In this document: piece by piece, positions 1 to 5,871 of the stretch | Numbering within the stretch: position 1 is the first letter of the stretch | How the letters are laid out: every line of letters begins with the position of its first letter | Virus record (IMG/VR): IMGVR_UViG_2534682252_000030 | Reading direction: 5' to 3' (one strand) | Source of the DNA: a virus | Taxonomy: Duplodnaviria; Heunggongvirae; Uroviricota; Caudoviricetes | DNA: 5,871 bases | The notes under the pieces: generated by a model | Database searches by the model: none | What the model saw: only the letters and a program-made list of their open reading frames with translations | Told to the model about the DNA's origin: nothing | Made by a program: the position numbers and the translations under genes

Positions 1-461
1 GATCATCGCTTCAGTTCCTGTATCAGCAGAGTCAGGAGCTTTTCGCTGACATTGCCATTGAAGCGGAGCGTCCCGTGCCGGAACGTTACCTCACAGCTGA
101 TACTGAGGGTTTCCGGGTCCTCTGCGAGCGATTCTGGCTGTTCGGCAGCTGCGTCGAGAGTCACAGGAAGTAGCTGGGGGCTCTCTGAAGAAGGTAATAG
201 CAGCTTTCCCTCGCGCCATTGTTGTCGCCATTTGAACAACAGATTGGCGTTAATGCCATTTTCAAGAGCAAGTTTTGAGATGGATATCCCGGGTTCACAG
301 GAGGCAGCAACGAGCTGCTGTTTAAATTCGGGAGGATAATTAGGGCAGCCTTTTCGCCTGCCGGGAGTCACATTTTTCTGCATATCTGATACTTTGGTTC
401 CCACTACTTATTTGGTGGACACCACTTTGTCTAATTCGTCAGATTCTGACCAGACGGTTCA
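1..461 (-). mobile_element. Inner end of an IS66-family-like insertion sequence; element continues past window start, exact terminus not resolvable (between 384 and 461)
   Basis: tnpA-like ORF at 3-383 replaces the expected large-terminase gene directly after a truncated Nu1-like ORF. The minus-strand sequence at the junction begins TGAACCG, and its TGA is the stop codon of the truncated ORF. No canonical IS66 GTAAGCG-type end was seen and the other end is outside the window. Confidence 0.4.
3..383 (-). CDS. IS66-family TnpA-like (orf1) accessory transposase protein; ATG at 383 preferred over the GTG at 404 used by the ORF track
   Basis: Translation MQKNVTPGRRKGCPNYPPEFKQQLVAASCEPGISISKLALENGINANLLFKWRQQW has the HTH pattern of IS orfA proteins. 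The C-terminus CEVTFRHGTLRFNGNVSEKLLTLLIQELKR resembles the conserved C-terminal block of IS66 TnpA as I recall it. No obvious Shine-Dalgarno sequence. Confidence 0.55.
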   Translation of the reverse strand: MQKNVTPGRRKGCPNYPPEFKQQLVAASCEPGISISKLALENGINANLLFKWRQQWREGKLLLPSSESPQLLPVTLDAAAEQPESLAEDPETLSISCEVTFRHGTLRFNGNVSEKLLTLLIQELKR

Positions 462-734
462 GGCTGTACGCTTTTTTAACTGCTGTGTAACAGCCTGTTC
501 TGCTGTCAGTTCCCATCTGGCAATAAGCAATTTCTCCTCATAGTCGTCTTCGCTATCGCCATCAGGCACATCGTTTTTACTTCTCCTCAGATACGATATG
601 TAAAAATCGCGCCAGGCATCCAGATCCAGTTGCCCTCGCTTATTCGATATCGGGGCACCCGGCAATTTCTGCAATCTGCGAAGCTGGCGATCGGTCAGAC
701 TTAAATGCCTGGCAACTTCAGTCTGCGTAGCCAC
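459..734 (-). CDS. Terminase small subunit, Nu1-like, N-terminal ~91 codons only (truncated; likely pseudogene)
   Basis: Starts about 195 bp from cosN, as lambda nu1 does. Has an N-terminal HTH-like segment (VARHLSLTDRQLRRLQ) and a C-terminal stretch ELTAEQAVTQQLKK resembling lambda Nu1 RLTRAQADAQELKN near residue 90-100. GTG start preceded by GAGGTGAGGA. Lambda Nu1 is 181 aa; this ORF stops at the IS junction. Confidence 0.55.
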   Translation of the reverse strand: MATQTEVARHLSLTDRQLRRLQKLPGAPISNKRGQLDLDAWRDFYISYLRRSKNDVPDGDSEDDYEEKLLIARWELTAEQAVTQQLKKRTA

Positions 735-774
735 TCCTCACCTCGCAAAAACTCTCACCTCACAATCACAACAA

Positions 775-880
775 AACCGGTCATGTCCGGTTTACATGTC
801 TGTTTTTTGTTCATGTCCGGTTCACAGAAGACCTGTTTTTATATTTTTCATATAGTTAACTTGAAGAGAAACCGGACATG
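775..880. repeat. cosB-like terminase-binding repeat set: 11-mer AACCGGACATG or its complement at 782-792, 812-822 and inverted at 870-880, plus a 1-mismatch copy at 775-785; AT-rich spacer 823-868 is a possible IHF/bending site
   Basis: Three exact copies of CATGTCCGGTT / AACCGGACATG lie between cosN and the Nu1-like start, two in one orientation and one inverted, with an AT-rich segment between. This mirrors the R3-I1-R2-R1 layout of lambda cosB but with a different sequence. Confidence 0.5.
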
Positions 881-917
881 GATCCCGGAAAATTTTCATA
901 AATAGCGAAAACCCGCG

Positions 918-929
918 AGGTCGCCGCCC
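918..929 (-). other. cosN: 12-nt cohesive-end sequence GGGCGGCGACCT (minus strand), lambda-type
   Basis: Minus strand 929 to 885 reads GGGCGGCGACCTCGCGGGTTTTCGCTATTTATGAAAATTTTCCGG, matching the lambda left end as I remember it. The other side (930-975) matches the lambda right end ...TGATAATAATTATCATTT.GCGGGTCCTTTCCGGCGATCCGACAGGTTACG. Confidence 0.85.
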
Positions 930-980
930 CGTAACCTGTCGGATCGCCGGAAAGGACCCGCAAAATGATAATAATTATCA
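930..980 (-). other. cosQ-side segment (lambda right-end-like sequence adjoining cosN)
   Basis: Reverse complement of 930-975 matches the lambda right-terminal sequence from memory. Confidence 0.6.
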
Positions 981-1128
981 TCTACATGTCACAACGTGCA
1001 TCTACGCCATCAAACCACGTCAAATAATTAATTATGACGCAGGTATCGTATTAATTGATCTGCATCAACTTAACGTAAAAACAACTTCAGACAATACAAA
1101 TCAGCGACACTGAATACGGGGCAACCTC

Positions 1129-1353
1129 ATGTCAACGAAGAACAGAACCCGCAGAACAACAACCCGCAACATCCGCTTTCCTAACCAAATGATTGAACAA
1201 ATTAACATCGCTCTTGATCAGAAAGGTTCAGGTAATTTTTCAGCGTGGGTTATTGAAGCCTGCAGAAGAAGATTAATTAATGAAAAACATGCTCAATTTG
1301 TACCCAACAAAGACAAACACGACCAGAGCACCTGTTCAGACAGGTTTACTTAA
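1129..1353 (+). CDS. Small ribbon-helix-helix-like DNA-binding protein, YlcI/YnfO (DUF3950)-like prophage protein, 74 aa
   Basis: Complete ORF with ATG. RNIRFPNQMIEQINIALDQ...NFSAWVIEACRRRL fits a beta-strand/helix/helix Arc-MetJ pattern. The N-terminus MSTKNRTRRTTTRNIRFPNQMIEQINIAL matches my recollection of the K-12 DLP12/Qin YlcI/YnfO proteins. Followed by an intrinsic terminator. Confidence 0.55.
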   Translation: MSTKNRTRRTTTRNIRFPNQMIEQINIALDQKGSGNFSAWVIEACRRRLINEKHAQFVPNKDKHDQSTCSDRFT

Positions 1354-1372
1354 ACGACTTATATATGACACA

Positions 1373-1397
1373 AAAAGCGACCACTAAAGTCGCTTTT
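1373..1397. terminator. Bidirectional rho-independent terminator between convergent genes
   Basis: Stem AAAAGCGAC (1373-1381), loop CACTAAA, stem GTCGCTTTT (1389-1397). A-run on one side and T-run on the other. Lies between the stop at 1353 (+) and the stop at 1435 (-). Confidence 0.7.
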
Positions 1398-1434
1398 TCT
1401 TATGGTAACAGGCAATAACGCTCACAGATATTTT

Positions 1435-1749
1435 TTAGCATTTTTTTGTACCGCGCGTTTCCGGACGTATTCTGTTCTCCTGTCCCTTTATATCGTCGGA
1501 ATACCCGCCGCTCTTCAAATCCCATTCCCAACTCAGAATGTAGTCTGTTGACCGCTTGTTTATTTCTGTCAGGTTCATCGGTGAAACCGGAGTCCGGCGC
1601 GCCTTACGCAAACACTCTGCTCGTTTCTGTGCCGCCACTTTTCTTTTCTGGTCATCACTTAGCTGTACCATCACTTTTGCCCATCGTTCAGCTGCTCTCC
1701 GGTACAGTCCTTTTTTCTCCAGACATTCTGCCAGGTGATCATGTAGCAT
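1435..1749 (-). CDS. PerC-family-like transcriptional activator (Pch-like), 104 aa; assignment by motif memory
   Basis: ATG at 1749 with GGAGG 7 nt upstream. N-terminal motif AECLEKKGLYRRAAERW resembles the conserved PerC-family block. Lysine/arginine-rich. Sits in the moron position between Rz and cos, behind a 460-bp AT-rich region. Confidence 0.45.
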   Translation of the reverse strand: MLHDHLAECLEKKGLYRRAAERWAKVMVQLSDDQKRKVAAQKRAECLRKARRTPVSPMNLTEINKRSTDYILSWEWDLKSGGYSDDIKGQENRIRPETRGTKKC

Positions 1750-2213
1750 AAGTGACCTCCGATTATCTACAGACTGCTATCCTGAATTTACCTTCCTTTA
1801 ATGAAATAACAATAAAAAATAAATCACAGAAAAACAACAAAACAACACACAAAAAAACCAAATAATAAACCCAAATAATCACCTTATTTTATTATTTTTT
1901 GAGAGAGCTATTACTGAACAAAAAACGCTGACTATATACTCAAAACCAAACAACTATTCTGCCAATCAGGTATAATGGCAACACAAGGAATTACCGTGTT
2001 TTTGCCTTCTCTGCCCATACAATACGGACATATACTTCATACTCTATTGTAATATTTCCATCCATGCGAACAACTTCATTTATCTGTAAATAATATTCAA
2101 AATATTTATCACAGAAATCGTTTTTGGCCATGAACTGAGCACACTATAAAGTCCGGAACTGACTCTTTGTTAAATTACCTTAACGTTACCAGTAACACCT
2201 TCATAACAAAACA

Positions 2214-2681
2214 TCACGGTATACACTGGGTACGGATATATTCCTGTGCTCCTTCCAGTTGCTTCTGCATTGCCATCAGCCGTTCTCTGAGGATGAAATA
2301 ATCCCGTTCAGCGGCTTCTGCCAGTCGGGGACCGGTTGCATTATCCACGCCGGAGGTGATGGGGGCTTTACGCAAGGAGCCTGGACAGTTGGCGTTGATG
2401 CGCAGGCGCTTACGACCAGCGGCAACATCAGCACGCAGAGTTTCATTTTCAGCTCTCGCATCGGCTAATTCCCTCGAGTATCTGGCATCAAGTGCAGCGA
2501 CATCACGCTGGCGTACCTGCATATCAGTAATTGTCACGTTCGCCAGCTTCAGCTCACTGGCTTTTTTATCGCGTTGCGCTTTGTAGGTAATGGCGTTATC
2601 GCGGTAATGATTCAGCCCCAGACTAAGCACACCACAGGCTACCAGCAGGACAATAATCACCACACACAGAACACGGTTCAT
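2214..2681 (-). CDS. Rz: Rz i-spanin (inner-membrane spanin subunit), 155 aa
   Basis: MNRVL...[45 protein letters not shown]...[20 protein letters not shown] aligns along its length with lambda Rz. N-terminal TM segment present. Confidence 0.9.
2276..2461 (-). CDS. Rz1: Rz1 o-spanin lipoprotein, embedded in the +1 frame of Rz
   Basis: [20 protein letters not shown]...[32 protein letters not shown] matches lambda Rz1, including the lipobox (VVSAC) and proline-rich core. True start may be the internal Met at about 2446. Confidence 0.85.
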
Positions 2682-2688
2682 ATCCCCC

Positions 2689-2820
2689 TCACCCCACCAG
2701 CCATGACAAAGTTAAGACGCGCCAGGCAGTGGAAAAGCAAATAGCAACCAGCATTAGTGAAAATGAAATGCCGACGATTACACAGAGGATCTTCGCCAGC
2801 GTTATGAGCTTGTCTGACAT
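2689..2820 (-). CDS. Small hydrophobic membrane protein, 43 aa, unknown function
   Basis: ATG at 2820 preceded by AGAGGA. Translation [43 protein letters not shown] is almost entirely a TM helix. Its TGA stop overlaps the Shine-Dalgarno of Rz. It is in the same frame as the upstream 60-aa ORF, separated only by TGA plus 12 nt. Confidence 0.45.
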
Positions 2821-2832
2821 GCTTAATCCTCT

Positions 2833-3015
2833 TCACGATTTCAACGCAATGACCAGTTTTGCCAGCCCATACAGCATCGGAGACACAGCAATACCGACCG
2901 CCACCCACTTAATAGCAAAAGCCAGCGCTCTGCTGACGTCATCAGTTACAGGCGCTTTCAGTTCAAGGCCGTTTTTCATAGTCAATCTCAACAGAATTCG
3001 TTTATACTTTCCCAT
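2833..3015 (-). CDS. Small tail-anchored membrane protein, 60 aa, unknown function
   Basis: ATG at 3015 with AGGGAG 5 nt upstream. MGKYKRILLRLTMKNGLELKAPVTDDVSRALAFAIKWVAVGIAVSPMLYGLAKLVIALKS has a basic N-terminus and a C-terminal TM helix. The 86-aa form in the ORF track starts at a GTG inside a terminator hairpin and is less likely. Confidence 0.45.
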   Translation of the reverse strand: MGKYKRILLRLTMKNGLELKAPVTDDVSRALAFAIKWVAVGIAVSPMLYGLAKLVIALKS

Positions 3016-3049
3016 GTTCTCCCTTGCCTTACTCAAGGTCAGAAACACA

Positions 3050-3080
3050 AAACCCCGTTTGCGGCCAACAAACGGGGTTT
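3050..3080. terminator. Intrinsic terminator hairpin between the endolysin gene and the small membrane-protein ORFs (bidirectional in form)
   Basis: Perfect 12-bp stem AAACCCCGTTTG (3050-3061) / CAAACGGGGTTT (3069-3080) with loop CGGCCAA. T-rich tract follows on both strands. Confidence 0.7.
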
Positions 3081-3170
3081 TACTTTTATTCACTTAGTTT
3101 TTGCCAGTTCGCAGGATTTCGTGTTATCCGCCAGTGTGAGCAAACCGCATTTTTCAGCAAAATATTCTGC

Positions 3171-3704
3171 TTATCTGTCAATTCCCCAGCACGCCAGCGC
3201 GCTCTCCTGGTCACGCCGTGAAACCTGACCGTAGCAGTTGTTTGAGCGAATACGGCAGTCTCTGCCACCGTCCTTAATCCACCAGCGAATCGCCTCACAC
3301 GCTCCCCTGCGATCACCTGCATTAATTCGTCTGTAAAACGTCGACGGGAAACACTTACCGGGACCAATGTTGTACGGACAGAATGACGCGATCCCCGCTT
3401 TCTGGGGTTCGGTCAGCGGTACTTTAATATTGCGCTCCACCCACTCCAGCGCCTTATCACGTTCAATGGCGTTAACCTGGTCGCATTTTTCCTTCGACAA
3501 CTTCATGCCCGGAACGACAGGTTTACCATCCACCAGGATGGCACCGCGGCAGATGGTCCAGATACCCGCACCATCACGGTATGCCGTGGTGTGGTTACCT
3601 TCTTTTTCGTCAAGAAACTGGTCGAGGATTTCAGGCGCAGACGCCCCTGCACCAATCAGCGCCAGAACGGCAGCCGACAGGCCGTATCTGATTTTTGCGT
3701 TCAT
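3171..3704 (-). CDS. R: Phage lysozyme (GH24, T4-lysozyme-like) with N-terminal signal-anchor-release-type segment; RrrQ-like, 177 aa
   Basis: Intact ORF. N-terminal weakly hydrophobic Gly/Ala-rich segment YGLSAAVLALIGAGASA. Catalytic E-x8-D-x5-T motif in EGNHTTAYRDGAGIWT. Close to my recollection of the K-12 Qin prophage lysozyme. Confidence 0.85.
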   Translation of the reverse strand: MNAKIRYGLSAAVLALIGAGASAPEILDQFLDEKEGNHTTAYRDGAGIWTICRGAILVDGKPVVPGMKLSKEKCDQVNAIERDKALEWVERNIKVPLTEPQKAGIASFCPYNIGPGKCFPSTFYRRINAGDRRGACEAIRWWIKDGGRDCRIRSNNCYGQVSRRDQESALACWGIDR

Positions 3705-3754
3705 GGATATTTATCAGGGTTTATCGATTTCAAATCCCTGGATATGTTAAGTCT

Positions 3755-4098
3755 TCAGGCCAGCGGTGGAGTCTTCAGAGAACCCGTAATTATTCCCGGT
3801 AGTTTTCCTCTGTAGGTTATCAACACATCCTGCGCCTCTAAAATTACGGGACGCTTTTCCGGTAACGGACCATCCCCTTCACATAACCCGGCAGCAACAT
3901 CCATGAAAAACTGCTTCGCCTGCTTTTTCGCCTCAGCTTCGTAAAACTCCAGCGTGGCACCTTCAGTACGGTCAAGACTAATCGCCACATCTGGCAACAA
4001 CAGTGACGGATACCCACCAATTTCCGGTGCCACAGTAACAGTAATCTTATCCGGGTAATTATTTATCCCTTTAACACCCAGTTCGTATTTTTCTTCAT
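3755..4098 (-). pseudogene. YdfR-like (DUF1327-like) small protein gene between holin and endolysin, disrupted by an apparent 1-nt deletion in an A5 run
   Basis: ATG at 4098 with GGGGGGAG 7 nt upstream opens MKKNTNWVLKG then stops. One extra A in the A-run (4088-4092) would join it to the long open frame MKKKYELGVKGINNYPDKITVTVAPEIGGYPSLLLPD...TPPLA ending at 3755. The track ORF 3755-4033 is the GTG-initiated tail of that frame. Family name is from memory of Qin gene order (essQ-ydfR-rrrQ). Confidence 0.45.
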
Positions 4099-4102
4099 CG
4101 CT

Positions 4103-4306
4103 TTACTCCCCCCGCGCCGCCTTACGACGGTCCTCTCTGATTTTGAAATACAGGTTAGTCAGATACGTCAGCAGGCCAAACAGCAGACTCCCAGCACACC
4201 GATTGCCACCCACTGGACGGAGAGACTTTGTCCAGCAGCTGCAGTAACCAGTATCCCGTCCCACCGCTGACGTGGTGTATGACACACCTGTTGTGATTTT
4301 TTCCAT
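4103..4306 (-). pseudogene. S: Class II pinholin (S21 / EssD-like) gene carrying three apparent single-nucleotide deletions
   Basis: The annotated frame gives [16 protein letters not shown]...[28 protein letters not shown], with a holin-like N- and C-terminus but a scrambled middle. The holin-like middle appears in the other two frames: [14 protein letters not shown], then QWVAIGVLG. Frame switches fall near 4260-4267, 4215-4218 and 4190-4192, each in a G or C run. Confidence 0.7.
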
Positions 4307-4351
4307 CTGATGTATGTCTCCGTCACCGCCGACAGAAAATGAAAGTAAAGG

Positions 4352-4386
4352 AAAACAAAAAGCCGCCAGTGTCGCCCACTGACGGC
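4352..4386 (-). terminator. tR'-like intrinsic terminator upstream of the holin gene (site expected for Q-dependent antitermination)
   Basis: On the minus strand: 10-bp stem GCCGTCAGTG / CACTGGCGGC (one G-U pair), loop GGCGA, then TTTTTGTTTTCC. Lies 46 bp upstream of the holin ATG. Confidence 0.6.
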
Positions 4387-4464
4387 CAACGCCGGGAGCC
4401 GTGATTATGGCATTCAGGCTCTGCTAAAAATGCCAGATAACATTCCGGCTCCCCCCCCTGATTC

Positions 4465-4493
4465 AGGTTATAAATGACACAATATCTTGACAA
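4465..4493 (-). promoter_or_regulatory. Candidate late promoter (pR'-like): -35 TTGTCA, 17-bp spacer, -10 TAACCT on the minus strand
   Basis: Position is right relative to the tR'-like terminator and holin gene, and the -10 hexamer fits TAnnnT. The motif match is weak and no Q-binding site can be defined by eye. Confidence 0.25.
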
Positions 4494-4568
4494 CACCCAT
4501 CACTGTCTGTCAGAAAATGTACTGCCAGATATAAGTATCATGTGAAACCCAACTATCCTTCTTAGCCA

Positions 4569-4571
4569 GTA
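4569..4571. repeat. Target-site duplication GTA (left copy) of the IS3-family element
   Basis: GTA directly flanks both ends of the element (4569-4571 and 5645-5647). IS3-family elements make 3-bp duplications. Confidence 0.7.
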
Positions 4572-4596
4572 TGAACCGCCCCGGAAATCCTGGAGA
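4572..4596 (+). repeat. IS left inverted repeat (IRL)
   Basis: TGAACCGCCCCGGAAATCCTGGAGA; matches the reverse complement of the right end at 22/25 positions. Confidence 0.8.
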
Positions 4597-4625
4597 CTAA
4601 ACTCCCTGAGAAAGAGGTAAACAGG

Positions 4626-4952
4626 ATGACTAAAAATACTCGTTTTTCCCCCGAAGTCCGTCAGCGGGCGATTCGTATGGTTCTGGAAAGTCAGGATGAA
4701 TATGACTCACAGTGGGCGGCAATTTGTTCCATTGCCCCAAAGATTGGCTGTACGCCGGAGACTCTGCGTGTCTGGGTTCGCCAGCATGAGCGGGATACCG
4801 GGGGCGGTGATGGTGGGCTCACCAGCGCTGAACGTCAGCGTCTGAAAGAGCTGGAACGTGAAAATCGTGAACTGCGCCGCAGTAACGATATCCTTCGCCA
4901 GGCTTCCGCTTATTTTGCGAAGGCGGAGTTCGACCGCCTCTGGAAAAAATGA
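4626..4952 (+). CDS. IS3-family transposase OrfA (HTH / leucine-zipper DNA-binding component), 108 aa
   Basis: [22 protein letters not shown]...[34 protein letters not shown] is a typical IS629-group OrfA. SD-like GAGG upstream. Confidence 0.85.
4943..4949 (+). other. Candidate -1 programmed frameshift site (A-run) at the orfA/orfB overlap
   Basis: A6 run 4944-4949 directly before the orfA stop TGA (4950-4952), with orfB in the -1 frame starting ATGATG at 4949. IS3-family transposases are normally made as an OrfAB fusion by -1 frameshifting on an A-rich heptamer. Confidence 0.5.
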
Positions 4953-5602
4953 TGCCACTGCTGGATAAGCTGCGTGAGCAGTACGGGGTCGGACCGGTAT
5001 GCAGCGAACTGCATATTGCCCCGTCAACGTATTACCATTGTCAGCAACAGCGACATCATCCGGATAAACGCAGTGCCCGTGCGCAGCACGACGACTGGCT
5101 GAAGAGAGAGATACAGCGCGTATACGATGAAAATCATCAGGTGTACGGTGTGCGTAAAGTCTGGCGTCAGTTGTTACGGGAAGGAATCAGGGTGGCCAGA
5201 TGTACAGTGGCACGTCTCATGGCGGTTATGGGACTTGCCGGTGTTCTCCGGGGTAAATGGGCCCGTCGTCCGTCTGGCACCATCCATCACAGCGATAAAG
5301 GCTCTCAGTATGTGTCACTGGCCTATACGGAGCGACTAAAAGAAGCCGGATTACTGGCATCAACAGGGAGTACAGGCGACTCGTATGACAACGCGATGGC
5401 TGAGAGCATCAATGGTCTTTACAAAGCGGAGGTAATACACCGTAAGAGCTGGAAAAACCGTGCAGAAGTGGAACTGGCCACACTAACGTGGGTGGACTGG
5501 TATAACAATCGACGATTGCTGGGAAGGCTGGGCCATACTCCTCCGGCAGAAGCAGAAAAAGCTTATTATGCTTCCATCGGAAACGATGATCTGGCAGCCT
5601 GA
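4949..5602 (+). CDS. IS3-family transposase OrfB (DDE catalytic component) with an in-frame internal deletion of about 75-80 codons; probably catalytically dead
   Basis: 217 aa versus roughly 290 aa for IS3-family OrfB. Only about 11 residues separate GVLRGK from HHSDKGSQY (second catalytic Asp), where full-length proteins carry about 80 residues including the first Asp (D.TY motif). Downstream [15 protein letters not shown] block is intact. Junction near 5255-5260. Confidence 0.75.
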
Positions 5603-5619
5603 GTTCACAGATAAAACAC

Positions 5620-5644
5620 TCTCCAGGAAACCCGGGGCGGTTCA
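5620..5644 (-). repeat. IS right inverted repeat (IRR)
   Basis: Reverse complement reads TGAACCGCCCCGGGTTTCCTGGAGA. Confidence 0.8.
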
Positions 5645-5647
5645 GTA
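5645..5647. repeat. Target-site duplication GTA (right copy)
   Basis: Identical to 4569-4571, immediately abutting the IS end. Confidence 0.7.
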
Positions 5648-5682
5648 CTTCTCCGACGAAAGTCAGTACTGGCTGTTTTTTT
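5648..5682 (+). terminator. Intrinsic terminator hairpin split by the IS insertion (left stem arm is at 4564-4571 plus 5648-5649)
   Basis: With the IS and one GTA copy removed the site reads AGCCAGTACT tctccgacgaaagtc AGTACTGGCT GTTTTTTT: a perfect 10-bp stem and a T7 tract on the plus strand. Confidence 0.45.
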
Positions 5683-5683
5683 A

Positions 5684-5871
5684 TTATGCTGCCGGTGCAT
5701 TTATCTCCAGCATCAGACTTTCTATCTCAACGCCATACGCTGCATTTTTTGTAACATCCGTCAGCGTCAGCGCATTCAGTCCCAGTGTCAGACTGTCTTT
5801 TATAACCTGGAATGCCGGGCCAGCCACTCCATTCAGTTTCGGAGTAACCATGGCACTGCCGGCGGTGAACA
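5684..5871 (-). CDS. 3' end of a gene running off the right edge (61 C-terminal codons), product unknown; sits where lambdoid phages carry the late-gene activator
   Basis: Open minus-strand frame from the window edge to TAA at 5684-5686: ...AMVTPKLNGVAGPAFQVIKDSLTLGLNALTLTDVTKNAAYGVEIESLMLEINAPAA. Not in the ORF track because it has no start in the window. I do not recognise a family. Confidence 0.35.
   Translation of the reverse strand, partial: FTAGSAMVTPKLNGVAGPAFQVIKDSLTLGLNALTLTDVTKNAAYGVEIESLMLEINAPAA

Follow-up and report, generated by a model that had tools for sequence, protein, structure and literature searches.

Gene content of the window

We analysed a 5,871-nucleotide stretch of viral DNA, hereafter the window, which Megablast identifies as lambdoid prophage DNA of E. 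coli O157:H7. Window positions 1-1164 are 99.9% identical to the Sakai prophage Sp4 and positions 472-5871 are 99.8% identical to the Sakai prophage Sp14. The forward direction of the phage corresponds to the minus strand of the window, and the main features in this direction are:

4572-5644: IS629/IS1203 copy
4306..4103, minus strand: holin gene
between the holin and lysozyme genes in this order, read on the minus strand: YdfR-family ORF
3704..3171, minus strand: lysozyme
2681..2214, minus strand: Rz/Rz1
1749..1435, minus strand: PerC-family regulator, pchC-like
1129..1353, plus strand: YlcI/DUF3950 gene, divergent
885..1128, minus strand: block aligning with the lambda right end and its first 45 bp (cosQ-cosN region)
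459..734, minus strand: nu1' ORF of 91 codons, GTG start, TGA at 461..459
1..471, minus strand: left 471 nt of ISEc8 (IS66 family), leaving the window at its left end

We are highly confident, jointly with the single-insertion explanation developed below, that the window represents the late-region, cos and nu1 boundary of a lambda-like prophage from E. coli O157:H7 (Sakai Sp4/Sp14 lineage). The interval from pchC to Rz (window 1750-2210) is non-coding, very AT-rich and rich in A-tracts, and its sole ORF is 46 aa long (2131..1991). A promoter and terminator scan of window 400-1450 returned counts at chance level, and two of its "terminators" are the cosB R repeats themselves.

A nu1 gene interrupted by ISEc8

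The original prediction, made from this sequence alone, was that a Nu1-like ORF stops after 91 codons at a TGA that is the first triplet of TGAACCGTCTGG (TGAACCG...), leading into an IS66-family tnpA. The ORF, its stop codon and the sequence after the stop are borne out. The accompanying claim that the gene ends at an IS junction is correct in that nu1 is broken by an IS, but the end of the IS is not at the TGA; the true boundary lies about 12 nt upstream of it. The parts of this region are:

734..474, minus strand: native nu1' codons 1-87, followed by IS-derived K-R-T-A and the TGA (461..459)
561..734, minus strand: predicted winged helix-turn-helix DNA-binding domain, nu1' codons 1-58, kept in the truncated product
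472..479, minus strand: left 8-bp target copy TTAAAAAA, nu1 nt 256-263
471..~450, minus strand: ISEc8 left terminal repeat, damaged in comparison with two other ISEc8 copies (L011, L012)
383..3 (RefSeq) or 404..3 (from the first GTG), minus strand: tnpA, Pfam HTH_Tnp_1, 1.8e-12
6..1, minus strand: first bases of tnpB

The intact reference gene is Sakai Sp14 ECs_2736, which has 169 codons. A base-by-base comparison found nu1' to be identical to ECs_2736 through nt 263 (87 codons, window 472) and divergent thereafter, with codons 88-91 (K-R-T-A) and the stop encoded by the IS. The same break point is seen across the family, as homologues of about 167-184 aa from Escherichia, Klebsiella, Salmonella, Citrobacter and Enterobacter are colinear with nu1' up to K87 and diverge from it after that residue. 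The gene is thus truncated, as predicted, rather than a natural short protein. A 169-aa protein of 99.4% identity is present in the plaque-forming phages PhiR12_1 and PhiR12_2, and in both Sp14 and PhiR12_1 nu1 lies downstream of cos and overlaps terL. In the window, the nu1' start codon is 40 nt past R1.

Searches against protein families are in keeping with this picture. The full-length 169-aa product matches Pfam Phage_Nu1 (PF07471) over residues 49-150 with 67.9 bits, against a curated cutoff of 30 bits, and the 3' nu1 fragment found past the IS scores 50.3 bits. Taken alone, the 91-aa ORF had no match in Pfam at E<=0.01, but in PHROGs it belongs with the terminase small subunits of phrog_57 (2e-18). 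A PDB sequence search with the full-length protein gave no significant match. In strain 2571, RefSeq annotates nu1' as a pseudogene 'missing C-terminus' and flags both halves of nu1 as pseudogene fragments.

At 99.9% identity, the IS in the window corresponds to the annotated ISEc8 of Sakai Sp4, an element of 2,440 bp. RefSeq names its tnpA 'IS66-like element accessory protein TnpA', and in strain 2571 it annotates tnpA, tnpB and an 'IS66-like element ISEc8 family transposase'. The three-gene order tnpA-tnpB-transposase is complete in the identical element of Sakai, strain 2571 and EDL933. IS sequence, reading GCGTACAGCC, begins at window 471. The intact gene reads CAGCAG TTAAAAAA TGAGGTG at the insertion site, with TTAAAAAA occurring once. 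With a slash marking the boundary, the left junction of both the window and Sp4 is CAGCAGTTAAAAAA/GCGTAC, that is CAGCAG TTAAAAAA/GCGTACAGCCTGAACCG, and the right junction of Sakai Sp4 and strain 2571 is GCTTAC/TTAAAAAATGAGG, that is GCTGTACGCTTAC/TTAAAAAA TGAGGTG. An 8-bp target duplication, TTAAAAAA, therefore flanks the IS on both sides, although an A-run leaves its precise limit uncertain by 2 nt. The two other ISEc8 copies (L011 and L012) have target repeats of 8 bp, exact in one and matching at 7/8 bp in the other.

At the left ends of those two copies (L011 ~3019, L012 ~3016) the target repeat is followed by GTAAGCGTACAGCC. Compared with them, the left repeat in window 462-480 is missing 4 nt (GTAA, equivalently AAGT), including the terminal GT. 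Terminal inverted repeats starting GTAAGCG are consequently not found at both ends of the nu1 copy: the right repeat is undamaged, with GTAAGCGTACAGCG as its complementary-strand sequence, whereas the left reads GCGTACAGCC. By sequence, then, we assign the element to IS66/ISEc8 as a member with a damaged left end, and this damage may have left the copy in nu1 immobile. It also appears to have set the length of the ORF. With an intact IS left end the stop would be ...AAG TAA; the 4-nt loss adds three codons, to the TGA.

Predicted domains of the truncated product

The structural model of the full-length protein is of lower confidence (pLDDT 69). It has an acidic linker at residues 55-62, a long helix at 64-91 and further helices after it, and the best structural match to the N-terminal domain of Nu1' is RppC. 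Native residue 87 aligns to about residue 100 of lambda Nu1, and the region that aligns with lambda 101-177 is lost. In lambda TerS the central domain is responsible for oligomerisation and the C-terminal domain for TerL binding (PMC9026076). The ORF in the window is without both of these domains, the missing part being encoded 2.44 kb away, past the IS. The 5' fragment, consisting of 87 native and four IS-encoded residues, keeps the predicted winged-helix domain and the first long helix. The ORF is a gene fragment of a Phage_Nu1 family member and, by analogy with lambda, probably not a functional one, and we infer from what is known of the lambda TerS domains (PMC9026076) that the 91-aa fragment could not build a terminase holoenzyme.

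The fragment may nevertheless not be inert. If expressed from the late transcript, Nu1' could use its predicted cosB-binding domain to sit on R sites both in its own cos and in the identical cos of Sp14 type, where it would modulate or interfere with packaging by a sibling terminase. Pairing with full-length Nu1 is another possibility, in a manner resembling that of Rpp proteins with TerS. We consider such activity quite unlikely, a judgement made jointly with the recombination proposal presented below.

The homologues P0056, P0060, P0069 and P0083 have the C-terminal ~100 residues in common with this protein, while their N-terminal ~60 residues are unrelated (MxFLLNKSDMASSIGISVQAFDKWGVPPVERRG...). 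Such unrelated N-termini point to a modular exchange of the presumed cosB-recognition domain within the TerS family.

The cos site

The cos site had been predicted to be intact, and a cosQ-like heptamer, cosN and R-like repeats are all present:

953..959, minus strand: cosQ-like heptamer GGGTCCT, aligning to lambda 48473-48479
918..929, minus strand: 12-nt cosN cohesive end GGGCGGCGACCT, identical to lambda bp 1-12
869..880, plus-strand sequence: cosB R3-like AAACCGGACATG, bp 50-61 from the cohesive end
812..822, plus-strand sequence: cosB R2-like CATGTCCGGTT, inverted relative to R3, bp 108-118
774..793: cosB R1-like palindromic pair, AAACCGGTCATG overlapping CATGTCCGGTTT, bp 137-156 (repeat families D1, D3, I2 and I4)

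On the minus strand, window 1128..885 matches lambda 48304-48502 and then lambda bp 1-45 with near identity, and the GGGTCCT heptamer falls at lambda 48473-48479, which we take to be cosQ. From bp ~46 onward the sequence departs from that of lambda, and three to four R-like 11-12-mers follow cosN. The R3-like repeat compares with an R3 at bp 50-65 in lambda (PMC9026076). The active phage PhiR12_1 has these putative binding repeats without a single base change, substitutions being confined to the spacers. A cosB consensus scan that allowed at most one mismatch to the IHF consensus WATCAANNNNTTR found no match in the AT-rich R3-R2 spacer. The window does not differ from Sp14 at any position of 473-1423, nor from Sp4 within cos, and the cos site is identical in Sakai Sp4 and Sp14. 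In the phage collection only the PhiR12-series phages have the same cosB.

Sequence beyond the insertion sequence

The original prediction also noted that the large-terminase gene is absent from the window and took this to mean that the prophage had lost it. The first statement is accurate, because the window ends inside the IS, 471 nt into an element of 2.44 kb; the second does not hold for the relatives, as terL is present past the IS in three related records. A leftward extension had been proposed as a check, and when it was carried out in these relatives it recovered the other end of the IS, the TTAAAAAA repeat, the 3' end of nu1 and terL. In each of the three records followed through the IS, namely Sakai Sp4, strain 2571 and one from EDL933, the order is the IS, TTAAAAAA, the last 82 nu1 codons and terL. 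The annotation of Sakai Sp4 runs ECs_1101 (the 91-aa ORF), ISEc8, ECs_1105 ('terminase small subunit', whose start is the in-frame GTG of nu1 codon 90) and ECs_1106 ('terminase large subunit'). The genes for W, portal, protease, head and tail come next, and strain 2571 and the EDL933 record are arranged alike. In Sp4 the 2,155 nt past the IS are 100% identical to Sp14. A gene missing at a window edge that falls inside an IS is, as a caution, not evidence of deletion.

Among 5,426 complete E. coli genomes, the left junction is found in 289 and the right junction in 291, counting genomes in which the probe was covered over at least 80%. The terminase DNA past the IS in the relatives and the near-equal junction counts argue that the event was a simple insertion, and it appears to be fixed in the O157:H7 lineage. 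A single ISEc8 (2.44 kb) would have entered nu1 after codon 87 and duplicated its target TTAAAAAA, giving the full 2.44-kb element, then TTAAAAAATGAGGTG, then terL. Nothing else would have been deleted, with 82 nu1 codons, terL, W, portal and the other structural genes all lying after the IS. Overall, the explanation that one ISEc8 insertion split nu1, leaving cos and terL in place and a lesion complemented in trans by Sp14, is very probably correct, where the continuation past window position 1 in the window's own genome is inferred from its relatives.

Two other readings of the locus bear on this explanation. The 91-aa protein could be a natural full-length short member of its family; indeed, a PHROGs family of 91 positions and 'unknown function', phrog_7289, matches the ORF end to end (1e-61). 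Against this stand the IS origin of the last four residues and the stop, the longer homologues (about 167-184 aa) that are colinear with the ORF to K87, the missing nu1 codons found past the IS, in frame, after the target repeat, and the RefSeq annotation of both nu1 halves as pseudogene fragments. Junction analysis rules this reading out and we give it practically no chance of being right. Since the phrog_7289 profile itself contains the IS-encoded tail, the family is most likely an annotation artefact built from copies of the same truncated nu1' ORF, a caution that truncated ORFs have seeded a PHROGs family of 'unknown function'.

Alternatively, the IS could mark the end point of a deletion in the window's own genome, in which case terL and the structural genes would truly be gone. 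IS66 elements can cause adjacent deletions, the nu1 copy of ISEc8 has a damaged left end, and the window ends inside the IS with the terL side outside it. However, the 3' part of nu1 and terL follow the IS in 3/3 records read across it, the genome counts for the two junctions are nearly equal (289 vs 291), and the damaged end is the one adjoining the 5' part of nu1, which is kept. We therefore regard a deletion as very unlikely and favour the simple insertion.

Two further observations concern these related records. In strain 2571 (L003 16307-18222) the terL past the IS is annotated as frameshifted, with an additional G and a 14-nt deletion relative to Sakai, a change that may be an error of long-read sequencing or a second, genuine defect in packaging. 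A Sp4-type prophage region including nu1::ISEc8 is also found in NZ_CP124741.1 (L013, 'EDL933 plasmid unnamed2', 286,775 bp, labelled non-mobilisable), which probably represents chromosomal DNA wrongly assigned to a plasmid.

A join between Sp14-type and Sp4-type sequence

In the window, a lysis region of Sp14 type meets a nu1::ISEc8 of Sp4 type, which gives it the look of a recombinant with Sp14 on the left and Sp4 on the right. The same join occurs in four complete genomes (NCCP 13946, 122, 2571 and F6321) and in one draft contig (L009), which matches window 1-5075 and ends in repeats. A 45-mer spanning nu1::ISEc8 was found in five IMG/VR contigs, L009 among them. Sp4 and Sp14, which are oppositely oriented, share a stretch of ~690 bp (window 472-1164), and a crossover within it would yield the hybrid join. 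An inversion of >1,400 kb with its end points in Sp4 and Sp14 has been described in strain PA20 (PMC5256220).

Other features of the window are less readily placed. Its IS629/IS1203 copy, with an in-frame 237-bp deletion in orfB (junction 5257/5258), exactly matches Sakai Sp4's 'partial' IS1203 yet lies at the Sp14 site, where the best 25 of 296 complete genomes (query coverage of at least 80%) have a full-length 1,310-bp IS629. A search for the IS629 deletion junction linked to the Sp14-type flank found no exact-pattern match in genome or viral contigs, and either a chimeric assembly or gene conversion from one IS copy to another may account for the deleted IS629 at the Sp14 site. The window also carries six single-base indels when compared with Sakai Sp14 and strain 2571, at positions 4263, 4217, 4193, 4093, 1562 and 1449, which scramble holin residues ~17-40, shift the C-terminal third of PerC/pchC and remove the YdfR start. 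They have the appearance of errors in the source sequence; genuine changes of this kind would be expected to inactivate the holin and PchC. Together, the IS629 and indel oddities suggest a source assembly that is of lower quality or partly chimeric.

It could accordingly be argued that the Sp14/Sp4 join is itself an assembly chimera across the ~690-bp shared stretch, so that the cos in the window might adjoin an intact nu1 and the lesion would be real in the other prophage. The window is Sp14-like over 472-5871 (99.8%) and Sp4-like over 1-1164 (99.9%), its IS629 has the 237-bp deletion of the Sp4 copy yet occupies the Sp14 site, and the six indels, with their compensated frameshifts in holin and pchC, are typical of low-quality sequence. 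On the other side, four complete genomes and the draft contig L009 have the same join, and the Sp4-Sp14 inversion of strain PA20 provides a natural route to such hybrids (PMC5256220). We consider a chimeric join unlikely, and the quality of the source assembly leaves the nature of the nu1::ISEc8 lesion unaffected.

Recombination between Sp4 and Sp14 might also move the lesion from one prophage to the other, in which case the virulence-gene cargo of the packaging-defective element (the pchA or the pchC side) would differ by strain. Together with the fragment activity considered above, to which the same judgement applies, we see this as a long shot.

In Sakai Sp4 itself (L001 16443-19937, compared with window 1272-4569) the whole S-R-Rz-pchA cassette has the opposite orientation, both with respect to nu1 and in comparison with the window and Sp14. 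The deleted IS629 sits at one inversion breakpoint and an 'empty' IS629 target site adjoins the holin gene, which suggests that the Sp4 cassette arose by an IS629-associated inversion.

Probable packaging in trans

That a helper could package this prophage through its retained cos had been put forward as conceivable, and published work makes it plausible, because Sp4 DNA enters particles in spite of the IS insertion, the Sp14 terminase being the most likely agent (PMC2669165). Asadulghani et al. (2009) reported that Sp4 is the sole lambdoid prophage of Sakai without an intact terminase, its nu1 being disrupted by an IS insertion (ISEc8, Fig. S8), and that Sp4 and Sp14 have identical cos sites and Nu1 sequences (PMC2669165). 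They found that Sp4 DNA is amplified via regional replication from Sp5, excised and recovered in DNase-resistant particles, and concluded that it was "most likely" packaged by the Sp14 terminase (PMC2669165). As the nu1 and terL of Sp14 are identical in sequence, an Sp4-type lesion would be complemented in trans in the same cell.

Two parts of the original prediction fare less well here. An external helper phage, which it had invoked, is not needed because the same cell has an identical intact nu1-A pair in Sp14. The lambda-type helper it proposed would not be cognate: both cosB and the DNA-binding N-terminal domain of Nu1 differ from those of lambda, which makes an Sp14/PhiR12-type terminase the probable natural helper. 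Phage 21 had been named as the other helper type, and no record of that name was among the tblastn matches listed.

The presence of nu1::ISEc8 beside an intact cos is already known, having been reported in 2009 and annotated as pseudogene fragments in RefSeq, and the idea of helper-dependent cos packaging, although reasonable, is already published and supported (PMC2669165). A "defective" prophage that keeps cos can be mobilised by the terminase of a sibling prophage, which bears on how O157 virulence regulators such as pchA and pchC spread. The point about the sibling terminase was made and tested in 2009, so the window brings no new biology in this respect.

Comparison with known systems

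The closest known system is the nu1::ISEc8 of Sakai Sp4 (CP-933M in EDL933). The junction, target site, IS and cos are alike, window 1-1164 being 99.9% identical, and the conclusion drawn for Sp4 is similar, namely that a sibling's terminase rescues a prophage defective in packaging (PMC2669165). Unlike the window, which has an Sp14-type lysis cassette in forward orientation upstream of cos, Sakai Sp4 has a 90-96% identical cassette that is inverted. The element agrees with ISEc8 (IS66 family) in having its genes in the order tnpA-tnpB-transposase, a right end that reads ...GCTGTACGCTTAC and a target repeat 8 bp in length; it differs from the two other copies in that the left terminal repeat of the nu1 copy is 4 nt short and its terminal GT is gone.

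With lambda the locus shares the gene order cosQ-cosN-cosB-nu1-A, identical cosQ and cosN sequences and an R3-like repeat equidistant from the nick site. Over its C-terminal two-thirds the full-length protein shares 46% identity with residues 86-177 of lambda Nu1, and the N-terminal domain has the same winged-helix fold, as predicted here. In contrast, the N-terminal ~70 residues have no detectable sequence similarity to lambda Nu1, and the cosB R repeats read CATGTCCGGTT rather than the lambda sequence. By analogy with the lambda/21 system, the packaging specificity is expected to be different from that of lambda (PMC9026076).

The cos-type PICIs that carry Rpp offer another parallel, as they too keep cos and are packaged by the TerS/TerL of another phage (PMC9026076, PMC6739421). 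A PICI-like satellite is ruled out at this locus, as the related loci hold a full-size prophage and no rpp-like gene adjoins cos within the window. Whereas PICIs are satellites, the related complete loci are lambdoid prophages of ~50 kb with terL, portal, head and tail genes, and the dependence of the prophage would come from an accidental IS insertion rather than a dedicated hijacking protein. Finally, in contrast to the cos-type PICIs, the cosB of the prophage is the helper's own type and so no redirection of the terminase is needed.

Follow-up and report, generated by a model that had tools for sequence, protein, structure and literature searches.

Positions 775–959 (minus strand) of the 5,871-nucleotide stretch analysed here (the window) form a cosQ-cosN-cosB site, which is that of lambda up to bp 45 (positions in bp follow the lambda numbering) and then passes into another recognition module, most likely with a packaging specificity of its own, and we hold this reading with good confidence. 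The cosB is real and of a known kind, and no new mechanism is involved.

A mosaic cos site in an E. coli O157:H7 prophage

The window is DNA of an E. coli O157:H7 lambdoid prophage, and the locus is of the Sp4/CP-933M type. O157 chromosomes match the whole window at 99.8%, and over a 691-bp stretch around cos, EDL933 and numerous further O157 genomes agree with it at 100%. The phage orientation is the minus strand of the window, on which holin, endolysin, Rz/Rz1 and a PerC-family gene are followed by cos and a Nu1-like gene; in complete genomes, the locus runs on into terS, TerL, portal, protease and decoration genes. The features on either side of cosB are the following:

953–959, minus strand: cosQ heptamer GGGTCCT, read from the sequence, identical to lambda cosQ and marked in Figure S8 of PMC2669165
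918–929, minus strand: cosN, the 12-nt cohesive-end sequence GGGCGGCGACCT, equal to lambda bp 1–12 and identical to lambda and phage 21
885–917, minus strand: spacer from cosN to R3, equal to lambda bp 13–45 and 100% identical to lambda
472–734, minus strand: terS′ (nu1′), with a GTG start, codons 1–87 of the 169-aa small terminase, truncated by an insertion sequence
1–471, minus strand: end of ISEc8 (IS66 family), with tnpA at 404–3, which interrupts terS

The site has the hallmarks of a lambda-like cos, since the 12-nt cohesive-end sequence is flanked by CG on both sides and cosQ lies about 30 bp upstream of cosN, at bp −30 to −24 (30–24 bp upstream of the cohesive-end sequence), where it overlaps the lambda R4-like TTTCCGGCG. 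The spacer from cosN to R3 includes an I2-type IHF-like sequence, TATGAAAATTTTCCG (the I2/IHF label is taken from Figure S8 of PMC2669165). Over lambda bp 1–45 the identity is 100%, with no single change, and the lambda homology then ends at window position 885; past bp 45, ungapped identity to lambda drops to 16% (bp 46–70) and 25–32% (bp 71–195). A sharp mosaic junction thus lies exactly at the cosN/cosB border (bp 45/46). A preliminary description of this DNA had stated that cosN and about 45 bp on each side match lambda. This held on the cosB side but was an underestimate on the other, as window positions 885–1276 are 94% identical to lambda over 392 bp, about 350 bp of which lie on the non-cosB side.

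In this prophage, terS is cut after codon 87 by the ISEc8 insertion, and homology to intact terS stops at window position 472; this break is absent from the preliminary description. It is known from Asadulghani et al. 2009 (PMC2669165), who reported nu1::ISEc8 in Sp4 of the Sakai strain, found cos and Nu1 to be identical in Sp4 and Sp14 and aligned Nu1 to lambda. In the same study, Sp4 was scored as defective in packaging, head and other functions, induced Sp4 DNA was nevertheless present in DNase-resistant particles, and the identity of cos and Nu1 led to the proposal that the Sp14 terminase "most likely" packages Sp4 DNA. Because terS is broken by ISEc8, the Sp4 site can act only in trans. 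In Figure S8 of that study, Sp4, Sp14 and lambda are compared over cosQ, cosN and the I2-type IHF sequence; the alignment ends at ...GGGATCCATGT, and so the R repeats were left unanalysed, as were I1 and the question of specificity. The locus, nu1::ISEc8 and cos are therefore already published, while the R sites of this common module are uncharacterised.

Three repeats in a layout resembling a complex cosB

Beyond the junction, the 11-mer AACCGGACATG is found in exactly three copies in the window, at 782–792 and 812–822 on the minus strand and at 870–880 on the plus strand. In dinucleotide-preserving shuffles, the mean was 0.00 copies, with three copies in 0 of 200 shuffles and even one copy in none. 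The exact search and the shuffles bear out the earlier claim of three copies, two direct and one inverted, around an AT-rich spacer; the segment between the single copy and the pair (bp 61–108) is 73% A+T. Read on the opposite strand, these copies give the R elements of the following cosB:

870–880, minus strand: R3′ CATGTCCGGTT, exact copy, bp 50–60, the proposed critical TerS site
846–858, plus strand: I1′, candidate IHF site TTTCATATAGTTA, bp 72–84 on the bottom strand, in the A+T-rich spacer
812–822, plus strand: R2′ CATGTCCGGTT, exact copy, inverted relative to R3′, bp 108–118
795–805, plus strand: degenerate copy CATGTCTGTTT with two mismatches, between R2′ and R1′
775–792, plus strand: R1′ CATGTCCGGTT at 782–792, bp 138–148, in the orientation of R2′, with an overlapping opposite copy

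R3′ occupies the slot of R3 in lambda and phage 21 (50–65) and in N15 (48–60), and R2′ is inverted like R2 of lambda and 21 at about 107–124. The phage 21 record is annotated with R3 at 50–65, I1 at 74–86, R2 at 107–122 (inverted) and R1 at 150–166, and the lambda sites are likewise placed. The positions of R3′, I1′ and the inverted R2′ are hence those of a complex cosB, whereas R1′ is inverted and lies about 12 bp nearer cosN than in lambda and 21. The alignment to both phages that had been proposed as a check thus came out as expected, with its sharp junction at bp 45 and its repeats at bp 50–60, 108–118 and 138–148 set against the sites of 21.

In the R3 orientation, the R1′ region has only a copy with one mismatch, CATGACCGGTT (785–775, forward copy at bp 145–155), which overlaps R1′ in the opposite orientation and forms with it the near-palindrome AAACCGGACATGACCGGTTT. 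The preliminary description does not mention that the third repeat is opposite in orientation to lambda R1. The degenerate copy at 795–805 is probably not a site, because this segment is variable among relatives. As for I1′, it departs from the IHF consensus WATCAANNNNTTR by two mismatches, the same count and the same departures as lambda I1 AAACATTAAGTTA (bp 74–86), and its strand and position agree with I1 of lambda and 21. Over the whole window the IHF pattern is not enriched (49 found against 58 expected), and we therefore take TTTCATATAGTTA to be the likely I1′ on account of its position.

A small terminase with a divergent DNA-binding domain

The ORF at 734–459 (minus strand) encodes 87 small-terminase residues followed by four from ISEc8, and the terS′ fragment covers the winged helix-turn-helix DNA-binding domain (DBD) and the start of the linker helix. 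Phages PhiR12_1 to PhiR12_5 and the sibling O157 prophage carry the intact 169-aa TerS. The protein belongs to PHROG 57/1790 (terminase small subunit). Its C-terminal two thirds (residues ~64–166) are 40–46% identical to the TerS of phage 21 and lambda (46% for lambda), whereas residues 1 to ~63 gave no BLASTP alignment to the TerS of either phage, in line with the earlier remark that the N-terminus of the small terminase is unlike that of lambda. Likewise, Pfam Phage_Nu1 (PF07471) matches the intact 169-aa homologue with 67.9 bits (cut-off 30) at residues 49–150 only, and the 91-aa window fragment, when scanned against Pfam, had no significant match (best Sigma70_r3, E = 0.05).

A profile search with the DBD against PDB sequences returned insignificant matches only (eS10, NF-kB), so that sequence alone cannot link the domain to Nu1. 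In a multiple alignment, however, helix 1 and the turn, the recognition helix, the wing and helix 3 all have their counterparts in lambda and 21; the recognition helix reads TDRQLRRLQKL here, SIRTIQNWQEQ in lambda and DPRTIERWQSQ in 21, and the wing is about five residues shorter than that of lambda. The structural model of the N-terminus (pLDDT 75, moderate confidence) has helices at residues 4–10 and 15–22, a short hairpin and a helix at 38–54. The predicted fold best matches the lambda TerS DBD and its mimic RppC, with Foldseek E-values all >0.1, and is that of the MerR-like winged helix-turn-helix N-terminal DBD which characterises Phage_Nu1. In summary, alignment and model point to a winged helix-turn-helix of the Nu1 type whose reading head is different.

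Comparison with lambda, phage 21, N15 and satellite systems

With lambda, the site shares an identical cosQ, cosN and bp 1–45, R3 at about bp 50–60, an IHF-type site at about 72–86 on the same strand, an inverted R2 about 54 bp from R3 and the predicted fold of the DBD. It differs from lambda in the R consensus, CATGTCCGGTTY here and CGTTTCCKTTCT in lambda, with a similar reading in the 3′ half, as well as in the inverted R1′ nearer cosN and in the recognition helix and wing. Neither mark of lambda specificity, the R sequence CGTTTCC(G/T)TTCT or residues Q20/E24 of the Nu1 helix, is found, the helix here having R19/K23.

Phage 21, the classical alternative specificity, likewise combines an exchanged module with the common cosQ/cosN. 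Its R elements share TCATGTC..GG with those of the window, there is a G at the bp-56 equivalent, and its recognition helix also has an Arg at the position equivalent to lambda N21. Compared with 21 R (TCATGTCGG / TTTCATGTCGGNCCTT), the window repeat reads alike with one extra base in the core and another 3′ half. This likeness to the phage 21 R sequence is a further point that the preliminary description does not contain. In contrast to 21, the R3 core is shifted by 2–3 bp towards cosN, R1 is in the opposite orientation and the TerS DBD is unrelated at the BLASTP level. The 21-type R sequence, (T)C(A/G)TGTCGG(N)(A/C)CTT, and the gp1 helix RTIERWQS are both absent from the locus, and the likeness is partial (TCATGTC and GG).

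N15 has a simple cosB, made up of a single R3 and a remote rR2 at bp 249–260, and Monarch a complex one with the same recognition helix as N15 (PMC4669245). N15 R3, GAGGTTGTTGTTT, and the N15 helix are unrelated to those of the present clade, and accordingly the window has neither an R3 of the GAGGTTGTTGTTT type nor the N15 gp1 helix by which N15/Monarch specificity would be recognised. A tblastn search with the DBD at E <= 1e-3 recovered neither N15 nor Gifsy-1, and the possibility that one of these phages shares this DBD was rejected. The cos of phage-inducible satellites of the PICI type (EcCICFT073) has a single R3 equivalent, lacks terS and uses an Rpp-TerS heterodimer (PMC6739421, PMC9026076). 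In contrast, we deal here with a full lambdoid prophage with its own TerS, a TerL-binding C-terminus and three R copies; a PICI-type cos, which would go with an rpp gene downstream of the R3 equivalent and with a lack of head genes, was rejected on gene content.

Conservation of the repeats in E. coli

At 82 further E. coli loci, which give 41 distinct upstream sequences, these repeats again accompany this type of terS, and they recur in phages PhiR12_1 to PhiR12_5, for which the records list E. coli K-12 MG1655 or E. coli C as the host. The 11-mer is thus also present elsewhere beside this terminase type, in agreement with the original reading. In all, 1168 of 5426 complete E. coli genomes (~21%) carry the module. 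The E. coli fragments P0025, P0026, P0034 and P0035, mostly truncated or mis-assembled, were unusable for comparison.

Of the 33 repeat columns, 4 vary among the 41 variants. In the remainder of cosB, variation affects 57 of 117 columns (Fisher p = 1e-4 against the repeats), and in the segments that separate the repeats it affects 24 of 66 (p = 0.017). The segment bp 49–65, which includes R3′, is invariant in 41/41 variants, the R2′ 11-mer is kept in 37/41 while both of its flanks change freely, and the R1′ element is largely conserved. As the E. coli loci are closely related and the test amounts to few independent events, this conservation is supportive, though not decisive, evidence for cognate sites.

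A TCCGGTT core beside the same domain in other genera

Klebsiella prophages whose TerS is 67% identical keep the lambda cosN and have R3, CATTTCCGGTTT, at bp 51–62, followed by two inverted copies of AACCGGAA, with R1 inverted as here. The IHF consensus is matched perfectly in the Klebsiella relative (bp 73–85, bottom strand) and with one mismatch in a third lineage (L120). The spacing from R3 to R2 is exactly 54 bp in the window, in the Klebsiella prophage and in L120. Across E. coli, Klebsiella and metagenomic lineages that have diverged, the spacers differ but the repeats are kept.

The DBD is also encoded at 29 distant loci of gamma-, alpha- and beta-proteobacteria, among them Aeromonas, Pseudomonas, Enterobacter, Escherichia, Microbulbifer, Azospirillum and Roseomonas. 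In 23 of these loci, TCCGGTT occurs 13–89 bp upstream of terS (background 0.25 per kb), and in 16 it lies 84–86 bp from a cosQ-like GGGTCC, the distance in the window being 83 bp. This core stands at the R3 position beside the DBD type in Klebsiella, Aeromonas, Pseudomonas and Azospirillum, and in phage phiARM81ld, the record of which begins at the cohesive end, it occupies bp 56–62. Twelve distant loci have an inverted AACCGGAA 194–204 bp downstream of R3, in the poorly conserved acidic linker of terS. From these sequences, the distant members appear to have a simple cosB that mirrors R3 and rR2 of N15, as seen in Aeromonas phiARM81ld, Pseudomonas, Enterobacter and Escherichia 705R4, where a single R3 directly upstream of terS is accompanied by an inverted copy about 195–204 bp downstream; in E. 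coli and Klebsiella, the cosB of the members is of the complex form. The dichotomy of complex and simple cosB described for Monarch and N15 is therefore also met within this clade.

An Arg at helix position 20 occurs only where a G stands 5′ of TCCGGTT (window/PhiR12 and L120), while D/N/E/T/S at this position pairs with a T 5′ of TCCGGTT in the 24 other loci. The same holds for R21 with G56 in phage 21 and for N21 with T56 in lambda. This is suggestive of a single helix residue (Arg versus Asn/Asp, lambda position 21) that reads G versus T at the bp-56 equivalent, the correlation between Arg and G resting on perhaps two independent changes.

Alternative explanations for the repeats

Since the repeats resemble those of phage 21 and 21-type terminases are common in the same genomes, it could be argued that they are slightly diverged 21-type R elements, used by the 21-type terminases of other O157 prophages, with no new specificity. 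The comparison of 21 R2 and R1 (TTTCATGTCGGACCTT, TTTCATGTCGGGCCTTG) with the window repeats (TCATGTCCGGTTY), which have in common TCATGTC, then GG, and the G equivalent to bp 56, speaks for this, as does the R3-I1-R2 architecture common to both. However, the core differs by a 1-bp insertion (TCGG in 21, TCCGG here) and the 3′ half is GGTT here and GGNCCTT in 21, and the positions equivalent to bp 59, which is critical in the genetics of 21 and lambda (PMC4669245), are not comparable. The TerS DBD (residues 1–63) likewise has no BLASTP similarity to 21 gp1, with TDRQLRRLQKL against DPRTIERWQSQ in the recognition helix, and its clade in other genera adjoins TCCGGTT (23/29 loci) and never TGTCGG. 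We hence consider use by 21-type terminases improbable. The repeats might also be an inert relic, kept only by recent common descent in a prophage with a broken terS and other defects. The truncation at codon 87 and the defects scored in Sp4 (PMC2669165) fit such a relic, and the O157 copies are nearly identical, which makes selection unreadable from them alone. Against it stand the Sp4 DNA in DNase-resistant particles, with Sp14 as the proposed terminase donor (PMC2669165), the intact module in the PhiR12 phages and in about 21% of E. coli genomes, and the conservation of the repeats, with changing spacers, across diverged E. coli, Klebsiella and metagenomic lineages, and a relic therefore seems to us a poor explanation.

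Finally, the repeats lie in the leader of the late operon and could be transcriptional elements, either a hairpin terminator/attenuator or an operator before terS. The R1′ palindrome AAACCGGACATGACCGGTTT, followed by TGTTGTG, does give a terminator-like hairpin score on the coding (minus) strand, and a second, weak hairpin spans R3′. However, the hairpin is not kept in Klebsiella, whereas the AACCGGA copies are, and in simple-cosB relatives it is the coding sequence of terS that contains the second copy. Moreover, the copies keep a fixed distance of 83–86 bp from cosQ/cosN across genera, which fits the anchoring of terminase and has no rationale for a terminator, and lambda cosB occupies the same transcribed leader. 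A transcriptional role is accordingly very improbable.

A model for recognition of the Sp4-type cos

We favour the reading in which the sequence from cosQ through cosN out to bp 45, where the R3 slot follows, is that of lambda, while cosB and the first third of terS, from bp 46 onward, would be a different recognition module; the start of terS is at bp 196, compared with 191 in lambda. The architecture, its conservation and its co-occurrence with the DBD clade are seen in the sequences compared. The module would consist of three R elements CATGTCCGGTT(Y), with R3′ at 50–60 and R2′ and R1′ inverted at 108–118 and 138–148, together with I1′. By analogy with lambda (PMC9026076), IHF would bend the I1′ spacer and so bring R3′ opposite R2′, and a dimer of TerS winged helix-turn-helix domains, with the recognition helix TDRQLRRLQKL, would dock on R3′/R2′. 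The lambda-like C-terminal part of TerS would then recruit TerL (the gpA homologue) and hold it in register, and TerL would nick cosN 12 nt apart. R1′ may be accessory and add affinity. At the Sp4 site, this role could be served in trans by the identical TerS of the sibling prophage Sp14, by which Sp4 DNA is probably packaged.

Because the R sequence and the recognition helix differ from those of lambda, 21 and N15, the only documented lambda-like specificities (PMC4669245), the module most likely has a packaging specificity of its own. The proposal in the preliminary description of a packaging-specificity swap, as between lambda and 21, is thus supported by the sequence comparisons, and the module probably represents a fourth packaging specificity class. 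The terminase of N15 accepts lambda DNA for packaging although the R sites of the two phages are unlike (PMC4669245), and for this reason some cross-recognition may occur here as well. The wider proposal of a fourth orthogonal lambda-like specificity, for a TCCGGTT clade with complex and simple cosB and an Arg/Asn-G/T rule, appears to us to be somewhat better than an even chance. A literature search of incomplete coverage found no paper on this R set and none on the PhiR12 phage records.

Implications for prophage mobilisation

Which prophages, satellites and cosmids are co-mobilised depends on the DNA that a terminase accepts. About one in five complete E. coli genomes carries the module, and O157:H7 has it in two prophages. 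The module would account for the packaging of Sp4, which lacks a functional terS. If the proposal is true, specificity would define which O157:H7 prophages complement each other for packaging (Sp14 to Sp4), and the Arg versus Asn/Asp rule for the helix would be a simple, testable rule of recognition. The series formed by lambda, 21 and this clade, with its complex and simple cosB, would offer natural variants for the way in which Nu1-type winged helices read their sites, and the module may provide an orthogonal cos/terminase pair for packaging tools.

cosB variants in relatives and an R4-like sequence at cosQ

In the relatives carrying a single R3 (L005 at bp ~251, L006, L007, L008-L013, L016 and L017), an inverted AACCGGAA lies inside the small terminase gene terS, 194-204 bp downstream of R3, where it falls in the variable acidic linker (codons E/K-P-E) and appears to be the analogue of the rR2 accessory site of phage N15. 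The Klebsiella prophages (L117-L119) match the IHF consensus perfectly at bp 73-85 from the cohesive end (AATCAATTGGTTA), in the interval separating R3 from R2, and all three of their R copies read (A/C)TTTCCGGTT, with a T where E. coli has G. Residue 20 of TerS also differs, being D20 in these Klebsiella prophages and R20 in E. coli.

The window has a sequence resembling lambda R4 (CCTTTCCGGTG in lambda), CCTTTCCGGCG, and within it is TCCGG, the core of the R element in this clade. In L120, from a third lineage, an exact TCCGGTT overlaps cosQ. The TCCGG-containing sequence at cosQ is a possible R4 equivalent.

Features of the window

1-471, minus strand: ISEc8 end (IS66 family, tnpA; ORF 404..3), inserted after terS codon 87
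940-952, minus strand: lambda R4-like CCTTTCCGGCG, overlapping cosQ
1129-1353, plus strand: YlcI/YnfO-family ORF, lambda-like to about 1276, directly beside cos
1435-1749, minus strand: PerC-family regulator gene, directly beside cos
4626-5602: IS629/IS1203 copy (IS3 family), ~240 bp short of full-length copies

Insertion sequences and a possible rearrangement

PerC homologues, which can activate LEE, have been reported on E. coli PICIs as well (PMC6092414). Between the PerC gene and Rz lies an unusual A/C-rich low-complexity tract (…aaaaataaatcacagaaaaacaacaaaacaacacacaaaaaaaccaaataataaaccc…, ~1790-1900). The orfB of the IS629/IS1203 copy encodes 217 aa. Complete genomes matched the window as two pieces, with a span of 6112 bp versus 5871 bp, and no collinear one-piece match was found among the genomes of the collection.

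We compared window positions 1130-4310 with the EDL933 locus L003 (NZ_CP008957.1, 1262061-1286751, RefSeq assembly), where the cos-nu1'::ISEc8 junction is also found. Since the lysis cassette (holin, endolysin, Rz and PerC) precedes this junction in EDL933, inverted relative to the window, and a YlcI/YnfO fragment there is abutted by IS629, the comparison suggests either an IS-associated inversion or an exchange between sibling prophages.

Terminase genes in sibling prophages

Some O157 strains have a frameshift annotated in the large terminase gene that adjoins a terS of this type (L004, 1853-3782; L116, 4892-6807), and in EDL933 the large terminase gene is intact downstream of the IS-disrupted terS; hence, sibling prophages may have complementary defects. 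The terS' fragment left by ISEc8 is essentially the DNA-binding domain alone plus the linker. Speculatively, this fragment, if expressed, might be a competitor for cosB or a pairing partner for the intact TerS of the sibling prophage Sp14.

Follow-up and report, generated by a model that had tools for sequence, protein, structure and literature searches.

A 5,871-nucleotide stretch of viral DNA (IMG/VR record IMGVR_UViG_2534682252_000030; the window, below) holds a small basic reading frame between the lysis gene Rz and the cohesive end, preceded by a long AT-rich stretch, and it raises the question of which regulator the frame encodes and what the DNA ahead of it contributes. The initial annotation proposed a PerC-like regulator carried as a moron, with an upstream stretch of the kind associated with H-NS-silenced acquired regulators that could also hide a small RNA. 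The gene and the two positions at which its reading departs from other copies are as follows.

1435 to 1749, minus strand: pchC-type group-1 pch gene of the PerC family, assigned by Pfam PF06069 and by identity to Sakai pchC.
1556 to 1562 (about 1559), minus strand: loss of one nucleotide from a homopolymer, T4 to T3 on the plus strand (A4 to A3 in the mRNA), seen by alignment to other copies.
1449, minus strand: insertion of one nucleotide that restores the frame three codons before the stop, seen by alignment to other copies.

The ORF list of the window gives an ATG-started frame of 104 amino acids at 1435..1749 on the minus strand, and its translation carries the AECLEKKGLYRRAAERW block N-terminally and is basic (pI 9.75; 24 K+R versus 15 D+E), as annotated. 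The profile search against Pfam matched PerC (PF06069, E value = 7.8e-32, 109.8 bits, gathering score 22.6), which bears out the proposed assignment, although the match covers profile positions 1 to 66 only and not the whole domain (positions 1 to 90). The protein has the size and charge of PerC proteins (about 90 to 105 amino acids, basic), with a pI of 10.33 for the canonical protein versus the 9.75 of the window protein. A PDB sequence search returned no PerC-family relative with a solved structure.

We then ran a 947-bp query, made up of the pch gene and its upstream region, against 5426 complete E. coli genomes and recovered 689 records in 674 of them, with a median of three copies per genome. 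The best matches were 99.7% identical to the query and carried the RefSeq label 'PerC family transcriptional regulator'; the counterpart in Sakai is pchC (ECs_2737, prophage Sp14), labeled 'PchABC family transcriptional regulator'. The pchA, pchB, and pchC genes have a 315-bp CDS and are told apart only at nucleotides 16, 172, and 183 (PMC5931665). In the allele alignment, the window CDS has C16, A172, and A183, like Sakai pchC, whereas pchA has G, G, and C. With its two private indels removed, the window CDS is Sakai pchC exactly, the near-identity that marks group 1; a substitution relative to Sakai pchC lies at 1424, directly 3' of the stop codon. Judged by its sequence, the gene is a pchC allele of the ECs_2737 type, belonging to the PerC family and located in an E. 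coli O157:H7 Sp14-type lambdoid prophage. PchA, PchB, and PchC act as master activators of the EHEC LEE type III secretion island, so recognizing this gene is useful for annotation.

The prophage setting of the gene is defined by the following neighbors.

2214 to 2681, minus strand: Rz spanin gene (Pfam Phage_lysis, E value = 2e-46), with Rz1 embedded at 2276 to 2461; the last lysis gene upstream of the module.
1129 to 1353, plus strand: YlcI/YnfO (DUF3950) gene, convergent with pch (Pfam DUF3950, E value = 9.7e-20, and RefSeq).
918 to 929, minus strand: the lambda cohesive-end sequence GGGCGGCGACCT (cosN), with one occurrence and 0 expected by chance.
459 to 734: small terminase gene disrupted by an IS66-family element, N-terminal part.

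On the minus strand, a holin gene is followed by a YdfR-family gene, an endolysin gene, two small ORFs, Rz/Rz1 (counterparts in Sakai, ECs_2738 and ECs_2739), a gap of 464 bp, and pch, and the order across the window is holin, endolysin, Rz/Rz1, pch, the ylcI-like gene, cos, and Nu1. The gene thus lies between Rz and cos, where it had been placed, and, like group-1 Pch genes, it follows the lysis cassette of a lambdoid prophage. The moron reading also fits, as the upstream region, the gene, and a terminator hairpin fill the Rz-to-cos slot and their GC content is unlike that of the flanks. The same module (YlcI, 81 nt, pch, about 464 nt, Rz) is found again in O157, O111:H8, and O145 and in a marmot STEC (STEC299) and a monkey isolate (A25). 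Taking the evidence as a whole, we are highly confident that the locus is pchC with its native control region, a moron that fills the slot between Rz and cos in a lambdoid O157:H7 prophage of the Sp14 type; its two indels probably stem from error.

The ends of the window carry insertion sequences. Positions 1 to 1164, which comprise the left end of ISEc8 (IS66 family, tnpA at 3..404), the terminase fragment, and cos, are 99.9% identical to Sakai Sp4. Since this part is Sp4-like while the pch module is of the Sp14 (pchC) type, the prophage would be a mosaic or a strain-specific arrangement; the arrangement of the window was found at 100% identity in no RefSeq complete genome. In Sakai Sp4 (32131-37402), the block of cos, small terminase gene, and ISEc8 end is oriented oppositely, relative to the window, to the pchA-Rz-endolysin-holin block, and a partial IS629 directly adjoins pchA. 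The orientation and the adjoining IS629 together suggest an IS-mediated rearrangement. At the other end, an IS629/IS1203 copy (4572-5644, plus strand) has an internal deletion of 237 bp that leaves an OrfB of 217 amino acids; it matches at 100% identity the IS629 labeled 'partial' in the annotation of Sakai Sp4, and its ALIL frameshifting pseudoknot is intact (Rfam, 121.5 bits, 4907-5023).

Next, we looked into the DNA ahead of the gene, whose anatomy was read from an alignment of seven alleles.

1750 to 2213, minus strand: AT-rich pch upstream region of 464 bp (promoter/regulatory DNA and 5' leader), set apart by its GC content and its linkage to pch.
2100 to 2213, minus strand: almost invariant distal block adjoining the Rz stop (alignment columns about 88 to 200, few of them variable).
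About 1800 to 1905, minus strand: tract rich in T and G on the sense strand, about 50 to 150 nt upstream of the ATG, with the lowest GC content and the most variation.

The GC content of 1750-2213 is 31.7%, compared with 48.1% for the window as a whole. Among 5408 sliding windows of 464 nt, just 8 have a lower value, and the lowest window that does not overlap the region stands at 38.4%. The longest stop-free stretch inside it is 53 codons, so that the description of a long, AT-rich, ORF-free stretch holds in substance, with the qualification that small ORFs of 37, 39, and 46 amino acids exist within it and one of 44 amino acids (2167..2301) straddles its edge. The region is 100% identical in many O157 genomes, including at the pchC locus of Sakai. 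When used alone as a query it was recovered in 688 records with a coverage of 80% or more in each, and the gene fragment likewise gave 688; it thus accompanies pch in all of the matching records and travels with the gene.

Conservation within the region is uneven. The near-invariance of 2100..2213 holds even against strain A25, which is 86% identical overall. Alignment columns 401 to 550 hold 48 variable positions in 150 columns, versus 0 to 7 per 50 columns elsewhere, and the GC content falls to 28% over the 200 nt of 1801-2000. Among the seven alleles, conservation returns in roughly the final 60 nt ahead of the pch ATG. The upstream regions of pchA and pchB differ from the pchC type by about 5%. 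On the plus strand, 1826-1884 is rich in C and A (...cacagaaaaacaacaaaacaacacacaaaaaaacc...) and the sense strand therefore rich in G and U, with a superficial resemblance to GcvB-type seed/target motifs in what is the least conserved part of the module.

Signals that could serve the expression of pch were located as follows.

1755 to 1760, minus strand: Shine-Dalgarno sequence GGAGGT, 5 nt upstream of the ATG, read from the sequence.
1733 to 1736, minus strand: predicted anti-Shine-Dalgarno ACCU in codons 5 and 6, pairing with AGGU of the Shine-Dalgarno sequence in the minimum free energy fold.
1785 to 1812, minus strand: candidate proximal promoter TTGTTA-16-TAAATT (8 of 12 positions), picked by eye and below the threshold of the promoter scan.
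1953 to 1981, minus strand: candidate distal sigma-70-like promoter TTGCCA-17-AATAGT (9 of 12 positions), the sole match of the promoter scan.
1372 to 1398, both strands: probable bidirectional intrinsic terminator, a hairpin flanked by A and T runs and common to pch (minus strand) and the ylcI-like gene (plus strand), seen by folding.

The Shine-Dalgarno sequence is kept in all of the aligned alleles and in E. albertii. The hairpin that would sequester it has a minimum free energy of -15.7 kcal/mol and is not statistically distinctive (z = -1.0 against shuffled sequences), and it is thus consistent with occlusion of the kind described for pchA but no proof of it; the base equivalent to the anti-Shine-Dalgarno C16 is G in pchA. 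A duplex with the whole small RNA DicF was predicted at -48 kcal/mol, versus a mean of -43 (standard deviation, 3.5) for shuffled sequences, which does not set it apart from them, and we gave this result no weight. E. albertii, whose homology with the module stops about 90 nt ahead of the ATG, shares part of the candidate proximal promoter block. The distal match alone is no evidence for a promoter, since 2.3 such matches are expected by chance. The hairpin at 1372..1398 (-11.9 kcal/mol on the plus strand and -14.7 on the minus strand) is invariant in all of the aligned alleles, and the simple terminator scan did not flag it.

Published work on the Pch proteins supplies the frame in which these signals can be placed. 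PchA, PchB, and PchC are the EHEC counterparts of EPEC PerC and are needed for full expression of ler and the LEE and for adherence (PMC4456613, PMC6265319), and each of the three, when cloned, activated a ler fusion by a factor of 4 or more (PMC5931665). At the LEE1 promoter region, to which it binds, Pch reduces occupancy by H-NS and StpA, and it activates only when the promoter is silenced by H-NS/StpA/Hha/YdgT (PMC4764244); Pch is thus an anti-silencer. Upstream of Pch, LrhA activates pchA and pchB (PMC4456613, PMC13012123), and Lrp with butyrate acts at the pchA promoter (PMC7279287), the promoter regions of pchA and pchB being the published targets of LrhA and of Lrp-butyrate (PMC4456613, PMC7279287). 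The NtrC and sigma-S pathways also feed into pch control (PMC10714755). At the level of translation, DicF relieves the structure between Shine-Dalgarno and anti-Shine-Dalgarno in pchA mRNA (PMC7769764, PMC9438474, PMC7873438). Finally, treatment of strain PA20 with an SOS-inducing drug produced a rise of about 8-fold that was specific to pchC (PMC5931665).

In the working that we propose, the basic Pch protein of about 104 amino acids would bind AT-rich DNA at the LEE1 (ler) promoter and cut its occupancy by H-NS and StpA, as the literature on PchA, PchB, and PchC describes; ler would be de-silenced and, via Ler, the whole LEE type III secretion island would be switched on. Three inputs may set the level of Pch. 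The first would be the gene's own promoter in the 464-bp region, responsive to LrhA and to Lrp-butyrate signals, which were shown for pchA and pchB and are extended here to this copy. The second would be control of translation through a Shine-Dalgarno hairpin opened by DicF, shown for pchA, with a comparable hairpin predicted here. The third is probably read-through from the late operon after induction: the terminator scan found no terminator between Rz and pch, and pch is oriented like the lysis genes, two observations from which we infer read-through and with which the SOS-linked rise of pchC in PA20 agrees. The hairpin at 1372-1398 would end both the pch transcript and the convergent ylcI-like one.

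A different account of the AT-rich region, which we consider possible on a tentative footing, makes it mainly a nucleation platform on which H-NS silences pch until it is counter-silenced, with the specific activators secondary. The low GC content expected of an H-NS-silenced acquired promoter is present (31.7% versus 48%), together with several A/T runs of at least 8 nt, and H-NS has been reported on the virulence genes that phages are known to carry in Sakai (PMC4764244). A butyrate sensor built on pchA needed a strain with hns deleted in order to work, an effect that was attributed to the LEE1 promoter (PMC7279287). The high-affinity H-NS motif, however, is not enriched: tCG(t/a)T(a/t)AATT with up to 2 mismatches occurs 19 times in the window, versus 18.7 expected, and only 2 of these sites fall in 1750-2213. 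Conservation is also lowest where the region is richest in AT, and our literature search found no report of H-NS binding or repression specific to pch. Of the comparison with H-NS-silenced regulators, the low GC content therefore stands and the enrichment of high-affinity sites does not, and silencing of the pchC promoter by H-NS is plausible.

Returning to the gene as a pchC allele, we examined the two indels that separate the window from every other copy examined. The loss near 1559 shifts the frame after codon 63, and residues 64 to 101 are read in a frame used by no other allele. As the insertion at 1449 compensates for the loss, the length of the ORF and its last three residues are kept while residues 64 to 101 are misread, which is why the PerC match ends at position 66 of the 90 in the profile. 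The canonical allele, that is, the window sequence with both indels reversed, matches PerC over positions 1 to 89 at 150 bits, versus positions 1 to 66 at 110 bits for the window, and the frame-shifted tail of 41 residues had no Pfam match when searched alone. The homologs in E. albertii and in another Escherichia species are in the canonical frame, with a strongly conserved IKQAVN.LH.ELGMGFEER.VFRRY.

The variant was sought in several collections. A 140-nt query over both sites reached a best identity of 98.6% in 688 complete-genome records (1874 places), and the variant was absent from them. All of the IMG/VR contigs with the locus (13 of 13) are canonical at every private site that they cover, and exact 28- to 29-mers across the indels (the 29-mer spanning 1449) were found in no viral contig, a pattern scan of IMG/VR that was backed by a positive control and a per-contig check. 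Metagenome contigs likewise contained no 28-mer across the indel. The exact window protein is missing from a collection of 15 billion proteins in which the canonical protein is present on more than 1000 contigs. Compared with the closest complete genome, the window carries 5 substitutions and 6 single-base indels in 5.26 kb, and five of the six indels are one-base homopolymer losses (one in pch, three in the holin gene, and one in the YdfR-family gene). Similar private indels are scattered over this locus in draft IMG/VR contigs. Because the window has four further homopolymer losses of one base, error is indicated as the cause of the pchC indels, and we judge it probable that they arose in sequencing or assembly.

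The rival reading, in which both indels are genuine and the gene is a decaying or altered pchC that keeps the N-terminal two-thirds of PerC and gains a novel tail of 38 residues, appears unlikely to us. The prophage is visibly degraded, with ISEc8 inside its small terminase gene and its IS629 internally deleted, and the ORF stays open at exactly 104 amino acids. The insertion at 1449 is not a simple homopolymer miscount, and an exact compensation by two indels is somewhat unexpected under random error; these last two points count in its favor. Against it, the variant occurs nowhere else among the 1874 complete-genome places, the 13 viral contigs, the metagenome scan, and the 15 billion proteins, and the four additional losses that wreck the holin and YdfR genes follow a pattern typical of read errors. 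A protein made from a genuine allele might lack activity or else interfere with PchA and PchB; should both indels be real, the conserved C-terminal third of the PerC domain would be missing from this copy, which is then probably inactive.

The other two damaged genes were also inspected. In the class II holin ORF (4103-4306, minus strand), one-base homopolymer losses at 4190, 4215, and 4260 relative to the closest genome together leave the ORF open at 67 rather than 68 amino acids with about 25 central residues scrambled, a compensated damage like that in pchC. In the YdfR-family gene (3755-4099, minus strand), a T6-to-T5 loss at 4088 frameshifts the N terminus and leaves open a GTG-started remnant of 92 amino acids.

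With error in the source assembly as the preferred explanation, the 104-amino-acid reading of the window is not the real PchC, and homopolymer positions need to be corrected or verified before protein-level inferences are drawn from this assembly. Earlier publications already cover the gene and its family, where it lies in the prophage, and what the upstream region does in regulation, and the finding is an ordinary one; the frame-scrambled tail is its only unusual aspect, and this is most simply an assembly error.

The least probable of the readings gives 1750-2213 an independent product besides the pch promoter, either a small RNA or the peptide encoded by the following ORF.

1991 to 2131, minus strand: ORF of 46 amino acids, probably no gene, given its substitution pattern and the lack of a family match.

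Alleles that diverge elsewhere are nearly invariant in the distal part (about 2100-2213), and the 46-amino-acid ORF is intact in 7 of 7 alleles and entered as a hypothetical protein in some annotations, its only labels being 'unknown protein ... CP-933R' or hypothetical. Furthermore, O157 prophages are known to be rich in small RNA genes (PMC4104026), and the Hfq-CRAC small RNA catalogue for Sakai places prophage small RNAs near PR' morons. On the other side, Rfam 15 (E value of at most 1) gave no match in 1750-2213, the only one in the window being the IS629 ALIL pseudoknot; the scan for intrinsic terminators found none on either strand of 1300-2350; and fold z-scores of 120-nt tiles on both strands ranged from -1.7 to +1.4. 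The pch loci are unmentioned in the Hfq-CRAC supplements, the small RNA catalogues and supplements that we searched contain no pch-locus entry, and the RefSeq (PGAP) records examined have no feature annotated inside the 464-bp region. The suggestion that the upstream stretch hides a small RNA thus drew no support from Rfam, terminators, or fold z-scores, and we rejected it, the region having no Rfam match, no terminator, and tiled folds unremarkable beside shuffled sequences.

We also rejected a small protein from the 46-amino-acid ORF, which had no match in Pfam or NCBIfam and no substitution pattern of the coding type. The 10 variable sites of this ORF split 3:4:3 by codon position, with 8 in amino-acid-changing codons, compared with 7:3:10, half of them silent, for the pch CDS in the same alleles. 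Equally improbable in our estimate is that 2100-2213 or the G/U-rich leader acts as a regulatory RNA element in cis or trans (for example, a long structured or Hfq-binding 5' leader, or an RNA from the late transcript that might couple induction to activation of the LEE) or that the scrambled PchC acts as a dominant-negative allele.

Taking the locus as pchC with its native control region, we compared it with known systems. The closest is the PchC locus of Sakai (ECs_2737, Sp14), which it resembles in the gene, in the flanks (YlcI-like gene, terminator, 464 bp, Rz), and in the diagnostic bases. The window differs from that locus by the one base lost and one gained in the CDS, by the substitution at 1424, by ISEc8 in the small terminase gene, and by the internal deletion of IS629. 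In phage lambda, the space between Rz and cos is taken by the bor moron, which is likewise an accessory gene expressed from the prophage that affects the interaction of host and pathogen; bor, however, encodes an unrelated lipoprotein, lies on the opposite strand, and is without a long AT-rich control region.

PchA (ECs_1091, Sp4) and PchB (ECs_2182, Sp11) are LEE1-activating paralogs with the same module architecture, differing at three CDS nucleotides (PMC5931665). The upstream region of the pchA copy that we examined is about 95% identical to that of the window, and the differences consist of clustered substitutions and changes in the T-rich tract. Regulation by LrhA is reported for pchA and pchB and not for pchC (PMC4456613, PMC13012123), whereas the SOS response is reported for pchC (PMC5931665).

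PerC of EPEC (perABC, on the pEAF plasmid) belongs to the same PF06069 family and has the same LEE1/ler target (PMC4456613, PMC4764244). PerC is plasmid-borne, comes third in an operon that PerA controls, and can be dispensed with for LEE expression in EPEC; in EHEC, that expression requires the pch genes, which are monocistronic morons of prophages (PMC4764244). PchD and PchE (groups 2 and 3 of O157:H7) likewise belong to the PerC family, and the same strain carries their genes on prophages or prophage-like elements (PMC6265319). They diverge from group 1 in both sequence and size and hardly affect ler; PchE represses curli and flagella (PMC6265319, PMC7369912). The window gene clearly belongs to group 1.

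The Pch homolog at 2501-2792 of a locus in E. albertii NBRC 107761 has no phage lysis cassette upstream; an ORF resembling FliE lies about 1.7 kb upstream of it, and only about 90 nt upstream of its start can be aligned with the E. coli module. Its upstream 200 nt are nevertheless very AT-rich too (27.5% GC).

Follow-up and report, generated by a model that had tools for sequence, protein, structure and literature searches.

The lysis of lambdoid phages is among the best-understood biological timing systems, and it is taught as the work of a holin, an endolysin, Rz and Rz1; in Stx phages, the release of the toxin relies on this step. Holin and antiholin may be encoded by one dual-start gene, as in lambda (S105/S107) and phage 21 (S68/S71), where the extension amounts to 2-3 residues and the proteins have 2-3 transmembrane domains (TMDs). 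Lambdoid genomes also carry morons or cargo genes, such as ant in the Stx phages, bor, lom, and gp15 of HK97. Two further systems are relevant here: the Stx2 prophage Sp5 encodes a type I toxin, HokW, that aids phage release (PMC8621323), and the releasin of phage Mu (gp25, DUF2730) is a small single-TMD lysis modulator, not a holin, which is encoded near a SAR endolysin and pairs an N-terminal TMD with an acidic cytoplasmic domain of 73 aa (PMC9239132).

The locus described here lies in a stretch of 5,871 nucleotides (IMG/VR virus record IMGVR_UViG_2534682252_000030; the window, for the whole stretch analysed), which is part of an Escherichia coli prophage. Two genes beyond the four-protein lysis set were found in it: ORF2, situated at Rz, and ORF1, which belongs to a mobile peptide cassette. 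Both are real, separately framed, selected, membrane-type genes, syntenic with the lysis genes, and they may belong to the lysis machinery as components that have escaped notice. Our reading, which we favour tentatively, is that the gap between the endolysin gene (R) and Rz holds two independent accessory cistrons of the late operon, both for small inner-membrane peptides, with ORF1 organized like hok/mok/sok and ORF2 coupled to Rz; for them we infer expression restricted to the late stage, an antisense RNA, activity at the membrane and an influence on when lysis occurs. In Stx phages, whatever modulates lysis timing matters for virulence and for what antibiotic induction brings about. If ORF1 is a toxin-antitoxin gene and ORF2 a spanin partner, both would influence the timing and the amount of Shiga-toxin and phage release; even as exclusion or cargo genes, they would offer a concrete target, testable by deletion, and a candidate new small-toxin/antisense family.

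The insert between R and Rz

In the window R, ORF1, ORF2 and Rz are all oriented along the minus strand. The upstream neighbour of the insert is R (3171..3704), a SAR-type lysozyme with the N-terminus MNAKIRYGLSAAVLALIGAGASAP (Pfam Phage_lysozyme, E 1.5e-24), and the downstream neighbour, adjoined by ORF2, is the i-spanin gene Rz (2214..2681; Pfam Phage_lysis, 2e-46), in which Rz1 is embedded (2276-2461, minus strand; Pfam Rz1, 4e-19). Between the stop of R (3171) and the ATG of Rz (2681) there are 489 nt, in agreement with the preliminary description of this DNA, which had reported an insert of about 490 bp with a terminator (placed there at 3050-3080; the hairpin spans 3049-3081) and two ORFs. 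Next to R the insert contains a non-coding block (3082..3170, minus strand), conserved in an alignment of 42 variants, which remains with R regardless of whether ORF1 or ant comes next, and which is also present in Stx2 phage 86, there ahead of a different hairpin. The sole match of an Rfam scan of the whole window was the ALIL pseudoknot of IS3.

The host prophage is degraded, with IS3 and IS66 elements and frameshifts in ydfR and in the holin gene; the latter has three 1-nt deletions with respect to an otherwise 99.7% identical O157:H7 relative, so the resident pinholin is indeed disrupted, as had been stated. The connection then drawn between the insert and the broken pinholin did not hold, since the stretch from R to Rz was 100% identical in genomes with an intact holin. 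The degraded state of the prophage, together with the existence of chimeric or truncated copies (P0081, P0094 and L079), would fit ORF1 and ORF2 being decaying, non-functional prophage remnants. We consider this very improbable, given that both ORFs are under purifying selection, that ORF2 kept its exact length in 73 of the 74 evaluable IMG/VR loci, that phages able to form plaques or to be induced, among them Stx phages and those of the PhiR12 series, carry both genes, and that at least 80% of the locus was present in 985 of 5426 complete E. coli genomes (~18%).

The ORF1 cassette

ORF1 is accompanied by a GC-rich hairpin at 3049..3081 (AAAACCCCGTTTG-TTGGCCG-CAAACGGGGTTTT), with an A-run on its 5' side, a T-run on its 3' side and a folding energy of about -21 kcal/mol. 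T-runs thus flank the hairpin on both sides, which makes it a bidirectional intrinsic terminator; the terminator consensus scan scored it on the plus strand. Every lineage has a hairpin upstream of its ORF1 homologues, the stems come in five or more different sequences, and in 4 of the 13 stem pairs both sides had changed (compensatory changes). In the hairpin alignment 93% of the cells were paired, versus 58% when the partners were slid one column, and the hairpin is a conserved structure. The T-run of the antisense side was found in all the hairpin versions (7/7), with L097 retaining that side only.

The long form of ORF1 (2833..3015, minus strand; ATG 3015-3013, TGA 2835-2833) has 60 aa, consisting of MGKYKRILLRLT followed by the core. 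Its leader (3016..3048, minus strand) contains a small hairpin, CCTTG (3038-3034)/CAAGG (3026-3022), whose stems are invariant and whose loop varies among lineages, as well as a Shine-Dalgarno GGGAG (3023-3019); the purine-rich tract AAGGCAAGGGAG precedes the start codon. An 86-aa version started at a GTG (2833-3093) was rejected, because its reading would cross the hairpin. A short form of 48 aa (2833..2979, minus strand) would start at the internal Met13 (ATG 2979-2977), with its own Shine-Dalgarno at 2989-2986, which reads GAGA in the window and GAGG in the remaining 11 representative loci of the alignment. Met13 is invariant, GAGG is present 6-9 nt upstream of it in 11 of the 12 aligned sequences, including those in which the extension is absent or replaced, and many ORF1 homologues begin at this position. 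Both in-frame starts (Met1 and Met13) carry a Shine-Dalgarno and are conserved at the sequence level, and dual-start translation is predicted.

Distant members of the ORF1 family retain a 'KYxRI...M' extension. The extension is basic in the window allele and acidic in some relatives, such as L086, indicating that the extra positive charge of the long form is not universal. In the alleles from Salmonella and phage GER2 an upstream ORF of eight codons was found; its stop, a TGA, overlaps the GTG at which the long form begins. The comparison of the window with Salmonella revealed purifying selection on ORF1, in its own frame only (pS 0.56, pN 0.10). The AlphaFold2 model consisted of only two helices (residues 3-15 and 23-59, pLDDT 70), and the hydropathy profile (best 19-aa window, 1.90) had a basic N-terminus and a long C-terminal helix; based on both, ORF1 is predicted to be a C-terminally anchored single-pass membrane peptide, in line with the 60-aa product with basic N-terminus and C-terminal helix of the preliminary description.

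A consensus scan detected a promoter-like site antisense to ORF1 (TAGTCA-18 nt-TATACT; 2979..3008, plus strand), which lies over coding sequence and scores only 9-10 of 12. The site aims at the hairpin; its TATACT hexamer is invariant and the flanking bases are variable. Homologous sites were found in L083, L086 (TTGGCC-16-TATACT) and L105 (TGGACA-18-TATACT, 10/12), and the site is present in four of the five extension-bearing lineages; it went undetected in L088 and is missing from L094, which is without the extension. For L086 and L105 it was the sole promoter-like match in each 400-nt scan, with a chance expectation of 0.2-0.3, and for L083 it was one of two matches, with 0.8 expected. On the sense strand, the promoter scan of the window, L083, L086 and L105 yielded nothing between the hairpin and ORF1. 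From the promoter-like site, the terminator and folding, a hypothetical cis-antisense RNA of ~76 nt is predicted (3015..3091, plus strand), which would span the long-form start codon, its Shine-Dalgarno and the leader, and would end at the hairpin, folding into a 5' stem-loop plus the terminator (-24.5 kcal/mol, z = -3.7).

This organization resembles the hok/mok/sok systems, hokW-sokW included: the ORF1 products are hydrophobic single-TM peptides of 60 and 48 aa, the location is a prophage, the predicted cis-antisense RNA, with its own promoter and intrinsic terminator, would cover the initiation region of ORF1, and in some alleles a short upstream ORF, with a stop overlapping the start, is placed as mok is for hok. 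Unlike hok/sok, ORF1 has no sequence relation to Hok (PF01848) or to the antitoxin RNAs of Rfam, its TM helix is C-terminal, and the gene is located in the late operon between endolysin and spanin; the antisense RNA and the toxicity of ORF1 are putative. As in the dual-start holins, ORF1 encodes a small membrane protein within a lysis cassette and has two in-frame starts, each with a ribosome-binding site (RBS), and the longer of the two predicted products of the window allele has extra basic N-terminal residues. In contrast to these holins, ORF1 had no holin HMM match, has one C-terminal TMD and an extension of 12 residues that is not always basic, lies downstream of the endolysin gene, and coexists with canonical holins of several classes. 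Like the Mu releasin gene, ORF1 codes for a small protein with a single TMD and lies close to a SAR endolysin gene, although it is also found beside GH19 and M15 endolysins; its assignment as a Mu-type releasin was rejected, since there was no DUF2730 match in Pfam and the TMD is C-terminal.

In the mechanism that we propose for the two accessory cistrons, Q-modified RNA polymerase would pass the hairpin, and both peptides would be made along with the holin, the endolysin and the spanin. ORF1 would be a mobile cassette composed of the bidirectional hairpin, the structured leader, the dual-start gene and, probably, the cis-antisense RNA; it would yield a 60-aa product, whose N-terminal extension is basic and amphipathic, and the 48-aa core from Met13. 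The antisense RNA, with its promoter inside the N-terminal extension and its end at the hairpin, would mask the long-form RBS in the silent prophage, a layout that would correspond to a type I toxin-antitoxin of the hok/mok/sok type inside a lysis cassette. Upon induction, the late mRNA would be in excess over the antisense RNA, and the ORF1 peptide would enter the inner membrane and disturb it, shifting the moment of holin firing and of the SAR endolysin's release.

ORF2 and the start of Rz

ORF2 (2689..2820, minus strand; ATG 2820, TGA 2691-2689) encodes a 43-aa single-TM peptide, which is almost wholly hydrophobic according to both hydropathy and AlphaFold2, as had been described; a lipobox was absent on inspection. 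Its stop lies inside the Rz Shine-Dalgarno (GGGGTGAGGGGGATATG), and in all the alleles it is found 8-9 nt ahead of the next start or overlapping it. The gene that follows is normally Rz, and otherwise a methyltransferase or an ORF1 copy, with the ORF2 stop at its RBS or start. The position of the stop implies that ORF2 would be translated in step with the i-spanin, and its probable site of action is the membrane, together with the spanin or shortly ahead of it.

Comparisons of the window with the L002 and L101 alleles gave 11-12 synonymous versus 2-4 non-synonymous changes, a signal of purifying selection restricted to the ORF2 frame, and 16 columns were invariant in an alignment of 14 sequences. 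The gene was intact and full-length in all of the phage matches (276/276); nearly all of these are Stx phages, in which it mostly lacks annotation. Its C-terminal half is mosaic and is frameshifted in ~10% of the alleles, with the stop position kept; given these frameshifts, the first ~26 residues alone may matter.

Neither gene is present in the K-12 prophages DLP12 and Qin, in which R overlaps Rz, as in lambda-type cassettes; lambda, phage 21 and the K-12 prophages do without ORF1 and ORF2 in their lysis or their make-up, indicating that neither is essential for lysis. That overlap, the constant placement of the ORF2 stop at the RBS or start of the next gene, and the alleles in which the frame changes and the stop does not, could also be explained if ORF2, and perhaps ORF1, were mainly a translated spacer that delivers ribosomes to the Rz start after insertions split R and Rz, with a peptide of little or no function. 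The strong amino-acid conservation described above argues against it, Rz has a good Shine-Dalgarno of its own, and a pure coupling ORF need not remain a 43-codon transmembrane helix across 276 phages; we therefore find a mere spacer quite unlikely.

The junction between the two ORFs bears on another alternative. In the window they are in the same frame, separated by the ORF1 TGA and a 12-nt spacer (2821..2832, minus strand; AGAGGATTAAGC) that holds the ORF2 Shine-Dalgarno AGAGGA, and the preliminary description had left the choice between a bicistronic pair and a single two-TM protein of ~108 aa made by opal (TGA) read-through. The first of these was borne out: the two small membrane-protein genes form a bicistronic pair, each has a ribosome-binding site of its own, and a real terminator precedes them. 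The read-through protein is hardly credible, and as a conserved feature it is refuted: among 83 related loci the spacer has 14 nt (AGGGAGGATTAAGC) in 48, which puts ORF2 out of frame, and 12 nt in 33; the TGA, with no TGG or CGA in its place, is present in all of them (83/83); the ORF2 Shine-Dalgarno and ATG are conserved; ORF2 is found without ORF1 behind ant, and ORF1 is found without ORF2. The two were fused in one database protein only (P0040, TGA to GGA).

Taken jointly, ORF1 would represent a new family of hok/mok/sok-like type I toxin-antitoxins of lysis cassettes, and ORF2 a near-universal fifth lysis protein of Stx phages that works with Rz/Rz1, a combination that we regard as unlikely. 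In such a family the antisense RNA and the upstream terminator would hold the toxin off in the lysogen until Q-antiterminated late transcription overwhelmed both, and the dual-start peptide would depolarise the inner membrane, thereby timing pinholin firing and SAR endolysin release.

Distribution and relatives of the two genes

ORF1 and ORF2 are two independent units with different distributions, so the single two-ORF module initially described was not maintained. ORF2 is preceded either by ORF1 or by the antirepressor Ant, the latter arrangement in Stx phages, and in Salmonella and other cassette types ORF1 is found with no ORF2 beside it. At least four unrelated types of lysis cassette have ORF1 between the genes for endolysin and spanin: its contexts were the S21 pinholin with a SAR lysozyme (window), holin_2_3 with a lysozyme (Salmonella), a lambda-S-type holin_3_1 with a GH19 endolysin (L092), two holins with an M15 peptidase (L105), the cassette of phage GER2 (L106) and a position behind Ant (L025 and L091). 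Homologues outside the lysis cassettes were found after tail-fibre genes, beside DUF1353 and hok, and at prophage ends, and for this reason a general accessory or moron role fits ORF1 as well as a lysis role.

The R-Rz site is polymorphic: the insert may be present or absent, the small peptide genes number one to four, and ant or a methyltransferase may take their place. It is possible, if on balance doubtful, that ORF1 and/or ORF2 are classical morons, expressed in the silent prophage for the benefit of the lysogen (for example superinfection exclusion, by stopping the DNA of incoming phages from entering, or a changed host membrane function) and without a lysis role. Like lambdoid morons, the insert is low in G+C (0.47, below R with 0.55 and Rz with 0.53), variable in presence and copy number and bounded by a terminator, at a site taken up in relatives by ant or a DNA methyltransferase; the ORF1 relatives at cargo sites are flanked by terminators, and the module is retained, 100% identical, in a decaying, IS-ridden prophage. 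In contrast to them, no sense promoter between the hairpin and ORF1 was found in any lineage scanned, the sole promoter-like site faces the opposite way, and in lysis cassettes the terminator is directly upstream of the gene and not downstream of it, a position that argues for silence in the lysogen. In addition, ORF2 is joined to the expression signals of Rz and fixed to its start in all the alleles, and the PADLOC models of anti-phage defence gave no match at E<=1. The late-operon reading, with ORF1 as a mobile cassette and ORF2 at the spanin, is our preferred one, tentatively.

Both peptides are already catalogued and are not orphans. In PHROG, ORF1 corresponds to phrog_1115/4493/3246 and ORF2 to phrog_4906, all labelled 'unknown function'; residues 1-60 of ORF1 aligned with positions 8-67 of the 67 of the phrog_1115 HMM (E 6.6e-42), and residues 1-43 of ORF2 with positions 7-49 of the 49 of phrog_4906 (E 7.3e-24). 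In PGAP they are the hypothetical proteins WP_001303555.1 (ORF1) and WP_001280929.1 (ORF2). The searches in Pfam, NCBIfam, PADLOC, PDB and Rfam agreed with the initial failure to place them in a known holin, antiholin, Hok or entericidin family, and revealed no relation to any other characterised family. ORF1, ORF2 and their hypothetical fusion had no family match in Pfam, NCBIfam or PADLOC, a bCoV_viroporin match (E 0.25) being discarded as noise; ORF1, ORF2 and 10 distant ORF1 relatives matched no holin model in Pfam at E<=1 (e.g. PF04971, PF05106 and PF16080), and no toxin or antitoxin family so far described (Hok, Ldr, Ibs, TisB and ZorO; Sok, Rdl, Sib and others) was found with Pfam, NCBIfam and Rfam. 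The PDB sequence search yielded only DARPin matches, attributed to chance.

Neither peptide was found in literature searches by peptide sequence, WP accession or PHROG identifier; the locus is not mentioned in the publications found on the lysis cassettes of Stx phages, on EHEC prophage sRNAs or on Pas sRNAs, and those on lysis cassettes and type I toxin-antitoxins contained nothing on ORF1 or ORF2. The ORF1 alignment found no confirmed relative among contigs of one genome per species. A search of 1.84 billion representative proteins with the ORF1-family profile gave no link to a known family; it returned 25 matches, almost all of them peptides of 20-90 aa of the same family, and two were multi-stretch matches in unrelated long proteins. 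ORF1 and ORF2 are unrelated to each other (profile-profile probability, 2%). By eye, ORF2 and the N-terminal TM of Rz, of which it might have been a relic, have only a weak 'LCV' resemblance.

The insert between R and Rz

The lysis cassette of the window was located on the minus strand, where a frameshifted S21-type class II holin gene (4103-4306), a DUF1327/YdfR gene (3755 to about 4098) and R, encoding a SAR-type lysozyme (3171-3704), are followed by an insert of 489 nt and the spanin genes Rz (2214-2681) and Rz1 (2276-2461, embedded in Rz). The DUF1327/YdfR gene, between holin and endolysin, is another uncharacterised resident of such cassettes, and K-12 Qin has one too. From R to Rz the insert comprises a non-coding block that is conserved (3082-3170), a GC-rich hairpin flanked on either side by T-runs (3049-3081), a 33-nt leader, ORF1 (60 aa; ATG at 3015, TGA at 2835-2833), a 12-nt spacer with AGAGGA, and ORF2 (43 aa; ATG at 2820, TGA at 2691-2689), whose stop lies inside the Rz Shine-Dalgarno sequence; all the elements listed in a preliminary description (insert, terminator, two ORFs and overlap with Rz) were confirmed. 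Within the block lie a patch of 16 hypervariable nt and a hairpin of small size, GGCGGAT...ATCC (GGCGGATAACACAAAATCCGCC in Salmonella). The block remains beside R with either ORF1 or the antirepressor gene ant downstream; the terminator hairpin that comes next in ant phages differs from that of ORF1.

The pooled pN/pS of ORF1 was 0.27 in frame, versus 1.35 and 3.0 in the shifted frames, and the window and Salmonella alleles differed by 21 synonymous and 11 non-synonymous changes (pS 0.56, pN 0.10). For ORF2, 11-12 synonymous and 2-4 non-synonymous changes separated the window from three alleles sharing its C-terminal type; its length was exactly 43 codons in 73 of 74 evaluable IMG/VR loci, and it was full-length in all the phage records containing it (276/276). 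ORF1 matched phrog_1115 (6.6e-42) and ORF2 phrog_4906 (7.3e-24), both PHROG families of unknown function. Frame-specific selection, these matches and the length conservation of ORF2 show that both are real protein-coding genes. The peptides are already catalogued as hypothetical proteins (WP_001303555.1 for ORF1 and WP_001280929.1 for ORF2; NCBI pipeline, O157:H7), and neither matched Pfam, NCBIfam, PADLOC or PDB entries; as initially remarked, no characterised relatives were found. They are a new, uncharacterised family within known kinds, the small phage membrane toxins or lysis accessories. No relationship between ORF1 and ORF2 was detectable. Hydropathy indicated one TM segment in each, and an AlphaFold2 model of ORF1 from a 12-sequence alignment (mean pLDDT 70) consisted of a short basic helix (3-15) and a 37-residue helix (23-59). 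Of 5426 complete E. coli genomes, 985 carry 80% or more of the 651-nt locus (2600-3250), in many cases with 100% identity, and both exact peptides were met on about 1000 contigs.

Distribution of the two genes and contents of the junction

Among 83 compared sequences (80 IMG/VR loci, two annotated database loci and the window), ORF1 ended at TGA in every case (83/83), and the spacer to ORF2 was 14 nt long (AGGGAGGATTAAGC) in 48 sequences and 12 nt long in 33; ORF2 is therefore out of the ORF1 frame in most relatives. The 14-nt spacer ruled out, as a conserved feature, an opal read-through fusion, the protein of about 108 aa that had been proposed, and a replaced TGA was seen only in P0040, the sole database protein fused across the stop (TGA to GGA); the alternative proposal, a bicistronic pair, stood. 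A single two-ORF module was likewise ruled out by the differing distributions of the genes, each of which occurs without the other. A tblastn search found ORF2 in 276 phage genomes. Nearly all belong to Stx1- or Stx2-converting phages, where the gene is mostly unannotated and the order is R, ant, ORF2, Rz. For ORF1, tblastn gave only 14 phage records; Salmonella is among the settings in which ORF1 is present and ORF2 is not. Pattern matching in IMG/VR placed ORF1 upstream of ORF2 in 48 loci and Ant in 24; Ant was also present in L142, inspected from two unclassified ORF2 loci. Being near-universal in Stx phages yet unannotated raises the interest of ORF2.

The R-Rz junction is a swap site. Its contents can be ORF1 and ORF2; ant and ORF2; ant and ORF1; ORF1, ORF2 and a DNA methyltransferase; ORF1 and a 28-aa paralogue; or four small peptide genes in series (variants include L025, L032, L036 and L076). 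In K-12 DLP12 and Qin, R overlaps Rz with no gene between. The methyltransferase-like gene (311 aa; L036, 3337-4272), between ORF2 and Rz, starts 9 nt past the ORF2 stop, the same as Rz elsewhere. Tandem arrays of small TM-peptide genes were observed in L076 (2068-2646), L032 (2719-3032) and L088 (2356-2668); the first consists of ORF1, ORF2, a truncated ORF1 copy with its GTG start on the ORF2 stop, and a 28-aa 'IRWW' paralogue, and the last of a pair of adjacent paralogues. Some proteins (P0081, P0109) are ORF2'-ORF1 chimeras.

The first 26 residues of ORF2 are almost invariant and the C-terminal 17 fall into two main types, with about 10% of alleles carrying a frameshifted C-terminal version whose end position is unchanged. 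Whatever the next gene, the ORF2 stop lies 8-9 nt ahead of its ATG or overlaps its GTG, and thus ORF2 would be translated just before Rz. That the peptide is under selection speaks for more than ribosome delivery.

Candidate control region of ORF1

Twelve representative ORF1 sequences were aligned by anchoring on Met13 (2979), an internal in-frame start. GAGG was present 6-9 nt upstream of Met13 in 11 of them (GAGA in the window allele), built from rare AGG Arg codons or wholly different codons, and was kept in sequences without the N-terminal extension (L094, L097) or with a different one (L086, L088). Met13 is the start of many homologues. Protein-level conservation of the extension ('KYxRI...', 12-18 aa) reaches the distant members P0249, P0263 and P0265, and in the window the extension has its own strong ribosome-binding site. 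ORF1 therefore likely makes two products, of 60 and 48 aa.

The 5' region of ORF1 had 1 change in 45 nt between window and Salmonella, and the 48-codon core 32 changes in 144 nt, nearly all 3' of the conserved 45-nt stretch; this nucleotide conservation, far higher than in the TM-coding part, points to constraint on the nucleic acid itself. The leader forms a small hairpin (CCTTG/CAAGG) whose stems are invariant and whose loop varies. Salmonella and GER2 alleles have an 8-codon uORF (M-G/C-REV-L/C-SL) whose TGA overlaps the long-form GTG start, at about 2478-2504 in L083 and L091-L093 and about 1470-1500 in L106; that of L105 (about 1470-1515) is different, with 13 codons, and the window allele has lost the 24-nt uORF segment.

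The terminator hairpin goes with ORF1. Every lineage had, upstream of ORF1, a GC-rich hairpin with a 5' A-run and usually a 3' T-run, and five or more distinct stem sequences were seen; in L025, which has ant upstream, homology begins on the left just 5' of this hairpin. In an 11-sequence alignment, 93% of cells paired, versus 58% with partners slid by one column, both sides had changed in 4 of 13 pairs, and the covariation score was reached by none of 500 shuffles. The strong intrinsic terminator described before the ORFs was borne out, on the plus strand (antisense to the cassette) by consensus scan and, equally good by eye, on the minus strand (CAAACGGGG then TTTTGTGTTT). The antisense-side T-run was kept in 7/7 hairpin versions; L097 has lost the sense-side run, and a sense terminator is already present 20 nt upstream.

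A promoter scan detected a plus-strand site, TAGTCA-18-TATACT (2979-3008), directed at the hairpin, with homologous sites in L083 (Salmonella), L086 (TTGGCC-16-TATACT) and L105 (TGGACA-18-TATACT, 10/12). In L086 and L105 it was the sole promoter-like match in 400 nt, where shuffles predict 0.2-0.3, and in L083 one of two, with 0.8 expected. The TATACT hexamer was invariant and the neighbouring triplet varied (TTT, GTT or GGT); L088 has kept TATACT but not the -35 element, and the whole region is absent from L094. The predicted transcript (about 3015-3091, 76-78 nt) would complement the long-form start codon, Shine-Dalgarno sequence and leader; its predicted fold has a stem-loop at the 5' end and the terminator (-24.5 kcal/mol, z = -3.7), and it matched no Rfam family. 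The arrangement, in which a small hydrophobic peptide is combined with a coupled uORF in some alleles and with a candidate cis-antisense RNA across the initiation region, is that of hok/mok/sok; hokW-sokW of the Stx2 prophage Sp5, which promotes phage release (PMC8621323), is a precedent in the same kind of phage. This testable antisense and dual-start design adds to the interest of ORF1.

Genomic positions, possible role and state of the prophage

The ORF1 family is small and limited to Escherichia/Salmonella-type phages, with 25 matching cluster representatives (E<=1e-3) among 1.84 billion proteins, nearly all of them 20-90-aa peptides. They share a core of about 48 aa (MKNGLE.DAP...A.AFAI(K/R).vA....YG.A.LI.) and end in one of three forms (ALKS, IRWW or PLIxxLK). 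ORF1 was located between endolysin and spanin in cassettes with an S21 pinholin and SAR lysozyme (window), holin_2_3 and lysozyme (L083-85, L093), a lambda-S-type holin and GH19 endolysin (L092), or two holins and an M15 peptidase (phiSTEC1575-Stx2k, L105), and in phage GER2 (L106); this recurrence among unrelated parts is the main argument for a lysis-related role. In L105 the ORF1-like gene (1655-1837) is directly followed by one for a 60-aa predicted lipoprotein (lipobox LLVGC), and no obvious i-spanin is annotated in the cassette.

Our best, still tentative explanation is that both are accessory membrane peptides of the late operon, ORF1 being organised like a type I toxin controlled by an antisense RNA and terminator, ORF2 being coupled to the spanin, and both plausibly adjusting lysis. 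Other ORF1 relatives follow tail-fibre genes, or lie between a polyvalent protein and DUF1353/hok or between the SASA esterase and the prophage end, some as tandem paralogues, which counts against a lysis-related role. The main rival, cargo expressed in the lysogen, for example for superinfection exclusion, appears rather unlikely.

The preliminary description had also linked the insert to a disrupted pinholin. Compared with an O157:H7 prophage region to which it is 99.7% identical, the window has three 1-nt deletions in the holin (4263, 4217, 4193) and, in ydfR, one (4093) plus three substitutions. These four deletions inside 170 nt frameshift both genes, and may reflect genuine decay or an assembly error of the homopolymer type. 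From R through Rz the window and this region are identical; the insert is therefore older than, and unrelated to, the holin damage. The bicistronic pair and the lack of characterised relatives survived from that interpretation; the fusion, the single module and the pinholin link did not.

Upstream of the holin, a non-coding stretch (about 4310-4560, minus strand) with terminator-like hairpins (4387-4361 and 4449-4432) had no Rfam match; the prophage sRNAs PasA/PasC/PasD1 have been placed between sialate esterase and holin (preprint 10.64898/2026.05.13.724894). An IS3-family element (4572-5642, plus strand), an insertion relative to O157:H7 PV15-279, lies about 40 nt downstream of the SASA esterase gene and carries orfA (4626-4952), orfB (4949-5602, only 217 aa) and an ALIL frameshift pseudoknot (4907-5023; Rfam, 121 bits). 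Downstream of Rz, a very AT-rich stretch (about 1750-2200) was observed, and positions 1-1750 are a degraded prophage segment bounded by IS elements, with genes for a PerC-family regulator (1435-1749, minus), a YlcI/YnfO family protein (1129-1353, plus), a truncated NohA-like small terminase (459-734, minus) and an IS66-family accessory ORF (3-404, minus).

Follow-up and report, generated by a model that had tools for sequence, protein, structure and literature searches.

Four single bases are missing from the holin and ydfR genes of the 5,871-nt stretch of DNA analysed here (the whole of which is referred to as the window), and our comparisons with related sequences indicate that they are very probably errors of the sequence record, in which an assembly that is accurate elsewhere would be interrupted by two short patches of poor consensus, rather than mutations of the bacterium. 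The lesions are present in the window and confined to this record, they fall in two patches, and their reversal gives the intact genes exactly. The holin, ydfR and perC genes are most likely intact in the real DNA, and the underlying locus is an ordinary late region of an O157:H7 prophage of the Sp14 type.

Sequence comparison and Pfam matches identify the window as the late region of a lambdoid prophage of E. coli O157:H7, of the type known as Sp14 in strain Sakai. Positions 472–5871 are collinear with the Sp14 locus at 99.8% identity, a relation that holds across hundreds of complete O157:H7 genomes, among them those of Sakai and of EDL933 as resequenced. Gene order and the site of IS629 agree with Sp14 of Sakai and with the equivalent prophages of EDL933 and further O157:H7 strains. 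The window differs from these loci in that its IS629 allele has a 237-bp deletion, that ISEc8 forms a junction within the terminase gene, and that seven differences are window-specific. The features of the window that surround the holin and ydfR genes are as follows.

1–471, minus strand: end of an IS66-family element (ISEc8 tnpA), by which the terminase small-subunit gene is truncated.
1435–1749, minus strand: perC (PF06069).
2214–2681, minus strand: Rz spanin gene, intact, with an embedded Rz1 gene at 2276–2461.
3171–3704, minus strand: phage lysozyme (endolysin) gene, 177 aa, PF00959, intact and identical to the O157:H7 reference allele.
4572–5644, plus strand: IS629/IS1203 copy between nanS-p and the holin gene, with a GTA target duplication at its flanks.
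5662–5871, minus strand: 3' end of the nanS-p esterase gene.

The truncation of the terminase small-subunit gene by ISEc8 marks the prophage as defective. This junction is common to four complete genomes, and strain 2571 (L023) has the whole architecture of the window in common, the ISEc8 junction included. The IS629/IS1203 copy is error-free, and its orfB gene carries a 237-bp in-frame deletion (217 aa). Copies of the deleted IS629 that are 100% identical occur at other loci of O157:H7 genomes of the EDL933 type, beside nanS-p and inside abgT (L012–L018, L020), and the site of the element in the window is occupied by a full-length IS in other strains. The deleted IS629 could be a non-autonomous derivative that spreads either through gene conversion or by being transposed in trans; alternatively, it could be the product of an assembly swap. 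A related prophage in EDL933 (L012, CP008957.1, positions 1263838–1276491) shares with window positions 1–5644 both the ISEc8/terminase junction and the deleted form of IS629. The lysis cassette of that prophage is a 90–96% identical allele that lies in opposite orientation to the DNA on either side of it; one breakpoint falls within ylcI/ynfO (window about 1164–1272), and the arrangement looks like an IS-associated inversion.

We aligned the window base by base to the intact O157:H7 locus of NZ_CP133128.1 (L001) and to strain 2571. In the holin–ydfR region (patch A, 4088–4262) the window has exactly four 1-nt gaps with a span of 175 bp, and the same four appear against both loci. An earlier reading of the window, made from its sequence only, had counted four 1-nt deletions in about 180 bp, in agreement with the alignment. 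It had placed all four in homopolymer runs, which is correct in that the runs exist and are short, but the G3 to G2 change is barely a homopolymer event. The two genes and the four lesions are listed below, the holin deletions in reading direction.

4103–4306, minus strand: ORF of an S21-type class II holin (pinholin), 67 aa versus 68 aa in the intact gene.
4260–4262, minus strand: C4 to C3 (G3 on the gene strand), first holin deletion, after codon 16.
4215–4216, minus strand: G3 to G2 (C2 on the gene strand), second holin deletion.
4190–4192, minus strand: C4 to C3 (G3 on the gene strand), third holin deletion, after which the frame is back to normal.
3755–4098, minus strand: ydfR (DUF1327), split into an 11-codon ORF (4098–4063) and a 92-aa remnant (4033–3755).
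4088–4092, minus strand: T6 to T5 (A6 to A5 on the gene strand), in codons 3–4 of ydfR; the intact alleles all have A6.

The holin ORF stays open because the three −1 deletions sum to −3, and between them residues 17–39 are scrambled, with 23 residues in place of 24 intact ones. In the alignment, these residues take the place of the hydrophobic segment TGYWLLQLL...WVAIGVLG. The match to PF04971 amounts to 52.8 bits over residues 39–63 in the holin ORF of the window, compared to 112.5 bits over residues 2–64 in the repaired or intact protein, a full-length match that exceeds the gathering score of the family. We computed that 75% of random triple −1 deletions would leave the holin ORF open; its staying open is therefore no evidence of selection.

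On the minus strand, ydfR has a GGAG Shine–Dalgarno motif and an ATG at 4098, and is read for 11 codons (MKKNTNWVLKG) before it meets a stop, just as the sequence-only reading had described in pointing to an excellent ribosome-binding site followed by early termination. That reading had also held that an extra A in the run at 4088–4092 would restore an ORF of about 115 aa. One added A in fact produces a YdfR protein of 114 aa, identical to RefSeq WP_000731204.1, which is annotated in L001 and described by RefSeq as a YdfR family protein; the repaired protein matches PF07041 with 151 bits over residues 1–112. When all four bases are put back, the result is exactly the 68-aa holin and the 114-aa YdfR.

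The holin heads the lysis cassette, which has the order holin, YdfR, lysozyme and Rz/Rz1 both in the window and in the annotated loci. As in the S21 pinholin/SAR-endolysin cassette of phage 21, the window holin lies upstream of the phage lysozyme and Rz/Rz1, and its repaired form gives an end-to-end match to PF04971 (Bacteriophage P21 holin S), whereas the holin as written in the record is without the N-terminal two-thirds of the family match. Unlike the phage 21 cassette, the window has a DUF1327/YdfR gene between the holin and the endolysin; VT2-Sakai, which served as the functional-phage comparator, has no ydfR between S and R.

Two further observations concern the surroundings of these genes. 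The run at 4451–4458 upstream of the holin gene, which is C8 in both the window and L001, is extended to C9 in strain 2571 and reads C6 in the noisy 99-3311 assembly described below; it is either genuinely variable or else error-prone. The contigs of two independent assemblies (L010 and L011) end at the same point, window position 4035, which is 2 bp upstream of the GTG at 4033, and this shared end points to a boundary of repeats between paralogous prophages, immediately ahead of the start of ydfR and of the holin patch.

Alignment to L001, strain 2571 and other loci revealed a second cluster of differences found in the window.

1424–1559, minus strand: window-specific patch (patch B), in and just beyond perC.

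At position 1424, immediately 3' of the stop codon of PerC, an A in the window stands against a T in all other loci; at 1449 the window has an extra T outside any run, and at 1559 a T4 run is shortened to T3. The −1 and +1 changes cancel and leave a 104-aa ORF open in which about 36 residues are scrambled, and the PF06069 model positions matched by PerC are 1–66 in the window versus 1–89 in the intact protein. The frame compensation restores the last four codons only, and by our computation an open outcome would be expected in 4% of cases. Because the pair compensates the frame, the lesions in PerC are overlooked by an ORF-based check. The sequence-only reading had reported no comparable shifts elsewhere in the window, and this is true of the endolysin, Rz/Rz1 and IS orfA genes, which are clean, but the compensating pair in PerC had escaped it. 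The substitutions at 1567 and 1578 are ordinary polymorphisms, common to L002 and L010.

The remainder of the window agrees closely with its relatives. There are no substitutions between 1579 and 5849 in the alignment to the intact O157:H7 locus, and positions 1601–5203, once repaired, are an exact substring of L001. Outside the two patches, each SNP and one C8/C9 run length are common to at least one comparator, the 237-bp IS deletion aside. The window contains no ambiguity codes; for comparison, 2,413 non-N ambiguity codes were reported in the 2001 record of EDL933 (AE005174/NC_002655) (PMC4132626).

The two patches measure 135 and 175 bp and are 2.5 kb apart, and their seven differences comprise five run deletions, one non-run insertion and one substitution. 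The sequence-only reading had called the local cluster unusual, and the statistics uphold it: with random placement over 5871 bp, the probability that 4 of 7 window-specific events fall within 175 bp is about 0.003, and a confinement of all seven to two patches of at most 175 bp arose in none of 200,000 simulations. Runs of no more than 4 nt account for four of the five deletions, and several longer runs are untouched, namely the C8 run at 4451–4458, two T7 runs, an A7 run, and a C6 run inside patch A (4108–4113). In replication slippage the indel rate climbs steeply with run length. If this steep dependence is taken, by assumption, as a 3–4-fold rise in rate per added base, such sparing of long runs has P = 0.014–0.0009, and the indel spectrum is improbable under replication slippage. 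GC compression was considered as a cause and rejected: the GC content is 54% in patch A, 43% in patch B and 48% overall, and there is no consistent signal across the two patches.

We then asked where else these variants occur. A 100% match to the window was lacking from all collections searched, namely the complete RefSeq genomes of E. coli, phages, plasmids, IMG/VR, the GTDB representatives and metagenomes. Among 5,426 complete E. coli genomes, the seven differences were found in no good genome, the exception being coincident undercalls in one noisy assembly. The A5 run of ydfR in the Sp14 context was found in none of 416 complete-genome records, the variant string of the holin in none of 721 records with 4004 places, and any of the three differences of the PerC patch in none of 688 records. 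The G3 to G2 change at 4215–4216 and the C4 to C3 change at 4260–4262 are in no other sequence that we searched. The exact holin strings were not found in IMG/VR, in the GTDB representative genomes or in JGI metagenomes, and the scrambled holin and PerC proteins were found neither in an index of 153 billion genes nor among about 15 billion proteins. Control segments from error-free parts of the window had matches of at least 99% in 440 and 301 complete-genome records, the latter for the lysozyme segment at 3300–3475, and the matches listed were 100% identical. To see whether errors go with the presence of identical paralogues, places were counted in one genome: there were 9 for the holin patch, 3 for the PerC patch, 1 for one control segment and 10 for the lysozyme control, a segment in which the window nonetheless has no errors; over O157:H7 genomes, the holin segment has a median of 6 paralogous copies. 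The sequence-only reading had left real decay and sequencing artefact as the two possibilities for this locus, and the same locus in close relatives, none of which shares the run lengths of the window, places the outcome on the side of artefact.

The 92-aa remnant of YdfR is on record on 24 contigs. The A6 to A5 undercall occurs also in noisy or draft assemblies (L003–L009 and the assembly of strain 99-3311), and the assemblies that carry A5 also show fragmented genes or further homopolymer indels close by. The possibility that A5 is the natural state of a second prophage type, 94% identical, was considered and rejected, as the allele of that type has A6 in complete genomes; 1 of 1271 complete-genome records reached 99% identity to its A5 version, and that record was not among the full-length matches listed. 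A separate case is the locus of UGCM01000003.1 (L002), which has A6 at the ydfR run and carries instead a C3 to C2 change (gene strand) at window positions 4051–4053; this lesion yields the same 92-aa remnant by another route.

The assembly of strain 99-3311 (L021, NZ_CP101310.1, 1954575–1960674), the single complete genome with a nearer approach to the holin string, provides a control for what sequencing errors look like at this locus. It contains 20 indels spread evenly over 3.4 kb, in short and long runs, and the holin, ydfR, lysozyme and perC genes are all annotated as frameshifted in what RefSeq lists as a complete genome. Homopolymer undercalls recur every 100–300 bp across the prophage. 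The assembly is uniformly noisy, and pseudogene calls in it are unreliable. Three of the five deletion sites of the window (T4 at 1559, T6 at 4088 and C4 at 4190) are undercalled in 99-3311 too (hypergeometric P = 0.003), and the C4 to C3 change at 4190–4192 is common to the window and this assembly only. The shared sites are thus places where sequencing does go wrong. Unlike the even spread in 99-3311, the successive indels of the window are 109, 2530, 103, 26 and 46 bp apart.

It is conceivable, if unlikely, that the lesions arose in the bacterium, as a real burst of −1 frameshifts unique to the source isolate which silenced the pinholin and ydfR, together with a second burst in perC. One route to such a burst would be a single tract of error-prone repair synthesis by Pol IV/DinB during prophage recombination or repair. 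The lesions are tightly clustered, as this would require, and three of the four are −1 events in G/C runs, which error-prone DNA polymerase IV also produces. Since the prophage was already defective, the loss of lysis genes would be tolerated and would be neutral or protective against lysis, and an event private to one strain would be missing from other genomes anyway. However, two independent bursts within 2.7 kb would be needed, and patch A contains no window-specific substitution. Patch B has a different spectrum, as it combines a transversion with a +1 insertion outside any run. The demonstrably noisy assembly of 99-3311 has undercalls at three of the five deletion sites, and the compensation in PerC, which restores only four codons, would not be favoured by selection. 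Errors in records are also far commoner than multi-hit mutation clusters. Still less likely is that all seven changes are real, the result of two closely spaced mutation showers, mainly of −1 frameshifts and each from a single tract of error-prone repair synthesis, that silenced the pinholin, ydfR and perC in the domesticated prophage of one isolate; if true, they would show that clustered multi-frameshift mutagenesis can occur naturally in a bacterial genome.

A mixed origin can also be envisaged, in which slippage at a mildly unstable run really produced the A6 to A5 change of ydfR whereas those of the holin and PerC are artefacts, or the other way round. Of the runs that were hit, A6 is the longest; A5 appears in several independent assemblies, and the 92-aa remnant is on its 24 contigs. 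But nearly all A5 assemblies have other homopolymer indels or fragmented genes nearby, A5 was absent from all 416 records in the Sp14 context, only 1 of 1271 records reached 99% identity to the A5 version of the other allele, and the A5 change lies 100 bp from three window-specific deletions, for which a single cause is simplest. We regard such a mixture as quite improbable. The probability is negligible that a divergent allele was recombined in from a paralogous prophage, or that the shifted genes are read through by programmed or transcriptional slippage. O157:H7 genomes do contain many paralogous copies of the cassette, and mosaic exchange between paralogues is common, as seen at 1567 and 1578, where the SNPs recur in L002 and L010. 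Yet no paralogous allele with these run lengths was found in any collection searched, and the flanking SNPs are all of the Sp14 type. The scrambled holin has no Pfam match over residues 1–38, and runs of 2–5 nt are too short for efficient transcriptional slippage. Both possibilities are effectively excluded.

Errors of the record, by contrast with these alternatives, account for the lesions most readily, because the variants are unique to the record, patchy, of mixed type, independent of run length and partly located at known undercall sites. We infer a technical cause from this pattern. The errors may stem from single-pass, low-quality read ends within a finished assembly of a repeat-rich region, or they may be homopolymer undercalls of long reads that were left over after polishing. 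The residual errors of long-read assemblies mostly concern homopolymer length and often survive polishing in repeats (PMC8812927), and the prophage repeats of O157:H7 are hard to assemble (PMC4132626). The window resembles residual assembly errors of this kind (PMC8812927) in its 1-nt undercalls in runs, in the confinement of these to patches in a repeat-rich prophage region with the remainder perfect, and in the undercalling of the same sites in another noisy assembly; it departs from residual homopolymer errors (PMC8812927) in the non-run insertion and the substitution of patch B, and in that the longest runs are spared.

There is also a likeness to the natural decay of cryptic prophages, as lysis genes are frameshifted in the window and IS elements had already disabled the prophage. 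Lesions of natural decay are normally found in related strains too, through common descent, and are accompanied by substitutions, by insertions of IS elements or by deletions of larger size. In contrast, the lesions of the window occur in this record only, are 25–100 bp apart and have no window-specific substitutions adjacent to them. These comparisons speak against a natural pseudogene: the lesions are not shared by descent, and the DNA within 2.5 kb of patch A is free of window-specific substitutions. The finding matches a known class of assembly error, and the underlying biology is that of a known prophage lysis cassette.

The cluster bears on every pseudogene call in the window, a point on which we agree with the sequence-only reading. 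The apparent pseudogenes of holin, ydfR and perC in this record should not be scored as prophage decay. Frame-compensating errors such as the −3 in the holin and the −1/+1 pair in PerC leave ORFs open that encode plausible but scrambled proteins, and checks based on ORFs miss them. For the biology of this O157:H7 prophage, the lysis cassette is to be treated as probably intact.

Follow-up and report, generated by a model that had tools for sequence, protein, structure and literature searches.

What is to be made of a holin gene that stays open from its start codon to its stop, and that gives an intact holin only when segments from three reading frames are joined? Such a gene lies in the window, i.e., the whole stretch of 5,871 nucleotides analysed here, and it could be an artefact of the assembled sequence, a lysis gene in decay or a variant kept by selection. 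A whole-window search placed the DNA in prophage Sp14 of Escherichia coli O157:H7, with 99.8% identity to positions 2689510–2695150 of the Sakai sequence (NC_002695.2). Full-length matches, the ISEc8 end included, were found in four genomes, those of NCCP 13946, 122, 2571 and F6321. The ORF map together with Pfam scans showed that the minus strand carries a lambdoid lysis cassette, and the features of the window are the following:

3–404, minus strand: tnpA of ISEc8 (IS66 family)
459–734, minus strand: 91-aa ORF cut by ISEc8, a partial hypothetical protein in the reference annotation
1435–1749, minus strand: PerC/PchC ORF of 104 aa, 36 aa of it scrambled
2214–2681, minus strand: Rz (i-spanin), Phage_lysis, intact by Pfam
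2276–2461, minus strand: Rz1 (o-spanin), nested in Rz, intact by Pfam
3171–3704, minus strand: lysozyme of the Phage_lysozyme family, 177 aa, intact
3755–4098, minus strand: ydfR/DUF1327, between holin and lysozyme, with a frameshifted start that leaves a 92-aa GTG-start ORF at 3755–4033
4103–4306, minus strand: holin ORF, class II (phage 21 S-type), PF04971, 67 codons, ATG start
4572–5644, plus strand: IS629/IS1203 copy (IS3 family) that lacks 237 bp internally and is inserted about 265 bp upstream of where the holin starts

The phage 21 pinholin S21-68/71 and the EssD and EssQ products of K-12 belong to the same family as the window holin by PF04971, and as in the cassettes of the S21 family, Phage_lysozyme, Phage_lysis (Rz) and Rz1 matches lie near the holin; in contrast to S21, the window cassette has ydfR between holin and lysozyme. 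The Sakai Sp14 locus shows the same context, with IS629 upstream and ydfR, lysozyme, Rz/Rz1 and pchC downstream. The lysozyme and the spanins had been described as intact in the first-pass annotation, and they are so both in the ORF map and by Pfam, the exact lysozyme and Rz proteins of the window being each present on at least about 1,000 contigs. The N-terminus of the lysozyme, YGLSAAVLALIGAGASAP, is rich in Gly/Ala and, judged by eye, is compatible with a putative SAR endolysin.

The 67-codon ORF matches PF04971 with 52.8 bits (cutoff 26), the alignment taking in residues 39–63 only. It was aligned with the intact 68-aa holins of O157:H7 PV15-279, NCCP 13946 and Sakai Sp14 (L001, L002 and L003), and against all three it shows exactly three 1-nt deletions and no substitutions, at sites that together span 72 bp. 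Over the wider region, window positions 4040–4420 differ from the intact PV15-279 locus by four 1-nt gaps and zero substitutions in 385 bp. Each of the four gaps shortens a run, and three of them fall inside the holin:

4260–4262, minus strand: frame hop 1, plus-strand C3 against C4 in the reference (coding strand GGGG>GGG, codons 16/17)
4215–4216, minus strand: frame hop 2, plus-strand G2 against G3 in the reference (coding strand CCC>CC)
4190–4192, minus strand: frame hop 3, back to the original frame, plus-strand C3 against C4 in the reference (coding strand GGGG>GGG)
4088–4092, minus strand: fourth 1-nt deletion, plus-strand T5 against T6 in the reference (coding strand A6>A5, ydfR codons 3–4)

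Read on the coding strand, the site of hop 1, the first of the three, changes as GGTGGGGAC>GGTGGGAC, that of hop 2 as CGTCCCAG>CGTCCAG and that of hop 3 as GCTGGGGAG>GCTGGGAG. Three-frame translation yields segments of 16 residues, 15 residues, QWVAIGVLG and 28 residues (frames 4309/4310/4308/4309), and the joined segments are exactly the intact 68-aa holin (WP_000411809.1; Sakai ECs_2743), annotated as a class II holin. At the DNA level, three G/C runs are each one base shorter in the window than in the Sakai Sp14 holin gene (ECs_2743, NP_310770.1, 68 aa), and once the three bases are restored, gene and flanks are identical. It had been proposed from the letters alone that a holin can be assembled here only by frame hops over about 75 bp, that the hops go back to the loss of single bases at three short G/C runs, a net change of −3, and that the outcome is a 67-codon ORF which stays open, holin-like at both termini and scrambled in between. 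The span of the sites, the alignment to the intact loci and the three-frame translation bear out these three points, respectively.

The 67-aa ORF has kept its start codon together with the adjoining upstream sequence. The dual-start arrangement, in which a 71-aa antiholin is made along with the 68-aa holin, is absent: the upstream codon is ATA and not ATG, in the window and in the intact references alike, so that the Sp14-type allele encodes the 68-type product only, without a dual-start antiholin. Unlike S21-68/71, the window allele therefore starts at MEK. Comparison of window positions 4307–4320 with the starts at loci L009, L011 and L021 shows that paralogous 71-aa MYQMEK alleles have ATG where the Sp14-type has ATA.

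The consequences for the protein can be read against the pinholin of phage 21. In S21-68, TMD1 contains an aromatic patch, YWFLQW, the loop reads LDQVSPSQ, and TMD2 is necessary and sufficient for pore formation (bioRxiv 10.1101/2021.04.20.440580). Measured against this published description, the intact parent of the window holin has YWLLQL in place of YWFLQW and LDKVSPSQ in place of LDQVSPSQ, and its layout is alike: TMD2 with Gly/Ser spacing, a charged C-terminal tail, then lysozyme and Rz/Rz1. The intact parent is thus an ordinary member of the S21/class II holins and nothing new in kind. In the 67-aa ORF as written, residues 17–38 are scrambled, a stretch that begins midway through TMD1, takes in the loop and ends 7 residues into TMD2, and residues 17–39 of the family are missing. 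By homology, TMD1 would lose its aromatic half, YWLLQL, and TMD2 its start, WVAIGVL, with the loop lost between them. The 11-residue Kyte-Doolittle mean does not exceed 0.06 over residues 12–36 of the ORF as written, while both hydrophobic segments are visible in the intact reference holin. What is kept is the C-terminal half of TMD2 with the charged tail, and the hydrophobic remainder of TMD2 counts about 16 residues, directly after N-R-C-A. A weakly hydrophobic TMD1 followed by a pore-forming TMD2 is accordingly not found in the ORF as written and appears once the three bases are restored. The first-pass annotation had the scramble replace TMD1; this is correct for the second half of that segment, but the scramble reaches on through the loop and 7 residues into TMD2. 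Its biological framing, with TMD1 as the domain that governs triggering in S21-type pinholins, finds no support: since the start of TMD2 is also destroyed, altered triggering through TMD1 is not the question, and an assembly error, which it had itself named as a refuting condition, is the favoured explanation. Were the deletions real, TMD2 in the product would be short of its N-terminal third, and with it of the first glycine of the Gly/Ser-spaced face; to judge from its sequence, the product should not be expected to form pinholes. The putative SAR-type lysozyme would then be left without a dedicated trigger from its own cassette, and the pinholins of other prophages could trigger it in trans.

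The holin is not the only altered gene, as two companion changes had been missed by the first-pass annotation, i.e., the 1-nt deletion in ydfR and a frame-restoring +1/−1 pair in PerC. The ydfR deletion lies about 100 bp downstream of those in the holin and stops ydfR after 11 codons, while the intact 114-aa YdfR is present on at least 998 contigs. The second altered region is:

1424–1561, minus strand: PerC patch, with a substitution at 1424, an extra T outside any run at 1449, and one base lost from a T run at about 1558

The +1/−1 pair in PerC/PchC (1449/1558) changes 36 residues, KQAVNRLHSELGMGFEERRVFRRYKGTGEQNTSGNARS to NKRSTDYILSWEWDLKSGGYSDDIKGQENRIRPETRGT, and keeps the ORF length at 104 aa. 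The complete list of small differences from Sakai and NCCP 13946 holds substitutions at 1424, 3851 and 3863, a one-base gain at 1449 and one-base losses at 1558, 4087, 4189, 4214 and 4259. The two references give identical lists at every shared position, and NCCP 13946, the sole reference that covers the ISEc8 end, adds substitutions at 153 and 246. Over the whole window there are hence 6 single-base indels against 3–5 substitutions (Sakai and NCCP 13946, respectively). The two substitutions at 3851 and 3863 also occur in other sequences, since the 92-aa ydfR remnant is found exactly on 24 contigs. Seven differences are private to the window (1424, 1449, 1558, 4087, 4189, 4214 and 4259), six of them single-base indels, and they are confined to two patches, one of 135 bp and one of 173 bp. 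With sites drawn at random, four of the six indels would fall within 172 bp with a probability of about 0.0014, both for a uniform draw and for a draw from runs of at least 3 nt. The 1,073-bp IS629 copy is matched at 100% by another copy, and one mismatch is seen in the first 1,164 bp. The runs that were altered in the holin patch are short, 3–4 nt plus one of 6, and the insertion at 1449 stands outside any run, while the longest runs are unaltered: C8 at 4451–4458 and T7 at 1441–1447, and in the holin C6 at 4108–4113 and T6 at 4297–4302.

The variant was sought in several collections. Of 5,426 complete E. coli genomes, 2,447 matched the holin-region query, at 8,930 places in all, and the best identity, 98.9%, corresponds to all four gaps. 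In this whole set of genomes, not a single holin-patch deletion is seen in a near-identical background, and intermediates with one or two deletions are likewise absent. For the PerC patch the best match was 98.8% among 673 genomes, where the variant is absent. Among 345 phage records there was no match above 99% identity, and the ten full-length phage matches listed are each 375–376 nt long, where the window has 371. Scans of IMG/VR contigs, GTDB species representatives and JGI metagenomes did not find the exact 96-nt pattern, and the 67-aa ORF, the 73-aa ORF that overlaps it and the PerC variant are all absent from a collection of 15 billion proteins that takes in Logan and ENA assemblies of public sequencing runs. 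The triple deletion was also missing from the loci reached through exact matches to the 92-aa ydfR remnant, the 217-aa IS629 OrfB and the 91-aa ORF beside ISEc8. By comparison, the intact holin and the intact PerC are each present on at least about 1,000 contigs, the holin region occurs in 9–13 paralogous copies and PerC in 3–5 per O157:H7 genome, and hundreds of O157:H7 genomes agree with one another at the positions of the private differences.

Does a holin of this scrambled kind occur anywhere else? A native holin family with such a middle in one frame, which would have spoken against the deletions, was sought with the 67-aa ORF as query in 5.8 billion protein clusters, and singletons only were found, two of which, when traced, sit in indel-rich assemblies. 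Five of these singletons (P0061, P0062, P0063, P0064 and P0067) ranked above intact holins, and all five have N- and C-termini in frame around a scrambled middle; like the window holin, they belong to the same family and show multiple 1-nt deletions. Genes are fragmented on the contigs of P0061 (RZTY01000003.1) and P0064 (NLPI01000002.1), and the contig with the gene of P0067 (VIFQ01000001.1; locus L008) has its SASA-esterase gene in fragments. At loci L021 and L022, 8–33 gap openings per 1.4–2.2 kb were counted against other loci. The holin at L021, an unrelated assembly, has three 1-nt deletions of its own, of which one lies at the identical GCTGGGG site (GCTGGGG>GCTGGG), shared with hop 3 of the window, and the other two within about 5 nt of the window's sites. 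The contraction of the ydfR A run recurs in 7 loci, in four of them on contigs whose neighbouring genes are fragmented. The density of indels differs, being about one per 60–175 bp in the three fetched contigs and about one per kb in the window, where it is limited to two small patches. The search itself favours frame-restoring combinations, because only these give long ORFs that resemble the query, and the restored frame of the singleton holins is therefore no evidence of selection. Singletons from fragmented contigs, at least P0061, P0064 and P0067, may inflate the apparent diversity of the family. Other singleton class II holins were seen with an internal duplication (P0065, 97 aa) or with small in-frame deletions (P0066, P0069 and P0071).

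The frame-hopping holin is probably, with a likelihood of roughly three in four, an artefact of the assembled sequence that arose from two local patches of consensus error, for which we infer a technical cause; in the true sequence, the ordinary 68-aa class II holin and the ydfR behind it are probably both intact. Two marks by which an error patch would be known are present: the differences are private while the relatives agree with one another, and indels outnumber substitutions and are clustered. The low-quality stretches of consensus would be 4087–4262, with the holin and the start of ydfR, and 1424–1558, with the 3′ half of PerC; bases would have been lost there, mostly from short runs, and one base gained. 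Thin coverage by poor read ends is a candidate cause. Another candidate is a long-read consensus that stayed uncorrected where short reads map ambiguously among many diverged paralogues, while identical IS copies, by contrast, would correct cleanly. A platform-wide, length-dependent bias at homopolymers is argued against by the unchanged longest runs together with the insertion outside a run, so that a local patch is needed; length-dependent homopolymer error of the 454, Ion Torrent or nanopore type is not supported, as C8, T7 and C6/T6 are unchanged and runs of 3–4 nt are contracted. Since the loss of three bases from one gene adds up to −3, the ORF remains open and the frame appears restored without any selection. 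Two further points count against the artefact. It is only moderately likely that both patches would leave their ORFs open by chance (the holin by −3, PerC by +1/−1), and, with the disruption by IS629 and ISEc8 and relaxed selection, real decay of a lysis gene is plausible.

Such decay, in which the deletions are real and the holin is a pseudogene of a defective Sp14-type prophage that suffered three slippage deletions at short G/C runs and further private indels in ydfR and PerC, with a non-functional 67-aa product and an incidental open frame, is unlikely; a mismatch-repair-deficient or otherwise mutagenised lineage could be its origin. Lysis genes of cryptic prophages are commonly inactivated. 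The prophage is visibly degraded, as IS629 separates the holin from the late genes and ISEc8 truncates the 459–734 ORF, all three changes in the holin are contractions of runs, the classic spectrum of slippage, and the unchanged long runs count in its favour in so far as they speak against a platform homopolymer error. Yet slippage rises with the length of the run and short runs alone have changed, and the insertion at 1449, outside any run and beside a private substitution, resembles poor base-calling. Moreover, seven private changes in 5.9 kb, gathered in two patches, would have to be set against hundreds of mutually identical O157:H7 genomes, and no intermediate with one or two deletions is known from the complete E. 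coli genomes. The ydfR deletion, which is uncompensated, also counts against a mutational route.

It is very improbable that a real, localised shower of −1 frameshifts struck the prophage, with four in 173 bp and the second patch 2.6 kb off, and left a scrambled holin that makes no pinholes. Error-prone repair synthesis, e.g., of the Pol IV type at a DNA break in the prophage, could be the source of such a shower, and the scrambled holin might then interfere with paralogous pinholins in the same cell.

A further reading, also very improbable, takes the deletions as both real and selected, by a compensatory restoration of the frame that yields a dominant-negative or antiholin-like product able to block paralogous pinholins. 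The open ORF would suit it, with its start codon, the C-terminal half of TMD2 and the charged tail kept, and the 9–13 related copies in each O157:H7 genome would offer targets for an inhibitor that acts in trans. However, conservation is zero, no other sequence carrying the variant. The −1/−1/−1 route offers no selectable intermediate: the −2 state is as dead as the −1 state, and selection therefore cannot drive the series. The hydrophobic remainder of about 16 residues that follows N-R-C-A is too short for a normal membrane span, and no rationale of this kind exists for the frameshifts that accompany it in ydfR and PerC. Two further candidates were rejected, recombination with a divergent paralogue, because no deletion was seen in a near-identical background at 8,930 genome places and in 345 phage records, and programmed frameshifting or phase variation, which needs three hops at runs of 2–3 nt, shows no conservation and faces a universal intact allele.

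With an artefact of the assembled sequence as the preferred reading, the main import of the locus is a caution about data quality: three bases dropped in a low-quality patch can mimic a gene whose frame has been restored, and the same false signal recurs for the class II holin family in public databases. Real deletions would add one more inactivated lysis gene, bearing only on host lysis by the defective O157:H7 prophage. A wider interest would arise only from a selected, interfering holin fragment, for which there is no support here.

The insertion sequences bear on the state of the prophage as a whole. The IS629 copy sits between the holin and the SASA esterase gene, and in all Sp14-type loci IS629 lies between the lysis cassette and the upstream late region, so that expression of the cassette is doubtful in any case. 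Compared with Sakai Sp14, the IS629 of the window carries the 237-bp deletion, at 5257/5258 within orfB, which leaves a 217-aa product, and the far end carries ISEc8 as in the four full-length matches. At the holin-proximal site, IS629 is intact in each Sp14-type reference that was examined. The deleted allele itself is found on 12 contigs, including EDL933, Xuzhou21 and FORC44, and a second prophage locus (L024, L030) has a copy with 100% identity to that of the window (1,073 bp). No obvious direct repeat was seen at the deletion junction. The deletion could be real and recurrent, could have come by gene conversion or could reflect mis-assembly of a repeat. At the other end, the 91-aa ORF beside ISEc8 is annotated as partial with its C-terminus missing, and a terminase small-subunit gene is annotated nearby in Sakai. 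The ISEc8 insertion at the Sp14-type locus is common to only four complete genomes, and many O157:H7 genomes have the junction of the 91-aa ORF with ISEc8 at the second prophage locus as well. At that second locus (L023–L030), the block IS629-PerC-Rz-lysozyme-holin is reversed relative to the SASA esterase gene and the 91-aa/ISEc8 junction, an order of genes that suggests an inversion between paralogous prophages.

Follow-up and report, generated by a model that had tools for sequence, protein, structure and literature searches.

An IS629 copy inside the terminator stem of a probable PasA/PasC-family sRNA gene in a lambdoid prophage

The insertion site and its IS-free allele

The window, i.e. 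the whole stretch of 5,871 nucleotides that was analysed, contains an insertion sequence between the genes for a sialate O-acetylesterase and holin S (Table 1). The complete esterase comprises 616 amino acids with the Pfam domains DUF1737, SASA and DUF6645, and its gene converges on the sRNA gene discussed below. The frame of holin S is disturbed in the window by three 1-bp homopolymer deletions. The boundaries of the IS (1073 bp) were obtained by sequence reading and with a repeat finder, which returned terminal inverted repeats of 25 nt with 88% complementarity. These repeats start with TG...CA and are flanked by a 3-bp duplication, as is characteristic of IS629 and the IS3 family; for IS629, duplications of 3-4 bp have been reported (PMC3271280).

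Table 1. Positions of the genes, IS629 features and hairpin elements in the window
Feature	Position	Strand	Remarks
Class II holin S	4103-4306	-	first lysis gene downstream of the IS in late direction; frame disturbed
Late-strand terminator-like hairpin just upstream of holin S	4361-4387	-	context, outside the sRNA; homologous site annotated as terminator in phage 434
Conserved upstream box of the sRNA module, TTGACA-N10-CTGTCTGTCAGAAAAT	4487-4518	+	candidate promoter, by homology
sRNA gene (probable), 5' part, nt 1-50 of 85	4522-4571	+	homology to PasA; fused to the IS629 left end
Hairpin 5' arm	4564-4571 and 5648-5649	+	split by the IS
Target-site duplication GTA, left copy	4569-4571		single GTA in the IS-free allele
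IS629/IS1203 (IS3 family), internally deleted 1073-bp derivative	4572-5644	+	IRL 4572-4596, IRR 5620-5644
orfA	4626-4952	+	within the IS; HTH_Tnp_1
Frameshift pseudoknot	4907-5023	+	Rfam ALIL, 121.5 bits
orfB, truncated	4949-5602	+	within the IS; overlaps orfA
237-bp in-frame deletion junction	between 5257 and 5258	+	relative to the full-length 1310-bp copy in Sakai Sp14
Target-site duplication GTA, right copy	5645-5647		from sequence reading
sRNA gene (probable), 3' part, nt 51-85	5648-5682	+	homologous to the mapped PasA 3' end
Hairpin 3' arm	5665-5674	+	
T7 run	5676-5682	+	
SASA-family sialate O-acetylesterase gene (nanS-p type), 3' end	5684-5871	-	last 61 codons and stop; RefSeq annotation of identical DNA
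Stop codon of the minus-strand ORF	5684-5686	-	

After removal of the IS and one GTA copy, the plus strand reads TT-AGCCAGTACT-TCTCCGACGAAAGTC-AGTACTGGCT-G-TTTTTTT-A-TTA. The original prediction, which had placed the IS inside the stem of a hairpin, thus holds: IS629 interrupts the element AGCCAGTACT-15 nt-AGTACTGGCT-G-T7 and is located in its 5' arm. The reconstructed sequence folds into an 11-pair stem with a closing U.G pair and an inner GAC/GAAA/GTC hairpin (-18.7 to -19.5 kcal/mol, RNAfold). Inverted repeats of 10 bp without mismatch and with a loop length of 3-20 nt occurred at a rate of 0.066 per shuffle when the whole reconstructed window was subjected to 500 dinucleotide shuffles, only 25 of which had any. 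Hence, an inverted repeat that spans the excision joint is not a matter of chance.

A stable stem-loop followed by a U tract, i.e. the arrangement of an intrinsic terminator, is found on the plus strand of the IS-free allele. On the late strand the hairpin is followed by AAGAAGG and no U tract, so the terminator serves plus-strand transcripts only. The T7 run ends at 5682 and the stop codon starts at 5684, which places the terminator one base from the esterase stop codon. The proposal of an intrinsic terminator which is oriented against the late genes and abuts the stop of the upstream gene is in agreement with the sequence. Since a simple terminator scan accepts no loops outside 3-8 nt, it did not flag the hairpin, not even in the IS-free allele.

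The reconstructed junction of 474 nt was found uninterrupted and 100% identical in 8 complete E. coli genomes, among them O157:H7 PV15-279 and strains of O157:H16 and O2:H16. F3113 is an IS-free carrier as well. These IS-free alleles contain the hairpin that had been postulated from the interrupted copy. In PV15-279, the junction is embedded in the same prophage gene order, and the context matches wherever it was checked among the eight genomes. In late direction, the IS-free allele shows the order Q - 3 tRNAs - terB - DUF3927 - esterase - sRNA - S, and the distance from the end of Q, which is outside the window, to the hairpin is approximately 3.4 kb. Because Q is located that much further upstream, the idea that the IS separates the upstream gene from the late-promoter region had to be given up; Q, the tRNAs and the esterase gene are all situated upstream of the insertion site in late direction. 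Between the IS and holin S, the DNA contains the box upstream of the sRNA as well as a terminator-like hairpin of the late strand.

The IS629 copy, its form and its choice of site

Among 5,426 complete genomes, 285 carry the IS junction. In Sakai Sp14, IS629 (isoforms IS1203 and IS3411) sits at exactly the same junction as a full-length copy of 1310 bp. An insertion named 'IS.15, Sp14' was described in all strains of the A6 clonal complex, i.e. typical O157:H7, and is absent from A5 and A4, where the empty site is kept (Rump et al., 2011; PMC3271280). IS.15 lies in the same prophage as the window copy and has the 3-bp duplication, the 25-nt TG...CA repeats and the orfA/orfB -1 frameshift in common with it. 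Probably, the window junction is that of IS.15 in typical O157:H7 (A6).

The two overlapping reading frames together with the ALIL match indicate that orfA and orfB are joined by a programmed -1 frameshift, as in the IS3 family. Compared to full-length IS629, however, the window copy is without 237 bp of orfB, which correspond to the first part of the DDE/rve core. OrfB accordingly has 217 instead of 295 amino acids, and positions 2-59 of the Pfam rve profile are missing. The remaining match covers only profile positions 60-101 and stays with 29.2 bits below the cut-off of 32.6 bits, i.e. the DDE core is incomplete. As judged from its reading frames, the window IS is a transposase-defective derivative and not an autonomous member of the family.

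This 1.07-kb form is as likely to exist at the site as to be an assembly or consensus artefact, for example by mix-up with the copy in Sp4, in which case the true locus would carry the 1310-bp IS629. An artefact is suggested by the best 30 matches among complete RefSeq E. coli genomes, among which the deleted IS is absent at this site; they have the full-length IS here, align in two BLAST pieces and give a record approximately 241 bp longer. It was also absent at this site among the 8 listed contexts of the truncated OrfB. Furthermore, Sakai Sp4 has a deleted copy (annotated as IS1203/IS629) with which the window IS shares 100% identity, and compared with Sakai Sp14 the window shows six homopolymer indels of 1 bp each, by which holin S and other ORFs are broken. 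However, genes for this truncated OrfB occur in public assemblies at several unrelated loci, which implies that the deleted element moves or spreads by recombination between IS copies, so that a real conversion is possible as well. For either form of the IS, be it artefact or real, the point of insertion, the duplicated GTA and the split of the hairpin are the same.

It had also been suggested that the IS targeted, or was retained in, a structured site. As a general rule, such targeting is not supported. We rebuilt the empty sites of 24 other distinct IS629 insertions with duplications from IMG/VR contigs, and these were no more structured than 60-nt windows drawn at random from these contigs (mean -12.7 versus -12.2 kcal/mol, Mann-Whitney p = 0.39). 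Moreover, no IS629 target pattern was seen in the 25 bp on either side of 47 sites (Rump et al., PMC3271280). Both results also speak against the related assumption that transposases of IS629 or the IS3 family are drawn to hairpins or terminators and that the present site is a hot spot, which we regard as unlikely. This assumption can point to another IS3-family element of 1259 bp (TGTAGTGG...CCACTACA, duplication GCT), which is inserted in the 3' arm of the terminator of PasA, the sRNA discussed below, in IMG/VR contig 2522572021_000002. An IS629-like copy in a second module of this kind in L107 and the IS629 copy just upstream of the second module in Sp4 fit the same picture. But prophage non-coding gaps generally tolerate insertions, and the module is present in thousands of sampled copies.

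The hairpin as probable 3' end of a PasA/PasC-type sRNA gene

The hairpin with its U7 tract very probably represents the Rho-independent terminator of an approximately 85-nt sRNA gene of the PasA/PasC family, the members of which are known as EcOnc51/52 in EHEC. PasA is an 85-nt RNA encoded in the arrangement '> < >' between the esterase E2348C_0688 and the holin E2348C_0689, and EcOnc51/52 are its EHEC homologues (PMC8550237). In EPEC E2348/69, PasA was validated by Northern blot and RIL-seq (Pearl Mizrahi et al., 2021; PMC8550237). The same order, esterase-pasA-holin-lysozyme, was reported by Zhu, Shabalina and Storz (2026; bioRxiv 10.64898/2026.05.13.724894), who also described a 3' stem-loop plus poly-U for all Pas sRNAs, a PasA seed that overlaps the terminator stem, and a mature PasA 5' end that is suggested to come from processing. 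In O157:H7 Sakai, the prophage sRNAs EcOnc51 (Sp12) and EcOnc52 (Sp4) were crosslinked to Hfq (Tree et al., 2014; PMC4104026).

After removal of the IS, the 85-nt gene can be aligned unambiguously and shows 88% identity to the EcOnc51-type copy in Sakai Sp12, 82% to PasA of E2348/69 and 72% to PasC. The published PasA coordinates (PMC8550237 Table S6) map to CTGCC...GCTGGCTG-U7 and those of PasC to the copy abutting the esterase stop; in both cases the 3' coordinate falls on the last U of U7. When reverse-complemented, the PasA Northern probe GCCAGCACTGACTTTCGGTGGAGAG from the same table gives the loop and 3' arm of the homologous hairpin. In the window, the 5' part of the gene contains the variant-specific stretch GAAACCCAACTATCCTTCTTAGCCAGTA; its last 8 nt, AGCCAGTA (4564-4571), are the beginning of the 5' arm of the terminator. 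The 3' part consists of the last 2 nt of the 5' arm, the 15-nt loop with the inner GAC-GAAA-GTC, AGTACTGGCT, a single G and U7.

Like PasA and PasC, the gene belongs to a lambdoid prophage, where it is flanked by the SASA sialate esterase gene on one side and the holin-lysozyme genes on the other and runs antisense to them, which is true for the window and the IS-free allele. It shares with PasA and PasC the upstream box and the length of approximately 85 nt. The stem AGCCAG...CTGGCT followed by U7 and the PasA-type loop CUCC-NN-CGAAAGUCAG are common features as well, and with PasC it has in common that its terminator lies directly next to the stop codon of the esterase. The terminator stem typical of the family (11 pairs plus U7, -19.5 kcal/mol) exists only in the reconstructed or IS-free allele, whereas it is split in the window. 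By homology, the hairpin would be the Hfq-binding 3' end, and its 5' arm would include part of the seed. The seed-equivalent GCCAGUACUU matches the PasA seed GCCAGCACCU at 8 of 10 positions, and the IS cuts inside it, after GCCAGUA. Since the window gene has TACT/AGTA at the stem top instead of CAC/GTG and differs from PasA also in the seed, its targets could differ.

Compensatory changes accompany the conservation of stem pairing: in a comparison of 19 distinct family variants, 92.6% of the cells pair and 4 of the 10 pairs change on both sides. The covariation score was reached by none of 500 shuffles, and slid registers pair in only 22-54%. In Rfam, no family reached the gathering score at the hairpin in the window or the IS-free allele, and PasA/PasC appear to be absent from Rfam 15. 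The sole match in E-value mode, the terminator-like Bacillus ncr982 (E = 0.029, 28.5 bits versus a cut-off of 50 bits), was treated as chance.

The end of the upstream box is separated by 3 nt from the position that corresponds by homology to the reported 5' end of PasA. This box is found in the same way upstream of PasA and PasC in E2348/69, of the EcOnc51/52-type copies in Sakai and in the diverged second module, which makes it a candidate sRNA promoter. The conserved TTGACA box was not recognised in a consensus promoter scan of the window and the IS-free allele, and of the possible -10 elements even the best was poor.

EcOnc51 covers the PasA-type hairpin in Sp12 and EcOnc52 the hairpin of the second module beside the esterase stop in Sp4, i.e. 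both are paralogues from the same genome background. These copies are intact and were recovered Hfq-bound, whereas the Sp14-type copy of the window is split. In the Sakai Hfq-crosslinking list, sRNAs are given at the equivalent spots in Sp4 and Sp12, and the sole Sp14 entry lies elsewhere; the absence of an Hfq peak at the equivalent Sp14 position could be explained by multi-mapping or thresholds. PasA and PasC are expressed; the window variant is a putative further member and is interrupted by IS629 after nt 50. This IS-interrupted copy is not mentioned in the Pas papers PMC8550237 and Zhu et al. (2026), and we infer its link to the family from sequence. It is unlikely that the window allele corresponds to the terminator-less variant 'PasA-3' of Zhu et al., because according to its description PasA-3 does not differ from PasA and is confined to the ST32 complex.

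It seems very unlikely that the hairpin primarily acts on the late strand, i.e. that it stabilises the 3' end of the nanS-p mRNA or hinders its processing and was removed by the IS. The minus-strand RNA folds almost as well (-18.0 kcal/mol) and the hairpin begins 9 nt after the stop codon. But the A7/T7 run and the G.U-containing pairs fit the plus strand, the late strand is without a U tract, and the RNAs detected for the homologues are from the anti-late strand (PMC8550237, PMC4104026). The roles as sRNA terminator and on the late strand are not mutually exclusive.

There is even less reason to believe in a stand-alone terminator which insulates the esterase and late genes from stray antisense transcription and belongs to no functional RNA, because the approximately 50 nt upstream of the stem are conserved as well, the homologues yield discrete, Hfq-dependent RNAs of 80-85 nt, for which RIL-seq gave dozens of partners (PMC8550237), and are crosslinked to Hfq in Sakai (PMC4104026), and the 5' arm of the stem equals the reported seed (Zhu et al., 2026), although the textbook geometry on the plus strand next to a convergent gene and the phage 434 annotation as simply 'terminator' would fit it. 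In the phage 434 record (OL657226), the PasA-type and the esterase-abutting hairpins are both annotated on the anti-late strand, but labelled as terminators only and not as sRNA genes; the same feature corresponds to the 3' part of the sRNA gene in the window. Phage 434 contains two modules in tandem at a distance of 168 bp; in the window there is only one, fused module. Of the original reading, the genuine and conserved anti-late terminator remains; that it is free-standing does not, since by PasA/PasC homology it forms the 3' end of an sRNA gene.

Consequences of the insertion and their meaning

If the hairpin is the 3' end of an sRNA gene, the IS disrupts a gene. IS629 would have transposed into the 5' arm of the stem and thereby duplicated GTA. 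The gene would be split into nt 1-50, comprising body and 8 nt of the stem behind the upstream box, and nt 51-85 with the remaining hairpin and the U tract, which are now 1.07 kb apart. The 5' part would be without a terminator and half of the seed and presumably reads into IS629, sense to the transposase genes, while the 3' part would have no promoter of its own. Due to these losses, the sRNA paralogue in the window is most likely dead. Intact paralogues persist in other prophages. The Q-modified late transcription presumably still crosses the IS to the lysis genes. At the right junction, the terminal CA of the IS and the duplicated GTA form a 7-bp remnant stem, CAGTACT/AGTACTG, before GCTG-U7, so some termination could occur there.

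The sRNA family and the IS629 copy are both already known, hence the result is an annotation and not a new kind of element. An apparent orphan terminator would become the functional end of an already described prophage sRNA family that depends on Hfq, and an IS629 copy used for O157:H7 typing the knockout of one family paralogue. The counting of Pas/EcOnc copies is affected modestly, because BLAST-based censuses get a truncated match here. The observation bears on differences in the sRNA repertoire between O157:H7 lineages and on the assumption that the IS occupies inert spacer DNA. Our understanding of terminators, insertion sequences and phage late transcription is left unchanged.

In a far-reaching and rather improbable scenario, an old IS copy with externally driven transposase seeded the IS629 expansion in this lineage, and/or the loss of the PasA paralogue was selected, or the IS3 family has an affinity for this terminator; the latter comes into consideration since two different elements were found in the same stem. 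If the window copy is the A6 copy, it is one of only two IS629 copies common to all typical O157:H7. The upstream region of the sRNA points into IS629, sense to the transposase genes and 50 nt from the left end.

The split hairpin and the PasA family of sRNAs

The stretch covers the lysis region in a lambdoid prophage (Sakai Sp14 type) from E. coli O157:H7 (Table). The original prediction placed an IS inside the stem of a perfect hairpin terminator oriented against the late genes; this observation was confirmed, and the feature is genuine. Excision of the IS and one GTA yields AGCCAGTACT-TCTCCGACGAAAGTC-AGTACTGGCT-G-T7-A-TTA(stop) on the plus strand, which folds into a stem of 11 pairs enclosing a GAC/GAAA/GTC hairpin (about -19 kcal/mol); the expected count of perfect 10-bp short-loop inverted repeats in the whole reconstructed window is 0.066. 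Furthermore, the 474-nt empty-site sequence was found in one piece and with 100% identity in eight complete genomes, and around the IS-free allele of O157:H7 PV15-279 the neighbouring genes match those of the window, several of them with identical protein accessions. The U tract is present on the plus strand and missing on the late (minus) strand, hence the hairpin would terminate plus-strand transcripts only.

In EPEC E2348/69, PasA was described as an Hfq-dependent sRNA of 85 nt, encoded between esterase E2348C_0688 and holin E2348C_0689 in the orientation '> < >', with EcOnc51 and EcOnc52 as EHEC homologues (Pearl Mizrahi et al., PMC8550237, Table S6). The pasA locus shows the order esterase-pasA-holin-lysozyme, every Pas sRNA possesses a 3' stem-loop with poly-U, and the seed of PasA overlaps with the stem of the terminator (Zhu, Shabalina and Storz, bioRxiv 2026). 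The published PasA coordinates land on CTGCC...GAGCCAGCAC-CTCTCCACCGAAAGTCA-GTGCTGGCT-G-U7, and the PasA Northern probe GCCAGCACTGACTTTCGGTGGAGAG (PMC8550237) is the reverse complement of the homologous hairpin's loop and 3' arm. With the IS removed, the window gene shares 82% identity with PasA, 72% with PasC and 88% with the Sakai Sp12 copy beneath the Hfq-crosslinking cluster EcOnc51, and EcOnc52 overlies the paralogous hairpin beside the Sp4 esterase stop. As in the window, the terminator of the mapped PasC copy abuts the esterase stop codon. In the annotated phage 434 genome, the homologous hairpins are labelled anti-late terminators, and Rfam holds no model for PasA-family RNA. Both components, the PasA-family sRNA and the IS629 copy, have already been described; the sole addition is that this well-known IS629 copy probably represents a knockout of one PasA-family sRNA paralogue.

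The hairpin is conserved. A pattern scan of IMG/VR resulted in 120 contigs with 38 distinct sRNA variants, and 19 distinct variants of the hairpin were analyzed for covariation. For the ten proposed stem pairs, pairing was found in 92.6% of the cells, compared to only 22-54% in shifted stem registers. In four pairs both partners changed; at the stem top, for instance, C-G is replaced by U-A and G-C by A-U. None of 500 shuffles reached the covariation score. Many prophages (434, E2348/69 PP2, Sakai Sp4, Sp12) harbour two tandem modules 168 bp apart, each of which combines a box (TTGACA-N10-CTGTCTGT) with a terminator (AGCCAG...CTGGCT-T7); the minor PasA form (published length 236 nt) has its end at the second terminator. 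A single fused module is present in the window type and in PasC, and the window hairpin directly joins the sequence located behind the second module. This arrangement suggests that the shared CTGGCT-T7 may have been the site of an unequal crossover that produced the single module.

The 3' coding end of the esterase gene (about 5695-5730, minus strand) contains GAUAGAAAGU-CUGAUGCUGGA-GAUAAAUGCA, a motif listed among the PasA RIL-seq target sites for E2348C_0688, so that the mRNA of the convergent neighbour gene may be a pairing partner of the sRNA.

Table. Features of the window and of comparison sequences (L numbers)
Feature	Position	Strand	Remarks
SASA-family sialate esterase gene, 3' end	5871-5684	minus	616 aa complete
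sRNA gene without IS	4522-4571 + 5648-5682		85 nt
GTA flanks of IS629	4569-4571 and 5645-5647
IS629/IS1203, IS3 family	4572-5644		between esterase gene and S; 25-nt inverted repeats
Conserved upstream box TTGACA-N10-CTGTCTGTCAGAAAAT	4487-4518		kept by sRNA 5' part
Holin S	4306-4103	minus
YdfR-family ORF		minus	between holin S and lysozyme R in late order
Lysozyme R	3704-3171	minus
Rz/Rz1	2681-2214	minus
PerC-family regulator	1749-1435	minus
Small-terminase gene	734-459	minus	truncated by ISEc8
ISEc8 (IS66 family) end	1 to about 450		tnpA 3-404 on minus
Tandem-module loci	L004 2400-2700; L006 2340-2660; L245 500-790
IS3-family element, L080	1530-2990		1259 bp; ends TGTAGTGG...CCACTACA; 3-bp duplication GCT
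IS629 insertion, L107	about 5300-5450	reverse	just after second-module box

Effect and spread of the insertion

The IS entered after nt 50 of 85, within the 5' arm and seed-equivalent, between GCCAGUA and CUU. The 5' part of the sRNA, with its box kept and its terminator lost, would read into IS629 in the sense of orfA/orfB. In the 3' part a 7-bp remnant stem remains, because the lost arm is partly imitated by the terminal CA of the IS together with the duplicated GTA; 4 nt now separate this stem from the U tract. We infer that sRNA production from the window copy has ceased. In the Sakai Hfq list, Sp4 and Sp12 have entries at the corresponding positions, and the sole Sp14 entry is located elsewhere; as weak negative evidence, this agrees with the loss.

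The sRNA-IS junction occurs in 285 of 5,426 complete E. coli genomes. IS.15, the Sp14 IS629 copy, was reported from all O157:H7 strains of the A6 clonal complex; A5 and A4 strains lack it and still have the empty site (Rump et al., PMC3271280). The IS-free alleles found, for instance, in 493/89 and LSU61 fit this report, and IS.15 is probably the IS629 copy of the window.

Late promoter and choice of the insertion site

The late-promoter region, originally assumed next to the IS, is located elsewhere: in the late direction of the IS-free allele, the end of Q precedes the sRNA site by about 3.4 kb, and the interval contains three tRNA genes, terB, a gene for DUF3927, an STnc100/PasD-like RNA and the esterase gene. 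The STnc100 match (RF02076, 100.8 bits; L005 6274-6446, outside the window) is on the late strand just upstream of the esterase gene, which is thus bracketed by two sRNA genes; it corresponds to the PasD/STnc100-type RNA linked to the esterase locus by Zhu et al.

The assumption that the IS sought structured DNA finds no support as a general rule. Compared to random windows of the same contigs, 24 independent IS629 empty sites fold like background (-12.7 vs -12.2 kcal/mol, p = 0.39), and no target pattern was found for IS629 (Rump et al., PMC3271280). Targeting of this hairpin by IS629 or the IS3 family is rather improbable, even though the 3' arm of a PasA-type terminator stem in one IMG/VR contig (L080, IMGVR_UViG_2522572021_000002) carries a different IS3-family element, a second independent insertion in the same hairpin family, and two further IS629 copies occur elsewhere in the module (L107 and the deleted copy of the Sakai Sp4 locus, L001). 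These few cases stand against a dispensable intergenic module sampled in thousands of copies, and we read them as tolerance rather than targeting.

The IS629 copy and neighbouring features

The window IS629 (1073 bp) has overlapping orfA and orfB with an ALIL frameshift pseudoknot (121.5 bits). In orfB, 237 bp are deleted in frame (junction 5257/5258); the deletion removes rve profile positions 2-59, i.e. the first part of the rve/DDE core, which makes the transposase defective. All 30 best-matching complete genomes (30/30) carry the full 1310-bp IS at the same site. An identical deleted copy exists at a different locus, in Sakai Sp4, and the truncated OrfB is also encoded at several unrelated loci (abgT region, beside a phage integrase, a TraT-bearing contig); therefore, the defective element spreads or converts other copies. 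Either an imperfect source assembly explains its presence in the window, or a different IS copy converted this one by recombination; in both cases the split hairpin is the same.

In Sp4, the deleted IS629 (L001 5940-6000) lies about 25 nt upstream of the second-module box without target duplication. The block ylcI'-pchA-Rz-R-S-PasA-type sRNA (L001 6001-11300) is inverted relative to esterase and terminase, with breakpoints at the deleted IS629 and inside ylcI, of which about 105 bp are lost. This rearrangement is an IS-associated inversion plus deletion, which uncoupled the lysis genes from the late operon.

Compared to Sakai Sp14 and NCCP 13946, the window contains six 1-bp homopolymer indels (1449, 1559, 4088, 4190, 4215, 4260) affecting S, the YdfR-family ORF and the PerC-family gene. 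Three are in S, with two frame changes and a restored protein end, one is near the start of the YdfR-family ORF, and the two in the PerC-family gene compensate each other. They look like sequencing errors of an older or lower-quality assembly; real pseudogenisation is possible.

Minus-strand terminator-like hairpins at 4361-4387 (its counterpart is annotated as terminator in the phage 434 record) and 4432-4449, between the sRNA box and S, would be relevant only to non-Q-modified transcription. Symmetric A-run/stem/T-run hairpins resembling bidirectional terminators occur at 1372-1398 (AAAAAGCGAC-7-GTCGCTTTTT), between ylcI/ynfO (plus) and the PerC-family gene (minus), and at 3049-3081 (AAAACCCCGTTTG-7-CAAACGGGGTTTT), downstream of lysozyme R. 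The ISEc8 insertion leaves a 91-aa N-terminal fragment of the small terminase, and its junction is shared by Sakai Sp4 and the NCCP 13946 prophage of Sp14 type and is absent from Sakai Sp14.

Follow-up and report, generated by a model that had tools for sequence, protein, structure and literature searches.

An internally deleted IS629 allele at site IS.15 of an Sp14-type prophage of E. coli O157:H7 and its probable origin by ectopic gene conversion

IS629 is the commonest insertion sequence of E. coli O157:H7. Like the IS3 family in general it moves by copy-out/paste-in transposition, with OrfA, which carries a DNA-binding domain, acting as a regulator. Gene conversion has long been assumed to act in the concerted evolution of IS copies. 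The intact 1310-bp element, IS629/IS1203 (IS3 family, IS51 group), has the same ends, 3-bp target-site duplication, orfA, A6 frameshift site and ALIL pseudoknot as the copy described here; compared with intact IS629, our copy is without IS positions 687-923 and OrfB residues 104-182, and no active transposase is predicted from it. In plasmid assays with IS1203v/IS629, summarised by Chandler and colleagues, OrfAB supplied in trans led to excision at ~1e-3, and OrfA alone lowered excision from 7.8e-7 to 3.8e-9, i.e. ~200-fold (bioRxiv 10.1101/2023.06.07.543989). An internally deleted IS629 kept in a genome has been reported from O55:H7 CB9615, where 86 bp are missing (Rump et al. 2011, PMC3271280); going by its description, it is another deletion and belongs to another lineage. 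The engineered, C-terminally truncated OrfAB of IS911 offers a further comparison, as the product of our copy is likewise predicted to have the DNA-binding and leucine-zipper part without a working core.

The closest counterpart is the copy in prophage Sp4 of strain Sakai, which is base for base the same 1073-bp allele. It is annotated there as two 'IS1203 partial' segments (686 and 387 bp, ECs_1089/ECs_1090) and Table S2 of Rump et al. 2011 (PMC3271280) gives it as IS.1, the coordinates there covering 1073 bp. The exact 217-aa product is also in NCBI already, and a 216-aa form from Sakai is found in NCBI and UniRef as 'IS629 transposase'. The deleted allele, annotated and published already, is not new. 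What is modestly new is its presence at site IS.15, together with the evidence for its movement between resident IS629 copies by recombination.

The window, i.e. the whole stretch of 5871 bp that was analysed, comes from a lambdoid prophage of E. coli O157:H7 and matches Sakai Sp14 at 99.8% from position 472 on, the 237 bp missing from the IS aside. The small terminase gene is interrupted by an ISEc8 element (IS66 family), whose end, with tnpA on the minus strand (3..404), makes up positions 1-471; a fragment of the small-subunit terminase is located at 459-734. Further to the right come a ylcI-like gene, a PerC-family regulator (pchC type) and a minus-strand group of Rz (with Rz1 embedded in it), endolysin R, ydfR and holin S. 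As is usual in lambdoid lysis cassettes, the Rz1 lipoprotein gene (2276-2461, minus strand) is out of frame within Rz (2214-2681). To the right of the IS629 copy lies the 3' end of a SASA-family esterase gene, so that the copy occupies the S-esterase intergenic region of an Sp14-type prophage.

The IS629/IS1203 element extends over 4572-5644 and measures 1073 bp compared with 1310 bp for an intact copy. Its retained 1073 bp show 100% nucleotide identity to copies annotated as IS629/IS1203 (Sakai, RefSeq), above the 90-95% used as the criterion for the family. The left inverted repeat (IRL, 4572..4596, plus strand) begins TGAACCGCCCCGG, the same as in intact IS629, and the right inverted repeat (IRR, 5620..5644, plus strand) ends CCGGGGCGGTTCA, with a C at IS position 1297 in the window copy. 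A repeat search of the window paired IRL and IRR over 25 nt with 88% complementarity, the outermost 13 nt being perfect, and the repeats open with 5'-TG and close with CA-3' (TGAACC...GGTTCA), as expected of the IS3 family. On the basis of the sequence, the left and right GTA copies of a 3-bp target-site duplication were located at 4569..4571 and 5645..5647, one on each side of 4572-5644 and within the 3-4 bp expected of the IS3 family. In many E. coli genomes the two flanks fused with a single GTA gave a one-piece match of 400/400, which represents the empty site; hence, the GTA duplication is real.

The insertion sits in the left arm of a palindrome with a 10-bp stem (AGCCAGTACT, 15 nt, AGTACTGGCT), followed by a run of seven T (4564-4571 plus 5645-5685). 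This palindrome is an intergenic hairpin between the esterase and holin genes and is unbroken in the empty sites. Within orfA, a pseudo-end at 4793-4808 (GGATACCGGGGGCGGT) is 88% like IRR positions 5626-5641 and complementary to IRL; it has no relation to the endpoints of the deletion described below.

orfA (4626..4952, plus strand) is intact and encodes 108 aa with an HTH_Tnp_1 domain (PF01527, 47.3 bits), and in the alignment its product is identical to OrfA of intact IS629 copies. The A6 slippery run (4944-4949), the orfA stop codon TGA (4950-4952) and the orfB start codon ATG (4949-4951), all on the plus strand, overlap; the programmed -1 frameshift takes place here, between orfA in phase 0 and orfB in phase -1 as in the IS3 family, and RefSeq labels intact IS629 copies with 'programmed frameshift'. 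The ALIL frameshift-stimulating pseudoknot was found at 4907..5023 (plus strand) with 121.5 bits over the full model 1-117 of Rfam RF01497, for which the gathering score is 50. The deleted form of orfB (4949..5602, plus strand) encodes 217 aa compared with 296 aa in intact copies and retains HTH_21. The OrfAB fusion should accordingly be reduced to a predicted 325 aa from 404 aa, and the RefSeq annotation spans 977 nt, as a pseudogene, in the deleted copy and 1214 nt in intact copies.

An alignment to intact IS629, suggested as a check along with the original prediction, shows a single 237-bp gap and otherwise no difference. IS629 positions 687-923 are gone, with the junction between 5257 and 5258 (plus strand), where the BLAST match splits as well, and the alignment together with an inspection of the deleted segment gave 0 bp of exact microhomology at the breakpoints. 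The missing 237-bp segment is present in thousands of IS629 copies. The gap is codon-exact, between K103 and W104 of OrfB, with 79 codons lost and the reading frame retained. Of the intact protein, residues 104-182 are absent, and the lost peptide includes LWVADFTYV with D136.

In intact OrfB (296 aa) the spacing from D195 to E231 is 35 residues, with a Lys seven residues beyond the Glu, and D136/D195/E231 together with K238 form what we take to be the classical DD(35)E signature, which IS3-family transposases share with retroviral integrases. The triad was placed by motif spacing and Pfam; a search of the PDB by sequence returned no relative close enough to refine it. What remains in the window OrfB is D195 (HHSDKG; codon 5294-5296), E231 (NAMAES; codon 5402-5404) and K238, so a complete DD(35)E triad is not present. 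Consistent with this, the Pfam rve match of intact OrfB reaches 96.9 bits and spans model positions 2-101, and that of the window OrfB reaches 29.2 bits over positions 60-101, below the gathering score of 32.6. OrfA and the 325-aa fusion should both still be produced. As its RNase-H-like core has lost the first strands and helix, with D136 among the missing residues, the fusion should be catalytically dead, while it should still be able to bind the ends and multimerise without catalysis. As the triad of OrfB is incomplete through the loss of D136, the window copy is, judged from its sequence, a defective and non-autonomous derivative. The original prediction had described an IS629-like element of 1073 bp with good inverted repeats and GTA on both sides, an in-frame internal deletion of about 80 OrfB residues that removes the first catalytic Asp, and a non-autonomous derivative as its result, and in all of these points it agrees with the alignment, the repeat search, the empty site and the domain scores.

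The distribution of the deletion was followed with a 40-nt junction sequence, GCCGGTGTTCTCCGGGGTAAA to the left of the junction and TGGGCCCGTCGTCCGTCTG to its right. Of 5426 closed E. coli genomes, 103 contain it, at the Sp4 site. IS629-like sequence occurs in 4252 genomes, and the names among the 60 listed of the 103 junction carriers are O157:H7, O157 or unnamed E. coli only. Between the same Sp4 flanks, an intact 1310-bp IS629 is located in TW14359, EC4115, SS17, SS52 and other O157:H7 strains. Since the same flanks hold intact IS629 in many O157:H7 strains, the 237-bp deletion arose within the existing Sp4 copy, in one sub-lineage. The IS629 of Sp4, intact or deleted, lies at one end of an inverted S-R-Rz-pchA segment (Sakai Sp4 extract 6001-7073). 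At the far end of the inversion (10470-10600) the esterase terminator is joined to the 5' part of ylcI via a filler of ~22 bp, and the Sp4 arrangement is an old IS-associated inversion. The Sp4 copy, at the end of the inverted lysis cassette, has no target duplication (GAT/TTA), whereas the window copy has the GTA duplication and lies in Sp14-type DNA.

The flanks of the window copy (TTAGCCAGTA / GTACTTCTCC) are those of IS.15, a site in Sp14 described with these flanks by Rump et al. 2011 (PMC3271280, Table S2) and occupied in all O157:H7 strains of the A6 clonal complex that were tested in that study (PMC3271280). In 302 closed genomes an intact 1310-bp IS629 is found at this exact position with the same flanks, whereas the deleted form was found there in none of the 5426 closed E. 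coli genomes. The asymmetric query behind these counts, used because equal flanks give tied one- and two-piece scores, ran from 20 nt left of the junction through the right-hand part of the IS into 150 nt of flank. With intact IS629 at IS.15 in 302 genomes and the deleted form in none, the GTA duplication is old and was made by an intact IS629. It is uninformative on the mobility of the deleted element, and its reading as a "fresh-looking" mark of that element in the original prediction has to be given up.

The deleted allele was also found at two sites other than Sp4 and IS.15. Its contexts were gathered by a look-up of the exact 217-aa product, which led to Sp4 in most contigs. One deleted copy lies in abgT, with an AAA duplication, in the closed genome of FRIK1989 and in an independent draft (AERQ01000013.1). 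IS629 is found at the same nucleotide of abgT in 94 closed genomes, and the deleted form was seen in FRIK1989 only; the other 93 score as intact, and 39 of them were listed, each with a two-piece match. The second deleted copy lies in a prophage xis gene beside mlrA, with a CTAC duplication, in a draft (AVQT01000042.1) and in the IMG/VR record UViG_2541047164_000041, and intact IS629 occupies this site in 4-5 genomes. All four sites (Sp4, abgT, xis and IS.15) hold intact IS629 in other genomes, and the deleted copies in abgT and xis resemble the window copy in that their site is held with the same duplication by intact IS629 in relatives. On true plasmids the allele was not found among 72,556 plasmids (PLSDB). 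The sole PLSDB match, NZ_CP124741.1 32541-46580 ('plasmid unnamed2', 287 kb, from an EDL933 assembly), was rejected as a mislabelled piece of chromosome with the Sp4/CP-933M region. A further draft contig (AVQV01000012.1, 37-1108) also has the deletion; the copy there shows a 1-bp indel in orfA, lacks a target duplication and ends on the right against an internal part of ISEc8. The contig runs on into IS30-related DNA and is a mosaic of IS fragments.

A nucleotide difference within IRR allows the abgT and xis copies to be compared with their possible sources. IS position 1297 is A in the intact residents of abgT (EDL933) and xis (F7349), and C in the Sp4 copy and most other IS629 copies. The deleted copies in abgT carry 1297C, so that the deletion and the SNP of the donor occur together over at least 374 bp. 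In FRIK1989 the Sp4 site has kept its deleted copy alongside the one in abgT, so the transfer to abgT was non-reciprocal; the draft GCA_000193955.2 contains two deleted copies as well. The joint transfer of SNP and deletion into abgT and the dual copies of FRIK1989 are what ectopic gene conversion between IS copies leaves behind. The deleted xis copy retains the resident 1297A, which fits a shorter conversion tract. The FRIK1989 genome was assembled from Nanopore reads with Flye and then polished with Pilon (bioRxiv 10.1101/2022.09.30.510420). Its 1297C could in principle stem from the polishing, which counts against conversion, but the independent draft with the same allele opposes this.

Together with the identity of the alleles, these cases make ectopic gene conversion the probable origin of the window copy, with Sp4 as the donor of the deleted allele and an intact IS629 resident at IS.15 as its recipient. 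An intact IS629 inserted at IS.15 long ago, creating the GTA duplication, and the Sp4 copy acquired the 237-bp deletion. RecA-type homologous recombination, confined to the IS, would have carried the deleted Sp4 allele into the resident IS.15 copy, and no transposition would have been involved; for IS.15 this conversion step is drawn by analogy with the abgT and xis cases. At IS.15, abgT and xis alike, the deleted copy has the site, orientation and duplication of the intact copy in relatives, as expected of conversion. The abgT copies have a linked SNP that shows co-conversion, whereas the IS.15 copy has no marker to tell: the intact copy resident at IS.15 and the Sp4 copy differ by no distinguishing SNP, so a co-converted marker cannot prove conversion for the window, and the presumed donor would lie outside its 5.9 kb.

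Recombination between the two prophages has left a trace elsewhere in the window. The junction of ISEc8 with the terminase gene is identical to that of Sakai Sp4, and such an Sp4-type junction beside an Sp14-type lysis cassette is found in four closed genomes, strain 122 included. In strain 122 this ISEc8/nu1 junction is shared by Sp4 and the Sp14-type locus, which indicates that copying of insertions from Sp4 to Sp14 by recombination happens in its lineage. A reciprocal inversion between Sp4 and Sp14 as the origin of the ISEc8 part of the window is excluded, as strain 122 has the junction in both prophages; hence, the copying of ISEc8 was non-reciprocal. The window as a whole has no exact counterpart among the closed genomes.

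An error of assembly or finishing, in which an intact IS629 really lies at IS.15 and the deleted Sp4 variant was misplaced during repeat resolution or gap filling, is an unlikely explanation, though as the main rival it has to be weighed seriously. The window departs from Sakai Sp14 by three SNPs and six 1-bp indels, of which five are homopolymer deletions and one is an insertion; the indels lie at 4088, 4190, 4215 and 4260 (ydfR and holin) and at 1449 and 1559 (pchC). Three of the 1-bp deletions fall in the holin gene (net -3) and leave the ORF at 4103..4306 open with ~24 residues scrambled, and the exact frameshifted holin product has no database record. A mixture of Sp4 alleles into Sp14 was excluded as a source of these odd indels, as neither prophage matches them; they could be sequencing errors or real decay. 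As the differences are mostly of the homopolymer type typical of sequencing error, the source assembly is probably error-prone, and an error at the IS itself would agree with the lack of the deleted form at IS.15 among the 5426 closed genomes and with the draft origin of two of the other ectopic deleted copies. On the other hand, the orientation of IS629 relative to the esterase gene is opposite in Sp4 and Sp14, so that long reads from Sp4 cannot overlay IS.15. Moreover, with ~17 intact copies for each deleted one, a consensus would be pushed to the intact form, and the similar event in abgT was recovered twice independently, once from long reads assembled with Flye and once in a draft genome.

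What the deleted copy may still do in the cell was considered by analogy with the plasmid assays and with truncated OrfAB. Its ends could respond to transposase from other IS629 copies, while its own contribution is more likely to be inhibitory, and a dominant-negative effect of its product may be envisaged. That the allele spreads by conversion, with OrfA and the dead OrfAB forming a selected trans-dominant brake on IS629 transposition and on IEE-dependent excision, is in our view a doubtful extension of this idea.

An independent recurrence of the same 237-bp deletion in situ, within the IS.15 copy, is quite improbable. An imperfect GGYCCGT repeat just 3' of both breakpoints, 2 bp inside each, might favour slippage, and the xis copy with its resident 1297A would be compatible with a deletion in situ. 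The repeat agrees at 6/9 positions, however, which is near chance, and there is no exact microhomology. The junction is the same to the base at four loci, the deletion in abgT is accompanied by the 1297C of the donor, and despite the presence of IS629 in 4252 genomes the junction is, among the carriers listed, confined to the O157:H7, O157 and unnamed E. coli noted above.

Even less probable is a mobilisation of the deleted element in trans by intact IS629, with insertion at IS.15 and a GTA duplication of its own. The original prediction had proposed that the element could be mobilised in this way, and in principle it could: both ends are intact, OrfAB in trans works on IS1203v/IS629 ends (bioRxiv 10.1101/2023.06.07.543989), and 14-21 other IS629 copies per O157:H7 chromosome are available as a source of transposase. 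The genomic record, however, shows no such movement. With intact IS629 at IS.15 in 302 genomes, this course of events requires the exact loss of the resident copy and then a re-insertion at the same nucleotide in the same orientation. Duval-Valentin and Chandler are said to have argued in 2011 that IS3-family transposases such as IS911 prefer to act in cis, which likewise counts against it. The terms cis and trans have a different meaning in PMC3299598. A site exclusive to the deleted form was not found in genomes, drafts, IMG/VR or plasmids, the mosaic draft contig AVQV01000012.1 set aside, and de novo sites with their own duplication, as expected of a trans-mobilised MITE-like derivative, were not observed for the deleted allele. 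Finally, an IS3-family element with a naturally short OrfB and a complete DDE triad, the alternative that the original prediction had named as its own refutation, can be dismissed, as it has nothing but the open reading frame in its favour, whereas a single gap interrupts a sequence 100% identical to IS629 on both sides and D136 and rve model positions 2-59 are missing.

The window element itself is ordinary. Knowledge of the mechanism of the IS3 family is unchanged by it, and its value lies in annotation and typing. In the literature we found no description of the spread of a defective allele by conversion among IS629 copies, and ectopic gene conversion from Sp4 into IS.15, abgT and xis would be a modest but concrete case of such spread. 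For annotation, a target duplication that looks intact is no guide to the age of the element now found between its copies. For typing, IS-printing distinguishes O157:H7 strains by the presence or absence of IS629 at fixed sites, and an allele shorter by 237 bp that shifts between resident copies by recombination would alter amplicon sizes without transposition.
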